Positions 1-64,000 of a stretch of 64,000 nucleotides of DNA are shown here, one piece after another. A program made the translations under genes and the position numbers. The stretch covers positions 1-64,000 of IMG/VR virus record IMGVR_UViG_3300029908_000004. The stretch is one strand, 5' to 3'. The notes beneath the pieces were generated by a model. It searched no databases. It had not been told where the DNA came from and worked only from the letters and a program-made list of their open reading frames with translations. Every line of letters starts with the position of its first letter. Positions within the stretch are counted from its first letter, which is position 1.

Positions 1-841
1 CGACGTGTTCGTATAATGGTAGTTTCAACTTAGCTAACTTGTCCCGCATAGCTTTTACTTTATCTGGGTATTTCTGTAGTCTATCTTGACCTACATCCAT
101 ACTCTCAGAGTCATCAAACCACCCCTCTAAAGCGGGGTCGAAAGCCGTCCATTCATGGCGAGCCCCAGCCCCAACCATACTTAATGTGGCTTTGGAAGAT
201 AACGAAGAGGTACCTATTACAACTAAGTCTCTTCCTTCACTACCCGTGGATAGAACCATGTATCTTTCACCGGGTTTGAACTTAACGTTCGTGCTACCGG
301 GTACTTTATATTCTTTATTACAACGTAGAACTGTACCCTCACAACATCTATCAAACAGAGGTGTGTCACCAGTTACCGGTGGCGGTGGGAAAGGTGTACT
401 TTCTATCTCTTGACGTCTAGCTTCTTTCTTAGCCCAGTTAGTTAGTGTGGGAGAAATATACACTTTTATCCCATAGCTTTCGAATATCTTTGCGTAGGGG
501 TGGTCCTTAAAATCATTCTTTAGATATAACCACAACTCCATATTTAGTTGGCTGTTGTCACAGCACCCAGAAACACCATAGAAAGCAGGATTACGCATTT
601 CCATAACGTGTTTACGCTCTTCTAACTCTCTCCATATATCAACAGCTTCGAGATCATTCGGCTGTATAACTAAATATCTTCCACCCTTATGGAACGTTAC
701 TGATGGGTGTTCTACAACTAATTTTGGAGCTGGTTTAGATGATTTTACTTTCTTCTTTGGTGGCTCCGGTGTTGGATCATTTACTACACTTACGGTCTCT
801 ACCAATCCTACGACTGGAACTTGGATCTTCGTTCTCCTCAA
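1..841 (-). CDS. Large phage protein, N-terminal part (runs off the window start); function unknown
   Basis: Manual translation: an open frame from TTG at 841 to position 1 with no stop (MRRTKIQVPVVGLVETV...KLAKLKLPLYEHV). Absent from the ORF track. Confidence 0.7.
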   Translation of the reverse strand, partial: MRRTKIQVPVVGLVETVSVVNDPTPEPPKKKVKSSKPAPKLVVEHPSVTFHKGGRYLVIQPNDLEAVDIWRELEERKHVMEMRNPAFYGVSGCCDNSQLNMELWLYLKNDFKDHPYAKIFESYGIKVYISPTLTNWAKKEARRQEIESTPFPPPPVTGDTPLFDRCCEGTVLRCNKEYKVPGSTNVKFKPGERYMVLSTGSEGRDLVVIGTSSLSSKATLSMVGAGARHEWTAFDPALEGWFDDSESMDVGQDRLQKYPDKVKAMRDKLAKLKLPLYEHV

Positions 842-846
842 CTTGA

Positions 847-978
847 CTATCCCCCTAAATTAGGGAAAAGCTGTATCTTAAATGGTAGCTTTCCCTTAGT
901 GGCTTGGTAATATAATAAAGCCACATCCATTATTACTGCAACCATTACTACTATAATGGTCACGAAAAACATTCGCAT
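847..978 (-). CDS. Small membrane protein (43 aa)
   Basis: Manual translation MRMFFVTIIVVMVAVIMDVALLYYQATKGKLPFKIQLFPNLGG; one hydrophobic helix. Confidence 0.5.
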   Translation of the reverse strand: MRMFFVTIIVVMVAVIMDVALLYYQATKGKLPFKIQLFPNLGG

Positions 979-987
979 TAACTTCCT

Positions 988-1281
988 TTACATCTTATCG
1001 GGCTTGAACACTATACGTTTCTTCCCTTTGAATTGTGTTACAATCTTTCCTAATCTCCACAATCTCCTTGATGTAGGAGCTTTACGGATGGAAAGAGTCC
1101 CGAGGTTAGGGATTATTATCTCTTCACCTCGGGATATTGCTGCCTGTAAGACAGAAAATACTATGGATACAATAGCCTTAGATTTCCTGATGGGCAAACC
1201 CATCGTTGATGATACTAGCTTTGCTAGTTCTTTCTTGGTTATAGTTCTAGGCTTTTGCCCAAATGTATTCAATTGCCACAT
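988..1281 (-). CDS. HU/IHF-like DNA-binding protein
   Basis: TKKELAKLVS...SKAIVSIVFSVLQAAISRGEEIIIPNLGTLSIRK...KRIVFKP matches the HU/IHF pattern. Confidence 0.8.
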   Translation of the reverse strand: MWQLNTFGQKPRTITKKELAKLVSSTMGLPIRKSKAIVSIVFSVLQAAISRGEEIIIPNLGTLSIRKAPTSRRLWRLGKIVTQFKGKKRIVFKPDKM

Positions 1282-2236
1282 CTACTTTATTCACAATGTC
1301 TGGAATGATATCATCGTAGGACTTTTGCATGTGTCTGCATAGTATCTCTTCGATGGGGCCTTTTACAAAGCCTCTACCATCCTTTATTCTAGCTTCTATC
1401 TCTTTATGTGTTAATATACTACCAGTCTCATCGTATCTTTCTGATAAGTCTTCTCTGGCAGACATAACTATTTCGTCATGGACGACAAATAGGATTCTAG
1501 CATCTTCAGGACCGTAGTTTTTCTCTATCAATTCGTTGTAAACGCCAGCCATTGCTGGTTTTAGCATGTCAACGTTTCCAGCTTGAATAGGTTGATTACC
1601 AGCCCATCTACGTATTTGTGCTAGTAAACCATCTGCGTCTCTATCTTCAGCGGAAGGTAAAGTATAATGTCTAATCCTACCACGAGGAGATGTAGAATAC
1701 CCATAACGTACAGCATTGTTACCTGTTTCTTCTAACCATCTCTTCAAGACATGGAATTTAGCAAAGAAAGCATTTATGAAGTCTTGCGCTGCCTCTGGTG
1801 TCATCCCAGTCATTGCTGCAATTCTAGCAGCACCGGCACCATAAGTAGTGCCAAAGGTTACAGTCTTAATGTTGTTACGGATAGTAGATAATTCTTGGTG
1901 CCTAGGATGTAACGGATCCTTACGAGCTATATTAATAGTGTCATAATCAAAATTTAGTGAGGCACCAAATACTTCTACTGAATTATAACAATGTATGTCT
2001 TTACCTGAGTTAATAGCGGCTATTAGAACTGGATCACGGCTTAGGTGAGCCATAAGCTTCACTTCTATCTGTGCATAATCAGCAGATAGAATCCTATGTC
2101 CTTCTTGTGCTCTAATAGCCTCTCTAATATCAGGAACTCTGGTATAGATATCTGGTGAAACTTTACCATTTTCTTCTATGCGCGCATAGTATTCTTTAAG
2201 GCCGATTTTACCTATTGGCTTATAATTATATTCCAA
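1247..2236 (-). CDS. polA: Family A DNA polymerase, C-terminal (palm/fingers) subunit
   Basis: Motif A ILSADYAQIEVKLMAHLS, motif B RNNIKTVTFGTTYG, motif C ILFVVHDEIV. Confidence 0.93.
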   Translation of the reverse strand: MEYNYKPIGKIGLKEYYARIEENGKVSPDIYTRVPDIREAIRAQEGHRILSADYAQIEVKLMAHLSRDPVLIAAINSGKDIHCYNSVEVFGASLNFDYDTINIARKDPLHPRHQELSTIRNNIKTVTFGTTYGAGAARIAAMTGMTPEAAQDFINAFFAKFHVLKRWLEETGNNAVRYGYSTSPRGRIRHYTLPSAEDRDADGLLAQIRRWAGNQPIQAGNVDMLKPAMAGVYNELIEKNYGPEDARILFVVHDEIVMSAREDLSERYDETGSILTHKEIEARIKDGRGFVKGPIEEILCRHMQKSYDDIIPDIVNKVDVAIEYIWAKA

Positions 2237-2819
2237 TTGCTCCTTCTATTACTAGTTTTACTTTATCTAATGTGTCCTCTATCATTTTTCTGTATTCTAC
2301 AACAGATTTAGTATGCCCAAAACGAGAACATAATTTCATCCATATGGCTACACGAAGTACATCGTCTGGGGACCCGTTACTTTTTATTGTATTAGCTTTA
2401 TGAGATATAACCCAAGAGTTATTTTGTGTGTACCCCTCAATCGGAATGAATTTATCTATCGTTGCCGATTCCGGTACAGGTTTTTCTGTACCAATCATAA
2501 AGCTTGTTCCAAATACGGGGCATGTCTGATTTAGATACTCGTTAACAAAGTCCAATGTTATATCTATTGGAACGTTCTCCAGTCCTGAACGACGTTTAGC
2601 ATTGTTTAGTAAATATCTGGGTTGTTCAGCTTTCCTAGACTTTCTGTAATGTTCTTGTTTCTTAGCCCTCAATTCTATTGCGTTGTTGTGGTGGTGATCC
2701 CTACAGTTACAACGTCTAAGAGTTTGATGGTGTGTTAACTTCCCAGACCTATATTCCTGTAGTAAATCAGGATATTTTTCTAGTCTGGATAATAACTTGG
2801 CTTCTGATAATTTTTGCAT
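2226..2819 (-). mobile_element. Free-standing HNH-type homing endonuclease gene (HEG1)
   Basis: CPVFG...ATIDKFIPIEGYTQNNSWVISHKANTIK beta-beta-alpha motif; insertion flanked by a 7-nt direct repeat AGAGTTC (2134-2140 and 2861-2867, minus strand). Confidence 0.8.
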
Positions 2820-2837
2820 TGGTAATTCTCGTATACC

Positions 2838-3002
2838 TTACATAGTATAGGAGAATTGGTGAACTCTCCAAACAATTTTCTTGTATTGGGTGTTAACAAC
2901 CTCTAGGCCAGTGTCATCCTTGACCACTGGCCTTAAATCATAGTAATATTCTTTACCGTCTTTGATGCCGAGTGGTTGACGTTCGGCTACTATACTACCC
3001 AT
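2838..3002 (-). pseudogene. Displaced original 5' end of the polymerase C-subunit gene (54 aa)
   Basis: MGSIVAERQPLGIKDGKEYYY...KKIVWRV aligns with the current N-terminus MEYNYKPIGKIGLKEYY...PDIYTRV and breaks at the AGAGTTC repeat. Confidence 0.7.
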
Positions 3003-3004
3003 TA

Positions 3005-3454
3005 CTATTCTTCACCCTTTGCTCCATTTGGATCTTCTGTGTCATCCTCGTACAAATCACTAGAGTTAGTGTTATCGTCATTGTTCTCAGCGAGTTGACG
3101 ACCAAGGAGTTCTTGCTGTGCCCTCATGTTATTACGTAGTAACCTCTCAGTAAATCCTTCGAAAGTAATAACACCATTGTTATCTTTGTATGGGATCCAA
3201 ACACGATCACCAGCAATTTGTGTGAAATGAGTAGCTGCAGCCATAAGTAGTTGCAATTCAGCGATTTGTGCGTTGCCCCTACGAATCTGAGCCTGACTAA
3301 CTGCTTTACCAGCTTCACGTTCTGCTGTTACAGCATCAGTCTTTGCTGCTTCTAGATTTAGGAATAGCTGTTCGATTTCCTGTTGTGCCTCTGGTGATAG
3401 TTCATTAATTCTAATCTTTGTGGTTCGAAATGCTTTGCGGAATTGGTTTCCCAT
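3005..3454 (-). CDS. Hypothetical coiled-coil protein between the polymerase halves
   Basis: 149-aa ORF with SD (AGGAG), an alanine/glutamate-rich helix and an acidic tail. Confidence 0.75.
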   Translation of the reverse strand: MGNQFRKAFRTTKIRINELSPEAQQEIEQLFLNLEAAKTDAVTAEREAGKAVSQAQIRRGNAQIAELQLLMAAATHFTQIAGDRVWIPYKDNNGVITFEGFTERLLRNNMRAQQELLGRQLAENNDDNTNSSDLYEDDTEDPNGAKGEE

Positions 3455-3466
3455 AGCTATATTCTC

Positions 3467-3556
3467 CTATTGATACTTCATCCAAACATCTTTGAATTGC
3501 TTTTTAACAAATGCTAACTCTTTTGGATCTTTCACTACTGCGTAGCGCTCTTCCGG
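3467..3556 (-). pseudogene. Displaced original 3' end of the polymerase N-subunit gene
   Basis: PEERYAVVKDPKELAFVKKQFKDVWMKYQ* parallels the current end PTERFCEVKGEELSEIQQLFSEKIKQFTS*; it has no start codon. Confidence 0.7.
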
Positions 3557-3597
3557 ACTATCTGAGTTTCAATTTCGCTTGTTTTCGCTGGATCTAC

Positions 3598-3608
3598 TAT
3601 ACTATATA
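3598..3608 (+). promoter_or_regulatory. TATACTATATA promoter motif of HEG2
   Basis: Lies just upstream of SD AAGGAG and ATG 3626; the same motif precedes all six endonuclease genes. Confidence 0.6.
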
Positions 3609-3625
3609 ATAGCAAGGAGATCAAT

Positions 3626-4261
3626 ATGCGAGGTACTAAGTTAAAGTTAGTTAAAAATCAGGTATTTGGTTACCTAGAAATAATAGAGGAAGACGGATTC
3701 AAACTTCAACCTAGCAACTCTAAGAAGAACTTGAAGGGGATCCGCAAATACCTCTGGAAATGTAGATGTACAGCGCCTAGTATAAAAACCGGAATAGTTT
3801 GTAACAAAATAGTAACTATAGCCGGCTCTGATATGGTTTCTGGACGTGTTATAAGTTGTGGTTGTTGTAGGGGCCATTTCGGTATGGGTGGTTTAGGAAA
3901 AGAGTATTCAAAACGCCGTAACGGAATAGGTAATCCTGCTTTTAGGACTTTGTTACGTAGATATAAGGGTGGTGCTAAAGATCGTAGTATAAAATGGACA
4001 TTAACTGATGAAGAATTCCTGGGATTAACGAGTTCTCCTTGCTTTTATACAGGGAGGTTACCAAGTTCCGAATCCAGATCTGAGAAGTCCAATTTAGGAT
4101 TATATTTATACAATGGCATAGATAGACTAGATAGTTCTAAGGGATATACAAAGGATAATTGCGTACCTTGTTGTAAACAGGCAAACTTCGCTAAACATAC
4201 TCAATCTTTTGATGAATTCATTGAGATGTGTAATATGGTTTCAGACCGTTTTAGGAAGTAA
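3626..4261 (+). mobile_element. Antisense HNH homing endonuclease gene (HEG2)
   Basis: N-terminal WKCRC..C/SCGC element plus CFYTG...NGIDRLDSSKGYTKDNCVPCCKQANFAK; own SD and promoter. Confidence 0.88.
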
Positions 4262-5570
4262 ACTGTTTTATCTTTTCAGAGAAGAGTTGTTGTATCTCAC
4301 TTAGCTCTTCTCCCTTCACCTCACAAAACCTTTCCGTTGGGCGAGGCATTTGCTGGAAGTCACTAGAGTATCTACCTGTAGCGATTGTTCCCTTCTTAGA
4401 TAAACTACCGTCTCCAGAACCTAGTTGATTAAATTCTGGGTGTAACCGTCCAGTCTTTGTATTGACCCTCTTTAGTAGGTTTTCACCGTAAGTCGAAGTA
4501 ACTTTCATTACGTTAGAATACTCTGCTAATGCTTTAGCAATAGGGTGATCAATAGATTCCAATGTTTCTCTCTGGACATTTTCTATATCAAAGTCTAGAT
4601 TTCTCAACGCTGCCAATTTCTGAGCAGGGGAATTAAGATCAAATACATTCTTAACTTCTGGTATTAGGGATAATTCTACTTTACCTTTGCTTTTTAGTTC
4701 CTTGTCATAAGAATTGAGTATTTCTATTTCTAATTCTTTCTGCCTACTCTCCCAATAGGAGAGAGCTAGTTTAAGAGTGTCCCTATCTAAATTAACTCCA
4801 TTGAGTTCCATGGAAGCAGTCACAGGTAGTACGTTAAACTCATCTTGTGCTACTACTTCTAGTTTCCAATGTTTCAGTTGTTCTTTTTGTTCATTCATTA
4901 CTGGAAATAGTAGAATAATATCTCTGGCAGCGTAGTAAGCCATATCTTTGGATATCTTTTCTCCACGTTCTTTGAAGTGGATAAAGTCAGCTCTAACTTC
5001 CTTTGATATCATCCTATAAGGCTTATATCTACGTGCTAGATCTGCTAATCCTACCTTTATTCCATTCAAACCAGAAGTTAGTAGTTGTTCGGCTAGCATA
5101 GTATCATACATATTATTTATATGTATTTTATACTTAACAAATAAGTATTTGAAGTCATATACTAGGTTTTGACCTAGATGTAGAAGTGTTTTATTTTCTA
5201 GGACATCGGCGAGGTAAGGCACTAGTCCGGGTTGTATTAGAAATACTTTACTTTCATTACCTAATTGCAACAGTAATAATTTAGAACCTTCCCGCCAAGG
5301 ATCTAAACCAGATTTCTTATCTTCACCAGTAGTTTCTGTGTCTAACCCAATCGTACCCATTTCAATTAGGGTATCAACTATCCAAGACAGTTGTTTACAT
5401 TCTCTACCTTCATCAATAATTATCCATTGAGAACGAGGGACGGCTTCTGTCTCGAAGCCGTCCTCTAACCATTCTTTATAGCCAACAACATAATAGTTGA
5501 TTGGTATTTTCTCTTCTATTTGATGGCTTACTATCTCTATAGATTTGCCCCGTATTGGAGCTCTACTCAT
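4251..5570 (-). CDS. polA: Family A DNA polymerase, N-terminal subunit (3'-5' exonuclease plus thumb)
   Basis: ExoI GLDTETTG, ExoII GQNLVYDFKYL, ExoIII YAARD, and RLHPEFNQ...TGRYSS. Confidence 0.92.
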   Translation of the reverse strand: MSRAPIRGKSIEIVSHQIEEKIPINYYVVGYKEWLEDGFETEAVPRSQWIIIDEGRECKQLSWIVDTLIEMGTIGLDTETTGEDKKSGLDPWREGSKLLLLQLGNESKVFLIQPGLVPYLADVLENKTLLHLGQNLVYDFKYLFVKYKIHINNMYDTMLAEQLLTSGLNGIKVGLADLARRYKPYRMISKEVRADFIHFKERGEKISKDMAYYAARDIILLFPVMNEQKEQLKHWKLEVVAQDEFNVLPVTASMELNGVNLDRDTLKLALSYWESRQKELEIEILNSYDKELKSKGKVELSLIPEVKNVFDLNSPAQKLAALRNLDFDIENVQRETLESIDHPIAKALAEYSNVMKVTSTYGENLLKRVNTKTGRLHPEFNQLGSGDGSLSKKGTIATGRYSSDFQQMPRPTERFCEVKGEELSEIQQLFSEKIKQFTS

Positions 5571-5583
5571 TACTTAACCTCAT

Positions 5584-6159
5584 TCACTTTTCATTGAAAG
5601 GTCTATAAAATAGGGAGCTATACACAACCTGTGTTGCCATATCTCTCAATAACTCTAGATTACCTGATACCACACCAATAACTAAATCAAATGGGTACCC
5701 GTCTAATTGTGTTTCAGATGCGTGATTAGGATCTCTTGATGGGTCAATGAATTGTGTCCCATCTGGATTAAGTCTAATGATATCAATTACCAATCCACCT
5801 AATGATTTAATCCAGTTCGCTTCATTAATAAATCTTACATCCGTTATCACGGCGATTCCGGGTTCTTCTTGTAGTATTCTAGCGTTTACCTTACTTATCC
5901 AGCAATCTGGGTCTCTTGCTCTTTCTACTTCAGTACCTATGTACTGAAGCATCTTCGGATAATTATAGATTGGATCTGGTTTAGTATCCAATTCAATAAA
6001 TGGATATTTTATTACTAGACTCTCGTGGTTATCCCTACAAAAGATCTTCAATTCCTTCGCAAATGAATAAGTTCTTGCGTATGAATACTCTTCTAATATA
6101 GACTTGGCAAACGTGTCTTTACCTTGTCTAGCTTTGTGTCCTAGACCTATGATTAGCAT
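5584..6159 (-). CDS. Deoxynucleoside monophosphate kinase
   Basis: IIGLGHKARQGKDT P-loop, LQYIGTE, VITDVRFINEA, HASE. Confidence 0.9.
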   Translation of the reverse strand: MLIIGLGHKARQGKDTFAKSILEEYSYARTYSFAKELKIFCRDNHESLVIKYPFIELDTKPDPIYNYPKMLQYIGTEVERARDPDCWISKVNARILQEEPGIAVITDVRFINEANWIKSLGGLVIDIIRLNPDGTQFIDPSRDPNHASETQLDGYPFDLVIGVVSGNLELLRDMATQVVYSSLFYRPFNEK

Positions 6160-6647
6160 TATTTATGTTTGGTTTGGTTATCAAGAACCTTTTGTATATT
6201 TGCTGGTGAGTATGTGTCTGGCGGTTTAATAACCTTACCGTCTTCCCTCTTGTGGATAGTTCCATCTGACCAGACTTTACTCATATTAGAGCGGTTCACT
6301 TCTTCGAATACTTCTTGTCCTTCTACCCCAGCTGCACTGAAGGCTCCATAAGTAACAACTAATTGGTCTGCACAAGCGTCAACGTACTCAACAAAGTCGG
6401 GTTCGAAATTGTCTGTATCAATATAAACATCCTGTGAACCAATTCTTAGGACTTGCCCAGCTCTATCATTAATGAATAAATTACATCCACAAGCTTTTAC
6501 AAATTCCATTGCCTCTTCATATACTAATCTTGCTCTGAGACGCAATGTATCTTTATCAGGCAATTCTGGGCTACTCTTAACCTCTTGGCCAAAGAGTTCC
6601 ATCATCTTATTAACATCGCCTTGTGGATTATATGGTTTTTCTGACAT
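6159..6647 (-). CDS. MazG/PRA-PH-like NTP pyrophosphohydrolase
   Basis: LRARLVYEEAMEF...DACADQLVVTYG...EVNRSNMSK...REDGKVIKP. Confidence 0.85.
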   Translation of the reverse strand: MSEKPYNPQGDVNKMMELFGQEVKSSPELPDKDTLRLRARLVYEEAMEFVKACGCNLFINDRAGQVLRIGSQDVYIDTDNFEPDFVEYVDACADQLVVTYGAFSAAGVEGQEVFEEVNRSNMSKVWSDGTIHKREDGKVIKPPDTYSPANIQKVLDNQTKHK

Positions 6648-7068
6648 CCTTTAATTCCTCTTTCCAAGCTTCAGTTGCTATCCATCCTCTGGATATCCCA
6701 TCTACTGCTATGTAGGCTTCTATTACACTAGACAGCCTCTCTCCCAGTGGACGATCACTATCTTCTATTATACTAGCATGCTCATCTAATCTCAAACCAT
6801 ATTCACGAAGAATATTTTGTAGGACTGGCATTACAATACCCACTCCTAATTTTTCCAAAGACCTTACAACTCTTCCAGCATCTGTTAGATACAGTTTTTT
6901 CCCTTTAGGTTTTTGATATGCATAAACTATGATTTGTTCGTTGTCTTTTGTTTTAAAAGGTAGTTGTATTTGATAGGTAAGGACGAGATCTTTGACTTCA
7001 CTTATGATAATGTGCTTGGCGTTGTATAGTGGCAAAGCTTCTTTTAATATTTTTGCTTCACGTCTCAT
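6628..7068 (-). CDS. DUF1828-like protein
   Basis: QLPFKTKDNEQIIVY...YLTDAGRVV pattern. Confidence 0.55.
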   Translation of the reverse strand: MRREAKILKEALPLYNAKHIIISEVKDLVLTYQIQLPFKTKDNEQIIVYAYQKPKGKKLYLTDAGRVVRSLEKLGVGIVMPVLQNILREYGLRLDEHASIIEDSDRPLGERLSSVIEAYIAVDGISRGWIATEAWKEELKDVRKTI

Positions 7069-7114
7069 TAGTTTCTTTGCACCAGTTGGCTATAGTTTAT
7101 CTAAACAAATGGAA

Positions 7115-7138
7115 GCGCTAGGTATTTAATTCTAGCGC
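7115..7138 (-). terminator. Probable intrinsic terminator hairpin
   Basis: GCGCTAG/CTAGCGC stem followed by a T-rich tract on the minus strand. Confidence 0.45.
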
Positions 7139-7151
7139 CTCCCGTAATAGT

Positions 7152-7418
7152 TTACATACGTTTTGTTTCATTATCCCGCTCCAATGGCGGCTTCACACCT
7201 TCAATATCCAAACTTACAGTAGTGGATGTGTTTAGAGCTTCATACAGGTCTTCAGATAGTGAATCTGATATAACTAACCTAAGGGCTACTTCCATAAACC
7301 TTGGCGCTTTTTCTATCTTAATCAATTGGATACGAGCTGGTACCTTCATATCTTGAAATAGAAAACCACCATTGTTATAAACAGCGTTTACATTGACGTG
7401 TACTTTCCCATTTGCCAC
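7152..7418 (-). CDS. Hypothetical protein
   Basis: 88-aa ORF, GTG start with SD. Confidence 0.55.
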   Translation of the reverse strand: MANGKVHVNVNAVYNNGGFLFQDMKVPARIQLIKIEKAPRFMEVALRLVISDSLSEDLYEALNTSTTVSLDIEGVKPPLERDNETKRM

Positions 7419-7509
7419 GTGTCACCTCTGTATGCGTTTAAATTGAGGATTACTACTTTTCTACAGTCTTAATGTATTTGAGCATAGAACAATCACTCCT
7501 AAAAAATGA

Positions 7510-10032
7510 TTACTTACATTTAGAGTAACCACACAACACACTACATTCTGTGCAGCCTGATATAAATCTTAGCTGTGCCCCACAATCAGGGCATTTAGGT
7601 GTATGTTTTGTTATATTTTCATCTTTGATAGCTGCTAGCTTTGTCTCAATAACAAATGGTATATTGGAAATCTTTGAGGCGAAGTATGGTGCTGCCTTCT
7701 CAAAGATGACTTCATCTATTAGCTGAACGGCAGAAGTAAAACACTTACCGTTATACCATAAAGCAGACTGCCCACCAACTCTTCTTAGTTGTTGGCGTAT
7801 CTCTTTGGAAGACACATTGGATCTAAGCAATAAACTTATTAATCTACCTGCTAATTCTATCCATTCATTACCAGCGTTCTCACGTAGAAATACTTCTATT
7901 ACTCTACCCTCAATCTGATGATTAACGGTTACGTATAGCTTACCATCTCTACCATCTGGGATAACATAAGTTCCCCCATCTAGGAAATCTGGACGCTCAA
8001 TAACTTCTTTCTCTTGTATCGGTTTTAGTACTGTTTTAAGAGATGTGGGCTTCTTCTCTTCTCTTATTAGTACACCTTCACGACATCCGTCTCTGTATAC
8101 AGTTATTCCTTTTAGCTTAAGCTTGAATGCTAGGTTATATACATAAGCAACGTCCTCTACTGTGGACGTAGTTGGCATATTAACTGTTTTGGATATAGCG
8201 TTATCACAATACTTCTGAAATGCAGCTTGCATTCTAACGTGTTGTTCAGGGGTTACTTGACTAGCATCTACAAAATAACTAGGAAGTTTATCTTCTTTGT
8301 GTTCAGCTAACCAAGCTTCTGCCCTTGAATCATAGTACTCTCTTACACCAATTGTATCCTGTCTAGTATATTTAAAAGCAAATATAGGCTCTATACCAGA
8401 AGAACATTCATCTATAAGAGAAATAGTCCCTGTTGGGGCTATAACAGTAACGTGACAGTTTCTAACTCCATGCTTTTTGTACAACGAGTATAAGGTTTGG
8501 TTTTGAGTAATATAACGATGAGCAGGATGACAATTTATATCCTTAGATAATTGTCCCATCTTATTATCAAAGAATTCTACATTATTCTCTAGCTCTGGAA
8601 AGGGTCCAAACTCCTTGGAAAGCATAGTAGATTCAATCCAAGCGTAGTATTGTATCCACTGTCCTATCCTTTCACCCACTTCATATGATTCATCACTACC
8701 ATAAGCGATATGTAAATCTAATAGTAAATCTGCTACTCCCATTACACCTAAACCAATAGGTCTAGAAGCTTTGGTAGTGTCAGTTATCTCTTGGATAGGA
8801 TATTCGTTTTTCTCTATAACCGCATCTAGGAATCTAGCGGCCTTACGGGCTGTAATTGCTAATCTCTTCCAGTCTACATAGTTATACCAAGCATCTGATT
8901 TATCAGATGCTTTAGCTGTAAAGAATTTACTTACATTAATAGAACCAAGATTGCAAGAATTGTGATCTACTTGATAGTATTCCCCACACGGATTGGAATT
9001 ATGTATAGGTCCTAAAGACTTGACTGGGTTATCATCGTTGACAATATCATCAAACATAATTCCGGGTTCGGCAGAGGACCATGCTGATTCTAATATCCTC
9101 TGCCATAACAGCTTAGCTCTAACATATTTGATACCATCCTTCTCGACAACGATGTTAGCGTCATTGCGAGGATCCAGAACTGGACCTCTCCAGGGCTCAT
9201 AGCGTACTTGTTTTGCCCGTGGACCATTCTCCGGGTCATCTACAATAGCTCGGCGCAACATAAAGAGTCCATCTTCTTCAAGTACTTTCATGAACTCATT
9301 AGTTACTTTAACAGAGATATTGAAACCAGAGAATGGGGAATGCCAAGTATCTTGCTGAACACTGTTTCCATGGTCGGTGACGTCAAGCCAACCGACATCC
9401 TGCGCTACCTGGCGAGCTTGCTCTAGGCTCAGACCGTACTGGTTTAGCAGGGTGTTCAACAACCAAGGCCCAGTCTTGACTTTGCAATCTATAAAAGCCA
9501 AGATTTCAGGGTGCCAGACAGCTAACATCCACATCATAGCGATGCGCCTTCTGCCTCCCTGAACAATCGCTTCGCTCATAGCCTGAAATGGACCCATGAA
9601 GCTTATAACACCTGAAGCGATTCCACCTGAATTAGTTAACGCACCATATGGTCGGATTTGAGACCCGTCCATGCCAATACCACCACCAGTCTTCCCAATA
9701 ATGGCACCGTCTTGAATTGCTTTGAAGATACCTGGTATATCATCTGGTACATGGAGGATATAACAAGCAGATAAAGACTTCTTACTTACATAAGGATTCC
9801 CAGCATTAAACCATGTTGGGGAATTAGGAGAAAACTCCTGATTATACATTAGTCTGAAGAAAGATTCTTCTAGACCCTGTGGTTCCCCTGATGGATAAGC
9901 GCTGGAAATATCTTTTGCTACACGACGACAACAATGCTCCCATTCCGTCTCGATTTTATTGCCTTGTGGATCACGGAGATAGTAGCGTTCACTTAACACC
10001 TTTTCGGTGTTAGGTTTTAAAACTCTTCCCAT
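7510..10032 (-). CDS. nrdJ: Class II (adenosylcobalamin-dependent) ribonucleotide reductase with C-terminal TSCPD/zinc-ribbon domain
   Basis: PNSPTWFNAG, SACYIL, SNPCGE, CNLGSIN, RPIGLGVMG, IAPTGTIS, DNAISKTVN, LKGITVYRDG, terminal CPDCG...CSVLCGYSKC; no NrdB nearby. Confidence 0.92.
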   Translation of the reverse strand: MGRVLKPNTEKVLSERYYLRDPQGNKIETEWEHCCRRVAKDISSAYPSGEPQGLEESFFRLMYNQEFSPNSPTWFNAGNPYVSKKSLSACYILHVPDDIPGIFKAIQDGAIIGKTGGGIGMDGSQIRPYGALTNSGGIASGVISFMGPFQAMSEAIVQGGRRRIAMMWMLAVWHPEILAFIDCKVKTGPWLLNTLLNQYGLSLEQARQVAQDVGWLDVTDHGNSVQQDTWHSPFSGFNISVKVTNEFMKVLEEDGLFMLRRAIVDDPENGPRAKQVRYEPWRGPVLDPRNDANIVVEKDGIKYVRAKLLWQRILESAWSSAEPGIMFDDIVNDDNPVKSLGPIHNSNPCGEYYQVDHNSCNLGSINVSKFFTAKASDKSDAWYNYVDWKRLAITARKAARFLDAVIEKNEYPIQEITDTTKASRPIGLGVMGVADLLLDLHIAYGSDESYEVGERIGQWIQYYAWIESTMLSKEFGPFPELENNVEFFDNKMGQLSKDINCHPAHRYITQNQTLYSLYKKHGVRNCHVTVIAPTGTISLIDECSSGIEPIFAFKYTRQDTIGVREYYDSRAEAWLAEHKEDKLPSYFVDASQVTPEQHVRMQAAFQKYCDNAISKTVNMPTTSTVEDVAYVYNLAFKLKLKGITVYRDGCREGVLIREEKKPTSLKTVLKPIQEKEVIERPDFLDGGTYVIPDGRDGKLYVTVNHQIEGRVIEVFLRENAGNEWIELAGRLISLLLRSNVSSKEIRQQLRRVGGQSALWYNGKCFTSAVQLIDEVIFEKAAPYFASKISNIPFVIETKLAAIKDENITKHTPKCPDCGAQLRFISGCTECSVLCGYSKCK

Positions 10033-10068
10033 TAAAACCTTCCTGATATTACGAGATGTATACCTTTA

Positions 10069-10079
10069 TAGTATACTTT
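10069..10079 (-). promoter_or_regulatory. TATACTATAAA promoter motif upstream of nrdJ
   Basis: Same core as the HEG promoter motif, located just upstream of the ATG at 10032. Confidence 0.45.
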
Positions 10080-10282
10080 TACCAGTCTCAGGCTGGTTAA
10101 TTACTCTTTTGACTTCCCATTCTAATATAGCGGTTTCCTTAGGACAGCCACAAGGGATAGGTCTACAATTACAAGTCCTCCAGAGGACTGATACCCCATT
10201 CTCAGAGGCTTTTATAGCCTCTATCAAAGGTACATAAATAAATTTACGATCTAAATTATCTTCCGCAGAAGGAAAGATATAC

Positions 10283-11335
10283 TTACACTTTGGTTCCGGC
10301 ATTCTCGGAGTCTTCCTTTTTAGCAGCAACTATCATAGAACATATTTTGTAGATACTAGCTGCTGTGGAAGACAACGTTAAGCCGTCTTCCCATGATTGA
10401 TATAAAGATAGTTCATGGATAGCATTAGCGCATCTCATAGCGCGTTTACCATCTGATTGGAGTAGTAACCATTTAAATCTATTAGCTAATACAGAACGAA
10501 TAGCTTTACCATCCCCTGTATTAGCTTTGTTTAGGATACCACGAGTCTTTATCCAATCACCAGTTACAACTGCTTGCCATAGTTCAGAGACATTAACACC
10601 AATAAGATCAACAGGTTGAGCAGCTTCTTCTGGACTAGCACCAGCTAAACACTTCTCCATAGCCATCACAGCTAACCCCGGGCTAGTTATACCATTAGCT
10701 TTGAGAGCTATTATTAGCTTATCAGAGACTTTGTCTGGTAACATAGGTTGATTAGCTGCTGCCAAATGTAGATTAACACAGGTTACCAATTCTGCTAGTC
10801 CGTCTTCATTGACCCCCGGCAGAACAAAAGTTAGACATCTCCGCTTTATCGCTGGTAATAACTTGGCAGGATTCGTGGTACAAAGTATCCATATAGTATT
10901 ACTGGATTCCTCTTCAAATGACTTCAACAACACAGTTTGAGCTGGTTCAGTCGTTTTATGAACTTCATCTAGTATAATTATCCTGTGATCACCTTCTAAG
11001 GGGTATCTCCCAGCTAAGCTAACCAATGCCCTAGCATCATCTATACCATTGTTATCTGGTACATTTTGTTCGGTGATACTAAATGAGTTCTCATCATATT
11101 TTTTTATACATTCTATACAAGGCTCACCAAACTCTTTTACATGTTTACATTGTAAAGATACAGCTATGATCCTAGCTATAGTGGTTTTCCCAGAGCCCGG
11201 CTCTCCAATGAAAAGCCAGACTTTGGGGATTCTACCATTGGCTATTTGATTACGAATTTGATCTGTTATACCACGCGTGCCAACCATCATGTCTAAACGT
11301 TTAGGTCGACACGTTATACTAAGATTTTGGTCCAC
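10283..11335 (-). CDS. dnaX: DnaX (gamma/tau)-like clamp loader AAA+ subunit
   Basis: GEPGSGKTT Walker A, C..PCIECI zinc motif, IIILDEVH Walker B, CTTNPAKLLPAIKRRC. Confidence 0.88.
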   Translation of the reverse strand: MDQNLSITCRPKRLDMMVGTRGITDQIRNQIANGRIPKVWLFIGEPGSGKTTIARIIAVSLQCKHVKEFGEPCIECIKKYDENSFSITEQNVPDNNGIDDARALVSLAGRYPLEGDHRIIILDEVHKTTEPAQTVLLKSFEEESSNTIWILCTTNPAKLLPAIKRRCLTFVLPGVNEDGLAELVTCVNLHLAAANQPMLPDKVSDKLIIALKANGITSPGLAVMAMEKCLAGASPEEAAQPVDLIGVNVSELWQAVVTGDWIKTRGILNKANTGDGKAIRSVLANRFKWLLLQSDGKRAMRCANAIHELSLYQSWEDGLTLSSTAASIYKICSMIVAAKKEDSENAGTKV

Positions 11336-11553
11336 TACGGTTCCTCTATATTAAAATCATCAAAATATTTAACATCAGCATCAGTTTCACTGGAAAGAGT
11401 GTCTCTATTATTAGCTATTTTTATCAAGTCGTTGAGTGATGTACCCTCAGGAATGATAATTATCTCTTCGGTGTTGTTACCTTTTATACCAATATGTACA
11501 GGTAACCCAGCTACCAATAGCATTACGTCTGCTGCAGTTATACGTATATTCAT
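11335..11553 (-). CDS. Hypothetical protein
   Basis: 72-aa ORF translationally coupled to dnaX. Confidence 0.55.
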   Translation of the reverse strand: MNIRITAADVMLLVAGLPVHIGIKGNNTEEIIIIPEGTSLNDLIKIANNRDTLSSETDADVKYFDDFNIEEP

Positions 11554-11588
11554 TTAAACTAAACTTCTCCCTACAACTATTCCTAATC

Positions 11589-12347
11589 TTAAATGAGCGA
11601 TCTGCCTAGTATTTGTGAACTATAAGAATCTAACATAGCTGTAAATGTAGCCAATGGATTACGTTTATAAACACTTTCACTTGTAGTAACCGCTCTACCA
11701 AAACCAAAGTGTTCAGATGAGAAGCCACCTTCAGCAAAGCAGACAGCTGACCACTGTTCCTCTGTTGTTGGTATGCCCCTCTTCATTAACTCTACTGCTG
11801 TCTTTGCTTCTGGAGTAAGAATGTCATAGACATTTTCCCTATAAGTAAACACTTGTGCAGGTAGAAACTTTTTACTATTTCTCTGTCTATCTTCATCTGT
11901 AATCTCACGGTATAGCCACACCTTAGCAAAATCATGAAGGAAGATAGTTATAATTAAGTCTGTTTTAGAGAAGGTAAAGTCCCCTGGATATAGTTCCATG
12001 ATGTCTAACCCCATACCTAACATCTCACAACAGTGTTGGTCTAGTCCACCTACCCACCAGTGATGATGCTTAGCACCAGCACATAATTTTCTGAATGCTG
12101 GGTAGGCGTCATGGAGTTCTAAGTATTTCTGCTGTAGTTCTATTGGCTCTATCTGTAATAGGTACTCACGCATATTAGTTTCTAAGTACCTCTTACGGAT
12201 CAGTCTAGCATTCTCTTGCTTAAGCTTGGGTATAACCTCACGTATGTGATATTTAGTTACTTCCACTTTCTCAGGCTCCGGCTGGACTACTGGTACTACC
12301 TCTTTTTCCTTCTCATTCTCCATTTTAATCCTCGTCCCATTCTCCAT
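11589..12347 (-). CDS. HD-domain phosphohydrolase (YhaM-like)
   Basis: AGAKHHHWWVGGLDQHCCEM...IFLHDFAKV. Confidence 0.75.
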   Translation of the reverse strand: MENGTRIKMENEKEKEVVPVVQPEPEKVEVTKYHIREVIPKLKQENARLIRKRYLETNMREYLLQIEPIELQQKYLELHDAYPAFRKLCAGAKHHHWWVGGLDQHCCEMLGMGLDIMELYPGDFTFSKTDLIITIFLHDFAKVWLYREITDEDRQRNSKKFLPAQVFTYRENVYDILTPEAKTAVELMKRGIPTTEEQWSAVCFAEGGFSSEHFGFGRAVTTSESVYKRNPLATFTAMLDSYSSQILGRSLI

Positions 12348-12708
12348 AATTCAATGGTATACATTCATCAAAGTCTGAGTAAGCATCTGATGATAAGTAT
12401 ACAGAAACTCCTTTATCCCCTATGTATGCTATGACTGCTGGTTCACCATTGAAATAAGGAGCTTTAAGATTTATGATAATTTTCTGTCCGACATAAGGCT
12501 CACACATAGCATCTCCTATTTATTGCTTATCTACTCCCTACGTAATGGATAGAGGGCACCTTGGTAATCTGTATACGCTTGATCTGGGTCATCATCTACC
12601 CTTATTGTCTCATCATCTATCTCTACTGCATTGCTCTCAGCATCTACATCTTCTGAGTCAGCTACTCTTAGTGATACATTTACATAGTAGATTTTCATTT
12701 CCTATTAC

Positions 12709-12963
12709 CTAATCCTTCTTCAGGGCGTCGTTTATTTGGCAGCGTAGGCACCCAGCGTCTTCATAATTATCGTGTTTAATTTCAATTAATGCCTCACGTA
12801 GAAGCTCTTCCAATCTTTCTATACGTAGCTCAGCAGCCTTGGTCTCTGCCGTCCTAGCAGCTTTTACTAGCTCTCGTAAACATGACCACTCCGCATTGTT
12901 TAGATGATCGGCATTACGATATTTCTTAAGTAAATCAGATAGTTCTTTCTCAGTAGTTTCCAT
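12709..12963 (-). CDS. Hypothetical protein
   Basis: 84-aa ORF in the gene string. Confidence 0.55.
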   Translation of the reverse strand: METTEKELSDLLKKYRNADHLNNAEWSCLRELVKAARTAETKAAELRIERLEELLREALIEIKHDNYEDAGCLRCQINDALKKD

Positions 12964-12973
12964 ATTTCCAGTA

Positions 12974-13870
12974 TTATTTGTCTAACCTCAAACGATTAAA
13001 TACAGGAAATCTCATGGATTTATCTTCTGTTATTTCCTGAAACTTTACTTCAAATATTTGATCGATTAGCTTGCCTTCTTTATACATTTTCCAGAAGGTT
13101 TCCCTCTGGGTGTCATCAAAACCAGTGCCACATTCGGAGATAACGTGGTAAGATTTGTCATTCCACTCTACATCCCCTTCAAGTAGAACCTTGCCTAACC
13201 TTCCTACATGCTTACCATTACCCTCATAGGCTTCAGTAACAAATAAATCAGCGTCTGTCCATGGCTTAATCTTTAACCAATATGGGGAGCGTCTGCCTAG
13301 TTCATAAGGTCCGTCAGGATCCTTAACCATTCCACCTTCATAGCCCTTCTCTAACAAGTGAACGTACTCTTCTTGTATCTGAGCATAAGATGTAACTATT
13401 TGGTGTTCAACAAGTATCACACCATTAGGGTTAGCAGAACTCAAAGCATTTTCTAGCTTAGCATATCTATCTCGTAGTGGGGCATCTGTCCCACACAACT
13501 GGCCATGTACTAGGGGTACCATATCAAAGATATTAAACCTAATGTTAGCAGCGTCAGGATGTGGTTCTCTCTGTCTCTTCAGAATAGACATGGATTTATT
13601 CCAATTCTCACTGAAGAATTCACCATCGAGGAAATGATTAGCAAACTGTTTGCGAGTAAGTTGTTCTAGTATATGATCAATGTTCCAGAATGGCTTACCA
13701 TTACGGCTAAATCCAACTGCCTTACCTTTATTATCTACGATAACACCACGTAAACCATCTAGTTTTGGTTCCAACCACCATGGCTTGGTAATTTTAAATC
13801 TCTTTGGATTCAGTGTCTTAGCTAGCTGTGGATTTATAAGGAAAGAATGTTCTGGAGTTGTATCGCTCAT
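12974..13870 (-). CDS. lig: ATP-dependent DNA ligase
   Basis: EPKLDGLR adenylation motif, LDGEF, FDMV, EGGMVK, WLKIKP, ECGTGF, RFPVFNRLRLDK. Confidence 0.95.
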   Translation of the reverse strand: MSDTTPEHSFLINPQLAKTLNPKRFKITKPWWLEPKLDGLRGVIVDNKGKAVGFSRNGKPFWNIDHILEQLTRKQFANHFLDGEFFSENWNKSMSILKRQREPHPDAANIRFNIFDMVPLVHGQLCGTDAPLRDRYAKLENALSSANPNGVILVEHQIVTSYAQIQEEYVHLLEKGYEGGMVKDPDGPYELGRRSPYWLKIKPWTDADLFVTEAYEGNGKHVGRLGKVLLEGDVEWNDKSYHVISECGTGFDDTQRETFWKMYKEGKLIDQIFEVKFQEITEDKSMRFPVFNRLRLDK

Positions 13871-13881
13871 TTTATAACCTC

Positions 13882-14532
13882 TTAGAAAGAAATATCAATT
13901 TCTGTTATTATAGGTCCAGTACGTAGAAAGGATTCTGGAGAAAAGTCTTCTACTGTCCTAAATTCACCAATAGCTAGGTATAATGAAGAACATAGAGAAA
14001 ACACATCTACTTTTGATCCGTATATAGATATTGGGTACCCTCCACCACGAGCATTGTTATGGAAGTCAATTCTACTCATGATAGGCTTATCTAGAACCGG
14101 GATATCAGGAGAAACTAATATTCTTTTACATATAAAGTAGCTACGTCTACCTAGACCACACCTATAACATTGTATACCACATTCCTTAAGCTCAACAGAT
14201 GGTAGGTATTGTCGTTTTCTATACAAAGGCCAATTAGTTGGGGTCTCACACTTTATTTCTAACTGCATTGCGTTATACATATCATTTACAAGGTCACGGA
14301 GAGCCCAATCATTACCTTCAAAGTATACAGATGTCTCTGGTACTGACTCTTTCGAATGAAAACCTATTTGATAAAATATAGATTCGTATCTATCTTTTAT
14401 TTTTATGTGAGGCTCAACTTCATTAATAGATATGCTAGCTACTTTAAATCTATCTCTCCAATTTGTGGAGTAGTTATTTCTTTGCACAATTACATTTAGA
14501 CCAGACATATCAAGCTTATCCATTTGTTTCAC
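13882..14532 (-). CDS. Hypothetical protein
   Basis: 216-aa ORF in the operon. Confidence 0.65.
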   Translation of the reverse strand: MKQMDKLDMSGLNVIVQRNNYSTNWRDRFKVASISINEVEPHIKIKDRYESIFYQIGFHSKESVPETSVYFEGNDWALRDLVNDMYNAMQLEIKCETPTNWPLYRKRQYLPSVELKECGIQCYRCGLGRRSYFICKRILVSPDIPVLDKPIMSRIDFHNNARGGGYPISIYGSKVDVFSLCSSLYLAIGEFRTVEDFSPESFLRTGPIITEIDISF

Positions 14533-15211
14533 TAATCTCTTTCATTAAATCTAGTATCTTATTTGAATCTAAGTATTCTCTCTTAAATAGGAGTAAGTTT
14601 TGTTCCACTCTACCAGTCTTCTCTGGAGAAGGCTCTCTAAGTAGATAAGCTGGGTGTACCATGCAGAATACAGCGATGTTTGGTAAAATAGAAGTAGTAA
14701 ACCACCGTCCTTCATGAGTGTTTCCTTTCGGTTCCCCTCCAAGTATGGTTTTAGCCGCTACCCAGCCTAAAGTTATAACCACTTCTAAGTTTGGCATAGC
14801 AGTAAGCACACGAAGGGTTCTACTACCAAAGCAGGCTTTTATTTCATCTTTATCTGGAGGTTTCTGTGAAAGTCTGCCATCTACCCTTTGTTTTCCCGGT
14901 TGACATTGAACTACATTTGTTAATAAACATCTGTTCTGGTCTAGATTTATGAATCTTGCCCACTTATCCCACTCTCTACCTGATACACCTACTAACGGCT
15001 GCCCACGTTCTGTTTCTGTATCGCCCGGCGCTTCGCCTATGACCGCTACATTTCCATCTGGGTTACCACGTAGAATTAATCCCCTATTGTCTGGGTGTAA
15101 ATAAGATAACCTACATTCATTACAGGTTTTGGATAGTTCTTTGATTACTACCCTAGGGTCCTCTTTTATATTCGATTTTGTATCTGTTACAAGGAATGTT
15201 AATTGCCCCAC
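14516..15211 (-). CDS. Uracil-DNA glycosylase, family 4
   Basis: CNECRL, VIGEAPG..E...G.PLVG.SG, LTNVVQC, KAC, MVHPAYLLR. Confidence 0.9.
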   Translation of the reverse strand: MGQLTFLVTDTKSNIKEDPRVVIKELSKTCNECRLSYLHPDNRGLILRGNPDGNVAVIGEAPGDTETERGQPLVGVSGREWDKWARFINLDQNRCLLTNVVQCQPGKQRVDGRLSQKPPDKDEIKACFGSRTLRVLTAMPNLEVVITLGWVAAKTILGGEPKGNTHEGRWFTTSILPNIAVFCMVHPAYLLREPSPEKTGRVEQNLLLFKREYLDSNKILDLMKEISETNG

Positions 15212-15365
15212 GTTCGTTTTCTCCTACCAATTGTAGCTGAAGCGTCCCAGAATATTTCGTCTCTTAATTGGAACCTCCATGACGTCATCAGCACCATTGT
15301 AAAGCTACAAAGTACAAGCATCCAGAACTTCTTTGTGGCTAGTATTGACACAATGAAGTCGATCA

Positions 15366-16526
15366 CTATGGTTTTATCCCCATAACAACATATTTAGTTG
15401 TTATTTCATCCTCACCATCAGTAATAACTAATGGCTGTAACGGACCAGTAATCCCAACTTTCAGAGTTAGAGACTTAGATACACTAACTATATTAGACAA
15501 GTAGTCTATACCAATAGCTATCTTTATTGGTTCCTCTGTGTTAACATCCGCTGGTAACATTACTGGTAGAACATCATAAGAGTCACCTACCCCAGAGTCA
15601 TTCTTGGTAGTTATATATAATTCCGCTTTCTTTAACTCTATGTCTACGTATCCCTTGGAGTTCCGAAAGGTATTTGCCCTATCTAAGGCAGCTTTAAAAG
15701 CCATCCTATCGATAGTGAAAGTGATATTCCCCTTCTTCTCAAACACACTAGTTAGATTAGGATATTTACCAGACAATAAGATAGTGCCATACATAGTGTC
15801 ACCACATTTAAACACTATTTTATTGTTCCCATACCTAATTATGTTTATTACTTCTGTGGATCTCTTACCTAATAGTTTACCTAAAGGGGCTAGGGAAGCT
15901 TGAGGTAACTTAATTCCTTCTAATTCCCCCGGTTGTGCTTTAGATGCTTTAACGATTACACTTACAGCTATACAGTTATCTGTAGCTTGACCTTCATACC
16001 CAGTAGATGTACTTACTACATTCAAACAACTAAATATGTTACTTTGTCCAGTGTTATCTGTTGGTATACAGAACTGAGCACGACGAATGAACTCTGCCAT
16101 GTCTTTACCATTAACCTTGAAGATAGAAGGTTCCGTAAATGGTAACTTCTTTAGCTGATTTTCAACAGCAATAACGTTTATATCTGCAGTAACATGGAAT
16201 TTAGCCTTACCAAAGGCTACCTTTATTTTCTTGCCTTCTGATTCTAACGTAAGAGCAATCTCGTCGTCTCTTGGTCTGCCTTGCAAGCCACCTATTAATT
16301 GATCTGGGTTAAGAAGAACTTTACCCTCTTCCTCAATGATAGCTGGTATTTTAGTTAGGGTTTCTGAAAGTAGATTTGTAGAATAGATATATAAAAACTG
16401 CTGATCTGCTGATTTCTTCACCGCTTGTATATACACACAAGCAGTGGAGGTAGCACGTTTATCCGCAGTAGCAAAAACCTGGTTGACAGCGTCAACCAGG
16501 CTTCCAATGTTTACTTTGAGCCTCAT
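15366..16526 (-). CDS. dnaN: DNA polymerase III beta sliding clamp
   Basis: 386 aa with three-domain clamp features: QATDNCIA, LSGKYPNL, IGIDYL, C-terminal YVVMGIKP. Confidence 0.85.
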   Translation of the reverse strand: MRLKVNIGSLVDAVNQVFATADKRATSTACVYIQAVKKSADQQFLYIYSTNLLSETLTKIPAIIEEEGKVLLNPDQLIGGLQGRPRDDEIALTLESEGKKIKVAFGKAKFHVTADINVIAVENQLKKLPFTEPSIFKVNGKDMAEFIRRAQFCIPTDNTGQSNIFSCLNVVSTSTGYEGQATDNCIAVSVIVKASKAQPGELEGIKLPQASLAPLGKLLGKRSTEVINIIRYGNNKIVFKCGDTMYGTILLSGKYPNLTSVFEKKGNITFTIDRMAFKAALDRANTFRNSKGYVDIELKKAELYITTKNDSGVGDSYDVLPVMLPADVNTEEPIKIAIGIDYLSNIVSVSKSLTLKVGITGPLQPLVITDGEDEITTKYVVMGIKP

Positions 16527-16541
16527 AAGGCTTCTCCCACT

Positions 16542-17378
16542 TTAATTACTTAGTCTATCGTGACTCTCTTGAGAAACACTTGATATATGACGTTTCTTCT
16601 GACAAGAAACACAAAGATTCGCGTTGTACTTTTGCTTACTATTCGAAAGAACTTCTGGTATAGTAAGAGTAACTTCCCTGTTATTCACGGTTAGAATTGT
16701 AGTAGTTATAGGTTCACTGCAATCTTCACACTTCTGTGTGGGTATAAAGTGATCTGGTAGCTTAGGTTCTACTACCCACTTCCTTGCATCAGAATCGTAT
16801 GGAAATTCCATTGCTTCCATCTGATAGAAGTACTTTCCCGGACCGAAGGTAGATATACATCTTTTAACAGCCTGTGCAAAGGCAGAAGTAAAGGCATTCT
16901 CATCGCTACCTTCCTTCTCTCCTGTATCGCTAGCTACGCCTAATCCATCGATCCATACGGTTACCACACAACCTATCTTGTTACCGGGGTATACCTTATC
17001 TTCTGTAGCTGGTGAGCTACCATAACCCTTCTTACCCTTAACTAACTTCTGATAGTCAGTTGGGTACATGTTTTCGATCTTTACGCCCCAGTTCCAACGA
17101 CCAACTACTTTATTAAGTCGATCGTAGTACACACGGGTATCTGCGTATGCTGCTGCTACTGCTGTCTTAGCTCTATAGTTAACACTCTGTGGTCTAAATG
17201 AAACTTCTGAAGGTTCGAAATATTCTTCTAACTTTCTTAGTACTTCTTCGCGATTCTCCTCAGTAACTTTGTCTACTGGGAATCTAATTTCTGGCATCTG
17301 TTTTCTATGGCTCCGGGTAATTAAATAAAAACTTGGTACCTTTTCGATCTCTGATCGTGAAAGTAGCAAGTTCCCCAC
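16542..17378 (-). CDS. Rad52/Rad22-family ssDNA annealing protein
   Basis: AYADTRVYYDRLNKVVGRWNW...FAQAVKRCISTFGPGKYFY, plus a C-terminal zinc finger. Confidence 0.8.
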   Translation of the reverse strand: MGNLLLSRSEIEKVPSFYLITRSHRKQMPEIRFPVDKVTEENREEVLRKLEEYFEPSEVSFRPQSVNYRAKTAVAAAYADTRVYYDRLNKVVGRWNWGVKIENMYPTDYQKLVKGKKGYGSSPATEDKVYPGNKIGCVVTVWIDGLGVASDTGEKEGSDENAFTSAFAQAVKRCISTFGPGKYFYQMEAMEFPYDSDARKWVVEPKLPDHFIPTQKCEDCSEPITTTILTVNNREVTLTIPEVLSNSKQKYNANLCVSCQKKRHISSVSQESHDRLSN

Positions 17379-17480
17379 ACTTTGAACAAGGTTCTTTTTT
17401 ATCTGTATCGTAGTGGGCCACGATTACTTCAAAGGTTTCTTTACATTTAGGGCATATATATTCGTATATAGGAATTTTAT

Positions 17481-17849
17481 TTATCCTTTTACGGCTGGTT
17501 CTTCCACAGCCCCAACACTAGACACACGGTACCTAGTATTAAACTTGAACTTTCCTAGCTTCTTTACATGTTCCATAGCGCGTAGAGCTTTGGTACAAAT
17601 CTCTGTATCAATGGACCCAGAGAAGGCAGTAACAACTTCTTTACTGCCATTCCTATATTGTACCGTATTTGGGCTCTGAAAAGCAAATACTTTAGACGCT
17701 ATTTTCTTGTATGGGATACCTCTTATAGCATTCCCATCTTCCACAATACAAAGATCAACGTAAGCTAGTACACCAGTATTTTTATAGACTTCCTCTGTGC
17801 AAGTTGTTACTATTGCATGTGTTACACCTACCAATAATGGTGGCATCAT
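17481..17849 (-). CDS. Hypothetical protein
   Basis: 122-aa ORF in the operon. Confidence 0.55.
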   Translation of the reverse strand: MMPPLLVGVTHAIVTTCTEEVYKNTGVLAYVDLCIVEDGNAIRGIPYKKIASKVFAFQSPNTVQYRNGSKEVVTAFSGSIDTEICTKALRAMEHVKKLGKFKFNTRYRVSSVGAVEEPAVKG

Positions 17850-17859
17850 ACCCTCCTAG

Positions 17860-20094
17860 TTATGGGGTTAAGGCTTTTCTTAATCTCTGCATAAGAAATG
17901 TGTTTCTTTTACGGACTTCACCATTGTTCACTGCGAAGTTAATCGCTTCTTGTGTCCCCAGAAATAAAGCCATTCTCTTAGCTCTGGTAGTAGCTGTGTA
18001 TAATAGGTTTCTCTCTAACATAGGGCGATGTTGCCATAACATAACAACTATAGTCACTGGGTATTCGCTACCTTGTGACTTATGTATAGTAGTAGCATAG
18101 GCTAACTGTAATTCCTTTTCATCTTCATCATCATAGTTTACAGTAACGTTATCTATTTCTACTTGCATAGTATCTTCAGTATGGTCATAGCCCATCACAA
18201 AGCCTATGTCCCCATTGAAAACCTCTAACTTGTAGTTGTTCTTCATCTGCATAACTCTGTCACCAATACGGAAGCCAGCTTTACCAACTAGACAACCCTC
18301 TGGGTTCAGTGCTGTTCTTAACACTTCATTTAGTTCTATTACACCAGCAGAGTTTTTCTTCATTGGTACTAGAACTTGTACATCTCTTATGGAATTAAGG
18401 AATAGTTTCTGTGGTATGTACTTAGTTACCAGTGAAATCAAAGTCTCCTTTAACCAATGGACATCTTCCATTTTCTTTCCAGCATCTTCACTATAAGTAC
18501 GTGGTACACTCATTAGATACATGTTAGATACTACATCCTTTGGAAAGAATACTGGAGCCTCACCCCTACGTATATGATGGGCATTCTTTATGATAAGAGA
18601 GCCTTCCGCTTGTCTGAATACAGTATCTAGTACTGTCATTGGGAGCTTTCCACAGTCTATGATATCACGTAGCACCATCCCGGGCCCTACAGCAGGTAAC
18701 TGATCTACATCCCCAATAATAATCACTGAACAATGAGGTGGAACAGCATCAAATAGTTTATTAGCTAGGTCAAGATCTACCATTGAGAACTCGTCTAAGA
18801 TCAATAGATCAGCATCAATAGGATCCCAAGCATTGTGTGTAAACTGTCCTGTTATCTTATTGAATCCTAATAATCTATGAATAGTAGATGCTTCTCTTTC
18901 ACTTACTTCTGCTAGCCTCTTGGCTGCTCTACCTGTGGGACAAGCTAAAACTACATTCAATCCTAGTCTCTCTGCCACACGTACAATAGTCAAGGTGGTT
19001 GTCGTTTTCCCGGTACCCGGACCACCAGTAATAATAGATCCATGGTAGGAAAAGGCTTTTAATACAGCTTCTTTCTGTTCAGAACTAAGAACCATGTTAT
19101 GTTCCTTCTGAACAGCTTGTAACCTATCTTCTAGGTTAGGATTAGGTGTAAACCTATGAGTGGCCATTTCCACCAATCTTTTGGTGAGGTCTACCTCAGC
19201 TTTATGTATCATAGGTAAGTAAAGAATCTTTAATTCATTGCCAGCTCGATCTTTAATTGTTTCTTGGATTAAAGTCCCTGAAGATATAACATTATCTAGT
19301 TCTACATTAGTAATTTCACTGCTAGCACCAGTGAATACTATTACTTCTTCTATAAGCTTACCTCTATCTAAGAAGCAATGCCCATTTACCGTGGCTTCTT
19401 GTAGTACAAAGGTGAAAGCTGCCCTAACTCTTTCTGGGGATGTAGCCCAGCTAGAACTTATTAGCAGCGCCATTTTATCAGCAGTTTTAAACCCAATACC
19501 CTCTACTTGTGTTAGTCTATAAGGGTTTTCGATGAGTGTGACCTGTGCGTTAGCTCCAAACTCATTAGTAATTTTCCTAGACCAATCAGGACTAATCCCA
19601 TGATGAGCTAGGAAAATCTTCAATGGCTGTTGTGGTACAGTCATCGCCCAGTTATCTGCTATTTTCTTTGCCTTGGCTTGTGTTATCCCGACTACTTCAG
19701 TTAACCTATTTGGGTTATTGTCCAGTATGAACTTCAGCTCACTACCGAAGTGTACAGCCATTCTTCTTGCTATGACTGGTCCTACTCCCTTTATCTCTTT
19801 GTATAGGAACTTTTCTAAACCAGCGGTAGATGTAGGAATAAGTCTAATGGAACTAGTTGCTTTAAACTGTCTTCCATATATTTTATGGTCTTCCCAATTA
19901 CCAGTAAATTCTATGCACTCATCGATATCTGCTTCTGGCATGTACCCAGTTACTGTAATCTCTTTATGCTTTGACTTACATGTAGTGTAATCTAGCTCTC
20001 TAACGACACCTATCTTCCACAATCCCTCTGGTTGTCGGTACACAACACGGAGTATGTTCCCACGAATCGTTTCTATGTTATTTGTAGTTGCCAA
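17860..20094 (-). CDS. recD2: RecD2-like SF1B helicase
   Basis: N-terminal OB/HhH region (GVGPVIA), GGPGTGKTT, ILDEFSMVD, GDVDQLPAVGPG, YATTIHKSQGSEY, LLYTATTRAK. Confidence 0.95.
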   Translation of the reverse strand: MATTNNIETIRGNILRVVYRQPEGLWKIGVVRELDYTTCKSKHKEITVTGYMPEADIDECIEFTGNWEDHKIYGRQFKATSSIRLIPTSTAGLEKFLYKEIKGVGPVIARRMAVHFGSELKFILDNNPNRLTEVVGITQAKAKKIADNWAMTVPQQPLKIFLAHHGISPDWSRKITNEFGANAQVTLIENPYRLTQVEGIGFKTADKMALLISSSWATSPERVRAAFTFVLQEATVNGHCFLDRGKLIEEVIVFTGASSEITNVELDNVISSGTLIQETIKDRAGNELKILYLPMIHKAEVDLTKRLVEMATHRFTPNPNLEDRLQAVQKEHNMVLSSEQKEAVLKAFSYHGSIITGGPGTGKTTTTLTIVRVAERLGLNVVLACPTGRAAKRLAEVSEREASTIHRLLGFNKITGQFTHNAWDPIDADLLILDEFSMVDLDLANKLFDAVPPHCSVIIIGDVDQLPAVGPGMVLRDIIDCGKLPMTVLDTVFRQAEGSLIIKNAHHIRRGEAPVFFPKDVVSNMYLMSVPRTYSEDAGKKMEDVHWLKETLISLVTKYIPQKLFLNSIRDVQVLVPMKKNSAGVIELNEVLRTALNPEGCLVGKAGFRIGDRVMQMKNNYKLEVFNGDIGFVMGYDHTEDTMQVEIDNVTVNYDDEDEKELQLAYATTIHKSQGSEYPVTIVVMLWQHRPMLERNLLYTATTRAKRMALFLGTQEAINFAVNNGEVRKRNTFLMQRLRKALTP

Positions 20095-20096
20095 AA

Positions 20097-20351
20097 TTAT
20101 CTAGCTTCCTCTATCCTATTAGCGCTTATTATATGCTTTGATGTTATAGACATTGGGTCTATAGCTATTTTACCATTAACTGCCCCGCCTGTCACTGGCA
20201 CGTCTATAAAGCCTTCATTATCTATGGTTTCTAACATAGCCCGTCTGGCTCTATCAACAGCCTCCAACTCTCCACTAGCACAAATATCGAAGGAGAAATC
20301 TACTATCTCTCCTTCGTCTCTGAATCTAATGTGGTATAAAAACATTGACAC
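20097..20351 (-). CDS. Hypothetical protein
   Basis: 84-aa ORF with SD. Confidence 0.55.
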   Translation of the reverse strand: MSMFLYHIRFRDEGEIVDFSFDICASGELEAVDRARRAMLETIDNEGFIDVPVTGGAVNGKIAIDPMSITSKHIISANRIEEAR

Positions 20352-20368
20352 TTCTATTGGTTCCTTTC

Positions 20369-21142
20369 CTATATCTCGAACTCTGACTTTGGGTATTCTT
20401 CGTTATATAGCTCAAGTGGGTACCCAATAGCATTGCACAATAGTCTAGTATTATGCTCTGTAAAGTCTCTACGTGAATGTGTGTGTCCAAATATCCATAC
20501 ACTTGGTTCATTAGCAGTAATAATATCTTTCATATCACTTACAAAGTAGGGGCTAGTTTCGTGGTTTCTAAATTGAACCGGTTGACATTCATTGGTAGGA
20601 AGGTGATGAGTTATAACAATATCACCTTTCCTACATTCCTTACTAACCCAATTCCTAAAATCTGTGTTCTTATTATATGCCCACGGTAGTAAATCTTTGA
20701 TTAGGAAGGTGTCATTAATGCAACCTTTATTAATCTCAACCTCTGGGATATTTGGAAACCACATCGTGTCTCCTATGAAACGCTTATCTTCATATAGAAA
20801 CACCTCATTAGTTCGTAACACTTTGAGGTTTGTGAGCTCTGACTCTATCTCACTTATCCTATCATCTACATAAGCAGTTGACACAGCTTTATAATACTCA
20901 TGATTACCGGGTAGATATATTACCATTGGTGCTTGATCACAAAGATAATCCAATATTGTTTCTGGTTCCCATCTAGAATAACTAGGTGTACGAAAAGTAG
21001 TAAGATCCCCCGGTATTATCAATGGCATATCTTTACTAATCTTAAATTCTTCCAAATGTTTACGTTCACTTCCGCCCCAAAACTCAAGGTGTAGATCTGA
21101 TAGCAATGTTACAAACAATTTAACTCCTATCGTGCAAACCAA
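20369..21142 (-). CDS. Metallophosphoesterase
   Basis: SDLHLE, PGDL, PGNHEYY, ITHHLP, WIFGHTH. Confidence 0.9.
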   Translation of the reverse strand: MVCTIGVKLFVTLLSDLHLEFWGGSERKHLEEFKISKDMPLIIPGDLTTFRTPSYSRWEPETILDYLCDQAPMVIYLPGNHEYYKAVSTAYVDDRISEIESELTNLKVLRTNEVFLYEDKRFIGDTMWFPNIPEVEINKGCINDTFLIKDLLPWAYNKNTDFRNWVSKECRKGDIVITHHLPTNECQPVQFRNHETSPYFVSDMKDIITANEPSVWIFGHTHSRRDFTEHNTRLLCNAIGYPLELYNEEYPKSEFEI

Positions 21143-21486
21143 CTAAATCCAAGTTCGCCTTCAAACTTCTTATCAATTTCTTCAGTATGTGTATACCAAT
21201 TATAACGACATAGAATGACATAATCTTTCATTAGGGTTTTGTATAATTCAGGACTTTCTTTCTTTATCACAGAGATTACAGAGGCTCTTGGTCTTACTCT
21301 AATCTTCCTACCAGATATAACAGCTCTGATTAAAGCCAACGCTACTTCTCTTGCTTTTGGGTTCATACCACTGGTGTATCTAGTTGCTAGTATTATTCTT
21401 TCTATTAACTGATACTTTTGTTCTTCGTTTAAAGGCCGGCTTGTTACGCCTAAGTTTGTCTGGTTTTCTATTAAAGGTAGTGGCAT
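21127..21486 (-). CDS. Hypothetical protein (related to ORFs at 39476 and 40414)
   Basis: ALALIRAVIS...VISVIKKESPELY resembles the other two ORFs. Confidence 0.55.
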   Translation of the reverse strand: MPLPLIENQTNLGVTSRPLNEEQKYQLIERIILATRYTSGMNPKAREVALALIRAVISGRKIRVRPRASVISVIKKESPELYKTLMKDYVILCRYNWYTHTEEIDKKFEGELGFSWFAR

Positions 21487-21656
21487 TCGTTCTTTCTAAG
21501 AGCCCACCTAAATACCTCCTAACTCTGTTGTAGTACCATATAAAATCATAATCATACGGTCTCCATAACTCAAGAGAGTACTCTAATGGGAGAGATTTAA
21601 AACAAGGGTTACATATAGTTAGGAACTCTTCTTTCCTTCCTAAGCAAACACATTTA

Positions 21657-21950
21657 TTAGATCGTATTATTTGGATCGCCTGCTCTAGGCTGATTGACTT
21701 CTTCAAGACTTCCGCTAATGGAATTGGGATTTTCTCCATTTAATAGCTCTCTTCTCTTGAGTTCTTCTTTTACCTGTTCTTGTATACTCTTTTCAACTGG
21801 TAAAGACTCAAAGATAAATAACATACCTTGAGGTGTGCTCTCAATAAACTTTAATGAGAACCCTTCTGAAGCAATGTTATTCAAGGAAGCTTCCAATGAC
21901 GTTGCTTGGGTGTTCGTATATAAAAAACGTTTATAGGTAGGTCCCTTCAT
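21657..21950 (-). CDS. Hypothetical protein
   Basis: 97-aa ORF. Confidence 0.55.
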   Translation of the reverse strand: MKGPTYKRFLYTNTQATSLEASLNNIASEGFSLKFIESTPQGMLFIFESLPVEKSIQEQVKEELKRRELLNGENPNSISGSLEEVNQPRAGDPNNTI

Positions 21951-21960
21951 ATTATGTCCT

Positions 21961-22281
21961 TTATTCGATATCGGATCTAGTCATTTGATTATTTGTGCTG
22001 GCATGCTCGTATAGACACTCTTCAATTATTTGTTCCACGTCTACTACCGCTTGCATATAAACAAGGTCCTTAGATGTAAGAGCCATTGTCTTTCTAAGTA
22101 CCTTCCTTAGAACTTCTACAATAGCTTTATCCTTACAATCTTCCAAAGCATGATAAAGTCTAGCGCTAACGTCCGAGATACTAACTTGTTCCATCTCTGG
22201 CGAGCGTAATATCTCTCTTGCTACCTCTGGTCTGTCCTCAATGAAAGCTATTACAGCGTTCAGAGTTTTATTGTAAGACAT
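21961..22281 (-). CDS. Hypothetical protein
   Basis: 106-aa ORF. Confidence 0.6.
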   Translation of the reverse strand: MSYNKTLNAVIAFIEDRPEVAREILRSPEMEQVSISDVSARLYHALEDCKDKAIVEVLRKVLRKTMALTSKDLVYMQAVVDVEQIIEECLYEHASTNNQMTRSDIE

Positions 22282-22490
22282 TTTAACCTTCTTCGTCTTC
22301 TACGATATCACCAAAGAAATCATCTAATCTATCAGATAAATCTACCAATTCTTCTTCTTGTAGCTCAGTTCTCCCAAGCTCTTGCCATTTAAGGTTCAGG
22401 TATCCTATGCTCTCTTCTATAAAACTATCGAACTGTTCGTTATCCATCTATAAACGGGCAGAGAAGGCCAACTCCTCTGCCCAATCCTCT

Positions 22491-22892
22491 CTAAAAGGGT
22501 ATATCGTCGGGTGAAATACCACCAGCAGCCCCGGTTGATGCTACTGCAGTTGCTGTTTGTTCACTTACCTTACTAGCGCCTTCTCCAGAACGAGACAAGT
22601 TCTCTACACGATTAACAATAATCTTAGGGGCAACATGCTTAACGTTGTCCTTTGTATATTCTTCAATCTTGAGTTCACCCTCGACATATACCATTGAGCC
22701 TTTCTTCAAGTTGTTGCCTATATATTCTGCAGTCTTGTTAAAAGCTACCATGTTAATCCAAGTCGTTTCTTTCTTCTCTCCGCTGCCTTTATTCACAGCT
22801 ATAGAGAAAGTACAGAAAGGCGTTCCTGATTGACTTGTCTTGAGCTCGGGATCCTTGCCTATATTCCCGATGAACGTACATAAATTTGCCAC
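22491..22892 (-). CDS. ssb: Single-stranded DNA-binding protein
   Basis: IGNIGKDPEL...FSIAVN...WINMVAF...GSMVYVEGEL, C-terminal DDIPF; GTG start. Confidence 0.95.
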   Translation of the reverse strand: MANLCTFIGNIGKDPELKTSQSGTPFCTFSIAVNKGSGEKKETTWINMVAFNKTAEYIGNNLKKGSMVYVEGELKIEEYTKDNVKHVAPKIIVNRVENLSRSGEGASKVSEQTATAVASTGAAGGISPDDIPF

Positions 22893-23121
22893 GTAACTAC
22901 CTCATAATAAAATGTTTATTGGTTGTACTTCTTGTTGATGTTTATTGTGCAGCACTGTATACAGTATGCCTTCTCGCGGCATGCACAATTTAATGACAGA
23001 TTGCCTATGTCAACTCGAACAATCTGTCCTTTAATTGTATCTAATTGACATATTAGATACAAATTCTACGCTCTACTAACAGTCCGGATATATCGCAACG
23101 GGGTAATAGAAGCAGAAGAAA

Positions 23122-24009
23122 TTATGAATAACTGTAAGAAGACCTCTCCCTAGGTGGGGTAGGAGGCACAGGCTTAGAAAGTTTCTCAAGGGTAGGCTTG
23201 TTTCCTTGTTGCATTCTTTCTATTTCTAAGAATAATTCTGCCTTCAATGCAGACCTATCTACTTCACCTAAACACTTGATAGAACTGATACTCCACGTAA
23301 GTATATTAGCCAAGTCATTAGGACCTATGCTATAACCTCTTGCTATGAATTTAAGTAGCCTTGCTATATGCCCAGCACCTTCGTTACCGGGTACTCCACT
23401 AGAGTAGACTATCCTCTTGGCAGCTAGGTCTTGATAGTATGTATCACATACTAAACCACACCAATCACTACCATTATACCATATAACCGCTTTGGCGATT
23501 GTGAAATCAAACTTGTCTATTAAGTCCTTTGCATCTGTGAACTTCCATCGCCAAATGAATTGGATCGGGGGACAATCTAATCTCTTTGGTATAAGGAAAG
23601 AGTTTTCTGTTTCCTCAATCCCAGCTAGATCCGCAGAAGGTGACCATGTATGTAGATGACTTTGTAAATTAGCTTTGTCATAGGAAAAAAAGATATCATA
23701 ATCAGATATAGGTTCATTACCAATTACTGATCTTAAGTACCCACCAGCCAAATAAGCTTTGTTTGAATTAACTTTTAAGAAGTGAACAATCTTGTCTGGT
23801 AGAAGTAGAACAGCATTATACAAGTCTGTTTCATTCATATCTATTGTAATAGTAGCAGATGGTTTTTCTACCTCTTCCATAAAACATCTTACACATCCAC
23901 TACCTTCTCCATGAGGACAAGCGTCTTTCTTAGGCTTAACCTTTGCTTTGGCTCCAGCATTAGCTACTCTCTTTATCTCGTCTTCACTTTTCTTGTTGAA
24001 CCAAGTCAT
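23122..24009 (-). CDS. Nucleotidyltransferase (CCA-adding/poly(A) polymerase head-like)
   Basis: YLAGGYLRS...DYDIFF and FDFTI motifs. Confidence 0.65.
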   Translation of the reverse strand: MTWFNKKSEDEIKRVANAGAKAKVKPKKDACPHGEGSGCVRCFMEEVEKPSATITIDMNETDLYNAVLLLPDKIVHFLKVNSNKAYLAGGYLRSVIGNEPISDYDIFFSYDKANLQSHLHTWSPSADLAGIEETENSFLIPKRLDCPPIQFIWRWKFTDAKDLIDKFDFTIAKAVIWYNGSDWCGLVCDTYYQDLAAKRIVYSSGVPGNEGAGHIARLLKFIARGYSIGPNDLANILTWSISSIKCLGEVDRSALKAELFLEIERMQQGNKPTLEKLSKPVPPTPPRERSSYSYS

Positions 24010-24030
24010 AATGCTGCCTCCAAAGGGAAA

Positions 24031-24050
24031 GGGAACCAGTTAAGGTTCCC
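24031..24050 (-). terminator. Hairpin downstream of tRNA-Pro, probable terminator
   Basis: GGGAACC/GGTTCCC stem followed by TTT on the minus strand. Confidence 0.45.
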
Positions 24051-24057
24051 TTATAAA

Positions 24058-24134
24058 TGGTCGGAAAGGAGAGGCTCGAACTCCCAATTGTTCTCGGACC
24101 CAAACCGAGTGCCATACCATTAGGCGACTTTCCG
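24058..24134 (-). tRNA. tRNA-Pro(TGG)
   Basis: Cloverleaf; anticodon arm CTCGG-TT TGG GT-CCGAG; encoded CCA. Confidence 0.92.
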
Positions 24135-24150
24135 ATTAAACTGAATAGCT

Positions 24151-24543
24151 TTAAATATGAGGAGGTATGATACTATCATAGTCTTCCATCTCATGCGTTT
24201 GTTTGAACTTCTTAGCGGTTACAAATCCAACCTTATCACCTTTGTTAACTAGGATTAGAGCCATCTTCTGCATTTGATATAGATCTGGTTTACCCTTCTC
24301 TACGTATTCAGAACACTCTTTAACATTACAAGTGATCTCCAGTGGACCACCATAAATGCCAGTGAACTCTCTACAGAAGAAGTGCCTTTCGCTCTCAGAT
24401 TCACCAATTATCTTTGAACAATGCTCACAACTCATACAAAGGCTAGATTTACTATATTGTGGAGTTCCGTCTCTAATGTGTCTTTTCATTGGATACTCTA
24501 ATCCTTTAATCTTGGAGCGAGGGGTGAGAATTGAACTCACCAT
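24151..24543 (-). CDS. Cys-rich hypothetical protein (probable start at MKRHIRDG)
   Basis: CMSCEHC...C...C..C pattern; the upstream extension overlaps tRNA-Cys. Confidence 0.55.
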   Translation of the reverse strand: MVSSILTPRSKIKGLEYPMKRHIRDGTPQYSKSSLCMSCEHCSKIIGESESERHFFCREFTGIYGGPLEITCNVKECSEYVEKGKPDLYQMQKMALILVNKGDKVGFVTAKKFKQTHEMEDYDSIIPPHI

Positions 24544-24589
24544 TTATTAGTTTTGCAGACTAAGCCCTGAAGCCGATTGGATCCCCCGC
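24513..24589 (-). tRNA. tRNA-Cys(GCA)
   Basis: TTAGT-CT GCA AA-ACTAA; U73; CCA. Confidence 0.88.
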
Positions 24590-24937
24590 TTATGAAATTC
24601 TATAATACACGAGGACAGTAACCTCACTGTCCTCAGTTAGTTCGTTTCTATACGCACTCTTAAGAGAAGAAAGTAATGAGGAATAACTCCTGTCCTCTAC
24701 TATCTGTTCCATCTCCACATATCTAGCCGGTATATCCCTAAATATTCCTACCCAACGATCAAGTATCCTAGCGGTACCTATTACTTCATGTTGTTTCCCA
24801 CTAGGGGAACATATACAGATATCAACTATTTCTTCTAACCCAGCTAGCTCCAACCATTTTTGACCAAGGCGCACAGTAGAACCCTCGAACCCTACCTGAG
24901 TGTCAATGCTCCTTCTAGTGTGAAGAATCTTATTCAT
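24590..24937 (-). CDS. Hypothetical protein
   Basis: 115-aa ORF with SD. Confidence 0.6.
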   Translation of the reverse strand: MNKILHTRRSIDTQVGFEGSTVRLGQKWLELAGLEEIVDICICSPSGKQHEVIGTARILDRWVGIFRDIPARYVEMEQIVEDRSYSSLLSSLKSAYRNELTEDSEVTVLVYYRIS

Positions 24938-24982
24938 GTCGTCTCCAACAAGTTATAACTACTGTGTTTATTATACCATAGC

Positions 24983-25303
24983 CTAGTAAACTTCTCTGTC
25001 TAATCTTTCATTTGTTTTAACAGAAGTCTCTTCCGCACTCTTAGCTATAAGATCCCCTACAGAATTATGTTCAGGATAGTATTTCCTAAAGTGTATTATC
25101 AATGCTTGTCTAGAAGTTTCATATTTTTTAGTGTACTCTTCTAGTTCTTTATTATACTTCGCCAAGATCTGTTGTTCTCTGCTTATTACGTCTTGTATTC
25201 TAATGATGTTAGACGCTTCTGATGATAGTGTACCTGATAGACCTTGTTCCACTTTCAGTAGGCTTACACCGTCTAATTTTACGTCCTCTTTCTTGTGAGA
25301 CAT
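24983..25303 (-). CDS. Coiled-coil hypothetical protein
   Basis: Ends ERLDREVY, like the adjacent ORF (NRLDREVF). Confidence 0.6.
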   Translation of the reverse strand: MSHKKEDVKLDGVSLLKVEQGLSGTLSSEASNIIRIQDVISREQQILAKYNKELEEYTKKYETSRQALIIHFRKYYPEHNSVGDLIAKSAEETSVKTNERLDREVY

Positions 25304-25689
25304 TAGAACACCTCTCTATCTAGCCTGTTACTAATCTTCTGTTCTATAGCTATCACTGAGGTTTCCGTAGGTCTAAGAGGGTTAATTGAATGGAATACAA
25401 TTAATTCAGCTCGCAACTTTTCAGCTTCGTTTATTAAATCATCGAGCTCTTTCCTCTTGGTATTTAACACTTCGTTCAGTTGTGCGATCTTCTTTATGCA
25501 GGTATCCGCGTTACTCTCATACTCCGTTATAACAGCTATCTTTGTGGAAATGTTACCAAGCTTTTCATAGATGGAGCCTATCAATGCGCGCTCTTTATCA
25601 GCTATTTCTTTTAATGAGAAGGGTTTAACACTTACATCTGTGTTAGTACCCCCAGTAGGGCCCTCTGTTGCTTTGGAGTTCTCTGTCAT
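25303..25689 (-). CDS. Coiled-coil hypothetical protein (start MTENSK)
   Basis: SD GAGGAG precedes this ATG; the track's longer start overlaps tRNA-Leu. Confidence 0.6.
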   Translation of the reverse strand: MTENSKATEGPTGGTNTDVSVKPFSLKEIADKERALIGSIYEKLGNISTKIAVITEYESNADTCIKKIAQLNEVLNTKRKELDDLINEAEKLRAELIVFHSINPLRPTETSVIAIEQKISNRLDREVF

Positions 25690-25714
25690 GATAGACTCCT
25701 CTCTATTAATAAGT

Positions 25715-25797
25715 TGGTACTGGCGGAGGGACTCGAACCCCCAATCCCGAAGGCATCCGATCTTAAGCCGGATGTGTATGCATTCCACCACGCCAGC
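25715..25797 (-). tRNA. tRNA-Leu(TAA)
   Basis: TCCGG-CT TAA GA-TCGGA; long variable arm; CCA. Confidence 0.92.
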
Positions 25798-25803
25798 ACA
25801 TTG

Positions 25804-26124
25804 TTATAATGCTATAGTACCTGTACGGAAGGCATCCTGAGGTAAACCTTGTGCCTTTGCTCTACCTTCTTCAGCTACACCATCGTTAGGTGGTGGTGCT
25901 AATTGGAAGGAATTCCTAATCGTTTCTACTAACCCCGGTAGATCTTCAGCAGCTTGATCAACGAAAGATTGTGCTGCTTGATAATCAGATGCGTTTATAG
26001 CTATTACTGACCCATCTGAAGTATGAATACGTAGTTCAATGGCATCTCCTGATACCTTTGTTATAGTCGCTGTAACAATACAATGAAACTTTCCATTGTT
26101 TAACACTAAGTTAATAGTCTGCAT
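25804..26124 (-). CDS. Hypothetical protein
   Basis: 106-aa ORF with SD. Confidence 0.6.
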   Translation of the reverse strand: MQTINLVLNNGKFHCIVTATITKVSGDAIELRIHTSDGSVIAINASDYQAAQSFVDQAAEDLPGLVETIRNSFQLAPPPNDGVAEEGRAKAQGLPQDAFRTGTIAL

Positions 26125-26144
26125 TTTATCCTTTGTTTAATTTG

Positions 26145-26347
26145 TGGTGCTCACGGCGAGATTCGAACTCGCGACCCACACATTAGATTGTGTGTCTAAG
26201 TAGCTATAACGCGCTTTCCTACACATTTCAGTGATAGGAGTTAATCCTATCTCGGTTACGATGTACCTTTCGGGGCCTCCGCAACTCACTACCTATGACG
26301 AGCTTCCTAAGTTTGCTCCGCTCTTTCCATTCTAAGCTATCGTGAAC
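26145..26347 (-). ncRNA. 203-nt tRNA-like RNA: acceptor, D and T arms intact, anticodon region replaced by a long insertion
   Basis: GTTCACG/CGTGAGC-A-CCA acceptor; GCTT..GAGC D arm; GCGAG-TTCGAAT-CTCGC T arm. Confidence 0.7.
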
Positions 26348-26353
26348 AATATT

Positions 26354-26404
26354 TGGTACCGACGACGGGGATCGAACCTGCAACGGCTTTCGCCTCAACT
26401 GATT
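26354..26404 (-). pseudogene. Orphan 3' half of a type II tRNA (Leu-like)
   Basis: Variable arm GGCGAAAGCC, degenerate T arm, CGTCGGT-A-CCA; abuts the CCA of tRNA-Leu(TAG). Confidence 0.7.
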
Positions 26405-26481
26405 TGGTCCGGGAGGTCGGACTTGAACCGACAGAATCGAGTTCCTAAGACTCGCACGTTTGCCAATTACGTCACCCCCGG
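26405..26481 (-). tRNA. tRNA-Leu(TAG) with a short variable loop
   Basis: CGAGT-CT TAG GA-ACTCG; 5-nt variable region; CCGGGGG/CTCCCGG-A-CCA. Confidence 0.85.
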
Positions 26482-26508
26482 TTATTGGTTTCTATAGCAT
26501 GGCAATTT

Positions 26509-26733
26509 TTAGTTAGGTTTAGAGTATAGAAAAACTTGTTCGTTGTTCGGATTACCAAGGTTCATTAAACCATTCTGTATATTTCTCCCCAAGTCATTGG
26601 CTTCTTGGTCCGAATCGGTAGCCCATATCTTATGGGCCCATTCACCCTTACCTAATACTACCAGATGAACTTCATTCTTCAATAACTTTGTTAATTCATT
26701 ATTATTGGTATACTTGATGTGTCTAATAGACAT
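26509..26733 (-). CDS. Hypothetical protein
   Basis: 74 aa; its SD AGGAGG overlaps the anticodon loop of the tRNA 5' fragment just upstream. Confidence 0.6.
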   Translation of the reverse strand: MSIRHIKYTNNNELTKLLKNEVHLVVLGKGEWAHKIWATDSDQEANDLGRNIQNGLMNLGNPNNEQVFLYSKPN

Positions 26734-26740
26734 TGTAGTC

Positions 26741-26779
26741 CTCCTAAGCGTGCGCGTCTTTCAGTTCCACCATCTGGGC
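26741..26779 (-). pseudogene. Orphan 5' half of tRNA-Leu(TAG)
   Basis: GCCCAGATGGTGGAACTGAAAGACGCGCACGCTTAGGAG; stops at the anticodon loop. Confidence 0.65.
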
Positions 26780-26782
26780 TTA

Positions 26783-26974
26783 CTACGCTATCCTTATAAT
26801 TTGGAGCAATTCTTCTTTGCTTCTACAAAAATCGGTGTACAGTTTAGCAAAATCATTTGCTGCCATACAAGTACATCCAGAGAAACTACAACTTACTTTA
26901 TGAGTTCTAGTATGTATTACTTTAATAGCTAAGTCAAGAGTCTCTAGAACTTTCTCGTGTTCATCAAGTGTCAT
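26783..26974 (-). CDS. Hypothetical protein
   Basis: 63-aa ORF with SD. Confidence 0.5.
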   Translation of the reverse strand: MTLDEHEKVLETLDLAIKVIHTRTHKVSCSFSGCTCMAANDFAKLYTDFCRSKEELLQIIRIA

Positions 26975-26983
26975 AAATAACTC

Positions 26984-27366
26984 CTAGAAGTATTCTATTT
27001 TTATATTCTCTTGGGACATCATCTGGTCTACCTTCTTCCAGATTTCTTCATCAGTCATTTCTATGATAACATTACTTTGACCTAGTCTACGTGCTACTTC
27101 TATTTTATGCCAAGCTTTGAACGCAGAGGTATTAACACACTTAACGAACGCCTGTTCTTTGTTCTTGGCTTGGTCTCTACCATCTCTATGCTCAGCTGTT
27201 GCTCCAGAATCAATGTGGATACACCTTACACCATTCTGTTTGGCGTTTCTGTGAATATAGGTCTCCCGACCTAATGCTGACCGCCGTTACCGCCCGTGCA
27301 GAAAGTCTCAAAGGTAAAATCCTTGCGAGTGAGAGTAAATAATAGGTGCTTTTCTTTTTTAGACAT
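26984..27366 (-). CDS. GGQ peptide-release-factor-like protein (RF-1 domain, ArfB-like), interrupted by a 20-nt coding gap
   Basis: Frame 1, 27366-27274: MSKKEKHLLFTLTRKDFTFETFCTGGNGGQH then TAG. Frame 2 resumes at CAC 27253: HRNAKQNGVRCIHIDSGATAEHRDGRDQAKNKEQAF...IKIEYF*. The joined product would be 119 aa. Confidence 0.85.
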
Positions 27367-27949
27367 CTTGATTCCCCTTCTTGTGTTTAGCTAGGTAAGC
27401 AATGGCTTCTTCTAGGAGATGCTCATCTTCATTCAATAAACCTATGGCTGTGTTGCATTTGCTACATAGTAATCCTCTATGCTTCCCAGAGGAGTGGCAG
27501 TGATCCAGAGACAATCTAATCAATTTACCTTGTCTTGTCTTTGTTTCTTTCTCTTTACAGATAGCACACTTGCCTTCCTGTGCTTCATGAAGGTTATTAT
27601 ATTCCTGCCTTGTGACTCCGTACTTAGTTTTCAAGCAACTATTATAAGACTGCTCATATATCTTATCTTTGTTCTTGTGTCTGTTTCTAGTTGTTATCAG
27701 TCCTGTAGACTTGCTCCAGCAGGTTTTACAGATATGCCTTTTTCCTAATCTATCCCTCCGGTCGTAAAATTCACCTGATGTTTTATCAAGCTTGCATTTA
27801 GTACATATTCTTCCGGTTGGAGTTTCCAGTATAGATTTCTGGTATAGATTAAAGCAATTAGTAGAACAGAATGATTTACGGTTTGGTTTTATTTGACTGG
27901 GCTTCTTGGGGTGTACTTTCGTACAGTAGGTACATATTACATTCATCAT
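27359..27949 (-). mobile_element. Endonuclease VII-like HNH homing endonuclease gene (HEG3)
   Basis: LKTKYGVTRQEYNNLHEAQEGKCAIC...LSLDHCHSSGKHRGLLCSKCNTAIG; N-terminal zinc fingers. Confidence 0.9.
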
Positions 27950-28074
27950 GTACCTATATAGTATGTGACCTCCGTTACCTTTCTGTGTTGTCCACCCTTA
28001 CCGCCTGTACAGAAGGTCTGAAACTCAAAGTCTTTCCTTGTCAGAGAGAATAAGAGGTGTTTCTCCTTAGACAT
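27946..28074 (-). pseudogene. Original 5' part of the release-factor-like gene, truncated by HEG3
   Basis: MSKEKHLLFSLTRKDFEFQTFCTGGKGGQHRKVTEVTYYIGT*; breaks at CACAGAAA, which is repeated at 27246-27253. Confidence 0.85.
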
Positions 28075-28093
28075 AACTAACTCCTGTTGGGAG

Positions 28094-28333
28094 CTAGCTT
28101 AACCCCCCAACCTTCCAGTCCGTATGTAATAAGTCTTTATGTCGTAAGGTTGTAAACATACGGGAAACTTTCCATAGACGAGAGTCATCCATAAGTGAGA
28201 TTATACTATCTACTTGATAACCTTTTGTCTTTGGCAACCATACAACCACTTTTACTCCAGTTGGTTGATAATACTTAGCATCCAATTCTTGGAGTTCACA
28301 CTGAACATATAGCTCTTCTTCTTTTCCAATCAT
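28094..28333 (-). CDS. Hypothetical protein
   Basis: 79-aa ORF. Confidence 0.55.
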   Translation of the reverse strand: MIGKEEELYVQCELQELDAKYYQPTGVKVVVWLPKTKGYQVDSIISLMDDSRLWKVSRMFTTLRHKDLLHTDWKVGGLS

Positions 28334-28336
28334 ACA

Positions 28337-28639
28337 CTAGCTGTCCTTATCCTTAGACATATTCTTTATGTTTTCTATTAGTTCATCCACTAAATGGATC
28401 TTCACCCCATTGTTCTTATCCATGGCAATGATCCCCGACATAACTATTTCCTGATTCTCTGTGTGTTCCTTCAGCAAGTCTTTTTTGTTTAGTAAATCTA
28501 GCATTGCCTGTCCACCAGCCTGAACACCATCCCTTATACCTATTTTAAACCCCATCAGCAACCCCCTCCTTCTACCCTCAAAGAAGCAGGCCACTCCACC
28601 TACAATGTAGATAGCCATTATCATAAATACCTGTGTCAT
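28337..28639 (-). CDS. Membrane-anchored hypothetical protein
   Basis: N-terminal hydrophobic helix; SD. Confidence 0.6.
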   Translation of the reverse strand: MTQVFMIMAIYIVGGVACFFEGRRRGLLMGFKIGIRDGVQAGGQAMLDLLNKKDLLKEHTENQEIVMSGIIAMDKNNGVKIHLVDELIENIKNMSKDKDS

Positions 28640-28659
28640 AAATTCTCCTTGGTGGAAGC

Positions 28660-28735
28660 TGGTGGGAACGAAGAGATTCGAACTCTTATGGTCGACGCTT
28701 AAAAGGCGTGTGCATCACCCTTCTGCCACGTTCCC
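28660..28735 (-). tRNA. tRNA-Lys(TTT)
   Basis: ACGC-CT TTT AA-GCGT; CCA. Confidence 0.9.
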
Positions 28736-28761
28736 CAGTTTAAAAGAATAGTCTAGGTAGT

Positions 28762-29583
28762 CTACCACCCAAGCCATCTATCATTGTTTGATGTTTCACT
28801 TATTGAAGCGGACCTCTTACCATACTTAAGGATATATCCGCGTTCTTTCTCAAGTAGTTCTTCTATCCTTAATAGTTCTCTGGAGTTAGCCAGACGGGAA
28901 CCGACAAGAATTTTCTCCCCAACTTCATAGATACGTGATTCTCCGATATTTGGATCCCATCGCATCTCTGGCTTGGTAAGGGTTACCCAGCTATTCTTAC
29001 GCCATCTTTCTTCATTGACCTTATTAACGTAGTTGTACCCACGAATTAATCTATACTCACAAGCAGAGTCTACCCACAAGGTCCGAATGTTCTTCGCCAT
29101 CTGCTTTGTTATATTGTGGTTATCGATATAACTATACTTCTTATAGCAAAGGAGATTAGTTATTGGATGAACATAGAAACCAGAGACCTCCATTTTATGT
29201 AAATGGGAAGGTATTGCCATAACGGTTTTACCATCTTTTCCCATGAAGCAATTGGTGGTAACGTTCCATTTAATCCAGTGTAAGATAAAATTATTCACAT
29301 TGGTACGGGCGTCTACTACTTCCCGAATCTCACTGTATATTTTATCCCATGGTTTTCCAACACTCTTGTGTAAAAATCTTGTCAAAGGGGTTGTATATTC
29401 TATCTTGTCGTTACAATCCCATCCGTAGACACGGCCTCTCAAAGACAGGTGCGTGATGTTATCACTCGTACCTTCTTCATATTTTGAAACGTCTTTGGTA
29501 TCGAGCTTCTTTGCAGTCTTCGCAGTGGGGTATTTGTTGACACGACCACGTTCATAGACTATTTTGCCAAAGTCTTTACGCAT
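28762..29583 (-). CDS. Hypothetical protein
   Basis: 273-aa ORF with SD; PLTRFLHKSVGKPWDKIYSEI motif. Confidence 0.75.
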   Translation of the reverse strand: MRKDFGKIVYERGRVNKYPTAKTAKKLDTKDVSKYEEGTSDNITHLSLRGRVYGWDCNDKIEYTTPLTRFLHKSVGKPWDKIYSEIREVVDARTNVNNFILHWIKWNVTTNCFMGKDGKTVMAIPSHLHKMEVSGFYVHPITNLLCYKKYSYIDNHNITKQMAKNIRTLWVDSACEYRLIRGYNYVNKVNEERWRKNSWVTLTKPEMRWDPNIGESRIYEVGEKILVGSRLANSRELLRIEELLEKERGYILKYGKRSASISETSNNDRWLGW

Positions 29584-29598
29584 ATTATCCTTTAAGTA

Positions 29599-29675
29599 TG
29601 GTGCCCATGACTAGATTCAAACTAGCACCCTCTGTCTTCGGAGGACAGTGCTCTATTCATTTGAGCTACACGGGC
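29599..29675 (-). tRNA. tRNA-Arg(CCG)
   Basis: CTGTC-CT CCG AA-GACAG; CCA. Confidence 0.92.
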
Positions 29676-30042
29676 GATATGGGTCAATAATGAAACGACA
29701 GTGCCCTCTTAATTCATTGGCTATGTTCATAGCACCAACTGGGTTTAGCGAGTGTATTATTATCAGTGGTGGTGGTACACCTTGCTTGTCTATAACTCTT
29801 AATAGGTACCTAGCACAATCAAGACCAGTCTTCTCATTGTAAGTGGTATATGGAACAGGTCTATTTGGGTCGCCCTCGCCCTCAATGTACTCAAAGTAAT
29901 GTTCCATAGATAAATCATGATCAAGGCTAACAATATCTGGCATCCCATTTTCATCTATAAACTTAACAAATGCTTTATAATCTCTTACCACGATCCATGT
30001 TTTATCATAGGGATCACGAATGTCATCTAGGAATAAATTCAT
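29653..30042 (-). CDS. Cyclic-phosphate-processing receiver-like domain protein
   Basis: NLFLDDIRDP...IVSLDHDL...TGLDCARYL...IIHSLNPVGA. Confidence 0.75.
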   Translation of the reverse strand: MNLFLDDIRDPYDKTWIVVRDYKAFVKFIDENGMPDIVSLDHDLSMEHYFEYIEGEGDPNRPVPYTTYNEKTGLDCARYLLRVIDKQGVPPPLIIIHSLNPVGAMNIANELRGHCRFIIDPYRPCSSNE

Positions 30043-30335
30043 ATTTTTACCTCTTTAAACAAACCTAATTTATTATATCCATGACAAGGACGAGTGTAGC
30101 TATGTGGTTCCCCATGACTGTGGTATGTAACAATCTTTGGGAGTTTACAGATGATATAGCGATCTTTGGAAAAGATTCCGCAAAGTACGGAATTAAAGGT
30201 AGGTGCACGCCCACGATGTTTAACTCTTTCCTTAAAGAAACAAGTATTATTTAAAACCGTAAACTTGTCTCCATCCAGTTCGATGAATAGATAACCACCA
30301 CAAGTACTACATTTTCTGCTTAGAATCGTCAGCAT
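30039..30335 (-). CDS. Cys-rich hypothetical protein
   Basis: 98-aa ORF. Confidence 0.5.
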   Translation of the reverse strand: MLTILSRKCSTCGGYLFIELDGDKFTVLNNTCFFKERVKHRGRAPTFNSVLCGIFSKDRYIICKLPKIVTYHSHGEPHSYTRPCHGYNKLGLFKEVKI

Positions 30336-30552
30336 TTTTTATACTCTCTAAGATACCTTCCACTGAACCAGAGAAATTATACATGTAGTCAAAGAGTTTA
30401 TCATCTTGGAGGGAACCTCTTTCATTCTTCACTCCCTCTTTAATGTTTAACTCTTTACAACATTTAGAGTATATCTCATCTCGTTTCTTGGTGATACCAC
30501 GAATCTTCTTGGAATACTTACTTATGATTTTGGTTTTATCCTTCTTATCCAT
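30307..30552 (-). CDS. Hypothetical protein
   Basis: 81-aa ORF. Confidence 0.5.
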   Translation of the reverse strand: MDKKDKTKIISKYSKKIRGITKKRDEIYSKCCKELNIKEGVKNERGSLQDDKLFDYMYNFSGSVEGILESIKNADDSKQKM

Positions 30553-31111
30553 CTATCACCTCTGGGGTGTACCCATCAAACTTAGGATGTTCCCCAATAG
30601 TTCTAGTGTCCATATAAACTTTCAACTCTTCGAAACTTACTGGAGAAAAGTTCCAACAATCAACACCTATATCACAGGACTTCCCGTATGGTGGTAACCC
30701 TCCATGAGAGTGCCCATATAGATGCCAAGTTCCCCTCAGATCATGTCGCCAAGTACGCATAGCATAGTGACACAGCACTATACTCTGAGCCCCTACTGTG
30801 ACTTCTAACATAGAGTAACAGCCAATGAAAGGACTAGTTTTAGCTCTTATCCGCATAAGTAGGTTGTCATGGTTACCATCTACCAAAATGATACGACCAT
30901 GTAGTTTACGAATTATGGGTTCTAAGTCTACTGGTTTCATCTTCATAGCAAAATCACCAAGATGATATACCAAATCGTTTGGTTTGATCTTACTATTCCA
31001 ATTTTCTATGAGCTTGCTGTTCATCTCTGATACATCAGCAAATGGGCGCTTACAAAGTCTTATGATATTTTCGTGACCGAAATGGGTATCGGCAGTGAAG
31101 AAAGTGTTCAT
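30545..31111 (-). CDS. Calcineurin-like phosphoesterase
   Basis: TADTHFGHENI, YHLGDF, GNHD, LCHY, HLYGHSH, DIGVD. Confidence 0.92.
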   Translation of the reverse strand: MNTFFTADTHFGHENIIRLCKRPFADVSEMNSKLIENWNSKIKPNDLVYHLGDFAMKMKPVDLEPIIRKLHGRIILVDGNHDNLLMRIRAKTSPFIGCYSMLEVTVGAQSIVLCHYAMRTWRHDLRGTWHLYGHSHGGLPPYGKSCDIGVDCWNFSPVSFEELKVYMDTRTIGEHPKFDGYTPEVIDG

Positions 31112-31141
31112 ACGAGTCTCTCAAATTCTAGATTTTTATGT

Positions 31142-31218
31142 TGGGAGCCCTAGTAGGATTCGAACCTACCTAATCCATCTACAGTAAACTGTTTAGGAAA
31201 CAGTGCTGGTATAGGGCC
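31142..31218 (-). tRNA. D-armless tRNA-Arg(CCT)-like RNA with a long variable region
   Basis: GGCCCTA/TAGGGCT acceptor; only TACCAGC before ACTGT-TT CCT AA-ACAGT; canonical T arm; CCA. Confidence 0.65.
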
Positions 31219-31244
31219 TTATCAATTATTGTGGTCTCTTAGAA

Positions 31245-31321
31245 TGGTGCACCCGGAGAGAGTCGAACTCCCGGCCTTTTCGTTCGTAGCGAATTGCTCT
31301 TGTCCACTGAGCTACGGGTGC
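31245..31321 (-). tRNA. tRNA-Arg(ACG)
   Basis: TTCG-CT ACG AA-CGAA; CCA. Confidence 0.92.
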
Positions 31322-31837
31322 TTATTTCTCACTACGGGCTAACCAACCAGCTAGGTACTTAGAATACTTAGCGGGATCAGTGCTTACCAGATGTTCATAG
31401 TAAACCTTTTGCTGTAGCCTAATAATTGGTAGTAAATAATTTCTTTCTAATTCAGTATATCCTATTGTAGAAGGATTTAAACTACCATCTGCTTTTATCT
31501 TGGCACCTAGTGAAATCAAAGCTTTCTGTAATATTAGTATTGCCTCCTTGGGAGAAGCATTAACAGCTATATCAAATATCTTGTTTGCTATGTCTTGCGT
31601 TGGTAATCTATTAATAGCTGTAGCTAACCAATAATCATTGGAATATATCTTCTTAGCATATTCTAATGCTTCAGCAGTGTCCATGGTATAGAAACCATCA
31701 CTAACTGCCTTAGGATGTGCACTACTGTTGATACCAAATCTAGCCTGAGCTCCATCGGGTTCTGTGGTAACTACACCAGTTCTGGCATAGTCCTCGGATA
31801 ACATCATGAAATCGAATGCTGAATCAAAGGTGTTCAT
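31322..31837 (-). CDS. Glycoside hydrolase family 108-like peptidoglycan hydrolase
   Basis: FDFMMLSED...DGAQARFGI...IYSNDYW...FDIAVN...ILQKAL...DG...GWLARS. Confidence 0.8.
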   Translation of the reverse strand: MNTFDSAFDFMMLSEDYARTGVVTTEPDGAQARFGINSSAHPKAVSDGFYTMDTAEALEYAKKIYSNDYWLATAINRLPTQDIANKIFDIAVNASPKEAILILQKALISLGAKIKADGSLNPSTIGYTELERNYLLPIIRLQQKVYYEHLVSTDPAKYSKYLAGWLARSEK

Positions 31838-31867
31838 ATCTTTGATTAGTATACTTATTTCTTGATA

Positions 31868-31953
31868 TGGTGCACGCAGGAGGACTCAAACCTCCGAAGG
31901 TCTAAGACCGACGGGTTTACAGCCCGTAGTAATTGTCGCTATACGATACGTGC
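31868..31953 (-). tRNA. tRNA-Tyr(GTA)
   Basis: ACGGG-CT GTA AA-CCCGT; long variable arm; CCA. Confidence 0.92.
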
Positions 31954-31957
31954 ATTT

Positions 31958-32362
31958 CTATTCCTTAACTCTATACTTTTCTATCTGGTTTTCCTGCACT
32001 ATTTTCTGTCTTGCTTCGTCTAAATATAGTAGGGCCACGGCTCGCTTTTTAAACTCATCAGGGTCCCAATAACCAACGAAGTTTGAGTTAGGGTTCATTC
32101 CTAATGAGTCTACCTCATCGTTGTTCCATTGACTTCTAGTGGGTATATGCCCACAATCCTTTAGAACGTGGATGATAGCAGCTCTACGCCCCATCTCACC
32201 AAACAATTCTTCTGCTTTGTTTATGCCTTCATCATGGTGGCGATCGAACCTATGTCTTGGCCCATATCTATCAAAAGCGGAGTCCATCCAAAGGTTTGCT
32301 TCTTCGCACCTATCACCTAGTATACGCTCACAATCTCTACAATGCTCATCAAAGTGTGCCAT
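31958..32362 (-). CDS. His-rich conserved hypothetical protein (DUF6915-like)
   Basis: HFDEHC...WMD...HRFDRHHDEGI...HVLKDCGHIPT. Confidence 0.6.
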   Translation of the reverse strand: MAHFDEHCRDCERILGDRCEEANLWMDSAFDRYGPRHRFDRHHDEGINKAEELFGEMGRRAAIIHVLKDCGHIPTRSQWNNDEVDSLGMNPNSNFVGYWDPDEFKKRAVALLYLDEARQKIVQENQIEKYRVKE

Positions 32363-32678
32363 TATTAGTCTCTTTCATTTGCTCGAACTTAGATATTGAT
32401 GCTTTCCTATTACAAGAACTACACCTCACATATTTAATAGGAACATCAATTAGCCCTAAAGATAATGGATGTTGTCTGCACTTGCCAACCACTGTCTTAT
32501 CTACCTTTGTTACACCACAACAATGAAATGCAGTGTCACCAGAGATCAAGTCTCTAGCTCGTGGTCTCCACCAGTGATATTCTACATCTATAATTATTGG
32601 ACGATAGGAGCTTATCCTTAAAATCTCTCCACAACTACATTTACGAGCGTACCATATCTTTTCCATGAGAGTTTTCAC
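32349..32678 (-). CDS. Cys-rich paralog family member 1
   Basis: WYARKCSCGEILRI...CSSC..KASISKF. Confidence 0.7.
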   Translation of the reverse strand: MKTLMEKIWYARKCSCGEILRISSYRPIIIDVEYHWWRPRARDLISGDTAFHCCGVTKVDKTVVGKCRQHPLSLGLIDVPIKYVRCSSCNRKASISKFEQMKETNNGTL

Positions 32679-32985
32679 TATCCACCATTAATTCAAATTT
32701 AGATATATGTGCCCTCTTAGAACAAGACATACAATTTAAATTTAAGATACCTACACAAGATTTATGCATGTAATGGATCGTATTACAATCTTTAAGTGTT
32801 TTTTTATCTACCTTAGTTAATTCGCATCCATAAAAACTAATATCCCCATTTATAAGTTCTTTATGGCTAGGTATCCAAATTTTAATACCAATTAGATTTA
32901 AACGATGGAGTGATAATGGATGGGGAGTCTTTATTCTAAGAACCTCCCCACAACTACATTTACGGGCGTACCATAATTCTTTCGT
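32641..32985 (-). CDS. Cys-rich paralog family member 2, with ACG at the start position
   Basis: Manual translation (T/M)KELWYARKCSCGEVLRI...CMSCSKRAHISKF; SD AAGGAG lies 6 nt before the ACG; no in-frame ATG upstream. Confidence 0.6.
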   Translation of the reverse strand, partial: TKELWYARKCSCGEVLRIKTPHPLSLHRLNLIGIKIWIPSHKELINGDISFYGCELTKVDKKTLKDCNTIHYMHKSCVGILNLNCMSCSKRAHISKFELMVDSENSHGKDMVRS

Positions 32986-33001
32986 ATGATTCTCCTTAGA
33001 A

Positions 33002-33078
33002 TGGAGTTCCCGGAGAGGCTCAAACTCTCAACCTAAGGGTTAGAAACCCTTTGCTCTGTTCAATTGAGCTACGGGAAC
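33002..33078 (-). tRNA. tRNA-Arg(TCT)
   Basis: AAGGG-TT TCT AA-CCCTT; CCA. Confidence 0.93.
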
Positions 33079-33084
33079 TTATAT

Positions 33085-33408
33085 CTATACATCAGGCAAT
33101 GAGTTAAACTTTGATACCGAAACTCTACTTTTACAGCTAGAGCAAACGAAGTTAAAAAACCGATAATAACTCTCTGGGTATAGTTTATGCATTGTCTTAT
33201 CTATTTCTGTTAGTTCACAGTCAAATAGTTTAGCGTGTTTATTAAAGCTTTTCATTTCGGGTCTCCAAACACATAGTCCTTTTCTACCAGCAGTAGTGTC
33301 TAGATTACTAAATAAAGGCTCATGCATACATATTCTTATTATTTGACCACATTTACAAATAGCTGCCATCCAATGTTCTTGCATATAAACTCTTTGTGGC
33401 GGAGACAC
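33085..33408 (-). CDS. Cys-rich paralog family member 3
   Basis: WMAAICKCGQIIRI...CSSCKSRVSVSKF. Confidence 0.65.
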   Translation of the reverse strand: MSPPQRVYMQEHWMAAICKCGQIIRICMHEPLFSNLDTTAGRKGLCVWRPEMKSFNKHAKLFDCELTEIDKTMHKLYPESYYRFFNFVCSSCKSRVSVSKFNSLPDV

Positions 33409-33485
33409 CCGGGCTCGAACCGAGACTGCCTTTACAGGTCAGGATGGGTTAGCAACCCACTGCAATGCCATTATGCCATGTCTCC
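33397..33485 (-). tRNA. tRNA-Ser(GCT)
   Basis: GTGGG-TT GCT AA-CCCAT; long variable arm; G73; CCA. Confidence 0.9.
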
Positions 33486-33851
33486 ACTTTTCTCTCTTAA
33501 GTATTGTATTTCTGGGTAAGTCTTAAACTTCTCTTCCGCTTCTAAGTATAGGTCATTAAGCTCTTTAGCTTCTTCATTAACTTTTCCTCTATACTTATCA
33601 ATATCACGTAGCATATAAGTTTTTACTATATCAGAGGTACCTTTTGCCTTTCCAGTAAGCCATAGCACCCTTACTTCAGAGACGTATATACTCATGTAGA
33701 GGTTTGTGTCCTCAGAATCAGCTGGGGTTATCCCAATTATTATCCCAATGTTCTTCTTATGAGTGGAACGACAAACATGTTTACCCATTAGACTCTGTGC
33801 GTTAGCATGGGGTATCCATCCTAATCTACATCCAGTTATCAATGTACCCAT
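33471..33851 (-). CDS. Hypothetical protein
   Basis: 126-aa ORF. Confidence 0.6.
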   Translation of the reverse strand: MGTLITGCRLGWIPHANAQSLMGKHVCRSTHKKNIGIIIGITPADSEDTNLYMSIYVSEVRVLWLTGKAKGTSDIVKTYMLRDIDKYRGKVNEEAKELNDLYLEAEEKFKTYPEIQYLREKSGDMA

Positions 33852-33862
33852 TATATAATCCT

Positions 33863-33889
33863 TGGCTCCGACTTAGGGATTCGAACCCC
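33863..33889 (-). pseudogene. Orphan tRNA 3' end (Gln-like)
   Basis: GGGGTTCGAATCCCTAAGTCGGAGCCA. Confidence 0.65.
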
Positions 33890-33900
33890 AATAAACAGCT

Positions 33901-33986
33901 TGGCTGGGAAGGAGGGACTCGAACCCACACGTCTTTCGACACTGGTTCCAAAGACCAGCGCGTCTAATCCATTTCGCCACTTCCCA
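33901..33986 (-). tRNA. tRNA-Gln(TTG) with a long variable arm
   Basis: CTGGT-CT TTG GA-ACCAG; U1-A72, G73; variable arm TGTCGAAAGACG. Confidence 0.85.
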
Positions 33987-34177
33987 ATTATTAAGGCTTC
34001 TCGCCTTTCTTCACTACTACTACAGTGAGAGGTCTATTATTCCCAAGTGCAGAGAACCTTTTCCTCTGTAAGTCTTCTAAACTACCTTCTACTATTGGTT
34101 CTGGCTTAGCAGTAGGTTCAAAGTGAACCACCTTCTTCTTCTTTTCCCTAGCCTTCTTCTTCATACACCTTCCTAAT

Positions 34178-34252
34178 TGGTAGCACTAATGAGCTTCGAA
34201 CTCATATTCTCACTGTGAAGGAGTGGCGACCTAACCCTTAGTCGATAGTGCT
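34178..34252 (-). tRNA. tRNA-Glu(TTC), C33 variant
   Basis: CCACT-CC TTC AC-AGTGA; CCA. Confidence 0.8.
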
Positions 34253-34255
34253 ATA

Positions 34256-34846
34256 TTAATGTTTCTTAACTTCTTTCACATTGACGCTGCTAACATCTAT
34301 ATCTTTAGGACACCAATTAAAGACTGGGCTTTTAGACACTTCATTTAACGCCATCATTTGGGCATGTCCTGCGTTATACGCACTTTTTATTATTACCAAA
34401 CGTGAGATAGTAGTCATTGTTTCTACAGTCACATAGTAATCACCAGTTTCCTCTGTGATTCCCATTTCTTCAAGGACACTGTTCGCCCAGTTAACTTCCT
34501 TATCAGTTGCTGTGGTAGCAGTGAACTCGAAGTAATGATCAGGAATATATTGACACTTGGGAAACTGTTCCCTAGTACGTCTCACAATTAATCTTTGATG
34601 TGGATGAGTCTTAGGATAGACATGTTCGTCTGTTGTTAAATTAGACGTCCCACTTGTATCAGACCAGTTCCAACTACTACGTGATTTACTTTTCATGAAA
34701 AATATAACTTTTACAGACTTCACCTTATGATTAATGGTGTTACCTATCGTAAGATTTAAGTCCAATATTGCCAGAGCTTTCACTCTCTTTTGTATCTCTG
34801 TACCTATCTTGATACGTTCTTCTTCAGTCATTCTTGCTATTGCCAT
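34256..34846 (-). CDS. Hypothetical protein
   Basis: 196-aa ORF with SD. Confidence 0.7.
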   Translation of the reverse strand: MAIARMTEEERIKIGTEIQKRVKALAILDLNLTIGNTINHKVKSVKVIFFMKSKSRSSWNWSDTSGTSNLTTDEHVYPKTHPHQRLIVRRTREQFPKCQYIPDHYFEFTATTATDKEVNWANSVLEEMGITEETGDYYVTVETMTTISRLVIIKSAYNAGHAQMMALNEVSKSPVFNWCPKDIDVSSVNVKEVKKH

Positions 34847-34861
34847 GATTTCCTTTGTATC

Positions 34862-34938
34862 TGGTGGTGCTAGTGAGATTCTAACTCACATTCTGTATCT
34901 TGAGAGGATACCTACCTATCCAGTTAGTAGATAGCACC
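34862..34938 (-). tRNA. tRNA-Glu(CTC)
   Basis: GTATC-CT CTC AA-GATAC; T loop TTAGAAT; CCA. Confidence 0.78.
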
Positions 34939-34950
34939 TTTTATAAGAAT

Positions 34951-35025
34951 TGGTAGTCCCGGTTGGAATTGAACCAACAACCTTTCCGTTATCAGCAGAA
35001 TGCTCCACCCTTGAGCTACGGAACT
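34951..35025 (-). tRNA. tRNA-Ile(GAT)
   Basis: TTCTG-CT GAT AA-CGGAA; CCA. Confidence 0.93.
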
Positions 35026-35256
35026 ACGAGATTAAATAATGCTGGGGACTTAAGTGTTATATCTAATTGGTAAATACCCTACATACACAGTAGTTAACTT
35101 ATTTAATTCCTCACAACAAATTGAGCAAGCGTTAACATAATAATAAATCTTAGGTTCATTGTTAAACGTACCCAAAGATTGTCTTACTATTTGTTTAGTC
35201 CCATTACACTTCCAACATATTCTTGAATGTATAGTTTTTCTATCGAACATAACTCT

Positions 35257-35330
35257 TGGCTCCGACCGGTGGATTCGAACTACCATAACAACTTCCAGAG
35301 AGTTGTGTCCTACCATTAAACGAGGTCGAA
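35257..35330 (-). tRNA. tRNA-Gln(CTG)
   Basis: CAACT-CT CTG GA-AGTTG; U1-A72; G73; CCA. Confidence 0.88.
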
Positions 35331-35933
35331 TTAATTCTTTAACACAGCCCAAGCGTTTACTAATGTTTCAAATGTTTCTTCTACCCTAGTAATCTTAGAA
35401 ACTCTTGGTACTTCCTTAAGATCTTTTATAGCTTCCTCATGGGCTAGCAAAGCTTCTAGTAGCCTCTGATCAACTTCAGAACGCCTGTCAAGTGCTATTA
35501 CCTCTGGCTTCATACCTCTATCCATTGCTAGATTAGCTAATGAATCGGCATGTTTATTCTGTTCTCTAGGTACCCACTTCAATGTAAGATTAACTCCAAG
35601 CTTCTTCAGCTTGGCCATTCTAATACGGGCTGCTTTGTATAGCTCTAATAAGTCTACACTTTTAACATTCCAGTTACCGCTCAGTTGCTCGATTATTAGC
35701 TTGGAATCAGAGTGAACTACAACAATATTATAGTTCATTTCTATAGCATAATCCAGAGCTCTAATAAGTGCTGTGTACTCGGCATAGTTATTACTTTTAT
35801 CTTTAAGATAGTCGCTCTTCTCAAGGATACAAGTCTTCTTATTACCCTCTACAAGTATACCTGATACGCCTATCCCTGCTGCTCCCGGGTTAGCTCTTGA
35901 ACCACCATCACAGTAGAGCCAAAGCTCAGGCAT
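35331..35933 (-). CDS. rnhA: Ribonuclease HI
   Basis: YCDGGSRANPG.AGIG...NNYAEYTAL...HSDSKL...WVPREQNKHADSLAN. Confidence 0.93.
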   Translation of the reverse strand: MPELWLYCDGGSRANPGAAGIGVSGILVEGNKKTCILEKSDYLKDKSNNYAEYTALIRALDYAIEMNYNIVVVHSDSKLIIEQLSGNWNVKSVDLLELYKAARIRMAKLKKLGVNLTLKWVPREQNKHADSLANLAMDRGMKPEVIALDRRSEVDQRLLEALLAHEEAIKDLKEVPRVSKITRVEETFETLVNAWAVLKN

Positions 35934-35952
35934 CTTGTACCTCTACTTTCCT

Positions 35953-36026
35953 TGGAGAGATGTATCGGGTTCGAACCGATGATTACGCGTTGGCAACGCA
36001 TTATTTTGCCCCTAAATTAACATCTC
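35953..36026 (-). tRNA. tRNA-Gly(GCC)
   Basis: ATGCG-TT GCC AA-CGCGT; U73; CCA. Confidence 0.8.
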
Positions 36027-36282
36027 GTATCTGTTCTACACTAAACTTAGATTTAAGGCGTATGACACCCTCTAAATCTGTAGTAAATTTAAAGAAGATC
36101 CCACGTCTATTCAATTTATCTATTAGGGTATCGATATGTATTTTACGAGATTCATCATCCCCACCAACATGGCTTATTACATCACGTAATGTACGTATCT
36201 CATCATAACTAAGTACAATAGAATAGAGTTCTACATTAGAATCAGCCTTAGAACGGAAGATATTTATCCTTGTACTCTTCAT
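36001..36282 (-). CDS. Tandem paralog family (RINIF...VGG...R) member 1
   Basis: LRDVISHVGG; similar to the ORFs at 36331 and 36533. Confidence 0.6.
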   Translation of the reverse strand: MKSTRINIFRSKADSNVELYSIVLSYDEIRTLRDVISHVGGDDESRKIHIDTLIDKLNRRGIFFKFTTDLEGVIRLKSKFSVEQIRDVNLGAK

Positions 36283-36330
36283 GATTAAGCCTCAGTGAAG
36301 TATATGGAATCCTTCATATCCTCTCATCCA

Positions 36331-36555
36331 CTATTGTAGATACCACTTTGAAATTCGTATGTTATCAACATACTTCCTACGACTTGTAATAGCAGACCCA
36401 CCAACAGACCCCAGTATATCACGTAATACTTGCGCTTCTTCGAAGTTGAGGGTTATAGTGTAGTAGGTTGTTTCATTAGGTATGCTTATACGAATGGAAT
36501 TGAATACATTTATTCTTATATGTTTCATAATGTTACCTGAAATAAATAGCGCCAA
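36331..36555 (-). CDS. Tandem paralog family member 2
   Basis: RINVF...LRDILGSVGG...SRRKYVD. Confidence 0.55.
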   Translation of the reverse strand: MALFISGNIMKHIRINVFNSIRISIPNETTYYTITLNFEEAQVLRDILGSVGGSAITSRRKYVDNIRISKWYLQ

Positions 36556-36796
36556 AATCCATATCAGATCTTCTGCGTCCGACGTTATCTTTTATTCCAC
36601 TTGCGTCAAGGCTTCTTAGTACCTCATCGGCATAGCACCTTCGAGTGGTGCGAGGGCCGCCGACACTCATTAAGATATCAAACAAAGTCTCAGCTTGCTT
36701 AGTATTCAACTTCAGTATAATAGGAGCTTCTTCTTTCACAGGTCTATTATTCTGCAAAAATATATTCAATCTATCGGTTAAATGTGGATTTTCCAT
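36533..36796 (-). CDS. Tandem paralog family member 3
   Basis: RLNIF...LFDILMSVGG...TRRCYAD. Confidence 0.55.
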   Translation of the reverse strand: MENPHLTDRLNIFLQNNRPVKEEAPIILKLNTKQAETLFDILMSVGGPRTTRRCYADEVLRSLDASGIKDNVGRRRSDMDFGAIYFR

Positions 36797-37029
36797 TTGT
36801 GTCCGTTTTTACAAGAACCAACCTTCGTTTTGGTTTGACATACGACTTGTGGATTCGTTTCAGGACGAGCTGGGTTACATGATGCGGGGGACTCACTTGG
36901 ACAATGAGGACAGTAGCTAACTATTCTCATTCTACCTCTTGCTCCTCCCGGGGAACTATGCGCTCTACCATTCATTTGTTTCAACTTACGTTTCGTAACC
37001 GTTGAATGTTTAACTACCCCTGCTGCCAT
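36778..37029 (-). CDS. Small Cys-containing hypothetical protein
   Basis: CPHC...C...CKNGH. Confidence 0.5.
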   Translation of the reverse strand: MAAGVVKHSTVTKRKLKQMNGRAHSSPGGARGRMRIVSYCPHCPSESPASCNPARPETNPQVVCQTKTKVGSCKNGHKWKIHI

Positions 37030-37056
37030 ATTTTCCTTCCCTGTGTTAAGTCATAC

Positions 37057-37191
37057 GGATATAGTTTGAACAAGATGTTTTTCGATGCTACCATTACACC
37101 AAGCTGGCATAAATTATTAAATGGTGCCAGCCCTGGGATTTGAACCCAGACCCGTTCGTTATGAGTGAAGATAACCTTGCTCTGTCGACCC
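37057..37191 (-). ncRNA. YrlA-like Y RNA 1 (permuted tRNA-like domain)
   Basis: GGGTCGA-N8-GGTTATC, then T arm CTGGG-TTCAAAT-CCCAG, acceptor GGCTGGC/GCCAGCT closed by a loop, D arm GTGT-AATGGTA-GCAT, and 3' CTTGTTCAAACTATATCC pairing with the 5' end. Confidence 0.85.
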
Positions 37192-37214
37192 GTATGATTT
37201 GAATTTAATGATGA

Positions 37215-37348
37215 GGATATGGGGTGGAATTGGGTAAGCCTTTCGGCTGACGGATGTTCTACCATTTGAACTACATCCACTCGATTGAATGGAAGATTGG
37301 ACTCGAACCAATAACATTCTGTTTGAGATAACCAATTTCTATCGACCC
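37215..37348 (-). ncRNA. YrlA-like Y RNA 2
   Basis: GGGTCGA-N8-GGTTATC; ATTGG-TTCGAGT-CCAAT; acceptor hairpin; GTTC-AAATGGTA-GAAC; 3' CCAATT...ATATCC. Confidence 0.85.
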
Positions 37349-37359
37349 TCATCTAATAC

Positions 37360-37824
37360 TTATTGTGTAGCTTCCTTTTCGTTCCTTGATGGTGAGGTGC
37401 ACTCCTTGCGCGTGTTGGCCACCATCTCCTCGTACATGTGACCAAGCTGCTCTGATTCTTGGGCATGAGCTTCTGCCACTTCATCTACCACTACAGCTTC
37501 TGCCTGTGGTTGAGTACGTGGTGTCTTCAGCCAAAGAAGAGCAGCTTCCTGCGTACGCTGTGGGAACTTATCGTAACACAAGATTGCAGAAAGGATATTT
37601 ACTTTGATATCCCCTTCAACCTTTACAGTATCAGAGAGCCAGCTACCATTGGTCAGTCTTGATACAGCGATATGACGCCCCAACTTCTTGTTGAAACAAT
37701 CCTTTGGGTTGTGTGTGGAAACGGCGAAGATAGCTTCGTCTTCGGTCTGGGTATAAGCAACGCAAGCAACGGGGAAGCGATTCTCGTTGCGAAGAGAAAA
37801 TACCTTTACTGTTGGTTCAGTCAT
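37360..37824 (-). CDS. Conserved phage hypothetical protein
   Basis: 154 aa with SD; FAVSTHNPKDCFNKKLGRHIA motif. Confidence 0.65.
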   Translation of the reverse strand: MTEPTVKVFSLRNENRFPVACVAYTQTEDEAIFAVSTHNPKDCFNKKLGRHIAVSRLTNGSWLSDTVKVEGDIKVNILSAILCYDKFPQRTQEAALLWLKTPRTQPQAEAVVVDEVAEAHAQESEQLGHMYEEMVANTRKECTSPSRNEKEATQ

Positions 37825-37846
37825 ACTACTTCTCCTTTGGGGTTAA

Positions 37847-37920
37847 TGGTGGGACTAGGAGGAGTCGGACCTCCCTCGACGAATTAAGAATCCGCTGCAT
37901 GGCCGATGTGCTATAATCCC
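37847..37920 (-). tRNA. tRNA-Lys(CTT)
   Basis: GCGGA-TT CTT AA-TTCGT; CCA. Confidence 0.85.
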
Positions 37921-38119
37921 TTATTGTTTAGTCCTGTACTGCTATCACGTATTCTAAGAGACCTATTAGATCCTGAGCTATGCTTTTTAGCATAGCGGCT
38001 CCAACAACATCTCCTTTTTCTCGTAAATGTTTATCTAACAGCTCAAATCCATTGACAAACATTTCCGCTTGAGCTTCTGCTTCTTCTTGGGTTAACTCTG
38101 GCATATCATATCCTTTGTA

Positions 38120-38197
38120 TGGTGGCTAGAGAGGGAGTTGAACCCCCGACACACGGATTTTCGGTCCGCTGCTCTACCGAGACTGAGCTATCTAGCC
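38120..38197 (-). tRNA. tRNA-Phe(GAA), C33 variant
   Basis: GCGGA-CC GAA AA-TCCGT; CCA. Confidence 0.9.
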
Positions 38198-38380
38198 ATA
38201 TTTAAACTACGATTTTCTGTTAAGGAATCGTTCTAACACTACGAAAATAATGAACATAACTAATACTAAAACAATAGTCATAATTACCTTTATGTATTAA
38301 GTCTTATGTTGTAGTAGTTATAGTACAGATTCTGGATGGGCCTGAGGTCTAGAATTTATAACTACAACTACTACAAGCTC

Positions 38381-38899
38381 TTACAAGCTCTGGCGTTGGG
38401 AGATAGGTACTGCTGAGTTACATAACCACAAAGGTAAGTAGTCTGTTATACCTACTAGCCTAGAACTTTCTATTGGTTCTGTACAAATAGCTGTTAGTAC
38501 TAGTCCATCTATTCCATATATCTTCGGATTCTGATCATGGAAGGCATGGATAGGTATAAAAGCTTTGTTTAATAATGTTACTACATGCCATAGTTCATCA
38601 CTATTTCTGGCACCTAGTATCACTGTTGTAATAGGTATTATATCATCGGCCCTAGAGAATTTCATTAAACTAATAAGTCCTGGAGCGATACCCTTCTTCT
38701 TTCCCTTAGTTCTAGCATTATGTTCTTGAACTCTATCTAGGGAAACTCTCATCTTAGATACGACATGAGCTACTTGAGCAGCCGCTCTACCCCAATCTTG
38801 AGGTATGGTTCTACGAATTCTACGTGTAGTAAGGTGAGAAAATATTTCTACTTGTACTGTCTCAGCAACCACTACTACTATTCTTTTCTCTTCTGTCAT
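38381..38899 (-). CDS. Peptidyl-tRNA hydrolase PTH2-like protein
   Basis: GRAAAQVAHV...VILGARNSDEL...HAFHDQN...LTAI...P...ITDYLPLW. Confidence 0.75.
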   Translation of the reverse strand: MTEEKRIVVVVAETVQVEIFSHLTTRRIRRTIPQDWGRAAAQVAHVVSKMRVSLDRVQEHNARTKGKKKGIAPGLISLMKFSRADDIIPITTVILGARNSDELWHVVTLLNKAFIPIHAFHDQNPKIYGIDGLVLTAICTEPIESSRLVGITDYLPLWLCNSAVPISQRQSL

Positions 38900-38901
38900 A
38901 T

Positions 38902-39111
38902 CTAATCCTTGAAGGAAGAAGGAGAGTCAGATATTATTATTTCTGTTGGTGGTTCTACAGGATAAGCATTTACCGCGTCAAGAATAAACTTCATTACATG
39001 ACTACGATCACAGGCAAGTCCAACTGGTTCTCCATCGGCTGAAATGATTTCCATTCCTTCTTGCTTCCATGGTCGTGGTGGTACCTTAGGTAGTCGTATT
39101 GTTCTACTCAT
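38902..39111 (-). CDS. Hypothetical protein
   Basis: 69-aa ORF. Confidence 0.5.
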   Translation of the reverse strand: MSRTIRLPKVPPRPWKQEGMEIISADGEPVGLACDRSHVMKFILDAVNAYPVEPPTEIIISDSPSSFKD

Positions 39112-39127
39112 AAATCCTTTGAAGTAA

Positions 39128-39156
39128 TGGCGGTAGAGAGGAGAGTCGAACTCCTA
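39128..39156 (-). pseudogene. Orphan tRNA 3' end (Ser-like, G73)
   Basis: TTAGGAGTTCGACTCTCCTCTCTACCGCCA, just downstream of tRNA-Ser(TGA). Confidence 0.6.
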
Positions 39157-39181
39157 AGTCCGGTTAGGGTACTATAGTTTA

Positions 39182-39274
39182 TGGAGGAAGCGGTCCGATT
39201 CAAACGGACGGACCCCATCATTGGGCATCGGAAGTTTTCAGGACTTCTGCATTAGTTCGCTCTGCCACGCTTCC
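39182..39274 (-). tRNA. tRNA-Ser(TGA), C33 variant
   Basis: GAAGT-CC TGA AA-ACTTC; long variable arm; CCA. Confidence 0.87.
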
Positions 39275-39397
39275 AATAACCGGTAACCTCTGTTTCTAAC
39301 TGAAAATTGGACCCCTCAGTTATGCGTCGGACTAGCTAGAACGAGTTGATGCTACGCCCCATCACCGGTTACTACAACAACTCTAATTACTTATAAT

Positions 39398-39485
39398 TGG
39401 AGGAAGGAGAGGGAGTCAGACTCTCAAGTCCCTTACGGGCACCCTGAGTTTCTAGCTCAGTTGGCTTATCGATGCCTACCCTTCC
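39398..39485 (-). tRNA. tRNA-Ser(AGA)-like, degenerate D and T loops
   Basis: CTGAG-CT AGA AA-CTCAG; long variable arm; GGAAGGG/TCCTTCC-T-CCA. Confidence 0.6.
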
Positions 39486-39859
39486 TTTAATTCTAATTTC
39501 TTACAATTACATTCATTACATGCAGAATTATCATAATTATGAGACCAATAGAAATGTCCACAAATACATGTGTCTATTCCTATTGACATGAATGGTGTTA
39601 TTTGATGAAGAAGCACTTGATCTTGTTTCAAGAACCTATATAGAGAAGATCGCTTCTCTGTTCGACATCTTTTTGCATTAGGATTAAGTATTGTATGCAT
39701 CAAATCTAACAAATCTAATCCTAATGTTCTAGAACCACAGAACTTTTTATCCTTACTAACTTTCTTTAACAAGTGTAAGGCTAAAGTATCCCTGTCCTCT
39801 TGTGGTAATTGTATACGCTTCTGACTATAAAAATTCGCTAATATCTCTAATCTTTTCAT
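39476..39859 (-). CDS. Hypothetical protein (paralog of the ORF at 40414)
   Basis: LALHLL...TILNP...LKQDQVLLHQITPF...CICGH. Confidence 0.6.
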   Translation of the reverse strand: MKRLEILANFYSQKRIQLPQEDRDTLALHLLKKVSKDKKFCGSRTLGLDLLDLMHTILNPNAKRCRTEKRSSLYRFLKQDQVLLHQITPFMSIGIDTCICGHFYWSHNYDNSACNECNCKKLELKEG

Positions 39860-40167
39860 GGTGTTATAGATGTTATCTTTGGTAGAGTTGGTAGTTCTCT
39901 AGGTGATAGTGTTGGTAAACAAGGTTCATGTAATACTAATGTGGGCTGGATAAGGAGCGTCTTGTTCTTAGAGAATCGTTTGTAATATTCGATCCAAATA
40001 GCAGCATCCTGATTGGAACTTTCTAAAGCTGCATCCCAAACAAGGCTACATTCAGCCCAATGTCCGTGCCCAACGAACCCTGTGACACCTTCCATCCAAA
40101 CCACTCTGCACTTATTTTTGGCGAACGCAGAAGAACATAGTAGAAGTATAATTAATAGTTTTTTCAT
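39856..40167 (-). CDS. Secreted hypothetical protein
   Basis: Signal peptide MKKLLIILLLCSSAFA. Confidence 0.6.
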   Translation of the reverse strand: MKKLLIILLLCSSAFAKNKCRVVWMEGVTGFVGHGHWAECSLVWDAALESSNQDAAIWIEYYKRFSKNKTLLIQPTLVLHEPCLPTLSPRELPTLPKITSITP

Positions 40168-40493
40168 TTACTAGACCCTATCTTACAATCACAACCAAAT
40201 GTTTCTGGTTGTGATACCTCAGTTATGAAGCGGTCTGGGGCTCTTCTTGGTTTATCACATACCGAACAAACTTTTCCTGCTCCACAACAATCCTCGCAGG
40301 TAGTGGTCTTACCATGACAGTAGACACACACTTTTGTTGGTGGGAGTAACACGTCTAACTCATCTACTTGAATGGCAAGATTATCCAAAGTAATCCATTC
40401 ATTTTTGTCGTAGTTAGCAGGCCTCTCTGATGTACACCCACGAGCTTTCCCCCATAGATGTACTACTAAGCTGTGCATACTTTGTTTGTTCAT
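40164..40493 (-). CDS. Cys-rich hypothetical protein
   Basis: CVYCHG...CEDCCGAGKVCSVC. Confidence 0.55.
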   Translation of the reverse strand: MNKQSMHSLVVHLWGKARGCTSERPANYDKNEWITLDNLAIQVDELDVLLPPTKVCVYCHGKTTTCEDCCGAGKVCSVCDKPRRAPDRFITEVSQPETFGCDCKIGSSK

Positions 40494-40926
40494 GAGGTTT
40501 CTCCCTAGAACCCAGACTTGATTTTGAGCTCTTCACACTTACCCTTGGCTTTACCGCGTGTTCACAACCAGTGCACTTCCATTTTTTACCTATGTAATCA
40601 TGATTAAAGGATATATGCCCACATTCACAATATGGATCGTAATCACATATGAAAGGGCTTAGTTGTCCTAATAACACTGGGTCGTCTTTCTTTAGCTGAC
40701 GGATAAAGTTAGATTGTTTAAATAATAAAACTTTACTCTGTGTTGGATCTAGTATAGCCCTCGTCGTCTCTGCTAAGTCTTTTATAGAGGCGTTGGTGTC
40801 CCAGATATGCTCGTTGGTTAAAGACCACTTGAACAAGAATAACGCTAAGGCTTCCCTAAGTGCAGTGTCCATTACTATAGTCTGTTTACTATAGTCTTCC
40901 ATAATTTGTTGATATTTAGATTTCAT
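40414..40926 (-). CDS. Hypothetical protein (paralog of the ORF at 39476)
   Basis: ALALFL...AILDP...LKKDDPVLLGQLSPF...CECGH. Confidence 0.6.
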   Translation of the reverse strand: MKSKYQQIMEDYSKQTIVMDTALREALALFLFKWSLTNEHIWDTNASIKDLAETTRAILDPTQSKVLLFKQSNFIRQLKKDDPVLLGQLSPFICDYDPYCECGHISFNHDYIGKKWKCTGCEHAVKPRVSVKSSKSSLGSREKPHEQTKYAQLSSTSMGESSWVYIREAC

Positions 40927-40936
40927 AATATATGTT

Positions 40937-40966
40937 TGGAGCTATCGAAGAGTCTCGAACTCTTGA
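40937..40966 (-). pseudogene. Degenerate tRNA 3' part
   Basis: AAGAG-TTCGAGA-CTCTT-CGATAGC-T-CCA with no matching 5' acceptor or D arm. Confidence 0.5.
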
Positions 40967-41006
40967 GTTTTATTTGTAGATTAAAATTGTAGCTGAACTC
41001 CCTCAA

Positions 41007-41270
41007 CTATAAAACCATTATCTTGTCACATTCAGCTTTGTTCTTTTCTTCTTTTAGTCTTGCATCTTCTACAAGGAATGGAAGATATAATCGTTCGGCA
41101 TATTCTAGCTTAGCATTTAGCTGGGCTATTTTGTAGTTGTACGCCTCTACTTCAAGGATATCCGGGCCTACTACACTCCATGCACTAGGATTATATAATT
41201 CTCTTATTTCTTTACGACAGTTAACTATCGTTGTTCCTAATTCTTTTCTTATTGATTCAAGTGTCCACAT
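41007..41270 (-). CDS. Hypothetical protein
   Basis: 87-aa ORF. Confidence 0.55.
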   Translation of the reverse strand: MWTLESIRKELGTTIVNCRKEIRELYNPSAWSVVGPDILEVEAYNYKIAQLNAKLEYAERLYLPFLVEDARLKEEKNKAECDKIMVL

Positions 41271-41277
41271 ATATGTA

Positions 41278-41301
41278 TGGAGCTGAGAGTCGTGATTGAA
41301 C
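41278..41301 (-). pseudogene. Orphan tRNA 3' end (Thr-like)
   Basis: GTTCAATCACGACTCTCAGCTCCA, downstream of tRNA-Thr. Confidence 0.55.
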
Positions 41302-41319
41302 GGACGCTAGCTTATAAGT

Positions 41320-41394
41320 TGGAGCTACCAGAGAGATTTGAACTCCCGATTGACTGATTACAGATCAGTTGCTGTTCCACTGAGCCATGGTAGC
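41320..41394 (-). tRNA. tRNA-Thr(TGT), C33 variant
   Basis: ACTGA-TC TGT AA-TCAGT; GCTACCA/TGGTAGC-T-CCA. Confidence 0.82.
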
Positions 41395-41426
41395 TAATAA
41401 GACTTTCCTTTTGGTGACCGGTGGGT

Positions 41427-41448
41427 TGGGGTGCATGATGGGAGTCGA
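41427..41448 (-). pseudogene. 3' fragment of the original tRNA-His
   Basis: TCGACTCCCAT-CATGCAC-C-CCA pairs at all 8 positions (one G-U) with the 5' fragment GGTGCGTG at 42278-42285. Confidence 0.8.
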
Positions 41449-41488
41449 TTGACACTTTCGACTAAGTTATTCTATACTATATAGTTAT

Positions 41489-42154
41489 ATGATAACCCTA
41501 AGTATGGAACAATTTACCAAACTAAATAGTCGCTCACCAGTAGAATGTAAATGTGAACAATGTAACAGTCTTTTCTACAGAGTAAAACATGATTTACAGA
41601 CAGCTATTCGTAGGAAAGAACCAATATCATTTTGTTCGCCGAAGTGTTATGGTTTATACAGAAACACTAAGACTACTGTCAAATGTTTATGGTGTAAGTC
41701 TGAAGTAGTTAGAATACCAACTACTAAGAATGTCTTCTGTTCGAGATCGTGTTCTGCAAAATATAATAACACACATAAAACATTTGGGACTAGAAGATCG
41801 AAACTTGAGAGATTTCTAGAAGAACAAATAAAATTATCGTACCCCAATTTGGAGCTTATATGCAATAGCAAATCAGTCATCGGTTCAGAGTTAGATTTCT
41901 ATTTCCCGAGGCTCAGATTGGCGATAGAACTCAATGGTATTCTGCACTACGAACCAATCTATGGGACAGATAAATTCTCTAAAATTGTTGACAATGATAG
42001 ACAAAAAGTTAGATTATGTGAAGCTATGGGTATTGAGCTAGCAGTTATTAATTCTTCGTCATGTTCACGCATGAGCGCAGTATTTAAAACTAAGTATTTG
42101 GGGATAACACGTGAATTAATAGACTCTGTTATTGATAGAGGAAATTTGGGGTAG
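41489..42154 (+). mobile_element. Antisense PD-(D/E)XK/Vsr-like homing endonuclease gene with zinc fingers (HEG4)
   Basis: ELDFYFPRLRLAIELNGILHY; CSPKC/CSRSC repeats; TTGACA-18nt-TATACT promoter at 41449-41478. Confidence 0.8.
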
Positions 42155-42221
42155 ATAGAGAGGTTCAAACTCTCGCTAAGGGAGCCACAGACCCTCGTGC
42201 TTTCATTACACTATACCTACC
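42147..42221 (-). tRNA. tRNA-His(GTG), replacement copy
   Basis: G-1:C73; AGGGT-CT GTG GC-TCCCT; CCA. Confidence 0.88.
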
Positions 42222-42244
42222 ATACTAAAAACTCCGTCGTCAGA

Positions 42245-42285
42245 GGTGCCACAGACCAGCGCCTCACCGTTTGGCTTCACGCACC
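42245..42285 (-). pseudogene. 5' fragment of the original tRNA-His
   Basis: GGTGCGTGAAGCCAAACGGTGAGGCGCTGGTCTGTGGCACC. Confidence 0.8.
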
Positions 42286-42288
42286 ATG

Positions 42289-43393
42289 TTAATATTTTGA
42301 AAGTTGTTCCATATTTCTATGTACTATTGACTTATTTGTTAGTTTAACATAACAGTAACCCGGATTACTGGAATAGTACATAACCTTACCTACCCGACCC
42401 CTCAGATTATCATTGTCACCTATGAGTATTACGTCATCACTAATATTTAGCTTGGGGAGTATTGGATTAGTCCAAATTATTATACGATCAATGTTATACC
42501 TTTTTGGCAATGGAACTCAAATATTCTATACAATCTTTGTCAAGTTCTACTGCGTATTGATAAGCAAACAAAGCTAATACGTGGGACAGCCTTTGTTCAT
42601 TATCAGTCCCTTCATGTCTTATAACTAAATCCCTTATACCGCCTCGCTTTAAGAAAGATTCTGCTTCTTTTATTAACTTACCTTCTAAAACTGTGGTAGG
42701 AAATGGTTCGCCTAGTCTCCACATATCTATCCTATATTCTCTCCAGAAATTCTTCTGGGACACAATATACCTTTGAATTAAAGAATGCATCATAGTACTC
42801 AACATAATAGTTACAATTTAAGTTGATTGGACCATTGTATGTAGGAGAGTAGGTACGAGAACATATAATCTTTACTAGTGAGTGTGATGGTATTTGTGTA
42901 TATCCTGTTTTCGTTAACGCGAAGGCACCATAACGAAAGGGTTCAGGCTTGATTAATATACATATCCTATCCATGGCACGCCCTCTCTAACTGTTCAGCC
43001 GCCACCAAGAGACACCTTCCTGTCCGTAATTCTTCAATCAAGAAAAGAATATTACTAATACTATCATTGAGGGGAAATTGTACTATAAAAATACTGCCTT
43101 TATTAGGTCCACTTATAAAAGTTACTGCTTCTCCAGCTTCCAGTTTGGTAGGTCTTGGACCATTATATAAACAAATTCTATCCATATCACAATCTTTCTA
43201 TATACTTAGATGGAATAATATACCTCTGGCCATTTCTTATGATTTCACAGCATTCATCATTTAAATATATGAGGCCCTTTAGATAAATGTCTGTTATTAC
43301 CCCAGTAAATTCATAGCCAGATCCTGCTCGTACGTTTACTCTAAGACCAACTTCAAGATTCTTCGGTATATGCCAGATACACATACGGTCCAT
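42289..43393 (-). other. Tandem array of small DRIC/DRMC-motif paralogs (42289-42510, 42732-42974, 42967-43185, 43187-43393) plus an unrelated ORF at 42494-42805
   Basis: N-termini IDRIIIW, MDRICIL, MDRICLY and MDRMCIW; SH3/KOW-like beta pattern; ends E(Q)LS/LERI/LERA/IERL. Confidence 0.65.
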
Positions 43394-43591
43394 AGCATGC
43401 CTCTGGTTACCTCTTTTGCAAGTCCTTAATCAGTGAGTTTAAGGCTTTATTCTCGAAGAAACCAGAAGGATCAAATTCTAGTTCAGCAACTGTGTCGTCC
43501 TGTAAGTAGAAGATTTGTGTCTTACCTTGGGTGTTCTTTACGATCTTGATATGTCCTGTCCATAGTGTCTGTTCATCCATAATTATCTCCT

Positions 43592-43667
43592 TGGAGCTAC
43601 CGCCGGGGATCGAACCCGGGACCTCTACTATACCAAAGTAGCACTCTACCGACTGAGCTACAGTAGC
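43592..43667 (-). tRNA. tRNA-Thr(GGT)
   Basis: CTACT-TT GGT AT-AGTAG; CCA. Confidence 0.93.
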
Positions 43668-44042
43668 TTATACTTCATTCCTTGATTCCAATTCGTCAAC
43701 AACAGTTCGTTCTTTATTAGCATGAACTGGCTTTTTATTAATCTTTACTTTATCTATATTAATCTTCTGAAGACAGGCTATTATTCGCTTCTTGTCTGAA
43801 TCAACTTTTTTCATAGCAGCTTCGACTTGTCCTTGTATCTTATTAACTTCAGACTGTCGCTGCTCCAGATTCTTCTCGGCTTGCGCGAAGCTGGCAAGTG
43901 CCCGTTTATTTTCGTAATCCAGATTTGCTATTTCACTTAAATGAGATTGGATACTATCCAACATTCTCCTACCCGTTGGATCGATGATCCTGTCAAGGAT
44001 TGATCCTTTCGCTACACTTTTCTTTACTATCTTTTTCATCAT
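43668..44042 (-). CDS. Coiled-coil hypothetical protein
   Basis: 124-aa ORF. Confidence 0.6.
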   Translation of the reverse strand: MMKKIVKKSVAKGSILDRIIDPTGRRMLDSIQSHLSEIANLDYENKRALASFAQAEKNLEQRQSEVNKIQGQVEAAMKKVDSDKKRIIACLQKINIDKVKINKKPVHANKERTVVDELESRNEV

Positions 44043-44178
44043 TGTGCCACCGCCTCTGAAAATGTAAGAATCGAAATTAGTGAATCTGGAAAAATAAGTG
44101 CTATACCACTAAATCTGAAGATTAAAGAAGAGCTTTTTTGTCTCGCGTGTTGACTTTAGGACAACCTCTCTAGTTAGC

Positions 44179-44514
44179 TTACTTAGGCAACTTACCCTTG
44201 CTTCTAAGCTTTTCTTCAGATTCATCAAATTCGTGTTTTAGCTGTTGCCCCTGAACTGCCACTTTTACGCATAATTCCAAATATTCATCAAAATCTGACC
44301 AGTAGTCATAAGACATGGGTTCGGATTTACGACCAGAGGTGTAAGTTACAACTATATTAGGGGAACCATACACCCCGTTTTTCTTTATTTCTGTTATAAC
44401 ACCATTTTTTGTAGGATAACACGTCTTGTAAACACGTTTACCAATTTTCAACTGGTCATTTTTTATGTGAGCTCTGCTTTTCAGAATTACTTGTGATGGA
44501 AGAAGTTTTGCCAT
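44179..44514 (-). CDS. Hypothetical protein
   Basis: 111-aa ORF. Confidence 0.6.
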   Translation of the reverse strand: MAKLLPSQVILKSRAHIKNDQLKIGKRVYKTCYPTKNGVITEIKKNGVYGSPNIVVTYTSGRKSEPMSYDYWSDFDEYLELCVKVAVQGQQLKHEFDESEEKLRSKGKLPK

Positions 44515-44559
44515 AAACTAGAAACCTTTTGTCTATACTATATAATAGTGAGGTGATCA

Positions 44560-44781
44560 ATGAACGATAATTTGATTAAAATCTGCCGTAAATGTAAAAT
44601 CCCTAAAGATCGTGACGAATTCCCGTGGAAGAACAAATCCAAAGGAATTCGCCATAATACTTGTAAGCATTGTACACGGGACTATAGTGAAAACTATTAC
44701 AAGTCAAATCAAAATGAACTATCAGAGAAAGCTAAACTACACCAAAGGGAGAAAAGAGCTGCTAAACCAAATGTGGTTTAA
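44560..44781 (+). pseudogene. Truncated antisense homing endonuclease (N-terminal zinc finger only; HEG5)
   Basis: KICRKCKIPK...EF...TCKHC; promoter TATACTATATA at 44534-44544 and SD GAGGTG; no nuclease domain. Confidence 0.65.
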
Positions 44782-46502
44782 GCTTCTAATTCCTTCTCTC
44801 GTGGTTCAGCATCATAGCTATCAATAGACAGTTTCATGTCCTCAGAGAACTTTATAGCCACTTCTACTGATCTCTTGATATCTCCTATTCTAATCTCACG
44901 ACCATTATCTGCCCGAGCTAGTGTTTGTGACAAACGGATGGCATTTTTGATTTGTCGTCCGTTTAGATTATAAACACTCATCTCTTTCGACCACTGTGCA
45001 TTCATTTTGGCCGCTTCTAGTAGGTTGTACCAGATTTTCTCTCTCTTTTCCTGTCCGTTGTTACAGAAATGAAGTGCTACAGAGATGCGGCTATAAAATG
45101 CCTTATCAATATTCTTGACACGATTGGTGGTAAGGAAAAGTACTCCGTTGTGATATTCTAGCAAACGAAGGAAAACACCAACCATAGCATTTCTTTCGAT
45201 GTCGTGCTCATCACGAGCTTCCAAGAAGATATCTGCCTCATCCAGAAGGATAACAGCATCCCAAATCGTTGCTACCTCCAAGATATTGCGTAAATGAGAT
45301 TCCAAGTGTTCTGTATCTGTTCCCAATTCTCCTACTGAGACTGAATACAGTGGCTTGTGAAGAATTTCTGCAACTGCTTCAGCAGAAGCAGTTTTACCTA
45401 ACCCCGGTTCTCCATGAAGCAGGAAGATGCAGCCTCCACCTTTACCTTCAATGATATCGGTGAATCCGCCACCATGGTATTTAACCAGAGAGTAAATCAA
45501 ATCCTTACTGTCTTGATCCAACACCAGTCGATCAAAAGCATCCTCACGGAAATTGATCTCGCTCAAGCCAGAAAGTCTTAGACGTCCCCATTCCTTAACT
45601 TGTAAGCTAAACCCCAGAAGATATGGATAACAGCGCCAATAGTCTTCTTCTTTTAACTTGGTTTCATCTTTTTGGGTAACTTCTACTTCATCGTCGTCTT
45701 CCAAATTGATACCCAACATACGTCCACATTGGCCCCAAACGTCAGGTTTTAATCTGGAGAAGGAAACTGGATCGATTACCACACGACCAGAAGCTCTCGT
45801 TATCTTGTTCCCGAGCCAACTTGGTGATATCATGTTGCCTTCGTAATGAAGGTACCTACCCGGTTTAGACATTGATAGAATCTTCTCTCCACGTTCGGAC
45901 ATGGACTTCTTCTCAGAGTCAGTGACCAACCGAATTGGTAACGAACTAATTGGTACGCTACCCGGGAATCCGTTTATTCCGAATGAATAATCATTCTCCA
46001 CGATTTTGCCGCATAACCCATGTATAACCCTTAGGGAGATCCTGAATACAGGACCCATCCATGTATAATCTATTCTTGACTTCCTGACGATACCACCAAT
46101 GGCTTCTTCCCCTTGGATAACAACTTCTTTCTCTTCTGGGAAATATCTTATCATATCGTTAAGGGTAAGAACTCCGTTATCGATTCTTGCTAAGAATAAT
46201 TTCTCTAACAATTCCCCCATCGACTGAATATATTTATAAAGGTCTTTACCCTTTTTGTCAGTTTTCAGCGATGTCCCCTCGTTTGATACATAGCCGTGAT
46301 AAAACTGACACAATACATAGATAGGGTATCTATGACGATATATAATTGCGGCTTCGTAATCCCATACTTTTGTTAGATCGCTAAACACTAAAGTCTTTAT
46401 ATATTGGTCTTTAACAGATCGGAAACAGACCACTTCTTCACCAGAAATATCAAGAATTGTGTAGAAGTCTGTTGCATTAATTAATTTCTCTGCGATTTCC
46501 AT
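44778..46502 (-). CDS. AAA+ ATPase
   Basis: LLHGEPGLGKTASAEAVAE, ILLDEADIFLE, LFLTTNRV..IDKAFYSRI; start placed at MEIAEK because the longer frame overlaps two tRNAs. Confidence 0.88.
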   Translation of the reverse strand: MEIAEKLINATDFYTILDISGEEVVCFRSVKDQYIKTLVFSDLTKVWDYEAAIIYRHRYPIYVLCQFYHGYVSNEGTSLKTDKKGKDLYKYIQSMGELLEKLFLARIDNGVLTLNDMIRYFPEEKEVVIQGEEAIGGIVRKSRIDYTWMGPVFRISLRVIHGLCGKIVENDYSFGINGFPGSVPISSLPIRLVTDSEKKSMSERGEKILSMSKPGRYLHYEGNMISPSWLGNKITRASGRVVIDPVSFSRLKPDVWGQCGRMLGINLEDDDEVEVTQKDETKLKEEDYWRCYPYLLGFSLQVKEWGRLRLSGLSEINFREDAFDRLVLDQDSKDLIYSLVKYHGGGFTDIIEGKGGGCIFLLHGEPGLGKTASAEAVAEILHKPLYSVSVGELGTDTEHLESHLRNILEVATIWDAVILLDEADIFLEARDEHDIERNAMVGVFLRLLEYHNGVLFLTTNRVKNIDKAFYSRISVALHFCNNGQEKREKIWYNLLEAAKMNAQWSKEMSVYNLNGRQIKNAIRLSQTLARADNGREIRIGDIKRSVEVAIKFSEDMKLSIDSYDAEPREKELEA

Positions 46503-46519
46503 ACGAATTGTCCTTTTCT

Positions 46520-46595
46520 TGGAGCTGGTGACCGAAGTCGAATCGATAACCTCTACTTTACGAAAGTATTGCTCTTCCAATTGAGCTACACCAGC
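46520..46595 (-). tRNA. tRNA-Thr(CGT)
   Basis: TACT-TT CGT AA-AGTA; CCA. Confidence 0.88.
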
Positions 46596-46604
46596 GTTGA
46601 TATC

Positions 46605-46689
46605 TGGAGCGAGAGACGGGATTTGAACCCGCATGTCTTTCAACGGTAGCTTGGAAGGCTACTGACCAACCGAGTAGGTCATCTCCCGC
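46605..46689 (-). tRNA. tRNA-Gly(TCC) with a long variable arm
   Basis: GTAGC-CT TCC AA-GCTAC; variable region CGTTGAAAGACAT; U73; CCA. Confidence 0.82.
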
Positions 46690-46959
46690 TTATGTATTCG
46701 CTGTTGCTTCTGTGAAATCCAGATATACGTACTTTCCGGTACAGGAGGCAGTATCTGGCCCCAACTTCTCGAAAAACTCGATAGCCGCTGGGTTGGTAAG
46801 CGTCAGCTCGACGCTTCCTGATGGTGTAGAATTGGAAAAGCTCTCGTTTTCCGGGTTAGATTCGTCGCCCTTGTAAACGGCATAAAGCTTGACTACCACA
46901 TTCCCATATTGATCCTTGAGAATGTTGCTTACGGTGAACTTTGCTCGTACTCTTTCCAT
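46690..46959 (-). CDS. Conserved hypothetical protein
   Basis: VRAKFTVS...ENESFSNSTPSGSVELTLTNPAA...YVYLDF. Confidence 0.75.
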   Translation of the reverse strand: MERVRAKFTVSNILKDQYGNVVVKLYAVYKGDESNPENESFSNSTPSGSVELTLTNPAAIEFFEKLGPDTASCTGKYVYLDFTEATANT

Positions 46960-47546
46960 TTGATTTTCCTTTTCCCGTAGTTACGGGAGTCAAGTGTGTA
47001 ATTCCCAAAAATAAGATGGTGGGACCACGAGCGCGAACACAGCTCAAGCTGTATCCCACCATCAATAAAGCTATTCAGTTGTCAAATATCTATAATAGAC
47101 TGCCTAGGCAACCTATTGGTAAGCGTTAAGATTTATCATAATTCACTAGATGATCAAGCTCGCCTAAATCTAGTTCGTCTATATCTTCGGACTCATAGCC
47201 CTGTTCTTTGGCTAAAGCTAACATTGAGTATACTTGTTCATCCGAGTATTCCCAATGTCCCTTCCCTCTTATCTTGTGGTAAATTCCAAATCCCATTTGC
47301 CTACCTAAACTAAAAGGGAGAATGATTAACATTCTCCCTCTGTGATACAGAAACTTGTATGCTTAAGCTACAAGATTTTACCAAGAGGGTTCGTAGTGTT
47401 AATATGGGTGAATGAACTACCCGAATACACGAGTCCTGTGCGCCCCGTAAAGGGTGTTTCACTGGATAATACGAATTGATATCTTGGTTTCATTTTTGCT
47501 TAACTCTGATTAGTATAGCACTTCTTAGTACAAAGTCCAGAACTAT

Positions 47547-48095
47547 TTATCCAATACTTTCGGGGTCATCATCAACATAGTTTACTGTAGCCATAGAAGC
47601 AGGCATACAAAACTCATTCACTGACATTTTGTAACCACGGTTTGAGATTGTGAATGAATCTTTCCAGTTCCATTCGTCCATTACATAATTACGGAAATCT
47701 TCTTCCGTTACTTCAATGATCGTGTCAGAAGACATTTCTAGCATTGTAATCGCTCTGTCGTAGGACCTAAGATAACAACATGGGGCTGATTCAGATATGC
47801 TTAGTGAACTTATTTGTTTTGAAATGTCAATCTTAGCATCAGGCTCTTTGACTTTTGAGACTGCCCAAGTAAGTTTCTTCTTACACAGAGTCCGGAAATC
47901 GGCTACTGCTTCACGATATTCCTTCTCGTGTTTGATCCTGTTTGATTTCAGTTTCGTAACAAGGTCGGAGACCTTCATTTTTACGGATTTCATTTGAATC
48001 TCTTCTCCTAAGGTATATGGTTTGAAAGGACGATATTGTTGGTAGTTAGTAGGCTGTATATCAGTGAATTCAGCGAATAATATTGGATTTGGCAT
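47547..48095 (-). CDS. Hypothetical protein
   Basis: SYDRAITMLEMSSD...FRNYVMDEWNWK. Confidence 0.7.
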   Translation of the reverse strand: MPNPILFAEFTDIQPTNYQQYRPFKPYTLGEEIQMKSVKMKVSDLVTKLKSNRIKHEKEYREAVADFRTLCKKKLTWAVSKVKEPDAKIDISKQISSLSISESAPCCYLRSYDRAITMLEMSSDTIIEVTEEDFRNYVMDEWNWKDSFTISNRGYKMSVNEFCMPASMATVNYVDDDPESIG

Positions 48096-48121
48096 ATGAC
48101 AGGGAGTACACCACTGTATTC

Positions 48122-48316
48122 CTAGTTATCTTTAGATCCACATTTCAAAACGTTCTGAAATATATTTATTAATAACTGTCTATTAAGTTCTTGTTGTTCA
48201 ATTATACTCTTCAAAGCTGCCCTTGAGTAGGAGTTATGGAAATACAAAGTTACTATCAAAGCTACAAACCATGCAGTTGTAGGTAGTACAAAGACCCAAA
48301 ATTCATGAGCGGTCAT
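48122..48316 (-). CDS. Small membrane protein
   Basis: N-terminal transmembrane helix. Confidence 0.55.
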   Translation of the reverse strand: MTAHEFWVFVLPTTAWFVALIVTLYFHNSYSRAALKSIIEQQELNRQLLINIFQNVLKCGSKDN

Positions 48317-48853
48317 TTATATCTTCTCTCCTTGACCCTTCTCTGCGGATTCTTCTTTAGTACCTACCAAACCAATGTGAGTTAATCTCCCCGGGGTGTC
48401 AGCTTCAGTTAGAACCTTCTTCATAACTCCCAATAGGAGAAGAGCACTTTCACGTTGACCTTCTGTTATATCCTCGTGCGTATCAACTGAACGCTTAACT
48501 AATAGTTCCTTAAGAACTATACGTTCGTCGTCACTGATAGTTAGAGTATCTAATTTCTCTAATAACTTGTCCATTTGAAGATATCGAGGGTGAGGATGAT
48601 GCAAATCAGCTGTTAATTTAGCTTGGACTGTCGCCCATAACGGTGTGACTTGAGTATTTAGAACTGTTAGTTGTTTATCGATATCTTGTTTCCATACCAA
48701 CAACGCGTCCTCAGCTTCTTTTCTGTCTTTTTTAGCTTGTACATATAACGTATACACCAAGCCAAGTGTAGCAGAAAACCCAGCTAGTAAAAAACTGAAC
48801 CACCAATTTCCTGTTGTTGCTAACTCTGTAAATACTATTGTAAAAAGTAACAT
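48317..48853 (-). CDS. Membrane-anchored coiled-coil protein
   Basis: Transmembrane helix followed by a helical region. Confidence 0.6.
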   Translation of the reverse strand: MLLFTIVFTELATTGNWWFSFLLAGFSATLGLVYTLYVQAKKDRKEAEDALLVWKQDIDKQLTVLNTQVTPLWATVQAKLTADLHHPHPRYLQMDKLLEKLDTLTISDDERIVLKELLVKRSVDTHEDITEGQRESALLLLGVMKKVLTEADTPGRLTHIGLVGTKEESAEKGQGEKI

Positions 48854-48929
48854 AACTCAATGTCCCCGTCTATCCATTAAATGCTTGGAACTCTGGGGTT
48901 CACTGGTTGTAATGGGTCTTTCTGTTCCC

Positions 48930-49260
48930 AGGTAGACCCTAACCCGGTTAATCAACTAAGAAGATTAACAATACGCTGGGGCAGAAACACTGGCTAGGCT
49001 GGAAATCATCCAGGCTGGCAGAGTGTCGATACCAACAGCGTTTACGTTAACAGTTTTGCCTGTTATTGTTGTATAGTCGTTTAACGTGAGCCTATAGCAC
49101 GACCTGTCATTATTTGCAATTCATACCAAGCGAACCCGGGAGCGGCCCCTATGGTGGACACTCGGGATTCAACCTCCGTGCCCTTATAATTGGTGGACCG
49201 CGAGGGAGTTGAACCCTCGTTAATGGTCATGCTTACAAATAAATCATACAGGTTTAACCG
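48930..49260 (-). ncRNA. ssrA: Circularly permuted two-piece tmRNA
   Basis: The acceptor piece (49260-49191: T arm GAGGG-TTCAACT-CCCTC, GCGGTCC-A-CCA) precedes the coding piece starting GGGCCGC at 49148 (G3:U70). Helix 2 TTGCAAATAA/TTATTTGTAA; pk1-like element; AATAACA-GGC resume context; tag ORF 49060-48965. Confidence 0.85.
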
Positions 49261-49746
49261 TTAGAACTTAAATACTATTCCACCGCTATAACGAAACCCA
49301 GAGACCCCTTTACCATCATGAATTGAATATATGTGGTCTAGGTCAATGGCTCTAATAGCAACATGTTTAAATAGGTTGTAATCAACTGCTCCGCCAGTGG
49401 CTATAGCAAATCCAGAATCCGAAAACTTATTAATCTCTGCACGTTCCCAGCCTAGTAATACGTGGCTGGATACGTCTATGTTTCCTACTGAGAATAACTT
49501 TACAGTAGGACCAACAGAGTATACATAAGCTCGCTTACCGTCTGAGAAATTGCCACTTAGGTCTACTGTTGCACCAAACCTAGGAGTGAAGAAGTAAGTT
49601 CCATCTGCTTGATACCCAAGCACGTTGGAAAACTGACTTACATCTGTATGGCGATATTGAATACCACCGTAGACCTCGACCTTGTCTTGGGCGAGTGCGA
49701 AAGTACTTAATAGTACCATAGCAACAGCTAACATGAAATTACGCAT
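49261..49746 (-). CDS. Outer-membrane beta-barrel protein (8-stranded, OmpX/Ail-like)
   Basis: Signal peptide, amphipathic strands, C-terminal GIVFKF. Confidence 0.75.
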   Translation of the reverse strand: MRNFMLAVAMVLLSTFALAQDKVEVYGGIQYRHTDVSQFSNVLGYQADGTYFFTPRFGATVDLSGNFSDGKRAYVYSVGPTVKLFSVGNIDVSSHVLLGWERAEINKFSDSGFAIATGGAVDYNLFKHVAIRAIDLDHIYSIHDGKGVSGFRYSGGIVFKF

Positions 49747-49863
49747 TTATATTTCTCTCCTTGGAAATCTTATGGGAATCAGGTGCAGGGCTTTAGGCTA
49801 CAATCCCATCTTGTAGTAGCTCCTAAAGTGTCTAGTGTTACCTAGAGCCTACACCCTCACTAT

Positions 49864-49938
49864 TGGCGATCCAGATCGGATTTGAACCGACACAAACTTC
49901 AGAGACAGTGAAGTGCACTGCCGTTATGCTACTGGACC
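49864..49938 (-). tRNA. tRNA-Asp(GTC)
   Basis: CTTCA-CT GTC TC-TGAAG; G73; CCA. Confidence 0.9.
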
Positions 49939-49950
49939 AAAATCTTAGGT

Positions 49951-50213
49951 GGATATAATTGGAATTGGATATTTCGGATATCTTAGTCCAGCAAACATCA
50001 CCAGCGTCAAATATCCTACACCTTTATGTGGTCAAAGGTAACCGCACTGACTTCTCAATACTAGTAGTGTCTTAACCAGACACAGGCTTATAACTATTTA
50101 ACCTCTGTGTTTGCTATTCTTTCAAATAGCTCTTCTCTATCAGAGAAGGTTTAATTGTCCCCGAGGTAACGGGTACTTGCACGGTTATAGAGATAACCAA
50201 GTTCCGGCGACCC
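49951..50213 (-). ncRNA. Long Y-RNA-family member (about 263 nt)
   Basis: GGGTCGC-N8-GGTTATC at the 5' end; GGAACTTGG pairs with the 3' CCAATTCC; ends TATATCC; several internal hairpins. Confidence 0.65.
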
Positions 50214-50223
50214 ACCAAAGGTC

Positions 50224-50394
50224 TTAATGCTTTATTGTTACTCCTGCTGTGTTTACAAAACCTAATAACACGGTTAGAGCCCAGAAGAATAACCCCCAAG
50301 CTAGCATATTAAATCTAGGATTGGGGAAATTAACACCACAAGCTGCGATCAATAAACAAACCACAGCTAAAATCATTAGAACTAAACCTACCAT
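50224..50394 (-). CDS. Small membrane protein with two transmembrane helices (56 aa)
   Basis: MVGLVLMILAVVCLLIAACGVNFPNPRFNMLAWGLFFWALTVLLG... Confidence 0.65.
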   Translation of the reverse strand: MVGLVLMILAVVCLLIAACGVNFPNPRFNMLAWGLFFWALTVLLGFVNTAGVTIKH

Positions 50395-50445
50395 TGTAAA
50401 ACCCCCATATTTACCTTCTAGAGGTTCAACGAACGTAGTTTGTTG

Positions 50446-50667
50446 TTATTGCAATCCAAGTAGTGGAAGTTTTGCTCCACCACTCTTACCTCTTGTCTTC
50501 TTGCCGGGCTTGAACTTAGCCTTGGCATATCTGACAGAGGGTGGGTATGCTTTCATTACCCTTTCACGATGAGCTTCACGTTCAGCTGCCTTACGAAGTC
50601 TCGTAGCTTCTTTCTGCTCTTCAGTCCTTGGGAGATGTACAGTTTCTCCATTCACTCGACAGCGCAT
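50446..50667 (-). CDS. Small basic protein
   Basis: 73 aa, K/R-rich; SD AAGGAG. Confidence 0.55.
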   Translation of the reverse strand: MRCRVNGETVHLPRTEEQKEATRLRKAAEREAHRERVMKAYPPSVRYAKAKFKPGKKTRGKSGGAKLPLLGLQ

Positions 50668-50709
50668 ATGTAGCTCCTTTTAATGTTTGGAACTATTTAT
50701 TCATCTCTC

Positions 50710-50784
50710 GGATATGGATTGACAAAGGTATTGCCTGCACGCAGGCTGTCATTTTAATTGTAGATAACCTTTATACTTCGACCC
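50710..50784 (-). ncRNA. Short Y-RNA-family member
   Basis: GGGTCGA-N8-GGTTATC...CCTTTGTCAATCCATATCC; ends pair. Confidence 0.8.
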
Positions 50785-50802
50785 GAGATTCTTTGTTGCT
50801 TA

Positions 50803-50904
50803 AGATGTAGATTGATAAGGGAATGCCTTTTCCCGAGATGGATCCGGGAACCACTGTAGGCAACAGCTAGCTTGCGCTTTTAGATAACCCTTGTCGTTCG
50901 ACCC
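50803..50904 (-). ncRNA. Y-RNA-family member
   Basis: GGGTCGA-N8-GGTTATC...CCCTTATCAATCTACATCT. Confidence 0.8.
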
Positions 50905-50926
50905 TAAGCGGAATTTATATTGTTAT

Positions 50927-51026
50927 GGATATGGATTGATAAGGTTATGCCTTATTTGGGTATCGAAACCCGCTGCAGGCGACAGTTAGACTTTCGTCCA
51001 TCCAGATAATCCTCGTCGGTCGACCC
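50927..51026 (-). ncRNA. Y-RNA-family member with a T-loop-like hairpin
   Basis: GGGTCGA-N8-GATTATC...GGGTTTCGATACCC...CCTTATCAATCCATATCC. Confidence 0.8.
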
Positions 51027-51044
51027 ATAACAAAGTTGTTAAAA

Positions 51045-51188
51045 CTACTTCTTTTTACCACCCTTACCACGGTTACCACCAACGGTTGTGGTGGCTGTCT
51101 TGTTCAATGACTCGAAGCCGCCCTTTTTACTTGGTTTGCCAGTGCTACCGATCTTACCCTGACCCGGATCTTTACCCTTGTGAATCAT
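51045..51188 (-). CDS. Gly/Lys-rich basic peptide (47 aa)
   Basis: MIHKGKDPGQGKIGSTGKPSKKGGFESLNKTATTTVGGNRGKGGKKK; SD upstream. Confidence 0.55.
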   Translation of the reverse strand: MIHKGKDPGQGKIGSTGKPSKKGGFESLNKTATTTVGGNRGKGGKKK

Positions 51189-51219
51189 CGTACTCTCCCT
51201 TATTTGTACTACTTAATAT

Positions 51220-51240
51220 TGGTGGACCCAGCGAGAATTG
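51220..51240 (-). pseudogene. 3' fragment of the original tRNA-Ala
   Basis: CAATTCTCGC-TGGGTCC-A-CCA (U70) pairs with the 5' fragment GGGCTCT. Confidence 0.72.
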
Positions 51241-51283
51241 CACCTTTGTAAATGTTATACTATATAGATACGAAAGGATTTGT

Positions 51284-51362
51284 TGGTGGATCGTATGAGA
51301 ATCGAACTCATCTGAAATCTTCTTTGCAAAAGAAGTGACCACCCCGTGCAGTCCCACAACCC
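51284..51362 (-). tRNA. tRNA-Ala(TGC), replacement copy
   Basis: CTTCT-TT TGC AA-AGAAG; G3:U70; CCA. Confidence 0.88.
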
Positions 51363-51368
51363 ATTTAT

Positions 51369-51899
51369 ATGCCAATTCGTAACTGTTTATATTGTAACAA
51401 ACTATTTGATGCTCCACAACGTGATATTACCAGAGGTAATGGTAAATACTGTTCCAGGAAATGCTCTGGAAACTATAAGAGCTCTCTTCCTAGTAAAGCT
51501 CCTATTATAGAGCTTACTTGTGCTTATTGTAATAGTACATTTACTAAGCCTTCCAGATACGTTAGAAAAGCCAATTCTAGAAGCGGATTGCGCTTTTGTA
51601 ACCGTAAGTGTAAAGAACTTGGACAGCGATTAGACGGTGGTAACATAAAAGCTATACAACCATCTCATTTTGGCACAGGTACCGGAGAACACCATTATAG
51701 AGCAAAAGCTCTAAACGCATTCCCAAATAAGTGTAATAGATGTGGATATGATGAATTAATAGGGATCCTTGTTGTACACCACAAGGATCGTAACCGTTCC
51801 AATTCTCATCTATCAAACTTAGAGATTCTGTGCCCAAATTGTCACGCTAAAGAACATTACATTAATCACGATGGATCGTATAGCTCAAAGAGAAAATGA
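51369..51899 (+). mobile_element. Antisense HNH homing endonuclease gene (HEG6)
   Basis: CNRCG...VHHKDRNRSNSHLSNLEILCPNCHAKEH; CSRKC repeats; promoter motif at 51256-51266. Confidence 0.9.
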
Positions 51900-51900
51900 T

Positions 51901-51944
51901 GCTGCTTTGCAAGAGCATTGCTCTCCCGAATGAGCTAAGAGCCC
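51901..51944 (-). pseudogene. 5' fragment of the original tRNA-Ala(TGC)
   Basis: GGGCTCTTAGCTCATTCGGGAGAGCAATGCTCTTGCAAAGCAG, abutting the HEG6 stop codon. Confidence 0.8.
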
Positions 51945-52284
51945 ACGTCGTGCTTTCCTATTTAGTATACCACCAAATGTTGGAAAACACTAGAATCTTT
52001 AATCTCTTTCTCTTTCTCTTTCGCGACTCAACGCCTTCTGTTCGCGAGACCACCAGAACTTCCATGAAACACTTCTACCATCGTAGTACCAGCCAAGCGC
52101 TTTCAAACGTTCGTACGTTTCTGGTGAGGTTCCTGTCTTCTTAAGTTCTTCTGGCATTTTCTTTTCCTCATCTTGGGATTTTAGTGGAGTAGCCCGGCTA
52201 TCCGCGTCGGGCTACCCCGGTTAATTTGATGTCAAACCTAAATGGTTTTAACAAATTACGGTAGTTGTATAAACACGTGTCTGG

Positions 52285-52465
52285 AACTACGATTGTTTAC
52301 GTTAATCTCGGTGCTTTACCATTGAGCTACTCAGGCATATGTTTTGGGGCCCGAGGAGAGCATCGAACTCTCATACCCGATTTTGAAAGAAATCGTCTAC
52401 CAGATGTTGTTTCTACCAAGTGAACCTCTTGGGTAATAGATTAACGTTAAACTTAATCGTTTATT
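52285..52465 (-). ncRNA. Permuted tRNA-like RNA with a long closing stem and no GGGUCGA motif
   Basis: T arm GAGAG-TTCGATG-CTCTC, CTCGGGC-C-CCA, short linker, GCCTGAG, D arm GCTC-AATGGTA-AAGC; flanks ACGTTAATCT/AGATTAACGT pair. Confidence 0.7.
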
Positions 52466-52790
52466 TAACCTGACCCTGAGGTTGAAAGAATCCTTGCGGA
52501 CTCTTCCCAAGCTTGTTAGTTATTAGCCACTTTGTCTTTGTACTTAAGACCGGGCTTATTGCGTTTGTCCATCTTTTTCTTTGCTGATGCAATGTGTTTC
52601 TGCTTGTTACTGAACTTCATTGTACCACCTCTATAAAACATTTCTCCTACGGCAAGAAGACGAATCTTCTAGGTGGTAACATCGCATTAAACCCACGACT
52701 CTTGTTGGTTATGACCCAACCTCCGTTTACTACGTCCGTGCGACTAGTTCGTAGCGACCTCGGGGATTCCGTCCTATAGGAGAAAACTTA

Positions 52791-53549
52791 TTATGCTAAT
52801 GGAACAAGGATATAATCCATCAGCTTCTTGCCAATCTTTGAGCTTGATACGTCAATGTCCTGCTCATTGGCGCGGGCTCTTGCCTTCTTGACGAATCTTG
52901 ACAGGTTTTCAACCCTCTCCAGAAGTGAAGCTTTCATAACTGGAGTCAACATTGAGGACCATTCCTGAGTTCTCAATAGACCTGTTGCAATGGTTTCTTC
53001 CAGAATTTGACACTGTGCTGGATGTTTGTCTGTAGCCGGGTACAGAACTAGTGGTTTCTTTACAAGTGTTTTGCGCTCTGATTCCACGTCTCTCGCTTGA
53101 TAGATTCCTACTGAGCGGTTATCGTCTTGCTTGAACCCTTTTGTTGGATCAAGTGTTGGAATAGCTGTCAGAAGAACCTGAACTTCCTTCAACCTCTTTT
53201 CCAACTGCAATAGACTTGTGGCGGGGACATCCTTCAGGATTGTGTTTCCGTCATCGTCTACCACATCTGCTCTTGCTTGAGTATTTGCTACATCAACCTG
53301 ATGTGACAGGTCAATACTCTTGATCTGGAATGCCGACCACCACAACAGTTCATCTTTCACTGTTGTCTGAATCTCTGACACTTCCTCGATCTTGACTGGT
53401 GCACCTTCTGTATAAGCAGAGTAGGTCTTACGAATCTCACTGAAATGAGATCTTTTCTTCTCGAAGGTGGCCTCTAATTCAGTCCGTGTTTTTGCGGCTT
53501 GATTTTCCAAATTCTTCTCAACCGCTAGTAACTCATGTAGCTTTGGCAT
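52791..53549 (-). CDS. Conserved phage coiled-coil protein
   Basis: MPKLHELLAVEK...VPATSLLQLEK...IPTLDP...YPATDKHPAQ...KKARARAN. Confidence 0.8.
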   Translation of the reverse strand: MPKLHELLAVEKNLENQAAKTRTELEATFEKKRSHFSEIRKTYSAYTEGAPVKIEEVSEIQTTVKDELLWWSAFQIKSIDLSHQVDVANTQARADVVDDDGNTILKDVPATSLLQLEKRLKEVQVLLTAIPTLDPTKGFKQDDNRSVGIYQARDVESERKTLVKKPLVLYPATDKHPAQCQILEETIATGLLRTQEWSSMLTPVMKASLLERVENLSRFVKKARARANEQDIDVSSSKIGKKLMDYILVPLA

Positions 53550-53610
53550 ATCTGAACCTCACTTGGGTTTCTCTTTGTAAGTTTGAGTTTAGTTAAAAGG
53601 GCATGGTACT

Positions 53611-53844
53611 TTAGTACATGTCCTGATCTTGTGGTGATATAAAAGGAGGAGGTGGTGCGCCCGGTTCCCCAGTGGCTAATGCATTGCGACCAGCAGCTAA
53701 GATAATACGAATTTCTTGTATTACTCTCCAGTTCTCGTATGAGAATCTTTGAGCTGCTGTTTGGTCGTATTCAGTCATTACTTCTTCTATCATATCAAAC
53801 TGAATACGATTAAATGTTACTGTAATCTGTTCTTCCTGTCCCAT
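53611..53844 (-). CDS. Hypothetical protein
   Basis: 77-aa ORF. Confidence 0.55.
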   Translation of the reverse strand: MGQEEQITVTFNRIQFDMIEEVMTEYDQTAAQRFSYENWRVIQEIRIILAAGRNALATGEPGAPPPPFISPQDQDMY

Positions 53845-53872
53845 TTTACCTTTGTTTAGAATTGCAGATTGT

Positions 53873-54016
53873 CTAGATATTTCTGCCAGAGAATAGCCCT
53901 ATCATTAATACTATAAAGGCTAGTACTAGTAAAAGGTGGATTAAACCGCCTGCTATATGGAGACCGAAACCAAGTAACCATAAAAATAGTAAAATTATTA
54001 ATATCGTCCAAAGCAT
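53873..54016 (-). CDS. lmo0937/DUF5670-like small membrane protein (47 aa)
   Basis: MLWTILIILLFLWLLGFGLHIAGGLIHLLLVLAFIVLMIGLFSGRNI. Confidence 0.8.
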   Translation of the reverse strand: MLWTILIILLFLWLLGFGLHIAGGLIHLLLVLAFIVLMIGLFSGRNI

Positions 54017-54068
54017 ATGAATCCTTCACGTTATTGTAGGGTGGTTCCCCACCCTACAATGTTGAATG

Positions 54069-54224
54069 TTAGAGCCTACCCAATACTAGAAGTATAATGA
54101 GGATTAAAAGAACTAATCCTATTCCTCCACTTGGAAAGTATCCCCAATTCTGACTGTGTGGCCAAGAAGGCAACGCACCGACGAAGAAGAAGATCAATAG
54201 TATTACTAGGATTATTCCTAACAT
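54069..54224 (-). CDS. DUF3309-family small membrane protein (51 aa)
   Basis: MLGIILVILLIFFFVGALPSWPHSQNWGYFPSGGIGLVLLILIILLVLGRL. Confidence 0.85.
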   Translation of the reverse strand: MLGIILVILLIFFFVGALPSWPHSQNWGYFPSGGIGLVLLILIILLVLGRL

Positions 54225-54235
54225 CTGTTACTCCT

Positions 54236-54895
54236 TTACATTGATACGTTTATTGCTATTGCTACACCAGCATGTCTACTATCATATAGATAATACCCAC
54301 CACCTTCATAAACAATATAGCAATCATCTGTATCATACCAGTTATCGCCCCAGTCCCCGGGATAAGGGTCAGCTAGTACAAACCAAAAACCGTTATATTG
54401 GAAGCTTGGGAACCCATTAACCAATCTATATGGGTAGCTGCCAATTCTGAATGAGTGTTCTCTTCCGAATGACGTTCTAAACCTATCATCTGGAATATGA
54501 TACCCGTTATACCCGCCACGAGCTGCCCAAGTCTTATGTTCACCAGCCCAATTACCTGACTTGTGAGCTTGCCAATCACTTCTTTGTTCTTTTGGTCTCT
54601 GTTCTTGTTTAGGCTGTTGAGCTTGCTTCGGAGCATGTTGTTGTTTAGGCTGTTGATCTCTTTGTTCTACTCGTTGAGCGCTCGGCTTCGACATCTGAGA
54701 AGGCTGGCTGCGTGGATGTGATTGAGGACGCTGTTGGTCCATATTATGTTGTGGTTTCGCACTCTGTTGTGATTTAACTTGTTCGTGCTGTTGAGCTGGC
54801 TTTTCTTGCTTTTCACCAGACTTCTGTGCGTATACTGGGGCTATCCCAATAAGTGCACACATCAAGATACCTAAGTATCTACTTTTCATGAACAT
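54236..54895 (-). CDS. Secreted Q/P-rich protein with an aromatic beta-rich C-terminal domain (RcnB-like)
   Basis: Signal peptide, low-complexity QQP region, HIPDDRFRTSFGREHSFRI...WYDTDDCYIVY. Confidence 0.7.
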   Translation of the reverse strand: MFMKSRYLGILMCALIGIAPVYAQKSGEKQEKPAQQHEQVKSQQSAKPQHNMDQQRPQSHPRSQPSQMSKPSAQRVEQRDQQPKQQHAPKQAQQPKQEQRPKEQRSDWQAHKSGNWAGEHKTWAARGGYNGYHIPDDRFRTSFGREHSFRIGSYPYRLVNGFPSFQYNGFWFVLADPYPGDWGDNWYDTDDCYIVYEGGGYYLYDSRHAGVAIAINVSM

Positions 54896-54974
54896 TGTTC
54901 TCCATTGCTACTAATAAAAGCTCAATGGCTTTCACTTGTTTCAGTCCTACATGTTTAATTAGTATACGATAATT

Positions 54975-55373
54975 CTATCCATCTATGTTAGTGTTTTGTT
55001 TCTTCTTCCAGTCACGTATTGCAGCCGCTATCGCGTCTTGGGCAAGAACCGAGCAATGAATCTTGACCGGAGGCAGTGACAGCTCTTTCACTATGTCGGT
55101 GTTCTTGATCTGCAGAGCCTCGTCCACCGTCTTGCCTTTTACCCACTCGGTCGCCAGCGATGACGATGCGATCGCCGAGCCGCAGCCGAACGTCTTGAAC
55201 TTCGCGTCCTCGATGATCCTGGTCTGCGGGTTTACCCGGATTTGCAGCTTCATGACGTCGCCGCATTCCGGAGCGCCGACCAGCCCGGTGCCAACCTCAT
55301 CTGCATTCTTGTCCATGGTGCCGACGTTGCGCGGATTGGTGTAGTGATCCAGTACCTTATCGCTGTAAGCCAT
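54975..55373 (-). CDS. iscU: Fe-S cluster scaffold protein IscU/NifU
   Basis: YSDKVLDHYTNPRNVG...GAPECGDVMKLQI...KFKTFGCGSAIASSS...LPPVKIHCSVLA. Confidence 0.97.
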   Translation of the reverse strand: MAYSDKVLDHYTNPRNVGTMDKNADEVGTGLVGAPECGDVMKLQIRVNPQTRIIEDAKFKTFGCGSAIASSSLATEWVKGKTVDEALQIKNTDIVKELSLPPVKIHCSVLAQDAIAAAIRDWKKKQNTNIDG

Positions 55374-56067
55374 CCATCTCCTCTACTTGTTGCAAAACAC
55401 TTCTTACCTTGTTTATATCTAAGCTACTATCATCTTCAGTTCTAACTCTACGCTGCATGTCGATCCAATATGGAGCACGGCAAACGTCATTAATTCTTGA
55501 GATCTCTTCCTTCACGTTATCTGGTCCTAATCCACCAGCAAACCCTATCGGGAATGCAAACGTTGGTGACGGCCATTTGTCTGGGATGATACCCCTTCCA
55601 CCGGATTTGTCAAATAATCCTTGAGCTCTGAATCCACAAGATTTCAGTGCATAAGGTAGTAGGTTATTTACCCCGTCCAACTGAAAGATAAACTTTTTCT
55701 GACTAAGCTCCTTAAGTCTGTTTACCATACTAAATGTGGAACTGTGTGTTTCGCTGTGAGTGTTAATCTGAATTCTATCGCTTATATTAACACAAGCAGG
55801 TAGAGCTGTCCAGTCTAACTCACCAATCAGTAATTCTTTAACCCATGCACCACAGATATGTGTAGCTACCTGAAGTTCATTTATCTCAGCAGCTTTGGAG
55901 AATTGTGATATCCAATGATTGAATGGAAATCTAGGCTCACCGAAGTGGTCTCTAGATACTAAGATCCCCCATTCTACGAATGGGAACTCTTTACTAAGCT
56001 CAACCAGATCGTTGATATTGGTAGCATCATCAGCTCCAGTGATTGTTACTGTGTGTGGATAAAACAT
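55357..56067 (-). CDS. TIM-barrel protein (phosphoribosylanthranilate isomerase-like)
   Basis: VTITGADD...VEWGIL...LFDKSGGRG...GFAGGLGPDNV...YWIDM; start placed at MFYPH. Confidence 0.65.
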   Translation of the reverse strand: MFYPHTVTITGADDATNINDLVELSKEFPFVEWGILVSRDHFGEPRFPFNHWISQFSKAAEINELQVATHICGAWVKELLIGELDWTALPACVNISDRIQINTHSETHSSTFSMVNRLKELSQKKFIFQLDGVNNLLPYALKSCGFRAQGLFDKSGGRGIIPDKWPSPTFAFPIGFAGGLGPDNVKEEISRINDVCRAPYWIDMQRRVRTEDDSSLDINKVRSVLQQVEEMDGLQR

Positions 56068-56116
56068 AAACTCCTTTGTTTGGCATGGGCACGAGGGCGG
56101 AGATAGAACTAAGTTT

Positions 56117-56143
56117 TGGCACCAGATGGAAGAATCGGACTCC
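56117..56143 (-). pseudogene. Orphan tRNA 3' end (Trp-like)
   Basis: GGAGTCCGATTCTTCCATCTGGTGCCA, downstream of tRNA-Trp. Confidence 0.55.
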
Positions 56144-56166
56144 TGAGTCCTGATACTTAAATTCTT

Positions 56167-56240
56167 TGGCACAAGCACCAGGATTTGAACCCGTACGAAC
56201 TGTTTTGGAGACAGTCATGCTACCGTTACATCATGCTTAT
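56167..56240 (-). tRNA. tRNA-Trp(CCA)
   Basis: ACTGT-CT CCA AA-ACAGT; G73; CCA. Confidence 0.92.
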
Positions 56241-56282
56241 GCGATAGCCTTTTACTACATGGAAAGGCCTTCCATGTCCATA

Positions 56283-56603
56283 TTACTTCTTAAACAGTCT
56301 TTCTAATTCTCTTACATCCGGGTTAATAGGCTCTGGTTCATCCATGTTGTCATCATCATCATCATCATCGTCATCGTCATCATTGTCAAAGTATCGGTCG
56401 TAGACATATACTTGACAATTACACCTTGTAAGTGCATTTTCCATTACACAACAACCATGTTTACCTTCAGTGTGACGACATCTGAAGTGCCCACATTGAC
56501 ATACACCCGGTTTGAGTCTCAAGAGTTCTTTTATAAGTAATAATATAACAATAATCATCATTATTGCTACTACAATGATAAACAACTGAGTTATCAAGGT
56601 CAT
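56283..56603 (-). CDS. Membrane-anchored protein with a Cys/His motif and a poly-Asp tract
   Basis: Transmembrane helix, CQCGH..C.H, and a long Asp run encoded by GAT/GAC repeats. Confidence 0.65.
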   Translation of the reverse strand: MTLITQLFIIVVAIMMIIVILLLIKELLRLKPGVCQCGHFRCRHTEGKHGCCVMENALTRCNCQVYVYDRYFDNDDDDDDDDDDDNMDEPEPINPDVRELERLFKK

Positions 56604-56621
56604 AATAGCCTCTCTTTACAT

Positions 56622-56696
56622 TGGTACGCCGTGAGAGATTTGAACTCCCAACCTCTTGCTTGTAACGCAAATACTCTACCATTGAGCTAACGGCGT
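56622..56696 (-). tRNA. tRNA-Val(TAC)
   Basis: TTGC-GT TAC AA-GCAA; CCA. Confidence 0.9.
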
Positions 56697-56698
56697 AT

Positions 56699-56956
56699 TT
56701 ATTGTATCTCGTTATCGGTTATGTGGATCTTGCCTTTTTCCGTTGGTTCCACTCGGATATGTGGTTTGATGTAGCTTTTATCAATCAGTCCATTATTTAA
56801 CAGTGTAACATGAATTCTCATGTTATCTTGGATTACATCCGTTAGAACGTCATTCTGTACGATTACTGCTTCGTTTAAGTTACGAAGGGTAAGGTATTGT
56901 GAGATATTAATTAAAGCTAACCCAATCATTGAAATGATCATAATTCTCTTTGCCAT
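56699..56956 (-). CDS. Membrane-anchored hypothetical protein
   Basis: N-terminal hydrophobic segment. Confidence 0.55.
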   Translation of the reverse strand: MAKRIMIISMIGLALINISQYLTLRNLNEAVIVQNDVLTDVIQDNMRIHVTLLNNGLIDKSYIKPHIRVEPTEKGKIHITDNEIQ

Positions 56957-56986
56957 TACCCTACCCTTCTTTCTTAAGAGGCGGAT

Positions 56987-58687
56987 TTACTCCGCTTCTG
57001 CTTCTTCAGTTTCCAATACTTCCGTTTTCCCTGAAACGAATTGGGCAATCAACGAAGGCACATTGGTATCGAATCCAACCACGTCCAACGAACGTACATC
57101 GTTTGGATCTGCGATCGAGAATCCAGTTGCTGTCATCCCGATGACAATCTGATGAGCGTTACGTCCAGAACTCTGACGATAGCTCTCCAAAGCGCTAAAT
57201 ACGTGTTTAGGTCCTGCCCAAGTCTCGTTGTCAGTGATGTTGACAAACACATCGACTGGCATCTTCTTTTCTTGTGCATCCTTATATGGAAGTGAACAAT
57301 CTGTTCCTCCCCACCCTGTGCGTAGTGCCTTGGATATTGCTGCGTCTAGCTTCATGGATTTAACCAATCCAACATCAATCATCTTGGTGTTGTAGGAAGC
57401 AACGTGATGCCATGGCTCATTATGCATGATTACCATAGCCATTGCTACTGCACCCATGATTGGTGACATGTTTGGACAACCAACAAGATTTCCCCATCCC
57501 ATTGAGCCGGAACAATCCAAGCCAATGTAATAGTTCAAATTGGTGGTTTCAGCATTCTTAAACGTCTTATAGAACGCTGCGTCCATAGCATCCAAAACTG
57601 GTTTCACCACTGTCCAAGTCAACGAGCCACGAATGCCATGACCAGTTTGATAGGTTAACATAGCATTCAGAACAGTTAGTGGGTGAACACGACTACGTTG
57701 CAGATATTCCTGATCCGACAGACGTGTTACTACTAGCTTTGACGCCTCTGATAGAGGAGCTAACAGCTTGATGCTACTCATCTTACCAAGGTTCCTGATC
57801 ATTGCGTTCATGGGCATTTTCTGAAGCAATGCCTCCCAAACTGCAACGTGGTTCAATGCCTCTGTAGGGATCATTTCGCGAGTGAGGTTGTACTTCTGAA
57901 TCGCTGAAATGATTACCTTTGGGTCTTTTTCATTCTTCATTGCCTCGAACTGCTTAATCAGTTCTGGCAAGTCCTTCTCTAAATCGGTTGCTCCGTGCAG
58001 ACCTTTGGTAGCCCAATCAAACAAGGCTTTCTGCCCATTCGACAACGTAGCATGGGTACCTGCATGGGTGGCACGAAGGATGTCGCGATGGCTCCATCCT
58101 TGTGTTCCATCCACACGCCGTGATTGGTATTTCACCATCTGATAAGCCAGTTTCTGCTCATCTTTCTGTGTGTACCAATCTGCTACGCCGTTGCGTAGTG
58201 ACCTATTCCAACGCATCTTTGCGGCACCTTCGGCCTGTTTTGACCGCATGCCTTTCAGATATTCCATTAGTTGGAACAAATGCGTTCCGATACGTGCTAC
58301 GTCTGGCAGTTTATCCAAGGCGTAACCACGAGTGGATTTGTCACCGAATGCTATACACTGTGCCAACGCGAACAGGGCATAGTCATTCTTTGGAGCCCGG
58401 CCAGATACAGAGATATCGACAATCGTTTTTACTGTCTTCTCTCCATCTGCCGAAATACAGCGTTCAACGCACTTTGCGTTGTCACGCGTCAACTTGTCGG
58501 CACCAACATAATAAGTGCCACCTTCGCTTCCAAGAATTATAAATCTCTGGAGTCGGTCCCAGTCACTCAGTTCAAAAACATAACCTCCAGCGTTATTCTG
58601 AACTTGATTCTTTTCTGGGAATGGTTCACTTTGAGGAATTGTTGGCTTCATCGCCCCATACACATTTGTTAGGTTGGGTTTCTTCAT
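56987..58687 (-). CDS. rsr: Ro60/Rsr TROVE-domain RNA-binding protein with a vWA domain
   Basis: QVQNNAGGYVF...DRLQRFIILGSEGGTYY...KYQSR..GWSHRDILRATH...MIRNLGKMS...SRVHPL...LDCSGSM...GGTDCSLP...TDNETW...VVGFDTNVP. Confidence 0.96.
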   Translation of the reverse strand: MKKPNLTNVYGAMKPTIPQSEPFPEKNQVQNNAGGYVFELSDWDRLQRFIILGSEGGTYYVGADKLTRDNAKCVERCISADGEKTVKTIVDISVSGRAPKNDYALFALAQCIAFGDKSTRGYALDKLPDVARIGTHLFQLMEYLKGMRSKQAEGAAKMRWNRSLRNGVADWYTQKDEQKLAYQMVKYQSRRVDGTQGWSHRDILRATHAGTHATLSNGQKALFDWATKGLHGATDLEKDLPELIKQFEAMKNEKDPKVIISAIQKYNLTREMIPTEALNHVAVWEALLQKMPMNAMIRNLGKMSSIKLLAPLSEASKLVVTRLSDQEYLQRSRVHPLTVLNAMLTYQTGHGIRGSLTWTVVKPVLDAMDAAFYKTFKNAETTNLNYYIGLDCSGSMGWGNLVGCPNMSPIMGAVAMAMVIMHNEPWHHVASYNTKMIDVGLVKSMKLDAAISKALRTGWGGTDCSLPYKDAQEKKMPVDVFVNITDNETWAGPKHVFSALESYRQSSGRNAHQIVIGMTATGFSIADPNDVRSLDVVGFDTNVPSLIAQFVSGKTEVLETEEAEAE

Positions 58688-58771
58688 TTTCTTTTGACCT
58701 CTTACGAGACTACCAAGATAATCTGGCTTCTCGCATCCTTTATATTTGCTTTGGAGATTTTGGTTTACCCT

Positions 58772-58930
58772 TTAAGAACGATTTTCTTTGGTGAGCAGCT
58801 GGGCAACCGTTTCCAGTGAATTGAAGCTTGGGACGTGGGCGTCTGGAGGCGCTGGGTGCAAACCCTTTGCCACAGCCGTCATCTCCTCACGCAACGATTT
58901 CAGCGATTGAATTTTCAACTTGCTCGTCAT
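58772..58930 (-). pseudogene. Truncated bacterial HTH regulator (HVO_A0114/MarR-like N-terminus)
   Basis: MTSKLKIQSLKSLREEMTAVAKGLHPAPPDAHVPSFNSLETVAQLLTKENRS*; stops before the HTH. Confidence 0.5.
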
Positions 58931-58940
58931 CCTACACCCC

Positions 58941-58993
58941 GGATATGATGTTGCATAGGGTTTGTTGTCAAGGTAACCCTACGCGTTCGACCC
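58941..58993 (-). ncRNA. Minimal Y-RNA-family member (53 nt)
   Basis: GGGTCGA-N8-GGTTACC...CCCTATGCAACATCATATCC. Confidence 0.75.
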
Positions 58994-59014
58994 GTGGTCG
59001 AATTTTGTTGCTAT

Positions 59015-59076
59015 GGATATAATACGATTGAAGGCGTTTTTATCTGCAATGATTGATAACCTTCATTCTTCGACCC
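59015..59076 (-). ncRNA. Minimal Y-RNA-family member
   Basis: GGGTCGA-N8-GGTTATC...CCTTCAATCGTATTATATCC. Confidence 0.75.
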
Positions 59077-59096
59077 ATAGCCGATATTAATAGAGT

Positions 59097-59164
59097 GGAT
59101 ATAAACAACTTTGCTGGGATATTGTTTAAATTAGCAGTTTAAGGTAACCCAACGATCTCGACCC
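59097..59164 (-). ncRNA. Minimal Y-RNA-family member
   Basis: GGGTCGA-N8-GGTTACC...CCCAGCAAAGTTGTTTATATCC. Confidence 0.75.
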
Positions 59165-59331
59165 ACTCCATGATTTGATGGTGGAAAGAGGTATTGTATG
59201 TTTGGCCCAACACCGGCCTAGATATATCCGCAGTGCTGGTTTCCTCTCTTACAAATTACCTAGTTCTAGGCACCAAATAACCGTAAGCCACCAAACTTTA
59301 TTACTTCGTTTCAAAATCTTTAATATCTAGT

Positions 59332-59452
59332 AGATATAAATTTGACTGGATGTTTTAGAGTGTCCTGCCAATTAGACGATGCCGGTTACCCGGTAGAGAG
59401 ATTCGAACTCCCATAACCCGCTCCATAGGCGATAACCCAATCGGGTCGACCC
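59332..59452 (-). ncRNA. YrlA-like Y RNA 3
   Basis: GGGTCGA-N8-GGTTATC; GGGAG-TTCGAAT-CTCTC; acceptor hairpin ACCGG-GTAA-CCGG; D arm GTCT-AATTGGC-AGGAC; 3' ATATCT. Confidence 0.85.
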
Positions 59453-59502
59453 ACTAGATAAATTCATTTGCTCCCTAGGAGCGCTTTACATTCTTATGGT
59501 GT

Positions 59503-59565
59503 GGATATAAACAACTTAGTCAGGAAGTTTATCAAAGTAATAAGGTAATCCTAACTATTCGACCC
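59503..59565 (-). ncRNA. Minimal Y-RNA-family member
   Basis: GGGTCGA-N8-GATTACC...CCTGACTAAGTTGTTTATATCC; shares its 3' 17 nt with the 59097 copy. Confidence 0.75.
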
Positions 59566-59688
59566 AAACCATTTCCTATGCGAGGAGCAATAACAATATA
59601 ATAAAGAGAACTGGGTGAAGGTTCCAGAAAGCCAGAATTAGTGCTCCCTTTCCTAGTAGGGCAAGTAGAATTAGAATTAATATCATAA

Positions 59689-59919
59689 TTACCTCTCAAT
59701 TGTTGTTTCTTCTTCTTCTTTGTGTTTATTTCTTAGAGAGAGAATCATACGGGAAACTTCTTCTGCCGTTAACATTACGTCTCCCATCCTTCTGAACGCT
59801 TCTGCTAAGTTAGTAAGTGTTAGGTCGTAAAGGGTATCCATCCCATTTTCCACAATTTCCTTTACTCCACTTTCTTTCTTTTGATCCACAAACCATTTAT
59901 CCCAAAACATAGTATTCAC
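59689..59919 (-). CDS. Hypothetical protein
   Basis: 76-aa ORF. Confidence 0.55.
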   Translation of the reverse strand: MNTMFWDKWFVDQKKESGVKEIVENGMDTLYDLTLTNLAEAFRRMGDVMLTAEEVSRMILSLRNKHKEEEETTIER

Positions 59920-59955
59920 CTTAAGTGTTTCTACTTCCCGTAGTATTCTCTAAAT

Positions 59956-60032
59956 TGGCTGAGAGGGAGGGATTCGAACCCTCGGAATCTCTGGCTTAAC
60001 AGGCCAGCGCATTACCACTTTGCTACCTCTCA
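59956..60032 (-). tRNA. tRNA-Asn(GTT)
   Basis: CTGGC-CT GTT AA-GCCAG; G73; CCA. Confidence 0.93.
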
Positions 60033-60454
60033 TCATTGTTACAACTTTCTTTCTCACGTGGTAACTTTATGATACCTTTTGGTTTATTAGATTTGTATTT
60101 AGTATTGAGTTCATCAGTACCCATACATATATAATGTCCATTAAGTGGATGTTCTGGTAATTCATCTAACATAGCCATAGCTAACCTATTGAAAATGAAG
60201 TCTTTAAGGTATTTAGATTTCTTCAATTTCCCTAAATTGTGAAAGCTATAGCCGAGTCTAGAGGAACCATTTGTTCTATGTTCCCATCTACGAAACATCT
60301 TACCATTAACTATCTTACCGTCTATCTCAGCTATGAATAGATGTTCAGCTCTCATTCCTGTACGTTGTATATAAGAATGGGCTAATATCTTTACCTTGTG
60401 ACCATCTTTGGTAATGTACTTTTCTTTATTCATAATGAGGAATAAACTTTTCAT
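60023..60454 (-). CDS. Hypothetical protein
   Basis: 143-aa ORF. Confidence 0.55.
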   Translation of the reverse strand: MKSLFLIMNKEKYITKDGHKVKILAHSYIQRTGMRAEHLFIAEIDGKIVNGKMFRRWEHRTNGSSRLGYSFHNLGKLKKSKYLKDFIFNRLAMAMLDELPEHPLNGHYICMGTDELNTKYKSNKPKGIIKLPREKESCNNDER

Positions 60455-60680
60455 TTGCTTCGTTACGTAATGTAACTCTACCAGTTAAACCAGATTTTAC
60501 GCTGGTTAGGGTATAGACACCTTTAGTTTCAGATCTGGTTATAGTTACTTCCTCTTCTATATGGAAGGGTAGACGTTTGTAATAGTCCATGTCAACTATT
60601 ATTTCCATTCCATTGTCACTTAATAGTTGAACTGTTACATCACCCATTGCACCTATGTACATTATTCCACCTATAAACAT
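60426..60680 (-). CDS. Hypothetical protein
   Basis: 84-aa ORF. Confidence 0.5.
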   Translation of the reverse strand: MFIGGIMYIGAMGDVTVQLLSDNGMEIIVDMDYYKRLPFHIEEEVTITRSETKGVYTLTSVKSGLTGRVTLRNEANEKFIPHYE

Positions 60681-60687
60681 GTTGTAC

Positions 60688-60978
60688 CTACTGACGTTTC
60701 AACTCTACATCTTCAAGCCAGAACGTAACTGTCTGTAATACTTTTGTAAAATCATGAGTTATACTTGATACTCTTCCAATACCGTGACCTCTTTCACTAG
60801 GCATCGCATCAAACACTGCTAGTGAAACAGAATCTGGTATCGTAAATCTTAGATTATCCCCAATTGCTGGTATGGCTTCAATTGTGGGCGTTAGTTCCGC
60901 TTCCATATATACACTTGAGTGTTTGTGATCGCTCTGCTTCCAACCAACAATGGCTTTCATATTCCCCCTATGCAACAA
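60688..60978 (-). CDS. Hypothetical protein
   Basis: 96-aa ORF. Confidence 0.5.
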   Translation of the reverse strand: MLHRGNMKAIVGWKQSDHKHSSVYMEAELTPTIEAIPAIGDNLRFTIPDSVSLAVFDAMPSERGHGIGRVSSITHDFTKVLQTVTFWLEDVELKRQ

Positions 60979-61028
60979 ATCCCTCTAATTATAGAGGGAT
61001 TGGTAGAGTTAACTCATCTACACCCTCA

Positions 61029-61634
61029 TTATTTACGCAAGTTCCCCCATACGCTTGAACTGGCGTTGAGATCGACGGTATTGTAGGTTTCCATTCCCAT
61101 GTCTTTACTATTTAGTATAGTATGATTTTGTGTAAATTGGAAATCATGATAATCATTTACTAAATGTATGCTTGTGCCTTCGTACGCGGCGGTCTCTTTT
61201 AACCCGATAGCCGCACCAGAAAAGGTGAAATCTTTTACTATCAGTATATCAAGATCTTCATAAATTTCTGTCTGTACATTAACTATTTCATAGCTCATTC
61301 CTAATCTTGAGCTGTGGTCCTCTAATTCACGAACAACCAGTGGAAAGTTAACAGCAAATATATAACCATATACCTTTACATAGGTTATATCGTCTTTAAC
61401 TTCCAGACTTCCAAAGTTAATGATACCAACCGGTCTTTCCGCGTTATGAGAACGAAAGTCATAATTACAGTTGACTGGTGTTCCCTCCAAGGTCGGCAAT
61501 GCCTTGATTGTGCCTGACTCTGTTAGGATAACCTTTTTACCGTTGGTTCCCTTTGGTGTTCTTGTTGAGACAACGCCAATAACTGTTAATATTCCTTCAA
61601 AATATCTCTTGTTAGGATGAGCTTCTGTGAGCAT
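61029..61634 (-). CDS. Prohead-protease-like protein
   Basis: LPTLEGTPVN...H...VGII...GYIFAVNFP...LGMSYEI...FTFSGAAI.LKETAAY..TSI; start placed after the tRNA remnant. Confidence 0.55.
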   Translation of the reverse strand: MLTEAHPNKRYFEGILTVIGVVSTRTPKGTNGKKVILTESGTIKALPTLEGTPVNCNYDFRSHNAERPVGIINFGSLEVKDDITYVKVYGYIFAVNFPLVVRELEDHSSRLGMSYEIVNVQTEIYEDLDILIVKDFTFSGAAIGLKETAAYEGTSIHLVNDYHDFQFTQNHTILNSKDMGMETYNTVDLNASSSVWGNLRK

Positions 61635-61652
61635 TGTAACAGTCCTCAAGAT

Positions 61653-61679
61653 TGGGAGCGGAGGTTGGATTTGCACCAA
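61653..61679 (-). pseudogene. Orphan tRNA 3' end (Met-like)
   Basis: TTGGTGCAAATCCAACCTCCGCTCCCA shares the CCGCTCCCA end with the adjacent tRNA. Confidence 0.65.
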
Positions 61680-61683
61680 ATTA

Positions 61684-61757
61684 TGGGAGCGGGTTCTGGT
61701 AACGATCCAGCTTTTGGGCTTATGAGGCCCACGTAGCAACCTGTCTACTTACCCGCA
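61684..61757 (-). tRNA. tRNA-Met/Ile2(CAT), atypical T loop and 1-72 mismatch
   Basis: TGGGC-CT CAT AA-GCCCA; T loop ATCGTTA; CCA. Confidence 0.75.
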
Positions 61758-61808
61758 TATTGTTTGTCTAAATCACTTCCGTTAGGAAGTGATTTTAGTC
61801 TTAGAAGT

Positions 61809-62084
61809 TTAGAGTAAATCGTCCTCTGTCCCTTTTGGACTTGATGGTACAATTGCAAATCTCTTATTTTCAATGAATCTATGAATAATTTCGTGGATCT
61901 GATCTGCATCTAACACGTCAAGGTCACCACCTTGAGTCCTTTGATGTACAGGACTTAGTGCTGTAGATATGTTGTTTATCTCTAAGTATCCAAAGGGTAC
62001 ACCGAAACGGAGTATTTCTACTCTTAGACACGTAGTTAAATGATAAGTTATCGTACCATTCTTTAACTCTTCTTTTGTATTCAT
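61809..62084 (-). CDS. Hypothetical protein
   Basis: 91-aa ORF. Confidence 0.55.
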   Translation of the reverse strand: MNTKEELKNGTITYHLTTCLRVEILRFGVPFGYLEINNISTALSPVHQRTQGGDLDVLDADQIHEIIHRFIENKRFAIVPSSPKGTEDDLL

Positions 62085-62338
62085 TATTTCTTTACCACCA
62101 ACACTACACTTAATGCATTACTGGATATACGTCTCCATTTAGCTTTGAGTGGGTCTGATGCCTCTTCCCATATTTCGACAGAGCAAAATCCGTTAAATGC
62201 TGCTTCTGCAGCTTTTTCTATCACCGCTAGTAACATTTCTTTTGATACTTCTATCTTCAAAGAGCTTTCTTTTCGATATCTTTGTCACTTGGATAATCAT
62301 CTTCTATACTTAGACTGAATTTTTTGTCTACCATAGTG

Positions 62339-62590
62339 TCACTTCTTCTTTTTTATTAGTGGTTCCAAGACAAGTCTGACTATTTTTATCCACAGATCTC
62401 TGTTGTATGGTGAACACTCTTGCCAATCGTGTTCAGAAAGACCAGTATGGCCCATATACGCTCTACGAGCAGCTTCTTCTATAAAATCCTCTACATTATC
62501 TACTACTAAAGATAATAAATCTTTGGCATTAACTACTTCCTTCTTAATAGGATAGTCTCGTTCTATCTCTAAACTGTTTTTATCTGCCAT
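62339..62590 (-). CDS. Hypothetical protein
   Basis: 83-aa ORF. Confidence 0.55.
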   Translation of the reverse strand: MADKNSLEIERDYPIKKEVVNAKDLLSLVVDNVEDFIEEAARRAYMGHTGLSEHDWQECSPYNRDLWIKIVRLVLEPLIKKKK

Positions 62591-62909
62591 GGATCATTAC
62601 ACCTATTCTTAATCCTAAAGCTGTTACCTGTATTATTAAACAAGCAAAGAAAAGTAAAGCAGACCACCACATATCCCTTTGAATACACTTTCTCATACTT
62701 ATTAGGGCAAGGACACTGAATGAACCACACCATACTATCCAAAATATGTTCATATCATTCTTTCCACCACTCAGGTTTAACCTTCGCTAAGATTAGCGCA
62801 AGTGTACTTGGATACACAACAGCATGGTCTGATAGGATATCGTGGTTAAAGGTTAAATAAGCTACTTCTTTAAAGAAGATTCTTAATAATCTTAACTCTT
62901 CTTCTTCTG

Positions 62910-63176
62910 TCATAACCCTACCTTATTGTGATATTTATTCTTATGGACATTTTCTTTCTGGTTACCTATATGATAATGCCCACAATCACAACCATAGACC
63001 AAGCACTTACAATCTGGGTCTTTCCTTAGCATCCCTCTCAGATGTGCTTTTGCTTGACCTATGGTATCGTGACAATGCTTGTGTAATTGACAACTACAGG
63101 AGGTATTCATAAACCCTCTTGATATGATTATTTCAAAGAACTTTGTGAGGCAGGGAATTTCCAACCATGCCCACAC
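62910..63176 (-). CDS. Cys/His-rich hypothetical protein
   Basis: CSC..HKHCH...AKAH...VYGCDCGHYHIG. Confidence 0.55.
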   Translation of the reverse strand: MWAWLEIPCLTKFFEIIISRGFMNTSCSCQLHKHCHDTIGQAKAHLRGMLRKDPDCKCLVYGCDCGHYHIGNQKENVHKNKYHNKVGL

Positions 63177-63358
63177 TCAACCCACCAAGCTGGTGAAGTA
63201 AGGTATTTGTCTCCATCTTTTGATACTGAATATTTGGAGAGAATGGTTACTTCTTCTCCTATAGATGGATACTTTACCTTATCGCCCACTTTCATTGTGC
63301 GAGTATTTACTTTGTTTTTCATTGAATCTCCAATCGGTAGAGCTTCCCGATTCTCCAA
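63128..63358 (-). CDS. Hypothetical protein
   Basis: MKVGDKVKY SH3-like pattern. Confidence 0.5.
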   Translation of the reverse strand: MENREALPIGDSMKNKVNTRTMKVGDKVKYPSIGEEVTILSKYSVSKDGDKYLTSPAWWVECGHGWKFPASQSSLK

Positions 63359-63595
63359 CTCTACATGGTTTTCTGTCCTTTCGGACTGGGCCGTAACCCT
63401 CGAAGCTGAAAAACCTCGTGTTCAGGATGGAGTATCATCCTACGATTAGATTAGTGAGGTCGCATCAGAGCCCTAATCTAATCTTCACTTAGCGTCTAAT
63501 TTATTGATCGTATCTTTTCCGCCACGATTGGAGCATCTAAGGTGGAAATGTGAAAGCACATTTTATGGTTGATGAGACCAACCACCTAAGACATT

Positions 63596-63826
63596 TTACT
63601 TCTTCTTCTTCTTTTCTTCCAATGCAACTTCCCTGATACGCAACTCATTGGGTTTGGTCCCAACATCAGTGATGTGGTCGCCAAGGTGCTTACGCAAGCC
63701 ACTTCCCCTGCGCTTGGAATGAACCTGACCAGACGGATCAATCTTGCCACGATATTTCTTGTGGATCCCGTCAACTTTTGCTTCGTTTCTTTCCTGCTTC
63801 GGGTTGAACAACGTCAAGTCGGACAT
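63596..63826 (-). CDS. Small basic protein
   Basis: 76 aa; SD AAGGGA; poly-Lys tail. Confidence 0.6.
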   Translation of the reverse strand: MSDLTLFNPKQERNEAKVDGIHKKYRGKIDPSGQVHSKRRGSGLRKHLGDHITDVGTKPNELRIREVALEEKKKKK

Positions 63827-63843
63827 AATTTCCCTTCTGTTGT

Positions 63844-64000
63844 TTAAAGTTTGTTGTAAAGGTTGTTTAAGGTTGTTATTTCTTCTTGAGCTGTGTGAGG
63901 CATCCCAATAAGATCTCTTAGTTCTCTTTCTTGTTTACATATTGGACAAGGTTGCCCCATAACGTAGCCATTTATACATAGGCTACAATTGTGGTAGGAT
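63844..64000 (-). CDS. 3' end of an ORF that begins beyond the window
   Basis: ...SYHNCSLCINGYVMGQPCPICKQERELRDLIGMPH...YNKL*. Confidence 0.5.
   Translation of the reverse strand, partial: SYHNCSLCINGYVMGQPCPICKQERELRDLIGMPHTAQEEITTLNNLYNKL

What the first reader, a model, noticed from the sequence alone, without database searches (positions are those of the whole stretch)
1247..5570. Family A DNA polymerase split into two genes about 2 kb apart
Seen: the exonuclease/thumb part ends shortly after TGRYSSDFQQMPR with a roughly 30-aa tail. The palm/finger part begins with a roughly 34-aa leader before PDIREAIR...ADYAQIE. Two HEGs, two displaced fragments and a coiled-coil ORF lie in between. 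Both versions of the tail and both versions of the leader preserve similar residues, which suggests they act as association modules. Inference: a naturally heterodimeric Pol A working with the phage DnaN and DnaX.
Basis: partly seen in the sequence, partly recalled or inferred. Interest (0 to 1): 0.68.

Follow-up and report, generated by a model that had tools for sequence, protein, structure and literature searches.

The report
Three-gene split DNA polymerase invaded by endonucleases
A 215-kb uncultured phage encodes its only DNA polymerase as two separate genes with a conserved small gene between them, an arrangement inherited from a large phage clade, and two selfish endonuclease genes later moved in, each bringing a replacement gene end.

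Summary
On the minus strand, PolA-N (exonuclease plus thumb, 5570..4251) and PolA-C (palm and fingers, 2236..1247) lie 2,014 bp apart. Between them are two HNH-type endonuclease genes, two gene-end remnants and a 149-aa ORF.

The endonucleases did not cause the split. More than 100 related protein clusters from metagenomes encode stand-alone C-parts. Every HEG-free relative I could read carries a tight N / ~150-aa ORF ("M") / C cassette. M is under purifying selection and was found only between the two halves.

The tail and leader are the two halves of a clade-specific insert of about 70-85 aa. Two relatives have the insert contiguous in an unsplit protein, and these appear to be secondary re-fusions that lack M.

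In this phage each endonuclease gene arrived with a foreign replacement tail or leader. The native ends remain as remnants on either side of M.

No intron or intein was detected, and the phage encodes no other DNA polymerase that I could find. The two-chain enzyme is therefore very probably functional, but association, activity and the role of M are untested. Split phage polymerases are already known, so I rate this a new variant of a known kind.

The parts
4251..5570 (-). PolA-N gene, 439 aa: 3'-5' exonuclease plus thumb. The core runs to QQMPR (5570..4341). The imported 29-aa tail v1 plus stop is 4340..4251.
   Evidence: Pfam PF01612 and PF00476 positions 5-124. Exo motifs DTET at 77, NLVYD at 135 and YAARD at 213 fall on invariant columns of alignment A2. 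Tail v1 scores best against distant lineages and poorly against the two closest relatives.
3626..4261 (+). HEG1: free-standing HNH/EndoVII-type endonuclease gene, 211 aa, on the opposite strand. Its 3' end overlaps the PolA-N stop by 11 nt.
   Evidence: PHROG 1035, 3322 and 3118, E 5e-17 to 1e-13. Distant relatives occur in unrelated GenBank phages. Absent from all related N-M-C loci. Single copy in this genome.
3467..3559 (-). Remnant of the native PolA-N tail (tail v2): 30 codons plus stop. There is no start codon and an in-frame stop lies just upstream.
   Evidence: Frame read. hhalign against N profile positions 409-433, E 2.3e-6. Its best matches are the two closest whole-protein relatives, P0157 and P0158.
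3005..3454 (-). M ORF, 149 aa: the conserved middle gene of the N-M-C cassette. It has a basic N-terminus, a 54-residue helix, a beta hairpin, a second helix and a disordered acidic tail.
   Evidence: 36 clusters in the word search and 63 representatives in the full profile search, all stand-alone small proteins. Always found between N and C. dN/dS about 0.09-0.14. AF2 model with pLDDT 80. No Pfam, PHROG, NCBIfam or fold match.
2838..3002 (-). 54-aa ORF: the native 5' end of PolA-C (leader v2; homologous part 3002..2862). It is cut off just before the PDIREAI codons and runs 7 junction codons to a stop.
   Evidence: Aligns to the first ~47 residues of relatives' C-parts. hhalign E 4e-10. Its start abuts the M stop, as the C-part start does in HEG-free relatives.
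2226..2819 (-). HEG2: free-standing HNH/EndoVII-type endonuclease gene, 197 aa. It overlaps the PolA-C start by 11 nt.
   Evidence: PHROG 3322, E 7e-23. Relatives in GenBank phages are annotated as HNH endonuclease. Absent from relatives. Single copy in this genome.
1247..2236 (-). PolA-C gene, 329 aa: palm and fingers. The imported 34-aa leader v1 is 2236..2135 and the core starts at PDIREAI (2134). The start codon is TTG, preceded by AAGGAG.
   Evidence: Pfam PF00476 positions 140-351, E 1e-43. Motif A D53, motif B R120/K124/Y132/G133 and motif C H253-D254-E255 are invariant columns of A3. TTG is the only in-frame ATG/GTG/TTG between the upstream stop and motif A. Leader v1 matches only distant lineages.

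Best explanation
This uncultured 215-kb phage belongs to a large clade whose family A DNA polymerase is encoded by a three-gene cassette:
- PolA-N (exonuclease plus thumb),
- a conserved ~150-aa protein M,
- PolA-C (palm plus fingers).

The break lies inside a clade-specific insert of about 70-85 aa. This insert sits in the loop between the TGR...QQ(I/M)P motif and the strand that leads to motif A, corresponding to about Taq residues 586-592. The N-part tail and the C-part leader are the two halves of that insert. I infer that they re-associate and hold the two chains together as one polymerase fold.

Later, two free-standing HNH-type homing endonuclease genes entered this phage exactly at the two boundaries between conserved core and insert: after the QQMPR codons and before the PDIREAI codons. 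Each came with a foreign replacement end, tail v1 or leader v1, that keeps the polymerase gene complete. The native tail and leader were pushed aside and survive as remnants on either side of M.

Shown: the anatomy, the clade-wide conservation, the native versus foreign origin of the ends, and the lack of any detected intron or intein.

Inferred: association of the chains, activity, homing activity of the endonucleases, and any role of M.
For: **The split is real and old.**
- Pfam places the two ORFs on complementary parts of PF00476.
- 119 clusters of stand-alone 295-360-aa C-parts share 35-73% identity. The matching 430-477-aa N-parts were also found.
- HEG-free relatives L004, L005/L006, L007, L010, L011 and L017-L022 all show the order N-M-C, mostly with 0-40 nt between genes.

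**The enzyme is under selection.**
- Exo I-III and polymerase motifs A, B and C are invariant.
- dN/dS is about 0.1.
- No PolB or Pol III alpha was found in the complete record.

**Tail and leader form one insert.**
- They are contiguous in the unsplit relatives P0217 and P0100. Outgroups have only a few residues at that position.
- On a rooted tree the unsplit forms nest inside the split clade, with split P0107 among their nearest relatives.

**The ends came from different sources.**
- The tail v2 remnant scores 85 and 64 against the two closest relatives, where tail v1 scores only 41 and 30.
- The leader v2 remnant scores 131 against the closest relative, where leader v1 scores 24.
- Both HEG ORFs hit endonuclease PHROGs. 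Neither was found in any related locus.

**No sign of splicing.**
- Rfam finds no intron in the window or in the relatives.
- Synonymous sites in M are saturated.

**The arrangement is stable.** The same architecture is present in three assemblies.
Against: - There is no direct evidence that the chains bind or polymerise.
- The AF2 model of the unsplit relative has pLDDT below 50 over residues 381-451, which includes the tail. The predicted fold therefore does not show a tail-leader module.
- PolA-C depends on a TTG start only 3 nt after the Shine-Dalgarno core.
- The 54-aa native-leader ORF keeps its ATG and may be translated, with unknown effect.
- No donor phage carrying either endonuclease gene was found, so homing is inferred from anatomy alone.
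- The tree is a quick search with SH-aLRT support only. The base of the split clade is unresolved.
Confidence: 0.75

Rival explanations
1. The pieces are rejoined after transcription or translation, by a group I/II intron or by a split or trans-splicing intein, so the working enzyme is a single chain.
For: Introns that carry HNH endonucleases are common in phage PolA genes; this is background knowledge and is also cited in the paper read. The unsplit relatives show that a contiguous tail-leader protein is viable.
Against: - No Rfam intron at E<=1 in the window or in five related loci.
- In HEG-free relatives the N stop overlaps or abuts the M start, and the M stop abuts the C start. That leaves no room for a ribozyme core outside M.
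- M evolves as a protein, with saturated synonymous sites.
- HEG1 lies on the opposite strand.
- No intein Pfam hit.
- Tail and leader are retained in the mature unsplit homolog, so they are not inteins.
Confidence: 0.05
2. The homing endonuclease insertions themselves broke a formerly intact polymerase gene, the 'genes in pieces' route known from the Aeh1 nrdA/mobE case.
For: Two endonuclease genes sit between the halves. That route is documented for other phage genes (PMC2988022).
Against: Every relative that lacks the endonuclease genes is still split and still has M between the halves. The native tail stop and the native leader start survive as remnants next to M, so the split was already there.
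Confidence: 0.03
3. The locus is a decaying, non-functional polymerase, and the phage relies on a host polymerase.
For: There are two remnants and two selfish genes in the locus, PolA-C has a non-ATG start, and a degenerate orphan C-part exists in a transposon-rich 668-kb contig (L009).
Against: All catalytic motifs are intact and dN/dS is about 0.1. Identical proteins recur on 6-9 contigs from several samples. The genome carries a full set of replication genes and no other polymerase.
Confidence: 0.05
4. M is only a passenger gene, possibly the remnant of the element that first split the gene, and has no role in the polymerase.
For: - The unsplit lineage lacks M within 8 kb of the polymerase gene and is presumably viable.
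- M has no recognisable domain or fold match.
- The complex prediction gave no support, which counts neither for nor against binding.
Against: - M keeps a constant length and position.
- It is under strong purifying selection (dN/dS 0.09-0.14), diverging about as fast as the polymerase halves.
- Its gene boundaries are tight or overlapping, suggesting co-translation with N and C.
- It was never found outside this context.
Confidence: 0.4

Closest known systems
Split family A polymerase of OM43 phages MEP401/MEP402 (Zobellviridae; PMC10580990)
   Same: The PolA gene is encoded as an exonuclease-plus-N-terminal ORF, a small ORF of unknown function, and a C-terminal ORF. The break falls between the TGR...Q motif and motif A, and the arrangement is shared by related metagenomic genomes.
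   Different: It is an independent event. The MEP401 break lies about one strand further downstream, directly before motif A. Its middle ORF is 77 aa and does not match the M profile. MEP401 is a 43-kb podovirus, and no endonuclease cassettes were described there. Its authors left an intron open as an explanation.
Split family B polymerase gp43 (43A/43B) of T4-related Aeromonas phages 25 and 44RR (reviewed in PMC2988022)
   Same: A replicative phage polymerase is made from two genes. An endonuclease gene may have invaded a gene that was already split. The two chains co-purify and are active.
   Different: It is a different polymerase family and a different split site. No conserved middle gene or replacement-end cassette has been reported for it.
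Aeh1 nrdA split by mobE ('genes in pieces'; cited in PMC2988022)
   Same: A free-standing HNH endonuclease gene lies inside an essential phage gene, and the gene's pieces still form a working enzyme.
   Different: In Aeh1 the endonuclease insertion created the split. Here the split predates the endonucleases.
Terminal gene duplications next to free-standing endonuclease genes in fungal mitochondria (e.g. atp6 and cob, PMC6279837)
   Same: A partial extra copy of a gene end lies beside endonuclease ORFs downstream of the intact gene. This matches the pattern of one working end plus one extra partial copy of that end seen here.
   Different: It occurs in organelle genomes with LAGLIDADG or GIY-YIG enzymes. 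Here both the 3' end of one gene and the 5' end of the next are affected, and the imported ends come from visibly different lineages.

Membership tests
Family A DNA polymerase (Pol I type) | Pfam DNA_pol_A and the 3'-5' exonuclease domain above the curated cut-offs | tested here: met
   N-part: PF01612 63.7 bits and PF00476 39.6 bits. C-part: PF00476 149.8 bits. Solved Taq, Klenow, Bst and PREX polymerases match both profiles.
Family A DNA polymerase (Pol I type) | Catalytic motifs Exo I-III and polymerase motifs A, B and C are intact | tested here: met
   All are present in the window proteins and invariant across 106 and 115 homologs.
Family A DNA polymerase (Pol I type) | Exonuclease, thumb, palm and fingers on a single polypeptide | tested here: not met
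   The chains are separated by stop and start codons here and throughout the clade. Only P0217 and P0100 are single-chain.
Free-standing HNH/EndoVII-type homing endonuclease genes | Sequence membership in an HNH/EndoVII endonuclease family | tested here: met
   PHROG 3322, 1035 and 3118 at E 7e-23 to 1e-5. No Pfam or NCBIfam hit.
Free-standing HNH/EndoVII-type homing endonuclease genes | Present in some related genomes and absent from others at a conserved target in an essential gene | tested here: met
   Present only in this phage (three assemblies) and absent from all other N-M-C loci. The insertions abut the QQMPR and PDIREAI codons.
Free-standing HNH/EndoVII-type homing endonuclease genes | Site-specific cleavage of the HEG-less allele and gene conversion | not testable with these tools
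   This needs enzyme assays or co-infection crosses.
Group I/II intron | A ribozyme core detectable by a covariance model | tested here: not met
   No Rfam match at E<=1 in window 1-8000 or in five related loci.
Intein or split intein | A Hint-domain match, and removal of the segment from the mature protein | tested here: not met
   No intein family among the Pfam hits. Tail and leader persist inside the unsplit homologs.
'Genes in pieces' created by a homing endonuclease (Aeh1 nrdA type) | Relatives without the endonuclease gene have an unsplit gene | tested here: not met
   All HEG-free relatives examined are split.

The most novel reading that the evidence does not exclude
M is an obligatory third subunit, which would make this a heterotrimeric family A replicase. 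Its helix and hairpin would clamp or chaperone the tail-leader junction. Its acidic C-terminal tail would recruit other replisome proteins. M would become dispensable only where the two halves re-fused.
Probability: 0.3. Interest if true: 0.7.

Novelty: new variant of a known kind. Interest (0 to 1): 0.55.

Why it matters
- The locus offers a natural, clade-wide case of a Pol I-type enzyme that works as separate chains, alongside natural re-fused relatives. This marks a permissive split site (about the Taq 586-592 loop) that could be used for engineering split polymerases.
- It raises a concrete, testable question about a conserved protein of unknown function lying between the two halves.
- It shows clearly how homing endonuclease genes can enter an essential gene without killing it, by carrying a replacement gene end.
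- It warns annotators that a 'PolA fragment' in these jumbo phages is not a pseudogene.

Tried and rejected
- **Complex prediction.** Complex prediction with N, C and M (M as partner) scored 0.00, which is no verdict and counts neither for nor against binding. The N-C pair itself was not sent because only one job is allowed.
- **Fold and feature searches for M.** Foldseek against PDB, VIA-align wide and the Atlas feature search returned only generic long-helix matches or weak hits. Pfam, PHROG, NCBIfam and tblastn against GenBank phages gave nothing for M.
- **Leader as a duplication.** I tested whether the leader is a duplicate of the preceding HP.F.QLG...TGR motif, as a MAFFT misalignment suggested. 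hhalign of A3 against A2 found nothing, so I dropped the idea.
- **Folding the unsplit homolog.** Two mixed alignments (A4, A5) were misaligned and not used. The fold from A6 was low-confidence over the tail.
- **Donor search.** Searching viral contigs with either endonuclease gene, or with M, returned only this same phage.
- **Target-site repeats.** No meaningful direct repeats flank the cassettes.
- **Promoters.** The promoter scan was no better than shuffled sequence.
- **Other inserted ORFs.** Extra ORFs between M and C in L007 and L010 have no PHROG match.
- **Distant M relatives.** Two context look-ups for distant M relatives gave no usable DNA.
Full report
**1. Observation**

The window is the first 64 kb of a 215,291-bp IMG/VR virus record that CheckV rates as complete. 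All the relevant genes but one lie on the minus strand.

- PolA-N (5570..4251, 439 aa) matches the Pfam 3'-5' exonuclease domain and positions 5-124 of DNA_pol_A.
- PolA-C (2236..1247, 329 aa) matches positions 140-351 of DNA_pol_A.
- The N-part core ends at QQMPR (residue 410), followed by a 29-aa tail.
- The C-part has a 34-aa leader before PDIREAI.

The 2,014 bp between the two genes hold five features:

- an endonuclease ORF on the plus strand (3626..4261);
- a tail-like remnant (3559..3467);
- a 149-aa ORF (3454..3005);
- a 54-aa ORF (3002..2838);
- a second endonuclease ORF (2819..2226).

The same architecture occurs in two other assemblies: L003 is 99.99% identical over 9.2 kb, and L016 has an identical M ORF and the same spacing.

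**2. The split is ancestral and was not made by the endonucleases**

A word search with the C-part found 119 clusters. Almost all are stand-alone proteins of 295-360 aa at 35-73% identity, on contigs up to 226 kb. The N-part search found the matching 430-477-aa partners.

Gene maps and my own profile scans cover eleven distinct related loci: L004, L005/L006, L007, L010, L011 and L017-L022. All show the order N, then a ~150-aa ORF, then C. The gaps are usually 0-40 nt or the genes overlap. None contains an endonuclease gene.

No GenBank phage exceeds about 34% identity to either half, so the clade is uncultured.

**3. The middle ORF (M)**

- M has 36 close clusters and 63 representatives in the exhaustive profile search. 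All are stand-alone proteins of 74-203 aa and none is fused to another domain.
- It was found only between the two polymerase halves.
- Its dN/dS is 0.09-0.14 with saturated synonymous sites, similar to the N-part.
- The AF2 model (pLDDT 80) has a 54-residue helix, a beta hairpin, a second helix and a disordered acidic tail.
- No family or fold match was informative.

**4. Tail and leader are two halves of one insert**

Two in-clade proteins, P0217 (762 aa) and P0100 (N-terminally truncated), are unsplit. In them the tail runs straight into the leader through a linker of about 10 residues. Outgroup polymerases have only three or four residues at that position.

I built a C-part tree rooted on unsplit outgroups. 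It used every second cluster of at least 295 aa, a quick IQ-TREE search and SH-aLRT support only.

- The split clade is supported at 99.
- The unsplit pair nests in a five-row group (support 95) together with split members.
- One of those members, P0107, has N, a 162-aa ORF and C in order.

Secondary re-fusion is the most parsimonious reading. The fused locus has no M within 8 kb.

The split site maps to the loop just before Taq residue ~593.

**5. What the two 'versions' are**

- The tail remnant is most like the tails of the two closest whole-protein relatives (scores 85 and 64). The working tail v1 scores only 41 and 30 against those relatives, and its best matches are distant lineages.
- The 54-aa ORF is a typical near-clade leader (score 131 against the closest relative). 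It starts right after the M stop, as C-parts do in HEG-free relatives.
- The working leader v1 is short and resembles only distant lineages.

Both endonuclease ORFs hit HNH/EndoVII PHROGs and have distant relatives, some annotated as HNH endonucleases, in unrelated phages.

Each endonuclease gene therefore arrived as a cassette with a foreign replacement end. The insertions sit exactly at the two core/insert boundaries, and the native ends were displaced. A comparable pattern, a partial terminal copy beside free-standing endonuclease ORFs, is described in fungal mitochondria (PMC6279837).

**6. Function**

- All exonuclease and polymerase motifs are intact and invariant.
- No PolB or Pol III alpha was detected in the genome. 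The PF03175 search had no working control.
- A clamp loader, a divergent beta-clamp-like protein, a ligase and a UDG are encoded nearby.
- Rfam finds no intron in the window or in the relatives, and no intein domain is present.
- PolA-C must start at TTG 2236, which is the only in-frame start before motif A.

I conclude that the enzyme works as separate chains. Association, activity and the role of M remain inferences.

**7. Limits**

- The fold of the unsplit homolog was unreliable over the tail.

**8. Comparison with known systems and novelty**

- Split phage polymerases are already known. One case is the family B gp43 of phages 25 and 44RR, whose chains co-purify and are active (PMC2988022).
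- Another is the family A enzyme of MEP401-type OM43 phages, which also has a small ORF between the halves (PMC10580990).
- The MEP401 break lies at a different position and its middle ORF is unrelated to M, so the two splits are independent.

This locus is a new variant of a known kind. Its distinctive features are the conserved N-M-C cassette, the natural re-fusions and the endonuclease cassettes that carry replacement gene ends.

Noticed in passing
window 988-1281 (-): An HU-like DNA-binding protein gene (PF00216) lies directly downstream of PolA-C and overlaps its 3' end by about 35 nt. The same neighbour is kept in relatives L005 and L006.
   Followed up: partly
window 7510-10032 (-), especially 9000-9900: An 840-aa ribonucleotide reductase-like ORF contains a segment with GC 0.44-0.49, against about 0.37 around it. 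The relatives' RNR genes differ in length (644-796 aa). This could reflect an insertion or a strongly conserved core.
   Followed up: no
window 10283-11335, 12974-13870, 14516-15211, 15366-16526 (all -): A replication gene block: a clamp-loader-like AAA+ protein, an ATP-dependent DNA ligase, a UDG-family protein, and a divergent beta-clamp-like protein whose C-terminal domain just passes the Pfam cut-off.
   Followed up: partly
Contig of P0157 (ENA ERZ1426850, 4,678 bp; no DNA available): In the closest relative the C-part is itself cut after 146 aa and is followed by another 146-aa ORF. This suggests an independent insertion inside PolA-C.
   Followed up: no
L009 8001-8933: An orphan C-part (310 aa) lies among IS and transposase genes on a 668-kb contig. 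No N-part or M was detected within 8 kb. It may be a decayed integrated copy in a bacterial genome.
   Followed up: partly
L010 10281-14438; L011 1-915; L007 14120-15001: Other selfish elements occur in related phages: a LAGLIDADG domain inside the SNF2-type helicase, an intein in a UDG gene, and an Endonuclease_7 domain fused to DUF1257.
   Followed up: no
L007 7700-8011; L010 7388-8008; the gene map: The M-C and N-M junctions take up extra ORFs of unknown function in several lineages. In one lineage there are up to seven ORFs, including a ligase-like gene. These junctions seem to be insertion hot spots.
   Followed up: partly
window 2838-3002 (-): The displaced native leader keeps its ATG and its position right after the M stop. 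A 54-aa peptide that mimics the C-part leader may therefore still be made, and its effect on assembly is unknown.
   Followed up: no

What the first reader, a model, noticed from the sequence alone, without database searches (positions are those of the whole stretch)
2134..3002. HEG1 cassette brings a replacement N-terminus for the polymerase C-subunit
Seen: the 54-aa ORF 3002-2838 (…PLGIKDGKEYYY…KKIVWRV) aligns with the current leader (…PIGKIGLKEYYA…PDIYTRV). The 727-nt insertion is bounded by AGAGTTC direct repeats at 2861-2867 and 2134-2140. This is the same architecture as the release-factor cassette but without a coding gap.
Basis: partly seen in the sequence, partly recalled or inferred. 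Interest (0 to 1): 0.6.

Follow-up and report, generated by a model that had tools for sequence, protein, structure and literature searches.

The report
Homing-endonuclease cassette carrying a spare polymerase N-terminus
In a peat jumbo phage, a selfish endonuclease gene sits inside the second half of a split DNA polymerase gene. It brought a foreign copy of the 5' end it displaced, so the essential gene stays whole, an arrangement known from fungal mitochondria and yeast but which I did not find described for phages.

Summary

- **Setting.** The window is the start of a 215-kb phage record. Its family A DNA polymerase is split into an N-subunit (5570-4251) and a C-subunit (2236-1247), with a conserved 149-aa gene between them.
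- **Native start.** About 115 relatives' C-subunits begin M..LG..GKEYY..(loop)..VWRV-PDIREA. ORF54 codons 1-47 match this profile (43.8 bits).
- **Excision.** Removing 727 nt (2860-2134) in silico gives an open 342-aa gene. It is colinear with the closest relative that lacks the endonuclease gene (L003).
- **Insert.** It carries HEG1, a 197-aa HNH/endonuclease-VII-like ORF, followed by 34 codons. These begin at a TTG that overlaps the HEG1 stop.
- **Foreign leader.** The 34 codons encode the same polymerase module (12.4 bits; 0 of 5000 shuffles). They are the short-loop type of the most distant relatives, whereas ORF54's similarity tracks the gene body (rho 0.80 against 0.13).
- **Not an intron.** No ribozyme was detected and no spliced form was seen.

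Three cautions apply. The direct ORF54-leader alignment alone is not significant (p about 0.11). AGAGTTC is the shared Arg-Val-Pro codons, not a target-site duplication. No release-factor domain was found in the genome.

Closest analogues are the fungal mitochondrial mobile-ORF (mORF) hybrid genes and the yeast WHO elements.

The parts
4251..5570 (-). PolA N-subunit gene (439 aa): 3'-5' exonuclease plus the first part of the polymerase domain, ending ...QQMPRPTERFCEVKGEELSEIQQLFSEKIKQFTS
   Evidence: Pfam DNA_pol_A_exo1 at 2.4e-17 and DNA_pol_A profile positions 5-124. The tail is native: it aligns with relatives and with the unsplit relative P0100.
3626..4261 (+). HEG2, a second endonuclease-VII/HNH-like ORF (211 aa) on the opposite strand, lying between the N-subunit gene and ORF149. 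It is absent from relative L003.
   Evidence: PHROG phrog_1035 at 4.6e-17 and phrog_3322 at 2.3e-14. The L003 gene order lacks it.
3005..3454 (-). ORF149, a conserved gene of unknown function that lies between the two polymerase genes in all split relatives examined
   Evidence: Homologues of 137-166 aa sit in the same position in L003, L004, L010, L011, L018 and L172. DNA is 78% identical to L003. No Pfam hit.
2838..3002 (-). ORF54, the displaced native 5' end of the C-subunit gene. Codons 1-47 (3002-2862) are followed by 7 read-through codons and a stop inside the cassette. It keeps its ATG 2 nt after the ORF149 stop.
   Evidence: 43.8 bits against the profile of relatives' N-termini. Similarity to relatives tracks body similarity, rho 0.80. 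Aligns to L003 2249-2353.
2134..2860 (-). The 727-nt insert: a 41-nt spacer, HEG1, and the new 5' end of the C-subunit gene
   Evidence: blastn against L003 shows about 727 extra nt. In-silico excision restores an open 342-aa gene that is 241/342 identical to P0002.
2226..2819 (-). HEG1, a free-standing HNH/endonuclease-VII-like ORF (197 aa) with its own start and stop, in a different frame from the polymerase
   Evidence: PHROG phrog_3322 'endonuclease' at 6.7e-23 and phrog_1035 'endonuclease VII' at 1.2e-5. No Pfam or PDB sequence hit. The motif has D-K where canonical endonuclease VII has D-H. Single copy in the genome.
2135..2236 (-). Replacement leader: 34 codons (LEYNYKPIGKIGLKEYYARIEENGKVSPDIYTRV). 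TTG start at 2236-2234, GAAGGAG at 2246-2240, overlapping the HEG1 stop (2228-2226) by 11 nt.
   Evidence: 12.4 bits against the family profile, 0 of 5000 shuffles. Best matches are distant relatives P0116, P0105, P0104 and P0109. Modelled as three beta-strands with pLDDT 79-89. Lies in the predicted interface with the N-subunit.
1247..2236 (-). Current PolA C-subunit gene (329 aa): a hybrid of the foreign leader and the native palm/fingers body with motifs A, B and C
   Evidence: Pfam DNA_pol_A at 1.3e-43, profile positions 140-351. 118 relatives found. AlphaFold2 mean pLDDT 94.6.
2861..2867 (-). Left AGAGTTC (codons R46, V47 and the first base of the next codon). Homology to relatives ends immediately after it.
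2134..2140 (-). Right AGAGTTC (codons R33, V34 and the first base of P35)
2100..2133 (-). Possible co-converted tract just downstream of the junction. This is suggestive only.
   Evidence: By hand count on the alignment, the first 36 nt after AGAGTT are 78% identical to the distant L004 and 58% to the near L003. The next 44 nt are 61% and 75%. The blastn match to L003 starts at 2101. Residue R42 is found in 0/41 near-clade and 11/14 far-clade relatives.

Best explanation
A free-standing homing-endonuclease gene (HEG1) has homed into the 5' part of the gene for the C-terminal subunit of a split family A DNA polymerase, between the codons for ...VWRV and PDIRE....

The mobile unit is HEG1 plus a downstream 34-codon copy of the polymerase N-terminal module. 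That copy came from a divergent phage lineage. It is in frame with the resident gene body and has its own Shine-Dalgarno (ribosome-binding) sequence and TTG start overlapping the HEG1 stop.

The essential gene is therefore re-headed rather than broken. The C-subunit is now a hybrid of a foreign beta-meander leader and the native palm/fingers. The native first 47 codons are pushed upstream as the 54-codon relic ORF54.

Shown here:
- ORF54 is the native start.
- The leader is a homologous but phylogenetically discordant copy.
- Excision restores the ancestral gene.
- There is no intron.
- The hybrid is predicted to be well folded and to dock on the N-subunit through the leader.

Inferred, by analogy with yeast WHO elements and fungal mORFs:
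- HEG1 cuts HEG-less alleles at a site spanning the WRV|PDIR junction. That site is destroyed in both copies of the HEG-bearing genome.
- The new leader therefore confers immunity.
- The gene body and the ORF54 relic serve as the two homology arms for further homing.
- Translation may run by coupling from ORF149 to ORF54, then HEG1, then PolC.
For: 1. Native start. 118 relatives' C-subunits, mostly 300-350 aa, begin with the LG..GKEYY...VWRV-PDIREA module. ORF54 scores 43.8 bits against their profile.
2. Empty site. L003, whose C-subunit is 73% identical in protein, has N-subunit, ORF152 and a 342-aa C-subunit with no endonuclease gene. The window is colinear with it apart from about 727 nt. 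Excision yields an open 342-aa frame that is 241/342 identical to P0002.
3. Leader homology. 12.4 bits, with 0 of 5000 shuffles as high.
4. Discordance. ORF54's similarity to relatives correlates with gene-body similarity (rho 0.80, p 1e-26). The leader's does not (rho 0.13). The leader's top matches, P0116, P0105, P0104 and P0109, are among the most distant bodies (relative score 0.30-0.36). They share the signature G-K/N-I/V-G-hydrophobic-K-E-Y.
5. HEG1 identity. It matches phage endonuclease PHROGs at 6.7e-23 and is absent from relatives at this site.
6. No intron. Rfam finds nothing in 1-8000 at E<=1, yet finds a group I intron in relative L018. A contig from an RNA library is colinear across 2092-2261, and no joints appear in 3 RNA and 1 DNA runs.
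7. Fold. The hybrid C-subunit model has mean pLDDT 94.6, with leader strands at residues 5-11, 14-20 and 26-32.
8. Assembly. The complex model supports binding but does not show it. The score is 0.78 against a best control of 0.00. That mark was reached by 58 of 80 solved complexes and 2 of 110 mismatched pairs. The runs agree in at least 84% of contacts and the partner's pLDDT is at least 88. The counts hold only roughly, because my own alignments were used. Leader residues 5-34 are in the interface.
9. Precedent. PMC3630166 describes the mORF hybrid genes. PMC7282813 section 10 describes the WHO unit as an endonuclease gene plus a resistance-conferring gene end, with the old end left as a relic.
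Against: - No donor was found. Distant relatives with leader-like N-termini carry no endonuclease gene upstream (L004, L172, L173, L175).
- The only HEG1 homologues found are not next to a polymerase.
- HEG1 has no Pfam or PDB sequence hit. It has Lys where canonical endonuclease VII/HNH has the catalytic His. Its model is poor, with pLDDT 61 and a best fold match to the HNH enzyme PacI at only E 0.18. Nuclease activity is therefore unproven.
- The leader has Thr where a Trp is nearly invariant (...IYTRV against ...VWRV).
- All sampled copies of this phage are nearly identical, so no HEG-less allele of the same species and no selection signal are available.
- One variant contig (L174) lacks the HEG1 3' end, the SD and the TTG start.
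- The complex prediction may simply recall the fold of intact PolA.
Confidence: 0.75

Rival explanations
1. In-situ origin. The first ~47 codons were tandemly duplicated in this lineage, HEG1 landed between the copies, and the expressed copy then diverged and shortened quickly. Under this reading nothing was imported except HEG1.
For: No donor lineage with HEG1 upstream of a short-type C-subunit was found. GC content of the insert is not distinct. Short modules can converge on the generic motif.
Against: The two copies share no detectable DNA similarity. The leader carries the specific GK(I/V)G-hydrophobic-KEY signature and the short loop of the distant clade. The first ~36 nt downstream also look more like the distant L004 than the near L003. 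It would be odd for the expressed, constrained copy to be the one that diverged while the unexpressed relic stayed family-typical (43.8 bits).
Confidence: 0.1
2. ORF54 is still a working third piece of the polymerase, assembling in trans, and the leader on the C-subunit is a dispensable or non-functional appendage.
For: ORF54 is intact over all 47 native codons. It keeps the ATG coupled to the ORF149 stop and keeps every conserved residue. The leader has lost the near-invariant Trp. Variant L174 lacks the TTG start of the leader.
Against: The leader is modelled as a confident three-stranded module covalently continuous with PDIRE. It forms much of the predicted interface with the N-subunit. 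Two copies of one module cannot both occupy the site. The only canonical start codon before motif A is TTG 2236, because the frame opens only 3 codons upstream.
Confidence: 0.06
3. The 727 nt are a self-splicing intron carrying HEG1. Splicing restores the ancestral 342-aa reading frame, and the leader resemblance is fortuitous.
For: Excision is exactly in frame. Relative L018 has a group I intron with an HNH ORF elsewhere in the same gene.
Against: Rfam finds nothing at E<=1 in 1-8000, while the same search finds the L018 intron. Only 41 nt upstream and 92 nt downstream (2225-2134) of HEG1 lie outside its ORF, which is too little for a ribozyme core. The leader's homology to the family is significant. 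An RNA-library contig is colinear across the 3' boundary and no joints were seen.
Confidence: 0.03
4. Chance. The leader is just the translated 3' flank of an inserted gene and only happens to resemble the module.
For: The direct ORF54-leader alignment is not significant (557 of 5000 shuffles).
Against: The profile test gives 0 of 5000 shuffles. In a six-frame scan of the whole window, this frame is the only hit besides ORF54 (1.5e-6, though that hit includes PDIREA). The position and frame are exact, and the predicted fold is confident.
Confidence: 0.03

Closest known systems
Yeast WHO elements at FBA1 (Coughlan et al. 2020, PMC7282813)
   Same: The mobile unit is an endonuclease gene plus an adjacent copy of one end of an essential host gene. 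Integration replaces that end, yields a chimeric but intact gene with discordant phylogeny of its two parts, and leaves the old end as a relic beside the endonuclease gene. The relic and the gene body provide the homology arms.
   Different: WHO replaces the 3' end of a nuclear gene, whereas here the 5' end with a new start codon is replaced. WHO proteins are intein-derived LAGLIDADG-zinc-finger proteins, whereas HEG1 is HNH/endonuclease-VII-like. The host here is a phage. There is one relic, not a cluster. Cleavage and resistance were demonstrated for WHO and are untested here.
Fungal mitochondrial mobile ORFs with foreign gene ends: Allomyces macrogynus atp6; Glomus sp. atp6, atp9, cox2, nad3 (Beaudet et al. 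2013, PMC3630166)
   Same: An endonuclease ORF is inserted in a protein gene together with a divergent, apparently horizontally acquired copy of the gene terminus, in phase with the gene core. The native terminus is displaced and resembles close relatives.
   Different: Those cases involve C-termini and LAGLIDADG or GIY-YIG enzymes in organelles. The order there is core, inserted end, mORF, native end. Here it is the mirror image: native end, HEG, inserted end, core.
Free-standing HEGs that split phage genes: mobE in Aeromonas phage Aeh1 nrdA, and the HEG between cistrons 43A and 43B of T4-related phage 25. The T4-family review PMC2988022 turned up but was not opened. These examples are from my own knowledge.
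   Same: A free-standing phage HEG sits inside or between pieces of an essential replication gene. The gene keeps working as separate polypeptides, without an intron or intein.
   Different: To my knowledge those cases cut the gene into pieces without importing a duplicate of the displaced coding end. Here the gene piece is not shortened but re-headed with a foreign copy.
Split phage family A DNA polymerases with a small unknown ORF between the halves (MEP401-type OM43 phages, PMC10580990; clade B T7-like cyanophages, PMC12695635)
   Same: The background architecture is the same kind: two polymerase genes, and in the MEP401-type phages an intervening small unknown ORF.
   Different: Kinship with those phages was not tested. 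They explain the split, not the HEG1 cassette.

Membership tests
Free-standing homing endonuclease gene (HNH / endonuclease VII, His-Me finger) | ORF with a His-Me finger nuclease domain | tested here: inconclusive
   Sequence evidence:
- PHROG phrog_3322 'endonuclease' at 6.7e-23.
- phrog_1035 'endonuclease VII' at 1.2e-5.
- ESM Atlas neighbours with a family are HNH/Endonuclease_7, at 0.89-0.90, which is a lead only.
- No Pfam hit even at E 10, and no PDB sequence hit.

Structural evidence: the AlphaFold2 model has pLDDT 61 with a beta-beta-alpha element at 119-148. The best fold match is PacI HNH at E 0.18.
Free-standing homing endonuclease gene (HNH / endonuclease VII, His-Me finger) | Catalytic His of the D-H / HNH motif | tested here: not met
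   Aligned with the canonical endonuclease-VII-like ORF at 27359-27949 (LDHCH...CN), HEG1, HEG2, P0133 and P0134 all have D-K or D-R at that place. D122 and N143 are conserved. Activity may use another residue or may be lost.
Free-standing homing endonuclease gene (HNH / endonuclease VII, His-Me finger) | Presence/absence polymorphism at a conserved site of a conserved gene; own start and stop; not in an intron or intein | tested here: met
   HEG1 is absent at this site from L003, L004, L010, L011, L018, L172, L173 and L175. The insertion is at the most conserved block, WRVPDIREA. It has a separate frame with its own ATG and TAA. No intron was found.
Free-standing homing endonuclease gene (HNH / endonuclease VII, His-Me finger) | Site-specific cleavage of the HEG-less allele and gene conversion | not testable with these tools
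   Needs enzyme assays. No HEG-less allele of the same phage appeared in contigs of 4 runs.
Endonuclease plus portable gene-end homing unit (WHO / mORF type) | The endonuclease gene is flanked by two copies of the same end of the host gene, one in frame with the gene and one displaced | tested here: met
   ORF54 (43.8 bits) and the leader (12.4 bits, 0 of 5000 shuffles) match the same family profile and flank HEG1.
Endonuclease plus portable gene-end homing unit (WHO / mORF type) | The displaced copy is native and the in-frame copy is phylogenetically discordant with the gene body | tested here: met
   Spearman correlation with body similarity is 0.80 for ORF54 and 0.13 for the leader. The leader's best matches are the most distant relatives.
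Endonuclease plus portable gene-end homing unit (WHO / mORF type) | The hybrid gene remains intact and plausibly functional | tested here: met
   The gene is an open 329-aa frame containing motifs A, B and C. Model mean pLDDT is 94.6. The complex model with the N-subunit supports binding: score 0.78 against a best control of 0.00. That mark was reached by 58 of 80 solved complexes and 2 of 110 mismatched pairs. The runs agree in at least 84% of contacts, and the partner's pLDDT is at least 88. This is prediction only.
Endonuclease plus portable gene-end homing unit (WHO / mORF type) | The imported end makes the allele resistant to the endonuclease | not testable with these tools
   Inference only. 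The genome must be immune to its own HEG. The relic keeps everything upstream of AGAGTTC and the hybrid keeps everything downstream, so a target spanning the junction is destroyed in both.
Group I intron with intron-encoded HEG | Ribozyme core flanking or embedding the ORF; a spliced RNA form | tested here: not met
   There is no Rfam match at E<=1 in 1-8000. As a positive control, the L018 intron gives RF00028 at 29.9 bits, E 3.9e-5. No joints appear in the RNA-library contigs, and a colinear contig covers 2092-2261.
Intein | In-frame insertion translated with the host protein | tested here: not met
   HEG1 is in a different frame from both ORF54 and the C-subunit, with stops between them.
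Split family A DNA polymerase | Separate, conserved genes for the exonuclease plus N-terminal polymerase part and the palm/fingers part, predicted to assemble | tested here: met
   Pfam places the N-subunit at polymerase profile positions 5-124 and the C-subunit at 140-351. 118 split relatives were found. The unsplit relative P0100 shows that the two halves are contiguous PolA sequence. The complex model supports binding: score 0.78 against a best control of 0.00. That mark was reached by 58 of 80 solved complexes and 2 of 110 mismatched pairs. The runs agree in at least 84% of contacts, and the partner's pLDDT is at least 88.

The most novel reading that the evidence does not exclude
This is an active phage counterpart of the yeast WHO elements: a homing unit that invades an essential gene without an intron or intein. 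It would do so by carrying a cleavage-resistant spare 5' end complete with start codon, using the displaced native 5' end as its upstream homology arm. Polymerase C-subunit translation would also become dependent on translation of the endonuclease gene.
Probability: 0.4. Interest if true: 0.7.

Novelty: new variant of a known kind. Interest (0 to 1): 0.55.

Why it matters
- **A third route into essential genes.** Free-standing phage HEGs are usually thought to sit between genes, or to need an intron or intein to live inside one. This locus shows a third way: the element brings its own copy of the coding end it displaces.
- **An explanation for mosaic gene ends.** The mechanism accounts for mosaic, phylogenetically discordant ends of replication genes, and for small 'orphan' ORFs beside nuclease genes in phage genomes.
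- **A practical warning.** Polymerase marker-gene phylogenies can be chimeric at their ends.
- **A convergent strategy.** The strategy known from fungal mitochondria and yeast nuclei also seems to operate in viruses of bacteria, which suggests a general solution for selfish nucleases.
- **A structural test.** The swapped module lies in the predicted subunit interface, so it is a natural experiment on how much a split polymerase's interface tolerates.

Tried and rejected
- **Phage record search.** Megablast of 1-6000 against phage records gave no match. tblastn found only distant polymerases below 35% identity, and nothing for ORF54.
- **Collection scans.** Context for close relatives came instead from exact-protein look-ups.
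- **HEG1 relatives.** The word search found only two (P0133, P0134). One is beside a terminase gene and neither is beside a polymerase. The exhaustive protein search was not run.
- **Other short-looking C-subunits.** P0043, P0047 and P0106 were checked as possible further HEG cases. They are gene-calling artefacts, two of them with probable ATC starts.
- **HEG1 fold.** The model is low-confidence and no significant fold match was found.
- **Uninformative scans.** Promoter and terminator scans were not above shuffles. GC profile was flat. The direct-repeat search found nothing beyond short chance repeats.
- **Similar trick at HEG2.** I considered whether HEG2 used the same arrangement, because ORF149's ELSPEAQQEIEQLF resembles the N-subunit tail's ELSEIQQLF. 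I rejected this: both sequences are native in relatives.
- **Reads.** Only contigs were available, so neither expression level nor rare HEG-less alleles could be judged.
Full report
**Setting**

The window is the first 64 kb of a 215,291-bp IMG/VR virus record. Near-identical DNA occurs in many peat metagenomes and in a second IMG/VR contig at 99.99% identity. All genes discussed here lie on the minus strand except HEG2, which is on the plus strand. Reading in the direction of transcription:

| Feature | Coordinates | Notes |
|---|---|---|
| PolA N-subunit | 5570-4251 | 439 aa; 3'-5' exonuclease plus DNA_pol_A profile positions 5-124 |
| HEG2 | 3626-4261 (+) | endonuclease-like ORF on the opposite strand |
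| ORF149 | 3454-3005 | conserved, unknown function |
| ORF54 | 3002-2838 | see below |
| HEG1 | 2819-2226 | 197 aa |
| PolA C-subunit | 2236-1247 | 329 aa; TTG start; DNA_pol_A profile positions 140-351 |

**The split polymerase is ancestral to the group**

A word-indexed protein search found 118 relatives of the C-subunit, nearly all 295-360 aa and encoded as separate genes. Where neighbours were examined, the order is N-subunit, a 137-166-aa ORF149 homologue, then C-subunit (L003, L004, L010, L011, L018, L172). One unsplit relative, P0100, reads straight through. It runs from ...QQIPRP through a tail like that of our N-subunit, into ...PVFLGIIGGKEYY...VQWRVPDIREAF. Both the N-subunit tail and the C-subunit N-terminal module are therefore genuine polymerase sequence.

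**ORF54 is the native start of the C-subunit**

Relatives begin M..(L/I)G..(D)GKEYY..(variable loop)..(V/I)VWR(V/I)-PDIREA. ORF54 residues 1-47 fit this pattern exactly.
- A profile of relatives' N-termini scores ORF54 at 43.8 bits, E 1.5e-12.
- In a six-frame scan of the whole window, only two frames hit that profile: ORF54 and the start of the present C-subunit.
- The closest relative with context is L003, whose C-subunit P0002 is 73% identical. It has N (448 aa), ORF152 and C (342 aa) abutting, with no endonuclease gene.
- By blastn, window 2972-2868 matches L003 2249-2353 and window 2101-1247 matches L003 2393-3247. Forty nucleotides of L003 therefore face 767 nt of the window.
- Deleting 2860-2134 (727 nt) in silico gives one open frame of 342 codons. 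That is the same length as P0002, and it is 241/342 identical, reading ...KKIVWRVPDIREAI....

They do read it.

**The present leader is a second, foreign copy of the same module**

The 34 residues before PDIRE (LEYNYKPIGKIGLKEYYARIEENGKVSPDIYTRV) align only weakly with ORF54 directly. The local score is 29, and 557 of 5000 shuffles reach it. The DNA is not alignable.

Against a clean profile of 112 relatives' modules, cut before PDIR, the leader scores 12.4 bits and none of 5000 composition-preserving shuffles reaches that. Its best pairwise matches are:
- P0116: MVSLGNIGLKEYYFEEGG...
- P0105: MIVPVGKVGIKEYAMKFDKDNPGGVLVWRV
- P0104
- P0109

These are among the most distant relatives by gene body (relative score 0.30-0.36). 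Across 114 relatives, ORF54's similarity rises with body similarity (Spearman 0.80, p 1e-26), while the leader's does not (0.13). The gene is thus a chimera of a distant-type head on a native body, with the native head lying just upstream. Downstream of the junction there is a hint of a short co-converted tract:
- By my count on the alignment, the first 36 nt are 78% identical to the distant L004 and 58% to the near L003.
- The next 44 nt are 61% and 75% respectively.
- The blastn match to L003 starts only at 2101.
- Arg42 occurs in 0 of 41 near relatives and 11 of 14 distant ones.

This is suggestive only, because the nearest relative has Lys at that position.

**The 'direct repeats'**

AGAGTTC is present at both places, but it is simply AGA-GTT-C, the Arg-Val-Pro codons shared by the two homologous copies. 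The heptamer occurs 16 times in the window against 10 expected. It marks where homology between relic and relatives stops. It could have served as microhomology at the left junction. It is not a target-site duplication.

**What HEG1 is**

- HEG1 matches phage endonuclease families: phrog_3322 at 6.7e-23, phrog_1035 'endonuclease VII' at 1.2e-5, and more weakly an HNH family.
- HEG2 belongs to the same group.
- Language-model neighbours that carry a Pfam family are HNH/Endonuclease_7, which is a lead only.
- Pfam and PDB sequence searches find nothing.
- The AlphaFold2 model is poor (pLDDT 61), though it shows a beta-beta-alpha unit at 119-148.
- Its weak fold matches are dominated by HNH nucleases, the best being PacI at E 0.18, which is not significant.
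- Aligned with a canonical endonuclease-VII-like ORF elsewhere in the window (LDHCH...CN), the HEG1 group has D-K or D-R in place of D-H.

Catalytic competence is therefore open. HEG1 is single-copy in the genome. Its only detected homologues are not next to polymerases.

**Not an intron, not an intein**

- HEG1 has its own ATG and TAA and is out of frame with both flanks.
- Only 41 nt upstream and 92 nt downstream (2225-2134) of HEG1 lie outside its ORF. The downstream stretch is the coding leader.
- Rfam at E<=1 finds nothing in 1-8000. The same search finds a group I intron with a 200-aa HNH ORF at the TFGVP|YGAG site of relative L018.
- Contigs from three metatranscriptome libraries and one DNA run show no joints.
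- One RNA-library contig runs colinearly over 2092-2261, across the right boundary and the HEG1/PolC overlap. DNA carry-over cannot be excluded there.

**Is the hybrid plausible as a working subunit?**

- The polymerase frame opens only three codons upstream of TTG 2236.
- GAAGGAG lies at 2246-2240, and the TTG sits 8 nt before the HEG1 stop. This is an arrangement typical of translational coupling, read directly from the sequence.
- With a 36-sequence alignment, the C-subunit folds at mean pLDDT 94.6. The leader forms three strands (residues 5-11, 14-20, 26-32) at pLDDT 79-89.
- A complex model of N-subunit residues 235-439 with the C-subunit supports binding but does not show it. The score is 0.78 against a best control of 0.00.
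- That mark was reached by 58 of 80 solved complexes and 2 of 110 mismatched pairs. These counts hold only roughly, because my own alignments were used.
- The runs agree in at least 84% of contacts, and the partner's pLDDT is at least 88.
- Leader residues 5-34 and the N-subunit tail (411-438) are both in the interface. Because intact PolA structures are known, this pass may reflect memory of the fold.

The near-invariant Trp of VWRV is Thr in the leader, preceded by a Tyr. That is a caution.

**Mechanism proposed**

The arrangement is the mirror image of two described systems.
- In fungal mitochondria, mobile endonuclease ORFs carry a foreign C-terminal piece of atp6, atp9, cox2 or nad3 in phase with the gene core, with the native C-terminus displaced downstream (PMC3630166).
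[quoted passage not shown] Each homing event replaces that end and leaves the old one as a relic that later serves as a homology arm (PMC7282813, section 10).

By analogy I propose the following steps, none of which is shown here.
1. HEG1 recognises a site spanning the WRV|PDIR junction of HEG-less alleles.
2. The HEG-bearing genome must be immune to its own enzyme. The relic keeps everything up to AGAGTTC and the hybrid keeps everything from AGAGTTC on, so a target needing native sequence on both sides is destroyed in both.
3. After cleavage, the recipient's native 5' end pairs with the donor's relic and the gene body pairs with the donor's body, which copies in HEG1 plus the leader.
4. The first insertion into this lineage probably came from a distant relative in which the HEG sat just upstream of the C-subunit gene. 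Homologous repair would have occurred only on the conserved downstream side.

No such donor was found.

**Novelty**

The components are known: split phage PolA genes (PMC10580990, PMC12695635), free-standing phage HEGs, and endonuclease-borne gene ends in fungi and yeast. In the library searched I found no description of a phage HEG carrying a replacement 5' end with its own start codon for the gene it interrupts. That is an absence in a limited, open-access literature search, not proof. I rate this a new variant of a known kind, of moderate interest.

Noticed in passing
L174 (JGI contig Ga0302191_10042643), equivalent to window ~2280-2225: A variant contig of the same phage carries a 56-nt deletion. 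It removes the last 17 codons of HEG1, the GGAG and the TTG start of the C-subunit. The leader codons from YKPIGK onward remain, but no canonical start precedes them in frame. This is HEG decay in the population, a defective genome, or an assembly artefact.
   Followed up: partly
L010 4851-4900; L011 4815-4860: In two relatives the C-subunit frame has no ATG, GTG or TTG before the conserved module. A strong SD (TAGGAG or GAAGGAG) is followed after 7 nt by ATC, giving (M)SVQVERELLG and (M)AKEEREYLG. This is probable ATC initiation. Gene callers truncated both proteins.
   Followed up: partly
L018 5338-5994 (IMGVR_UViG_3300033977_000108): A distant relative's C-subunit gene is interrupted at TFGVP|YGAG by a group I intron (RF00028, 29.9 bits, E 3.9e-5, below the gathering score) that carries a 200-aa HNH ORF.
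   Followed up: partly
window 3005-3454 (-): ORF149 has homologues of 137-166 aa between the two polymerase genes in every split relative examined, and none in the unsplit relative P0100. It has no Pfam or PHROG assignment. It may be the original splitter or a polymerase accessory.
   Followed up: partly
window 3626-4261 (+): HEG2 is a second endonuclease-VII-like ORF of the same D-R subgroup. It is inserted on the opposite strand between the N-subunit gene and ORF149, overlaps the N-subunit stop by 11 nt, and is absent from L003. No duplicated gene end was found here.
   Followed up: partly
window 27359-27949 (-) and 44560-44925 (+): There are two further endonuclease-VII-like sequences. The first is an intact 196-aa ORF with the canonical LDHCH...CN motif. 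The second is a fragment interrupted by stops, next to a 621-aa ATPase-like ORF.
   Followed up: no
   Followed up: partly
window 988-1281 (-): An HU-type DNA-binding protein gene (Bac_DNA_binding, 3e-10) overlaps the end of the C-subunit gene. It is conserved in that position in relatives L010, L173 and L174.
   Followed up: no

What the first reader, a model, noticed from the sequence alone, without database searches (positions are those of the whole stretch)
3467..4340. HEG2 cassette brings a replacement C-terminus for the polymerase N-subunit
Seen: beyond the antisense HNH gene lies a start-less fragment, PEERYAVVKDPKELAFVKKQFKDVWMKYQ*, matching in length and pattern the tail now fused to the gene (PTERFCEVKGEELSEIQQLFSEKIKQFTS*). 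The new tail overlaps the HNH stop. Inference: the endonuclease invades an essential gene without an intron by carrying a diverged, cleavage-resistant copy of the part it displaces.
Basis: partly seen in the sequence, partly recalled or inferred. Interest (0 to 1): 0.62.

Follow-up and report, generated by a model that had tools for sequence, protein, structure and literature searches.

The report
Homing endonuclease carrying a spare gene end
In a 215-kb peat phage, a mobile HNH nuclease gene sits inside the end of a DNA polymerase subunit gene and brings a foreign 29-codon replacement tail, while the original tail lies unused just downstream; this pattern is known from fungal mitochondria but I found no report of it in phages.

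Summary

**What is in the window (minus strand):**
- Split PolA N-subunit body, 5570-4341, ending in the motif QQMPR.
- A 29-codon tail, 4340-4251.
- An antisense PacI-like HNH gene (HEG2), 3626-4261. It overlaps the tail's end by 11 nt.
- A start-less second tail, 3556-3467.
- The conserved 149-aa gene.

**Relatives.** More than 100 relatives have the same split polymerase. In every HEG-free locus checked, the N-subunit abuts the ~150-aa gene.

**Which tail is native.**
- A tail-only HMM hits the fragment at E=4e-8. That is better than its hit on the tail now in use.
- The fragment's two best matches among 108 relatives are the two closest relatives by gene body, and it still aligns to one of them at DNA level.
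- The tail now in use ranks 30th and 76th with those two relatives and resembles more distant lineages.
- So the fragment is the native tail, and the fused tail arrived with the endonuclease gene.

**Other points.**
- No intron was detected.
- Independent peat and permafrost assemblies hold the same arrangement.
- A second endonuclease (HEG1) has done the mirror-image thing to the 5' end of the C-subunit gene.

**Not shown:** cleavage by HEG2, and immunity of the present allele to it.

**Closest known parallel:** fungal mitochondrial mobile ORFs that carry foreign C-termini.

The parts
4341..5570 (-). Native body of the split PolA N-subunit gene (3'-5' exonuclease plus the first part of the polymerase domain), ending in the conserved IATGRYSSDFQQMPR motif
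   Evidence: Pfam DNA_pol_A_exo1 and DNA_pol_A. 72% and 68% identical to P0002 and P0003. DNA identity to HEG-free L004 is 22/23 nt just before the junction and stops 2 nt into the tail.
4251..4340 (-). Foreign replacement tail (29 codons plus stop), fused in frame after R410
   Evidence: Fits the family tail HMM (E=3.9e-4). Ranks 30th and 76th with the two closest relatives. Best matches are lineages about 50% identical in body, and L116 (PERVFCRVEGEEL). No DNA similarity to L004's tail or to the old tail.
3626..4261 (+). HEG2: free-standing PacI-like HNH (beta-beta-alpha-metal) endonuclease gene of 211 aa, antisense to the polymerase, with an N-terminal Cys-rich domain
   Evidence: PHROG endonuclease VII / HNH families. 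Family profile vs PacI 3ldy E=3.8e-5. AF2 model pLDDT 85; Foldseek top hits PacI, Gme HNH and McrA. All family-invariant residues are kept. No HEG2 match in the other family loci.
3557..3625 (+). HEG2 upstream region. It holds a promoter-like 16-mer CTATACTATATAATAG (3597-3612, containing TATAAT at 3605-3610) and an AAGGAG ribosome-binding site (3614-3619)
   Evidence: Sequence. The same 16-mer occurs exactly at 44533 and at G000:104075. The 13-mer core also lies upstream of HEG1 and of the HEG-like ORF at 41489. The generic sigma-70 scan did not flag it.
3467..3556 (-). Displaced native tail of the N-subunit gene (29 codons plus stop, no start codon). Its last bases carry the ribosome-binding site of the next gene
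   Evidence: Tail HMM E=4.3e-8. Best matches are P0002 (score 86) and P0003 (64), which are the two closest relatives. 37/49 nt identical to L004's tail DNA, 0 of 500 shuffles as good.
3005..3454 (-). Conserved 149-aa gene that lies between the two polymerase halves in the whole family (function unknown)
   Evidence: 81% identical to L004's orthologue. Directly abuts the N-subunit gene in HEG-free relatives.
2838..3002 (-). orf54: displaced native 5' end of the C-subunit gene (mirror image of the tail fragment)
   Evidence: Matches the N-termini of relatives' C-subunits (L004 60% identity, E=3e-13; L095 score 102). It breaks off after ...KIVWRV.
2226..2819 (-). HEG1: second endonuclease gene (197 aa), a distant relative of HEG2. 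Its stop overlaps the new start of the C-subunit gene
   Evidence: PHROG endonuclease families, E=7e-23. Aligns with the HEG2 family at 19% identity. No HEG1 match in the other family loci.
1247..2236 (-). PolA C-subunit gene. The first ~34 codons are foreign; the rest, from ...RV|PDIREAIRA on, is native
   Evidence: Pfam DNA_pol_A. Aligns to L004 only from residue 30, at 73% identity.

Best explanation
A cassette of about 784 bp (window 3557-4340) has been inserted into the 3' end of the phage's split PolA N-subunit gene. The insertion point is the R410/P411 codon boundary, directly after the conserved QQMPR motif.

The cassette carries three things:
- a free-standing PacI-like HNH homing endonuclease gene on the opposite strand;
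- that gene's own promoter-like element and ribosome-binding site;
- a foreign 29-codon copy of the polymerase tail, which overlaps the endonuclease's 3' end by 11 nt in the convergent direction.

The foreign tail is read in frame, so the essential subunit stays complete. The native tail, its stop codon and the ribosome-binding site of the next gene were pushed 784 bp downstream. They persist there without a start codon.

Most likely history (inferred):
- The endonuclease cut a HEG-free allele at or near the motif/tail boundary.
- Repair copied from a HEG-bearing, more distant phage.
- On one side the crossover was homologous, within the conserved motif.
- On the other side the join was illegitimate and one-sided, because the tail DNA was too diverged.
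- This duplicated the tail instead of replacing it.

Both halves of the native sequence are still in the genome, but 784 bp apart. So only a recognition site that spans the R410/P411 junction would have been destroyed, and I predict the site lies there.

Shown: the anatomy, that the old tail is native, that the new tail is foreign, the HNH fold, and that relatives lack the HEG. Inferred: nuclease activity, causality and immunity.
For: - **Synteny.** HEG-free relatives run N-subunit, ~150-aa gene, C-subunit, with the genes abutting.
- **The tail is needed.** All 109 split N-subunits carry a tail of 23-54 aa with a shared pattern. In the unsplit relative P0062 the tail is part of one ~75-aa insertion between QQIPR and the IR.AF-type motif.
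- **The fragment is a true tail homologue.** HMM E=4.3e-8, and the window is the only locus with two copies.
- **Phylogenetic discordance.** The fragment ranks P0002 and P0003 1st and 2nd of 108. The fused tail ranks them 30th and 76th. 42 relatives' tails score higher against the fused tail than the fragment does.
- **DNA.** The fragment aligns to L004 (0 of 500 shuffles as good). The fused tail does not align to L004, and the two tails do not align to each other significantly. Homology of the gene body to L004 ends 2 nt into the tail.
- **HEG2 is an intact HNH-superfamily nuclease**.
- **Family habit.** A 40%-identical homologue sits just after the C-subunit gene of a related split polA. Other homologues are free-standing, and the one whose locus DNA could be read (P0130) lies on the strand opposite its neighbours.
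- **Recurrence.** A second endonuclease has made the mirror-image structure at the 5' end of the C-subunit gene. The architecture therefore occurs twice within 2.3 kb, each time with an endonuclease gene.
- **No intron**.
- **Precedents.** Fungal mobile ORFs carrying foreign C-termini (PMC3630166). [quoted passage not shown]
Against: - No donor with this tail plus a close HEG2 orthologue was found. The nearest HEG2 homologues are 40% identical, and there is no DNA match to the cassette's tail.
- No HEG-free variant of this same phage was seen.
- Cleavage activity, the target site and immunity are untested.
- Tails are short (29 aa), so any single pairwise score is weak. The case rests on ranks, the HMM and the DNA match together.
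- Pfam's HNH models do not hit HEG2.
Confidence: 0.7

Rival explanations
1. Passive mosaicism. A block made of a foreign tail plus a neighbouring endonuclease gene entered by ordinary illegitimate recombination between co-infecting phages. HEG2 was a passenger, or is now inactive, and played no causal part.
For: The region between the polymerase halves is a hot spot for unrelated insertions in relatives. L095 has an extra 127-aa ORF and L100 has two extra genes. No cleavage data exist and no donor was identified.
Against: Both end-duplication events in this locus are tied to an endonuclease gene. Both inner junctions fall at the edge of a highly conserved motif (QQMPR|P and WRV|PD), as expected for break repair primed in conserved DNA. 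HEG2 keeps all family-invariant residues.
Confidence: 0.15
2. The fused PTERF tail is native, and the downstream fragment is a passenger piece of another phage's polymerase that arrived with HEG2.
For: In principle either copy could be the newcomer. The fused tail correlates weakly with overall body similarity across the family (rho 0.37).
Against: The fragment matches the two closest relatives best, at both protein and DNA level. It is joined to the native 149-aa gene (81% identical to L004) with the family's usual stop / ribosome-binding site / start spacing. The fused tail is the odd one out.
Confidence: 0.05
3. The tail was duplicated in place, an endonuclease gene landed between the copies, and one copy then diverged.
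For: The two tails have the same length and a similar pattern.
Against: 42 of 108 relatives' tails are closer to the fused tail than the fragment is. The two copies share no significant DNA similarity (18 vs 15.0+/-2.3 in shuffles), although the fragment still aligns to L004.
Confidence: 0.04
4. The cassette is an intron with an antisense endonuclease gene. Splicing joins QQMPR to the old PEERY tail, and the 'new tail' is only read-through into the intron.
For: Group I introns with HNH genes are known in phage DNA polymerase genes (e.g. PMC3428280, listed). Relatives L094 and L013 have near-seamless ~0.7-0.8 kb insertions with HNH genes inside the C-subunit gene.
Against: Rfam finds no intron at E<=1 on either strand. 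The flank shows no unusual RNA fold (z=-0.46). The 'read-through' is itself a family-type tail of exactly native length. The endonuclease is antisense.
Confidence: 0.03

Closest known systems
Mobile endonuclease ORFs (mORFs) of fungal mitochondria that carry a foreign C-terminus: Allomyces macrogynus atp6; Glomus sp. atp6, atp9, cox2 and nad3 (PMC3630166)
   Same: The layout is the same: host gene core, inserted foreign C-terminus in frame, endonuclease ORF, then the native C-terminus left downstream. As there, the native copy resembles close relatives more than the inserted one does. No intron is involved.
   Different: Here the host is a phage, not an organelle. The endonuclease is a PacI-like HNH rather than LAGLIDADG or GIY-YIG. 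It lies antisense with a convergent 11-nt overlap, not in phase or on the same strand. The target is one subunit of an already split DNA polymerase. A second cassette does the mirror-image replacement of a 5' end.
Free-standing homing endonucleases of T4-like phages that split or sit beside essential genes: mobE in Aeh1 nrdA, mobA in gene 60, a seg gene at gene 43 (PMC2988022)
   Same: A free-standing HEG inserted in or next to a conserved replication or nucleotide-metabolism gene. The host protein stays functional, in pieces. Presence among relatives is sporadic.
   Different: As the review describes them, those insertions cut a gene into two cistrons; it does not describe a duplicated gene end. 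Here the HEG supplies a homologous substitute for the displaced gene end, and the original end is retained.
One-sided, illegitimate double-strand-break repair during intron homing in T4 (Parker, Belisle and Belfort 1999, cited in PMC2988022)
   Same: It gives a mechanism in which homology on only one side of the break leads to junctions at microhomologies. I infer that this could insert an element at a site and leave the recipient's own gene end in place. This is the proposed origin of the outer junction here.
   Different: That is a laboratory result with the td intron. Here it is only inferred, from a natural end-product.
PacI restriction endonuclease (PDB 3ldy)
   Same: Closest solved relative of HEG2's catalytic domain, by profile (E=3.8e-5) and by fold (Foldseek rank 1). 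They share the DR.DS..GY...N....C..N..K core.
   Different: PacI is a 142-aa restriction enzyme. HEG2 has an extra N-terminal Cys-rich domain, presumably DNA-binding, and the genomic behaviour of a homing endonuclease.

Membership tests
HNH / His-Me finger (beta-beta-alpha-metal) endonucleases | beta-beta-alpha-metal fold of the catalytic domain | tested here: met
   AF2 model has mean pLDDT 85. The Foldseek top hits are all HNH enzymes: PacI (E=1.2e-3, prob 1.00), Gme HNH nickase (prob 0.98) and EcoKMcrA.
HNH / His-Me finger (beta-beta-alpha-metal) endonucleases | Conserved catalytic-core sequence motif | tested here: inconclusive
   The PacI-type core (D166, R167, Y174, N178, N187, K190 and Cys ligands) is invariant or nearly so in 17 homologues and is kept in HEG2. 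The profile matches PacI at E=3.8e-5. However, no Pfam HNH model matches, even at E<=10.
HNH / His-Me finger (beta-beta-alpha-metal) endonucleases | Metal-dependent DNA cleavage | not testable with these tools
   Needs purified protein.
Free-standing homing endonuclease genes | Sporadic presence in otherwise syntenic relatives | tested here: met
   HEG2 is absent from all other family loci, while the flanking genes are conserved.
Free-standing homing endonuclease genes | Not inside an intron or intein; has its own expression signals | tested here: met
   No Rfam intron. The ORF is separate and antisense, with an AAGGAG site and a TATAAT-containing 16-mer shared with other endonuclease-like ORFs. 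Promoter function itself is not shown.
Free-standing homing endonuclease genes | Cleaves the HEG-free allele and is copied into it (homing) | not testable with these tools
   No HEG-free allele of this phage was found in contigs. Needs an assay.
mORF-type gene hybrids (endonuclease ORF carrying a foreign gene terminus) | Inserted terminus in frame with the host gene core, with the native terminus retained beyond the endonuclease ORF | tested here: met
mORF-type gene hybrids (endonuclease ORF carrying a foreign gene terminus) | The native terminus is closer to near relatives than the inserted terminus is | tested here: met
   Ranks 1 and 2 versus 30 and 76 of 108. Only the fragment matches L004 at DNA level.
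mORF-type gene hybrids (endonuclease ORF carrying a foreign gene terminus) | LAGLIDADG or GIY-YIG endonuclease on the same strand, often in phase, in an organelle genome | tested here: not met
   Here it is an HNH enzyme, antisense, in a phage genome. So this works like a mORF hybrid but is not a member of that lineage.
Group I intron with an internal HEG | Recognisable intron RNA core flanking the HEG | tested here: not met
   No Rfam hit at E<=1 in 1200-5700 on either strand. The flank fold has z=-0.46.

The most novel reading that the evidence does not exclude
Endonuclease cassettes that bring their own substitute gene ends may be a general, intron-free way for phage homing endonucleases to enter open reading frames. 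This locus would then show both versions at once. HEG2 replaces a 3' end and HEG1 replaces a 5' end. The two replaced pieces are the two halves of the polymerase's split-specific insertion, which is contiguous in the unsplit relative P0062. Repeated swaps of this kind would be shuffling the N/C subunit interface between phage lineages, and an event of this type could have created the split in the first place.
Probability: 0.3. Interest if true: 0.68.

Novelty: new variant of a known kind. Interest (0 to 1): 0.5.

Why it matters
It is a clean natural example of how a selfish endonuclease gene can sit inside an essential phage gene with neither an intron nor an intein. It brings a working substitute for the part it displaces.

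The old and new ends are both still present. The insertion point is mapped to within a few bases, and that gives a specific prediction for where the enzyme cuts.

It links three things: a pattern described in fungal mitochondria, phage homing endonuclease biology, and laboratory work on one-sided break repair in T4. It also shows endonuclease-driven exchange of short protein segments between polymerases that are only about 50% identical.

Tried and rejected
- **blastn against GenBank phages.** Found no related locus. tblastn found only polymerases at or below 30% identity.
- **IMG/VR.** It holds only this phage and relatives about 40% identical. An exact search for the fragment's DNA found only this phage, so no HEG-free variant turned up.
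- **Contigs from four runs.** No joints skipping the cassette. Contigs drop rare variants, so this is not evidence that such alleles are absent.
- **Remnant of the QQMPR motif upstream of the fragment (3557-3700).** Not significant against the gene or against L004 (234 and 343 of 500 shuffles as good). The duplication therefore starts at about 3556.
- **Donor hunt.** No DNA match for the new tail or the cassette in any fetched locus. The only hit is to L008, which holds a HEG2 homologue, and it covers the nuclease gene alone.
- **Generic sigma-70 and terminator scan.** Promoter-like sites were no more than expected by chance (5 vs 6.6+/-2.2 in shuffles), and none lies upstream of HEG2. Four terminator-like sites (vs 1.4+/-1.1) were not followed up.
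- **GC content.** Does not set the cassette apart.
- **Pfam.** No hit for HEG2, HEG1 or the 149-aa protein.
- **Rfam and RNA folding.** Nothing found.
- **Not run.** I did not run the big representative protein search, because the word search already gave more than 100 relatives.
- **Length limits of the word search.** The N-subunit query could see proteins of 241-768 aa, so the unsplit 762-aa relative was visible. The HEG2 query could see 116-369 aa.
Full report
**Setting**

The window is the first 64 kb of a 215-kb virus record, which CheckV estimates to be complete. Runs that hold it are peat and permafrost metagenomes.

On the minus strand the locus reads as follows:

| Feature | Coordinates | Note |
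|---|---|---|
| PolA N-subunit | 5570-4251 | 439 aa; 3'-5' exonuclease plus the start of the polymerase domain |
| HEG2 | 3626-4261 | on the plus strand |
| Start-less ORF fragment | 3556-3467 | |
| 149-aa gene | 3454-3005 | |
| 54-aa ORF (orf54) | 3002-2838 | |
| HEG1 | 2819-2226 | |
| PolA C-subunit | 2236-1247 | 329 aa; begins just before motif A (DYAQIE) |

**Observation**

- The fragment translates to (S)PEERYAVVKDPKELAFVKKQFKDVWMKYQ*. A stop lies four codons upstream and there is no ATG.
- The N-subunit ends in QQMPR-PTERFCEVKGEELSEIQQLFSEKIKQFTS*.
- Both tails are 29 codons long.
- The HEG2 stop (4259-4261) and the N-subunit stop (4251-4253) overlap convergently by 11 nt.

**The family**

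A word search with the N-subunit found more than 100 split N-subunits of 430-477 aa, mostly on contigs of phage size and up to about 230 kb. It also found one unsplit 762-aa relative.

All 109 split proteins carry a tail of 23-54 aa after the QQxP[RK] motif, with a common pattern P..rY..V...EL..V..LF.

In the unsplit relative P0062, this tail and the N-terminal extension of the C-subunit form one continuous insertion of about 75 aa between QQIPR and the IR.AF-type motif. Ordinary PolA enzymes have only about 4 residues there. The tail is therefore a conserved, family-specific part of the enzyme, and the split runs through that insertion.

**HEG-free relatives**

In the loci of P0002, P0003 (L004) and P0004 (L005-L007), and in most other family loci fetched, the order is N-subunit, then a gene of ~145-154 aa, then the C-subunit. 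The genes abut or overlap by a few bases. None of the other loci contains HEG2 or HEG1. The window therefore carries two insertions relative to the family ground plan.

**Which tail is native?**

- **HMM test.** I built an HMM from the relatives' tails only, leaving out the window's own sequences. I searched it against 8,240 six-frame peptides from the whole window and 25 family loci. It hits the fragment at E=4.3e-8, more strongly than the fused tail (E=3.9e-4). No other locus has a second hit.
- **Ranking by relatedness.** The two relatives closest in gene body are P0002 (72% identity) and P0003 (68%). They rank 1st and 2nd of 108 for the fragment (scores 86 and 64), but 30th and 76th for the fused tail (39 and 25). 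The fused tail's best partners are lineages about 50-59% identical in body (P0019, P0039, P0071 and P0004, scores 55-57) and the distant L116, which reads PERVFCRVEGEEL.
- **Not a local duplicate.** The two window tails score only 33 against each other. 42 relatives' tails are closer to the fused tail than the fragment is.
- **DNA level.** The fragment aligns to L004's tail region at 37/49 nt (score 33 against 16.4+/-2.3 in shuffles, 0 of 500 as good). The fused tail does not align to L004. The two tails do not align to each other significantly.

Conclusion: the fragment is the native tail and the fused tail is foreign.

**Junctions**

- Identity between the window's gene body and L004 is 22/23 nt across the QQMPR-coding DNA. 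It stops 2 nt into the tail.
- Homology of the fragment to relatives begins at its first codon (CCG GAA GAG CGC TAC; compare L005's CCG GAA GAA CGA TAT).
- The 140 nt upstream of the fragment show no significant similarity to the gene.
- The event therefore looks like a simple insertion of 3557-4340 (about 784 bp) at the R410/P411 boundary. Both tails begin with CC, so the junction is ambiguous by 2 nt.

**The endonuclease**

- **Sequence.** HEG2 has no Pfam hit. It matches PHROG endonuclease VII / HNH families. A profile of 17 homologues matches the HNH restriction enzyme PacI at E=3.8e-5.
- **Fold.** The AF2 model has pLDDT 85. Foldseek's best hits are PacI, the Gme HNH nickase and McrA.
- **Conservation.** HEG2 keeps all family-invariant residues.
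- **Homologues.** They are at most 40% identical and free-standing. P0130 lies on the strand opposite its neighbours. One lies directly after the C-subunit gene of a related split polA.

**Expression signals**

Upstream of HEG2 lie AAGGAG (3614-3619) and a 16-mer, CTATACTATATAATAG (3597-3612).
- The 16-mer recurs exactly before a 73-aa endonuclease remnant at 44560, and at a non-coding site at 104075 in the genome.
- Its 13-mer core also precedes HEG1 and a third endonuclease-like ORF at 41489.
- The count alone is not striking (4 matches against 0.98 expected; 3 of 100 shuffles as many). What stands out is the position: all four window matches lie roughly 5 to 20 nt upstream of the start of an endonuclease-like ORF.

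**Alternatives tested**

- No intron was detected, and the flank shows no unusual RNA fold.
- Separate assemblies and runs hold the same arrangement. An RNA-library contig spans 3423-4375, which is suggestive only, because DNA can be present in such libraries.
- No HEG-free allele of this phage was seen.

**Mechanism**

Shown:
- the anatomy;
- that the displaced copy is native and the fused copy foreign;
- the HNH fold;
- the absence of HEG2 from relatives.

Inferred:
- HEG2 cut a HEG-free allele near the motif/tail boundary.
- Repair was templated by a HEG-bearing phage of a more distant lineage.
- The crossover was homologous in the conserved motif on one side and illegitimate on the other. 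This is the one-sided repair described for T4.
- The result was duplication of the tail rather than replacement.

Two further inferences follow:
- Both native half-sequences remain in the genome, 784 bp apart. Only a site spanning the junction would be destroyed, which predicts where the enzyme cuts.
- The last bases of the old tail carry the ribosome-binding site of the 149-aa gene (TAGGAGAA, 7 nt before its ATG). That gives a reason for at least the 3' end of the fragment to be kept.

**The mirror image**

- orf54 matches the N-termini of relatives' C-subunits (L004 60% identity, E=3e-13; L095 score 102). It breaks off after KIVWRV.
- The present C-subunit aligns to L004 only from residue 30 onward.
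- Its new first ~34 codons start inside the end of HEG1.
- So the same architecture occurs twice in 2.3 kb, each time with an endonuclease and each time with the inner junction at the edge of a conserved motif. This recurrence is the main argument that the endonucleases are causal and not passengers.

**Comparison with what is known**

The layout matches the mobile endonuclease ORFs of fungal mitochondria that carry a foreign C-terminus and leave the native one downstream. The differences here are:
- the nuclease family (HNH);
- the antisense, overlapping orientation;
- the host (a phage);
- the target (one subunit of an already split polymerase);
- the presence of a 5'-end version.

Phage free-standing endonucleases are known to split essential genes. 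My three library searches found no phage case with a retained, displaced gene end. The library is incomplete, so this is not proof of novelty.

**Verdict**

- It is a new variant of a known kind.
- Interest is moderate.

Noticed in passing
window 2226-3002 (-), with 1247-2236: HEG1 does the mirror-image thing. orf54 (3002-2838) is the displaced native 5' end of the C-subunit gene. HEG1 is followed by a foreign ~34-codon 5' end whose start overlaps HEG1's stop.
   Followed up: partly
window 3597-3612, 2838-2850 (-), 41472-41484, 44533-44548; G000:C1:104075-104087: A TATAAT-containing motif (CTATACTAT[A/G]TAA, exact 16-mer CTATACTATATAATAG at three sites). It lies roughly 5 to 20 nt upstream of four endonuclease-like ORFs: HEG1, HEG2, ORF 41489-42154 and the 73-aa remnant at 44560-44781. 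It also lies before a non-coding, hairpin-rich stretch at 104075. This may be a promoter class shared by the genome's endonuclease genes.
   Followed up: partly
window 3005-3454 (-): A conserved gene of ~145-154 aa sits between the two polymerase halves throughout the family. It has no Pfam or PHROG hit (only a weak FlxA-like match) and its function is unknown. It could be a third subunit or an assembly factor of the split polymerase.
   Followed up: no
L094 3251-4047 and L013 8652-9327: In two relatives the C-subunit gene is interrupted again, near residue 130, by ~0.7-0.8 kb that contains an HNH gene (antisense in L094). The exon match is nearly seamless. This could be an intron or a further gene split.
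   Followed up: no
L095 803-1186; L100 3638-4482: Other relatives carry unrelated extra ORFs at the same inter-subunit junctions: a 127-aa ORF after the N-subunit gene in L095, and 68-aa and 213-aa ORFs before the C-subunit gene in L100. These junctions are insertion hot spots.
   Followed up: no
L005 3491-5877 versus L006 3284-5773: In two contigs that encode the identical P0004 N-subunit, the class II ribonucleotide reductase is called as two ORFs (581 + 226 aa) in one and as a single 829-aa ORF in the other. This is either another gene in pieces or a sequencing frameshift.
   Followed up: no
P0062 (762 aa) and L130 165-1046: Unsplit members of the same polymerase family exist, in which the tail and the C-subunit N-terminus are one continuous insertion. 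They are useful for dating the split and finding its cause.
   Followed up: partly
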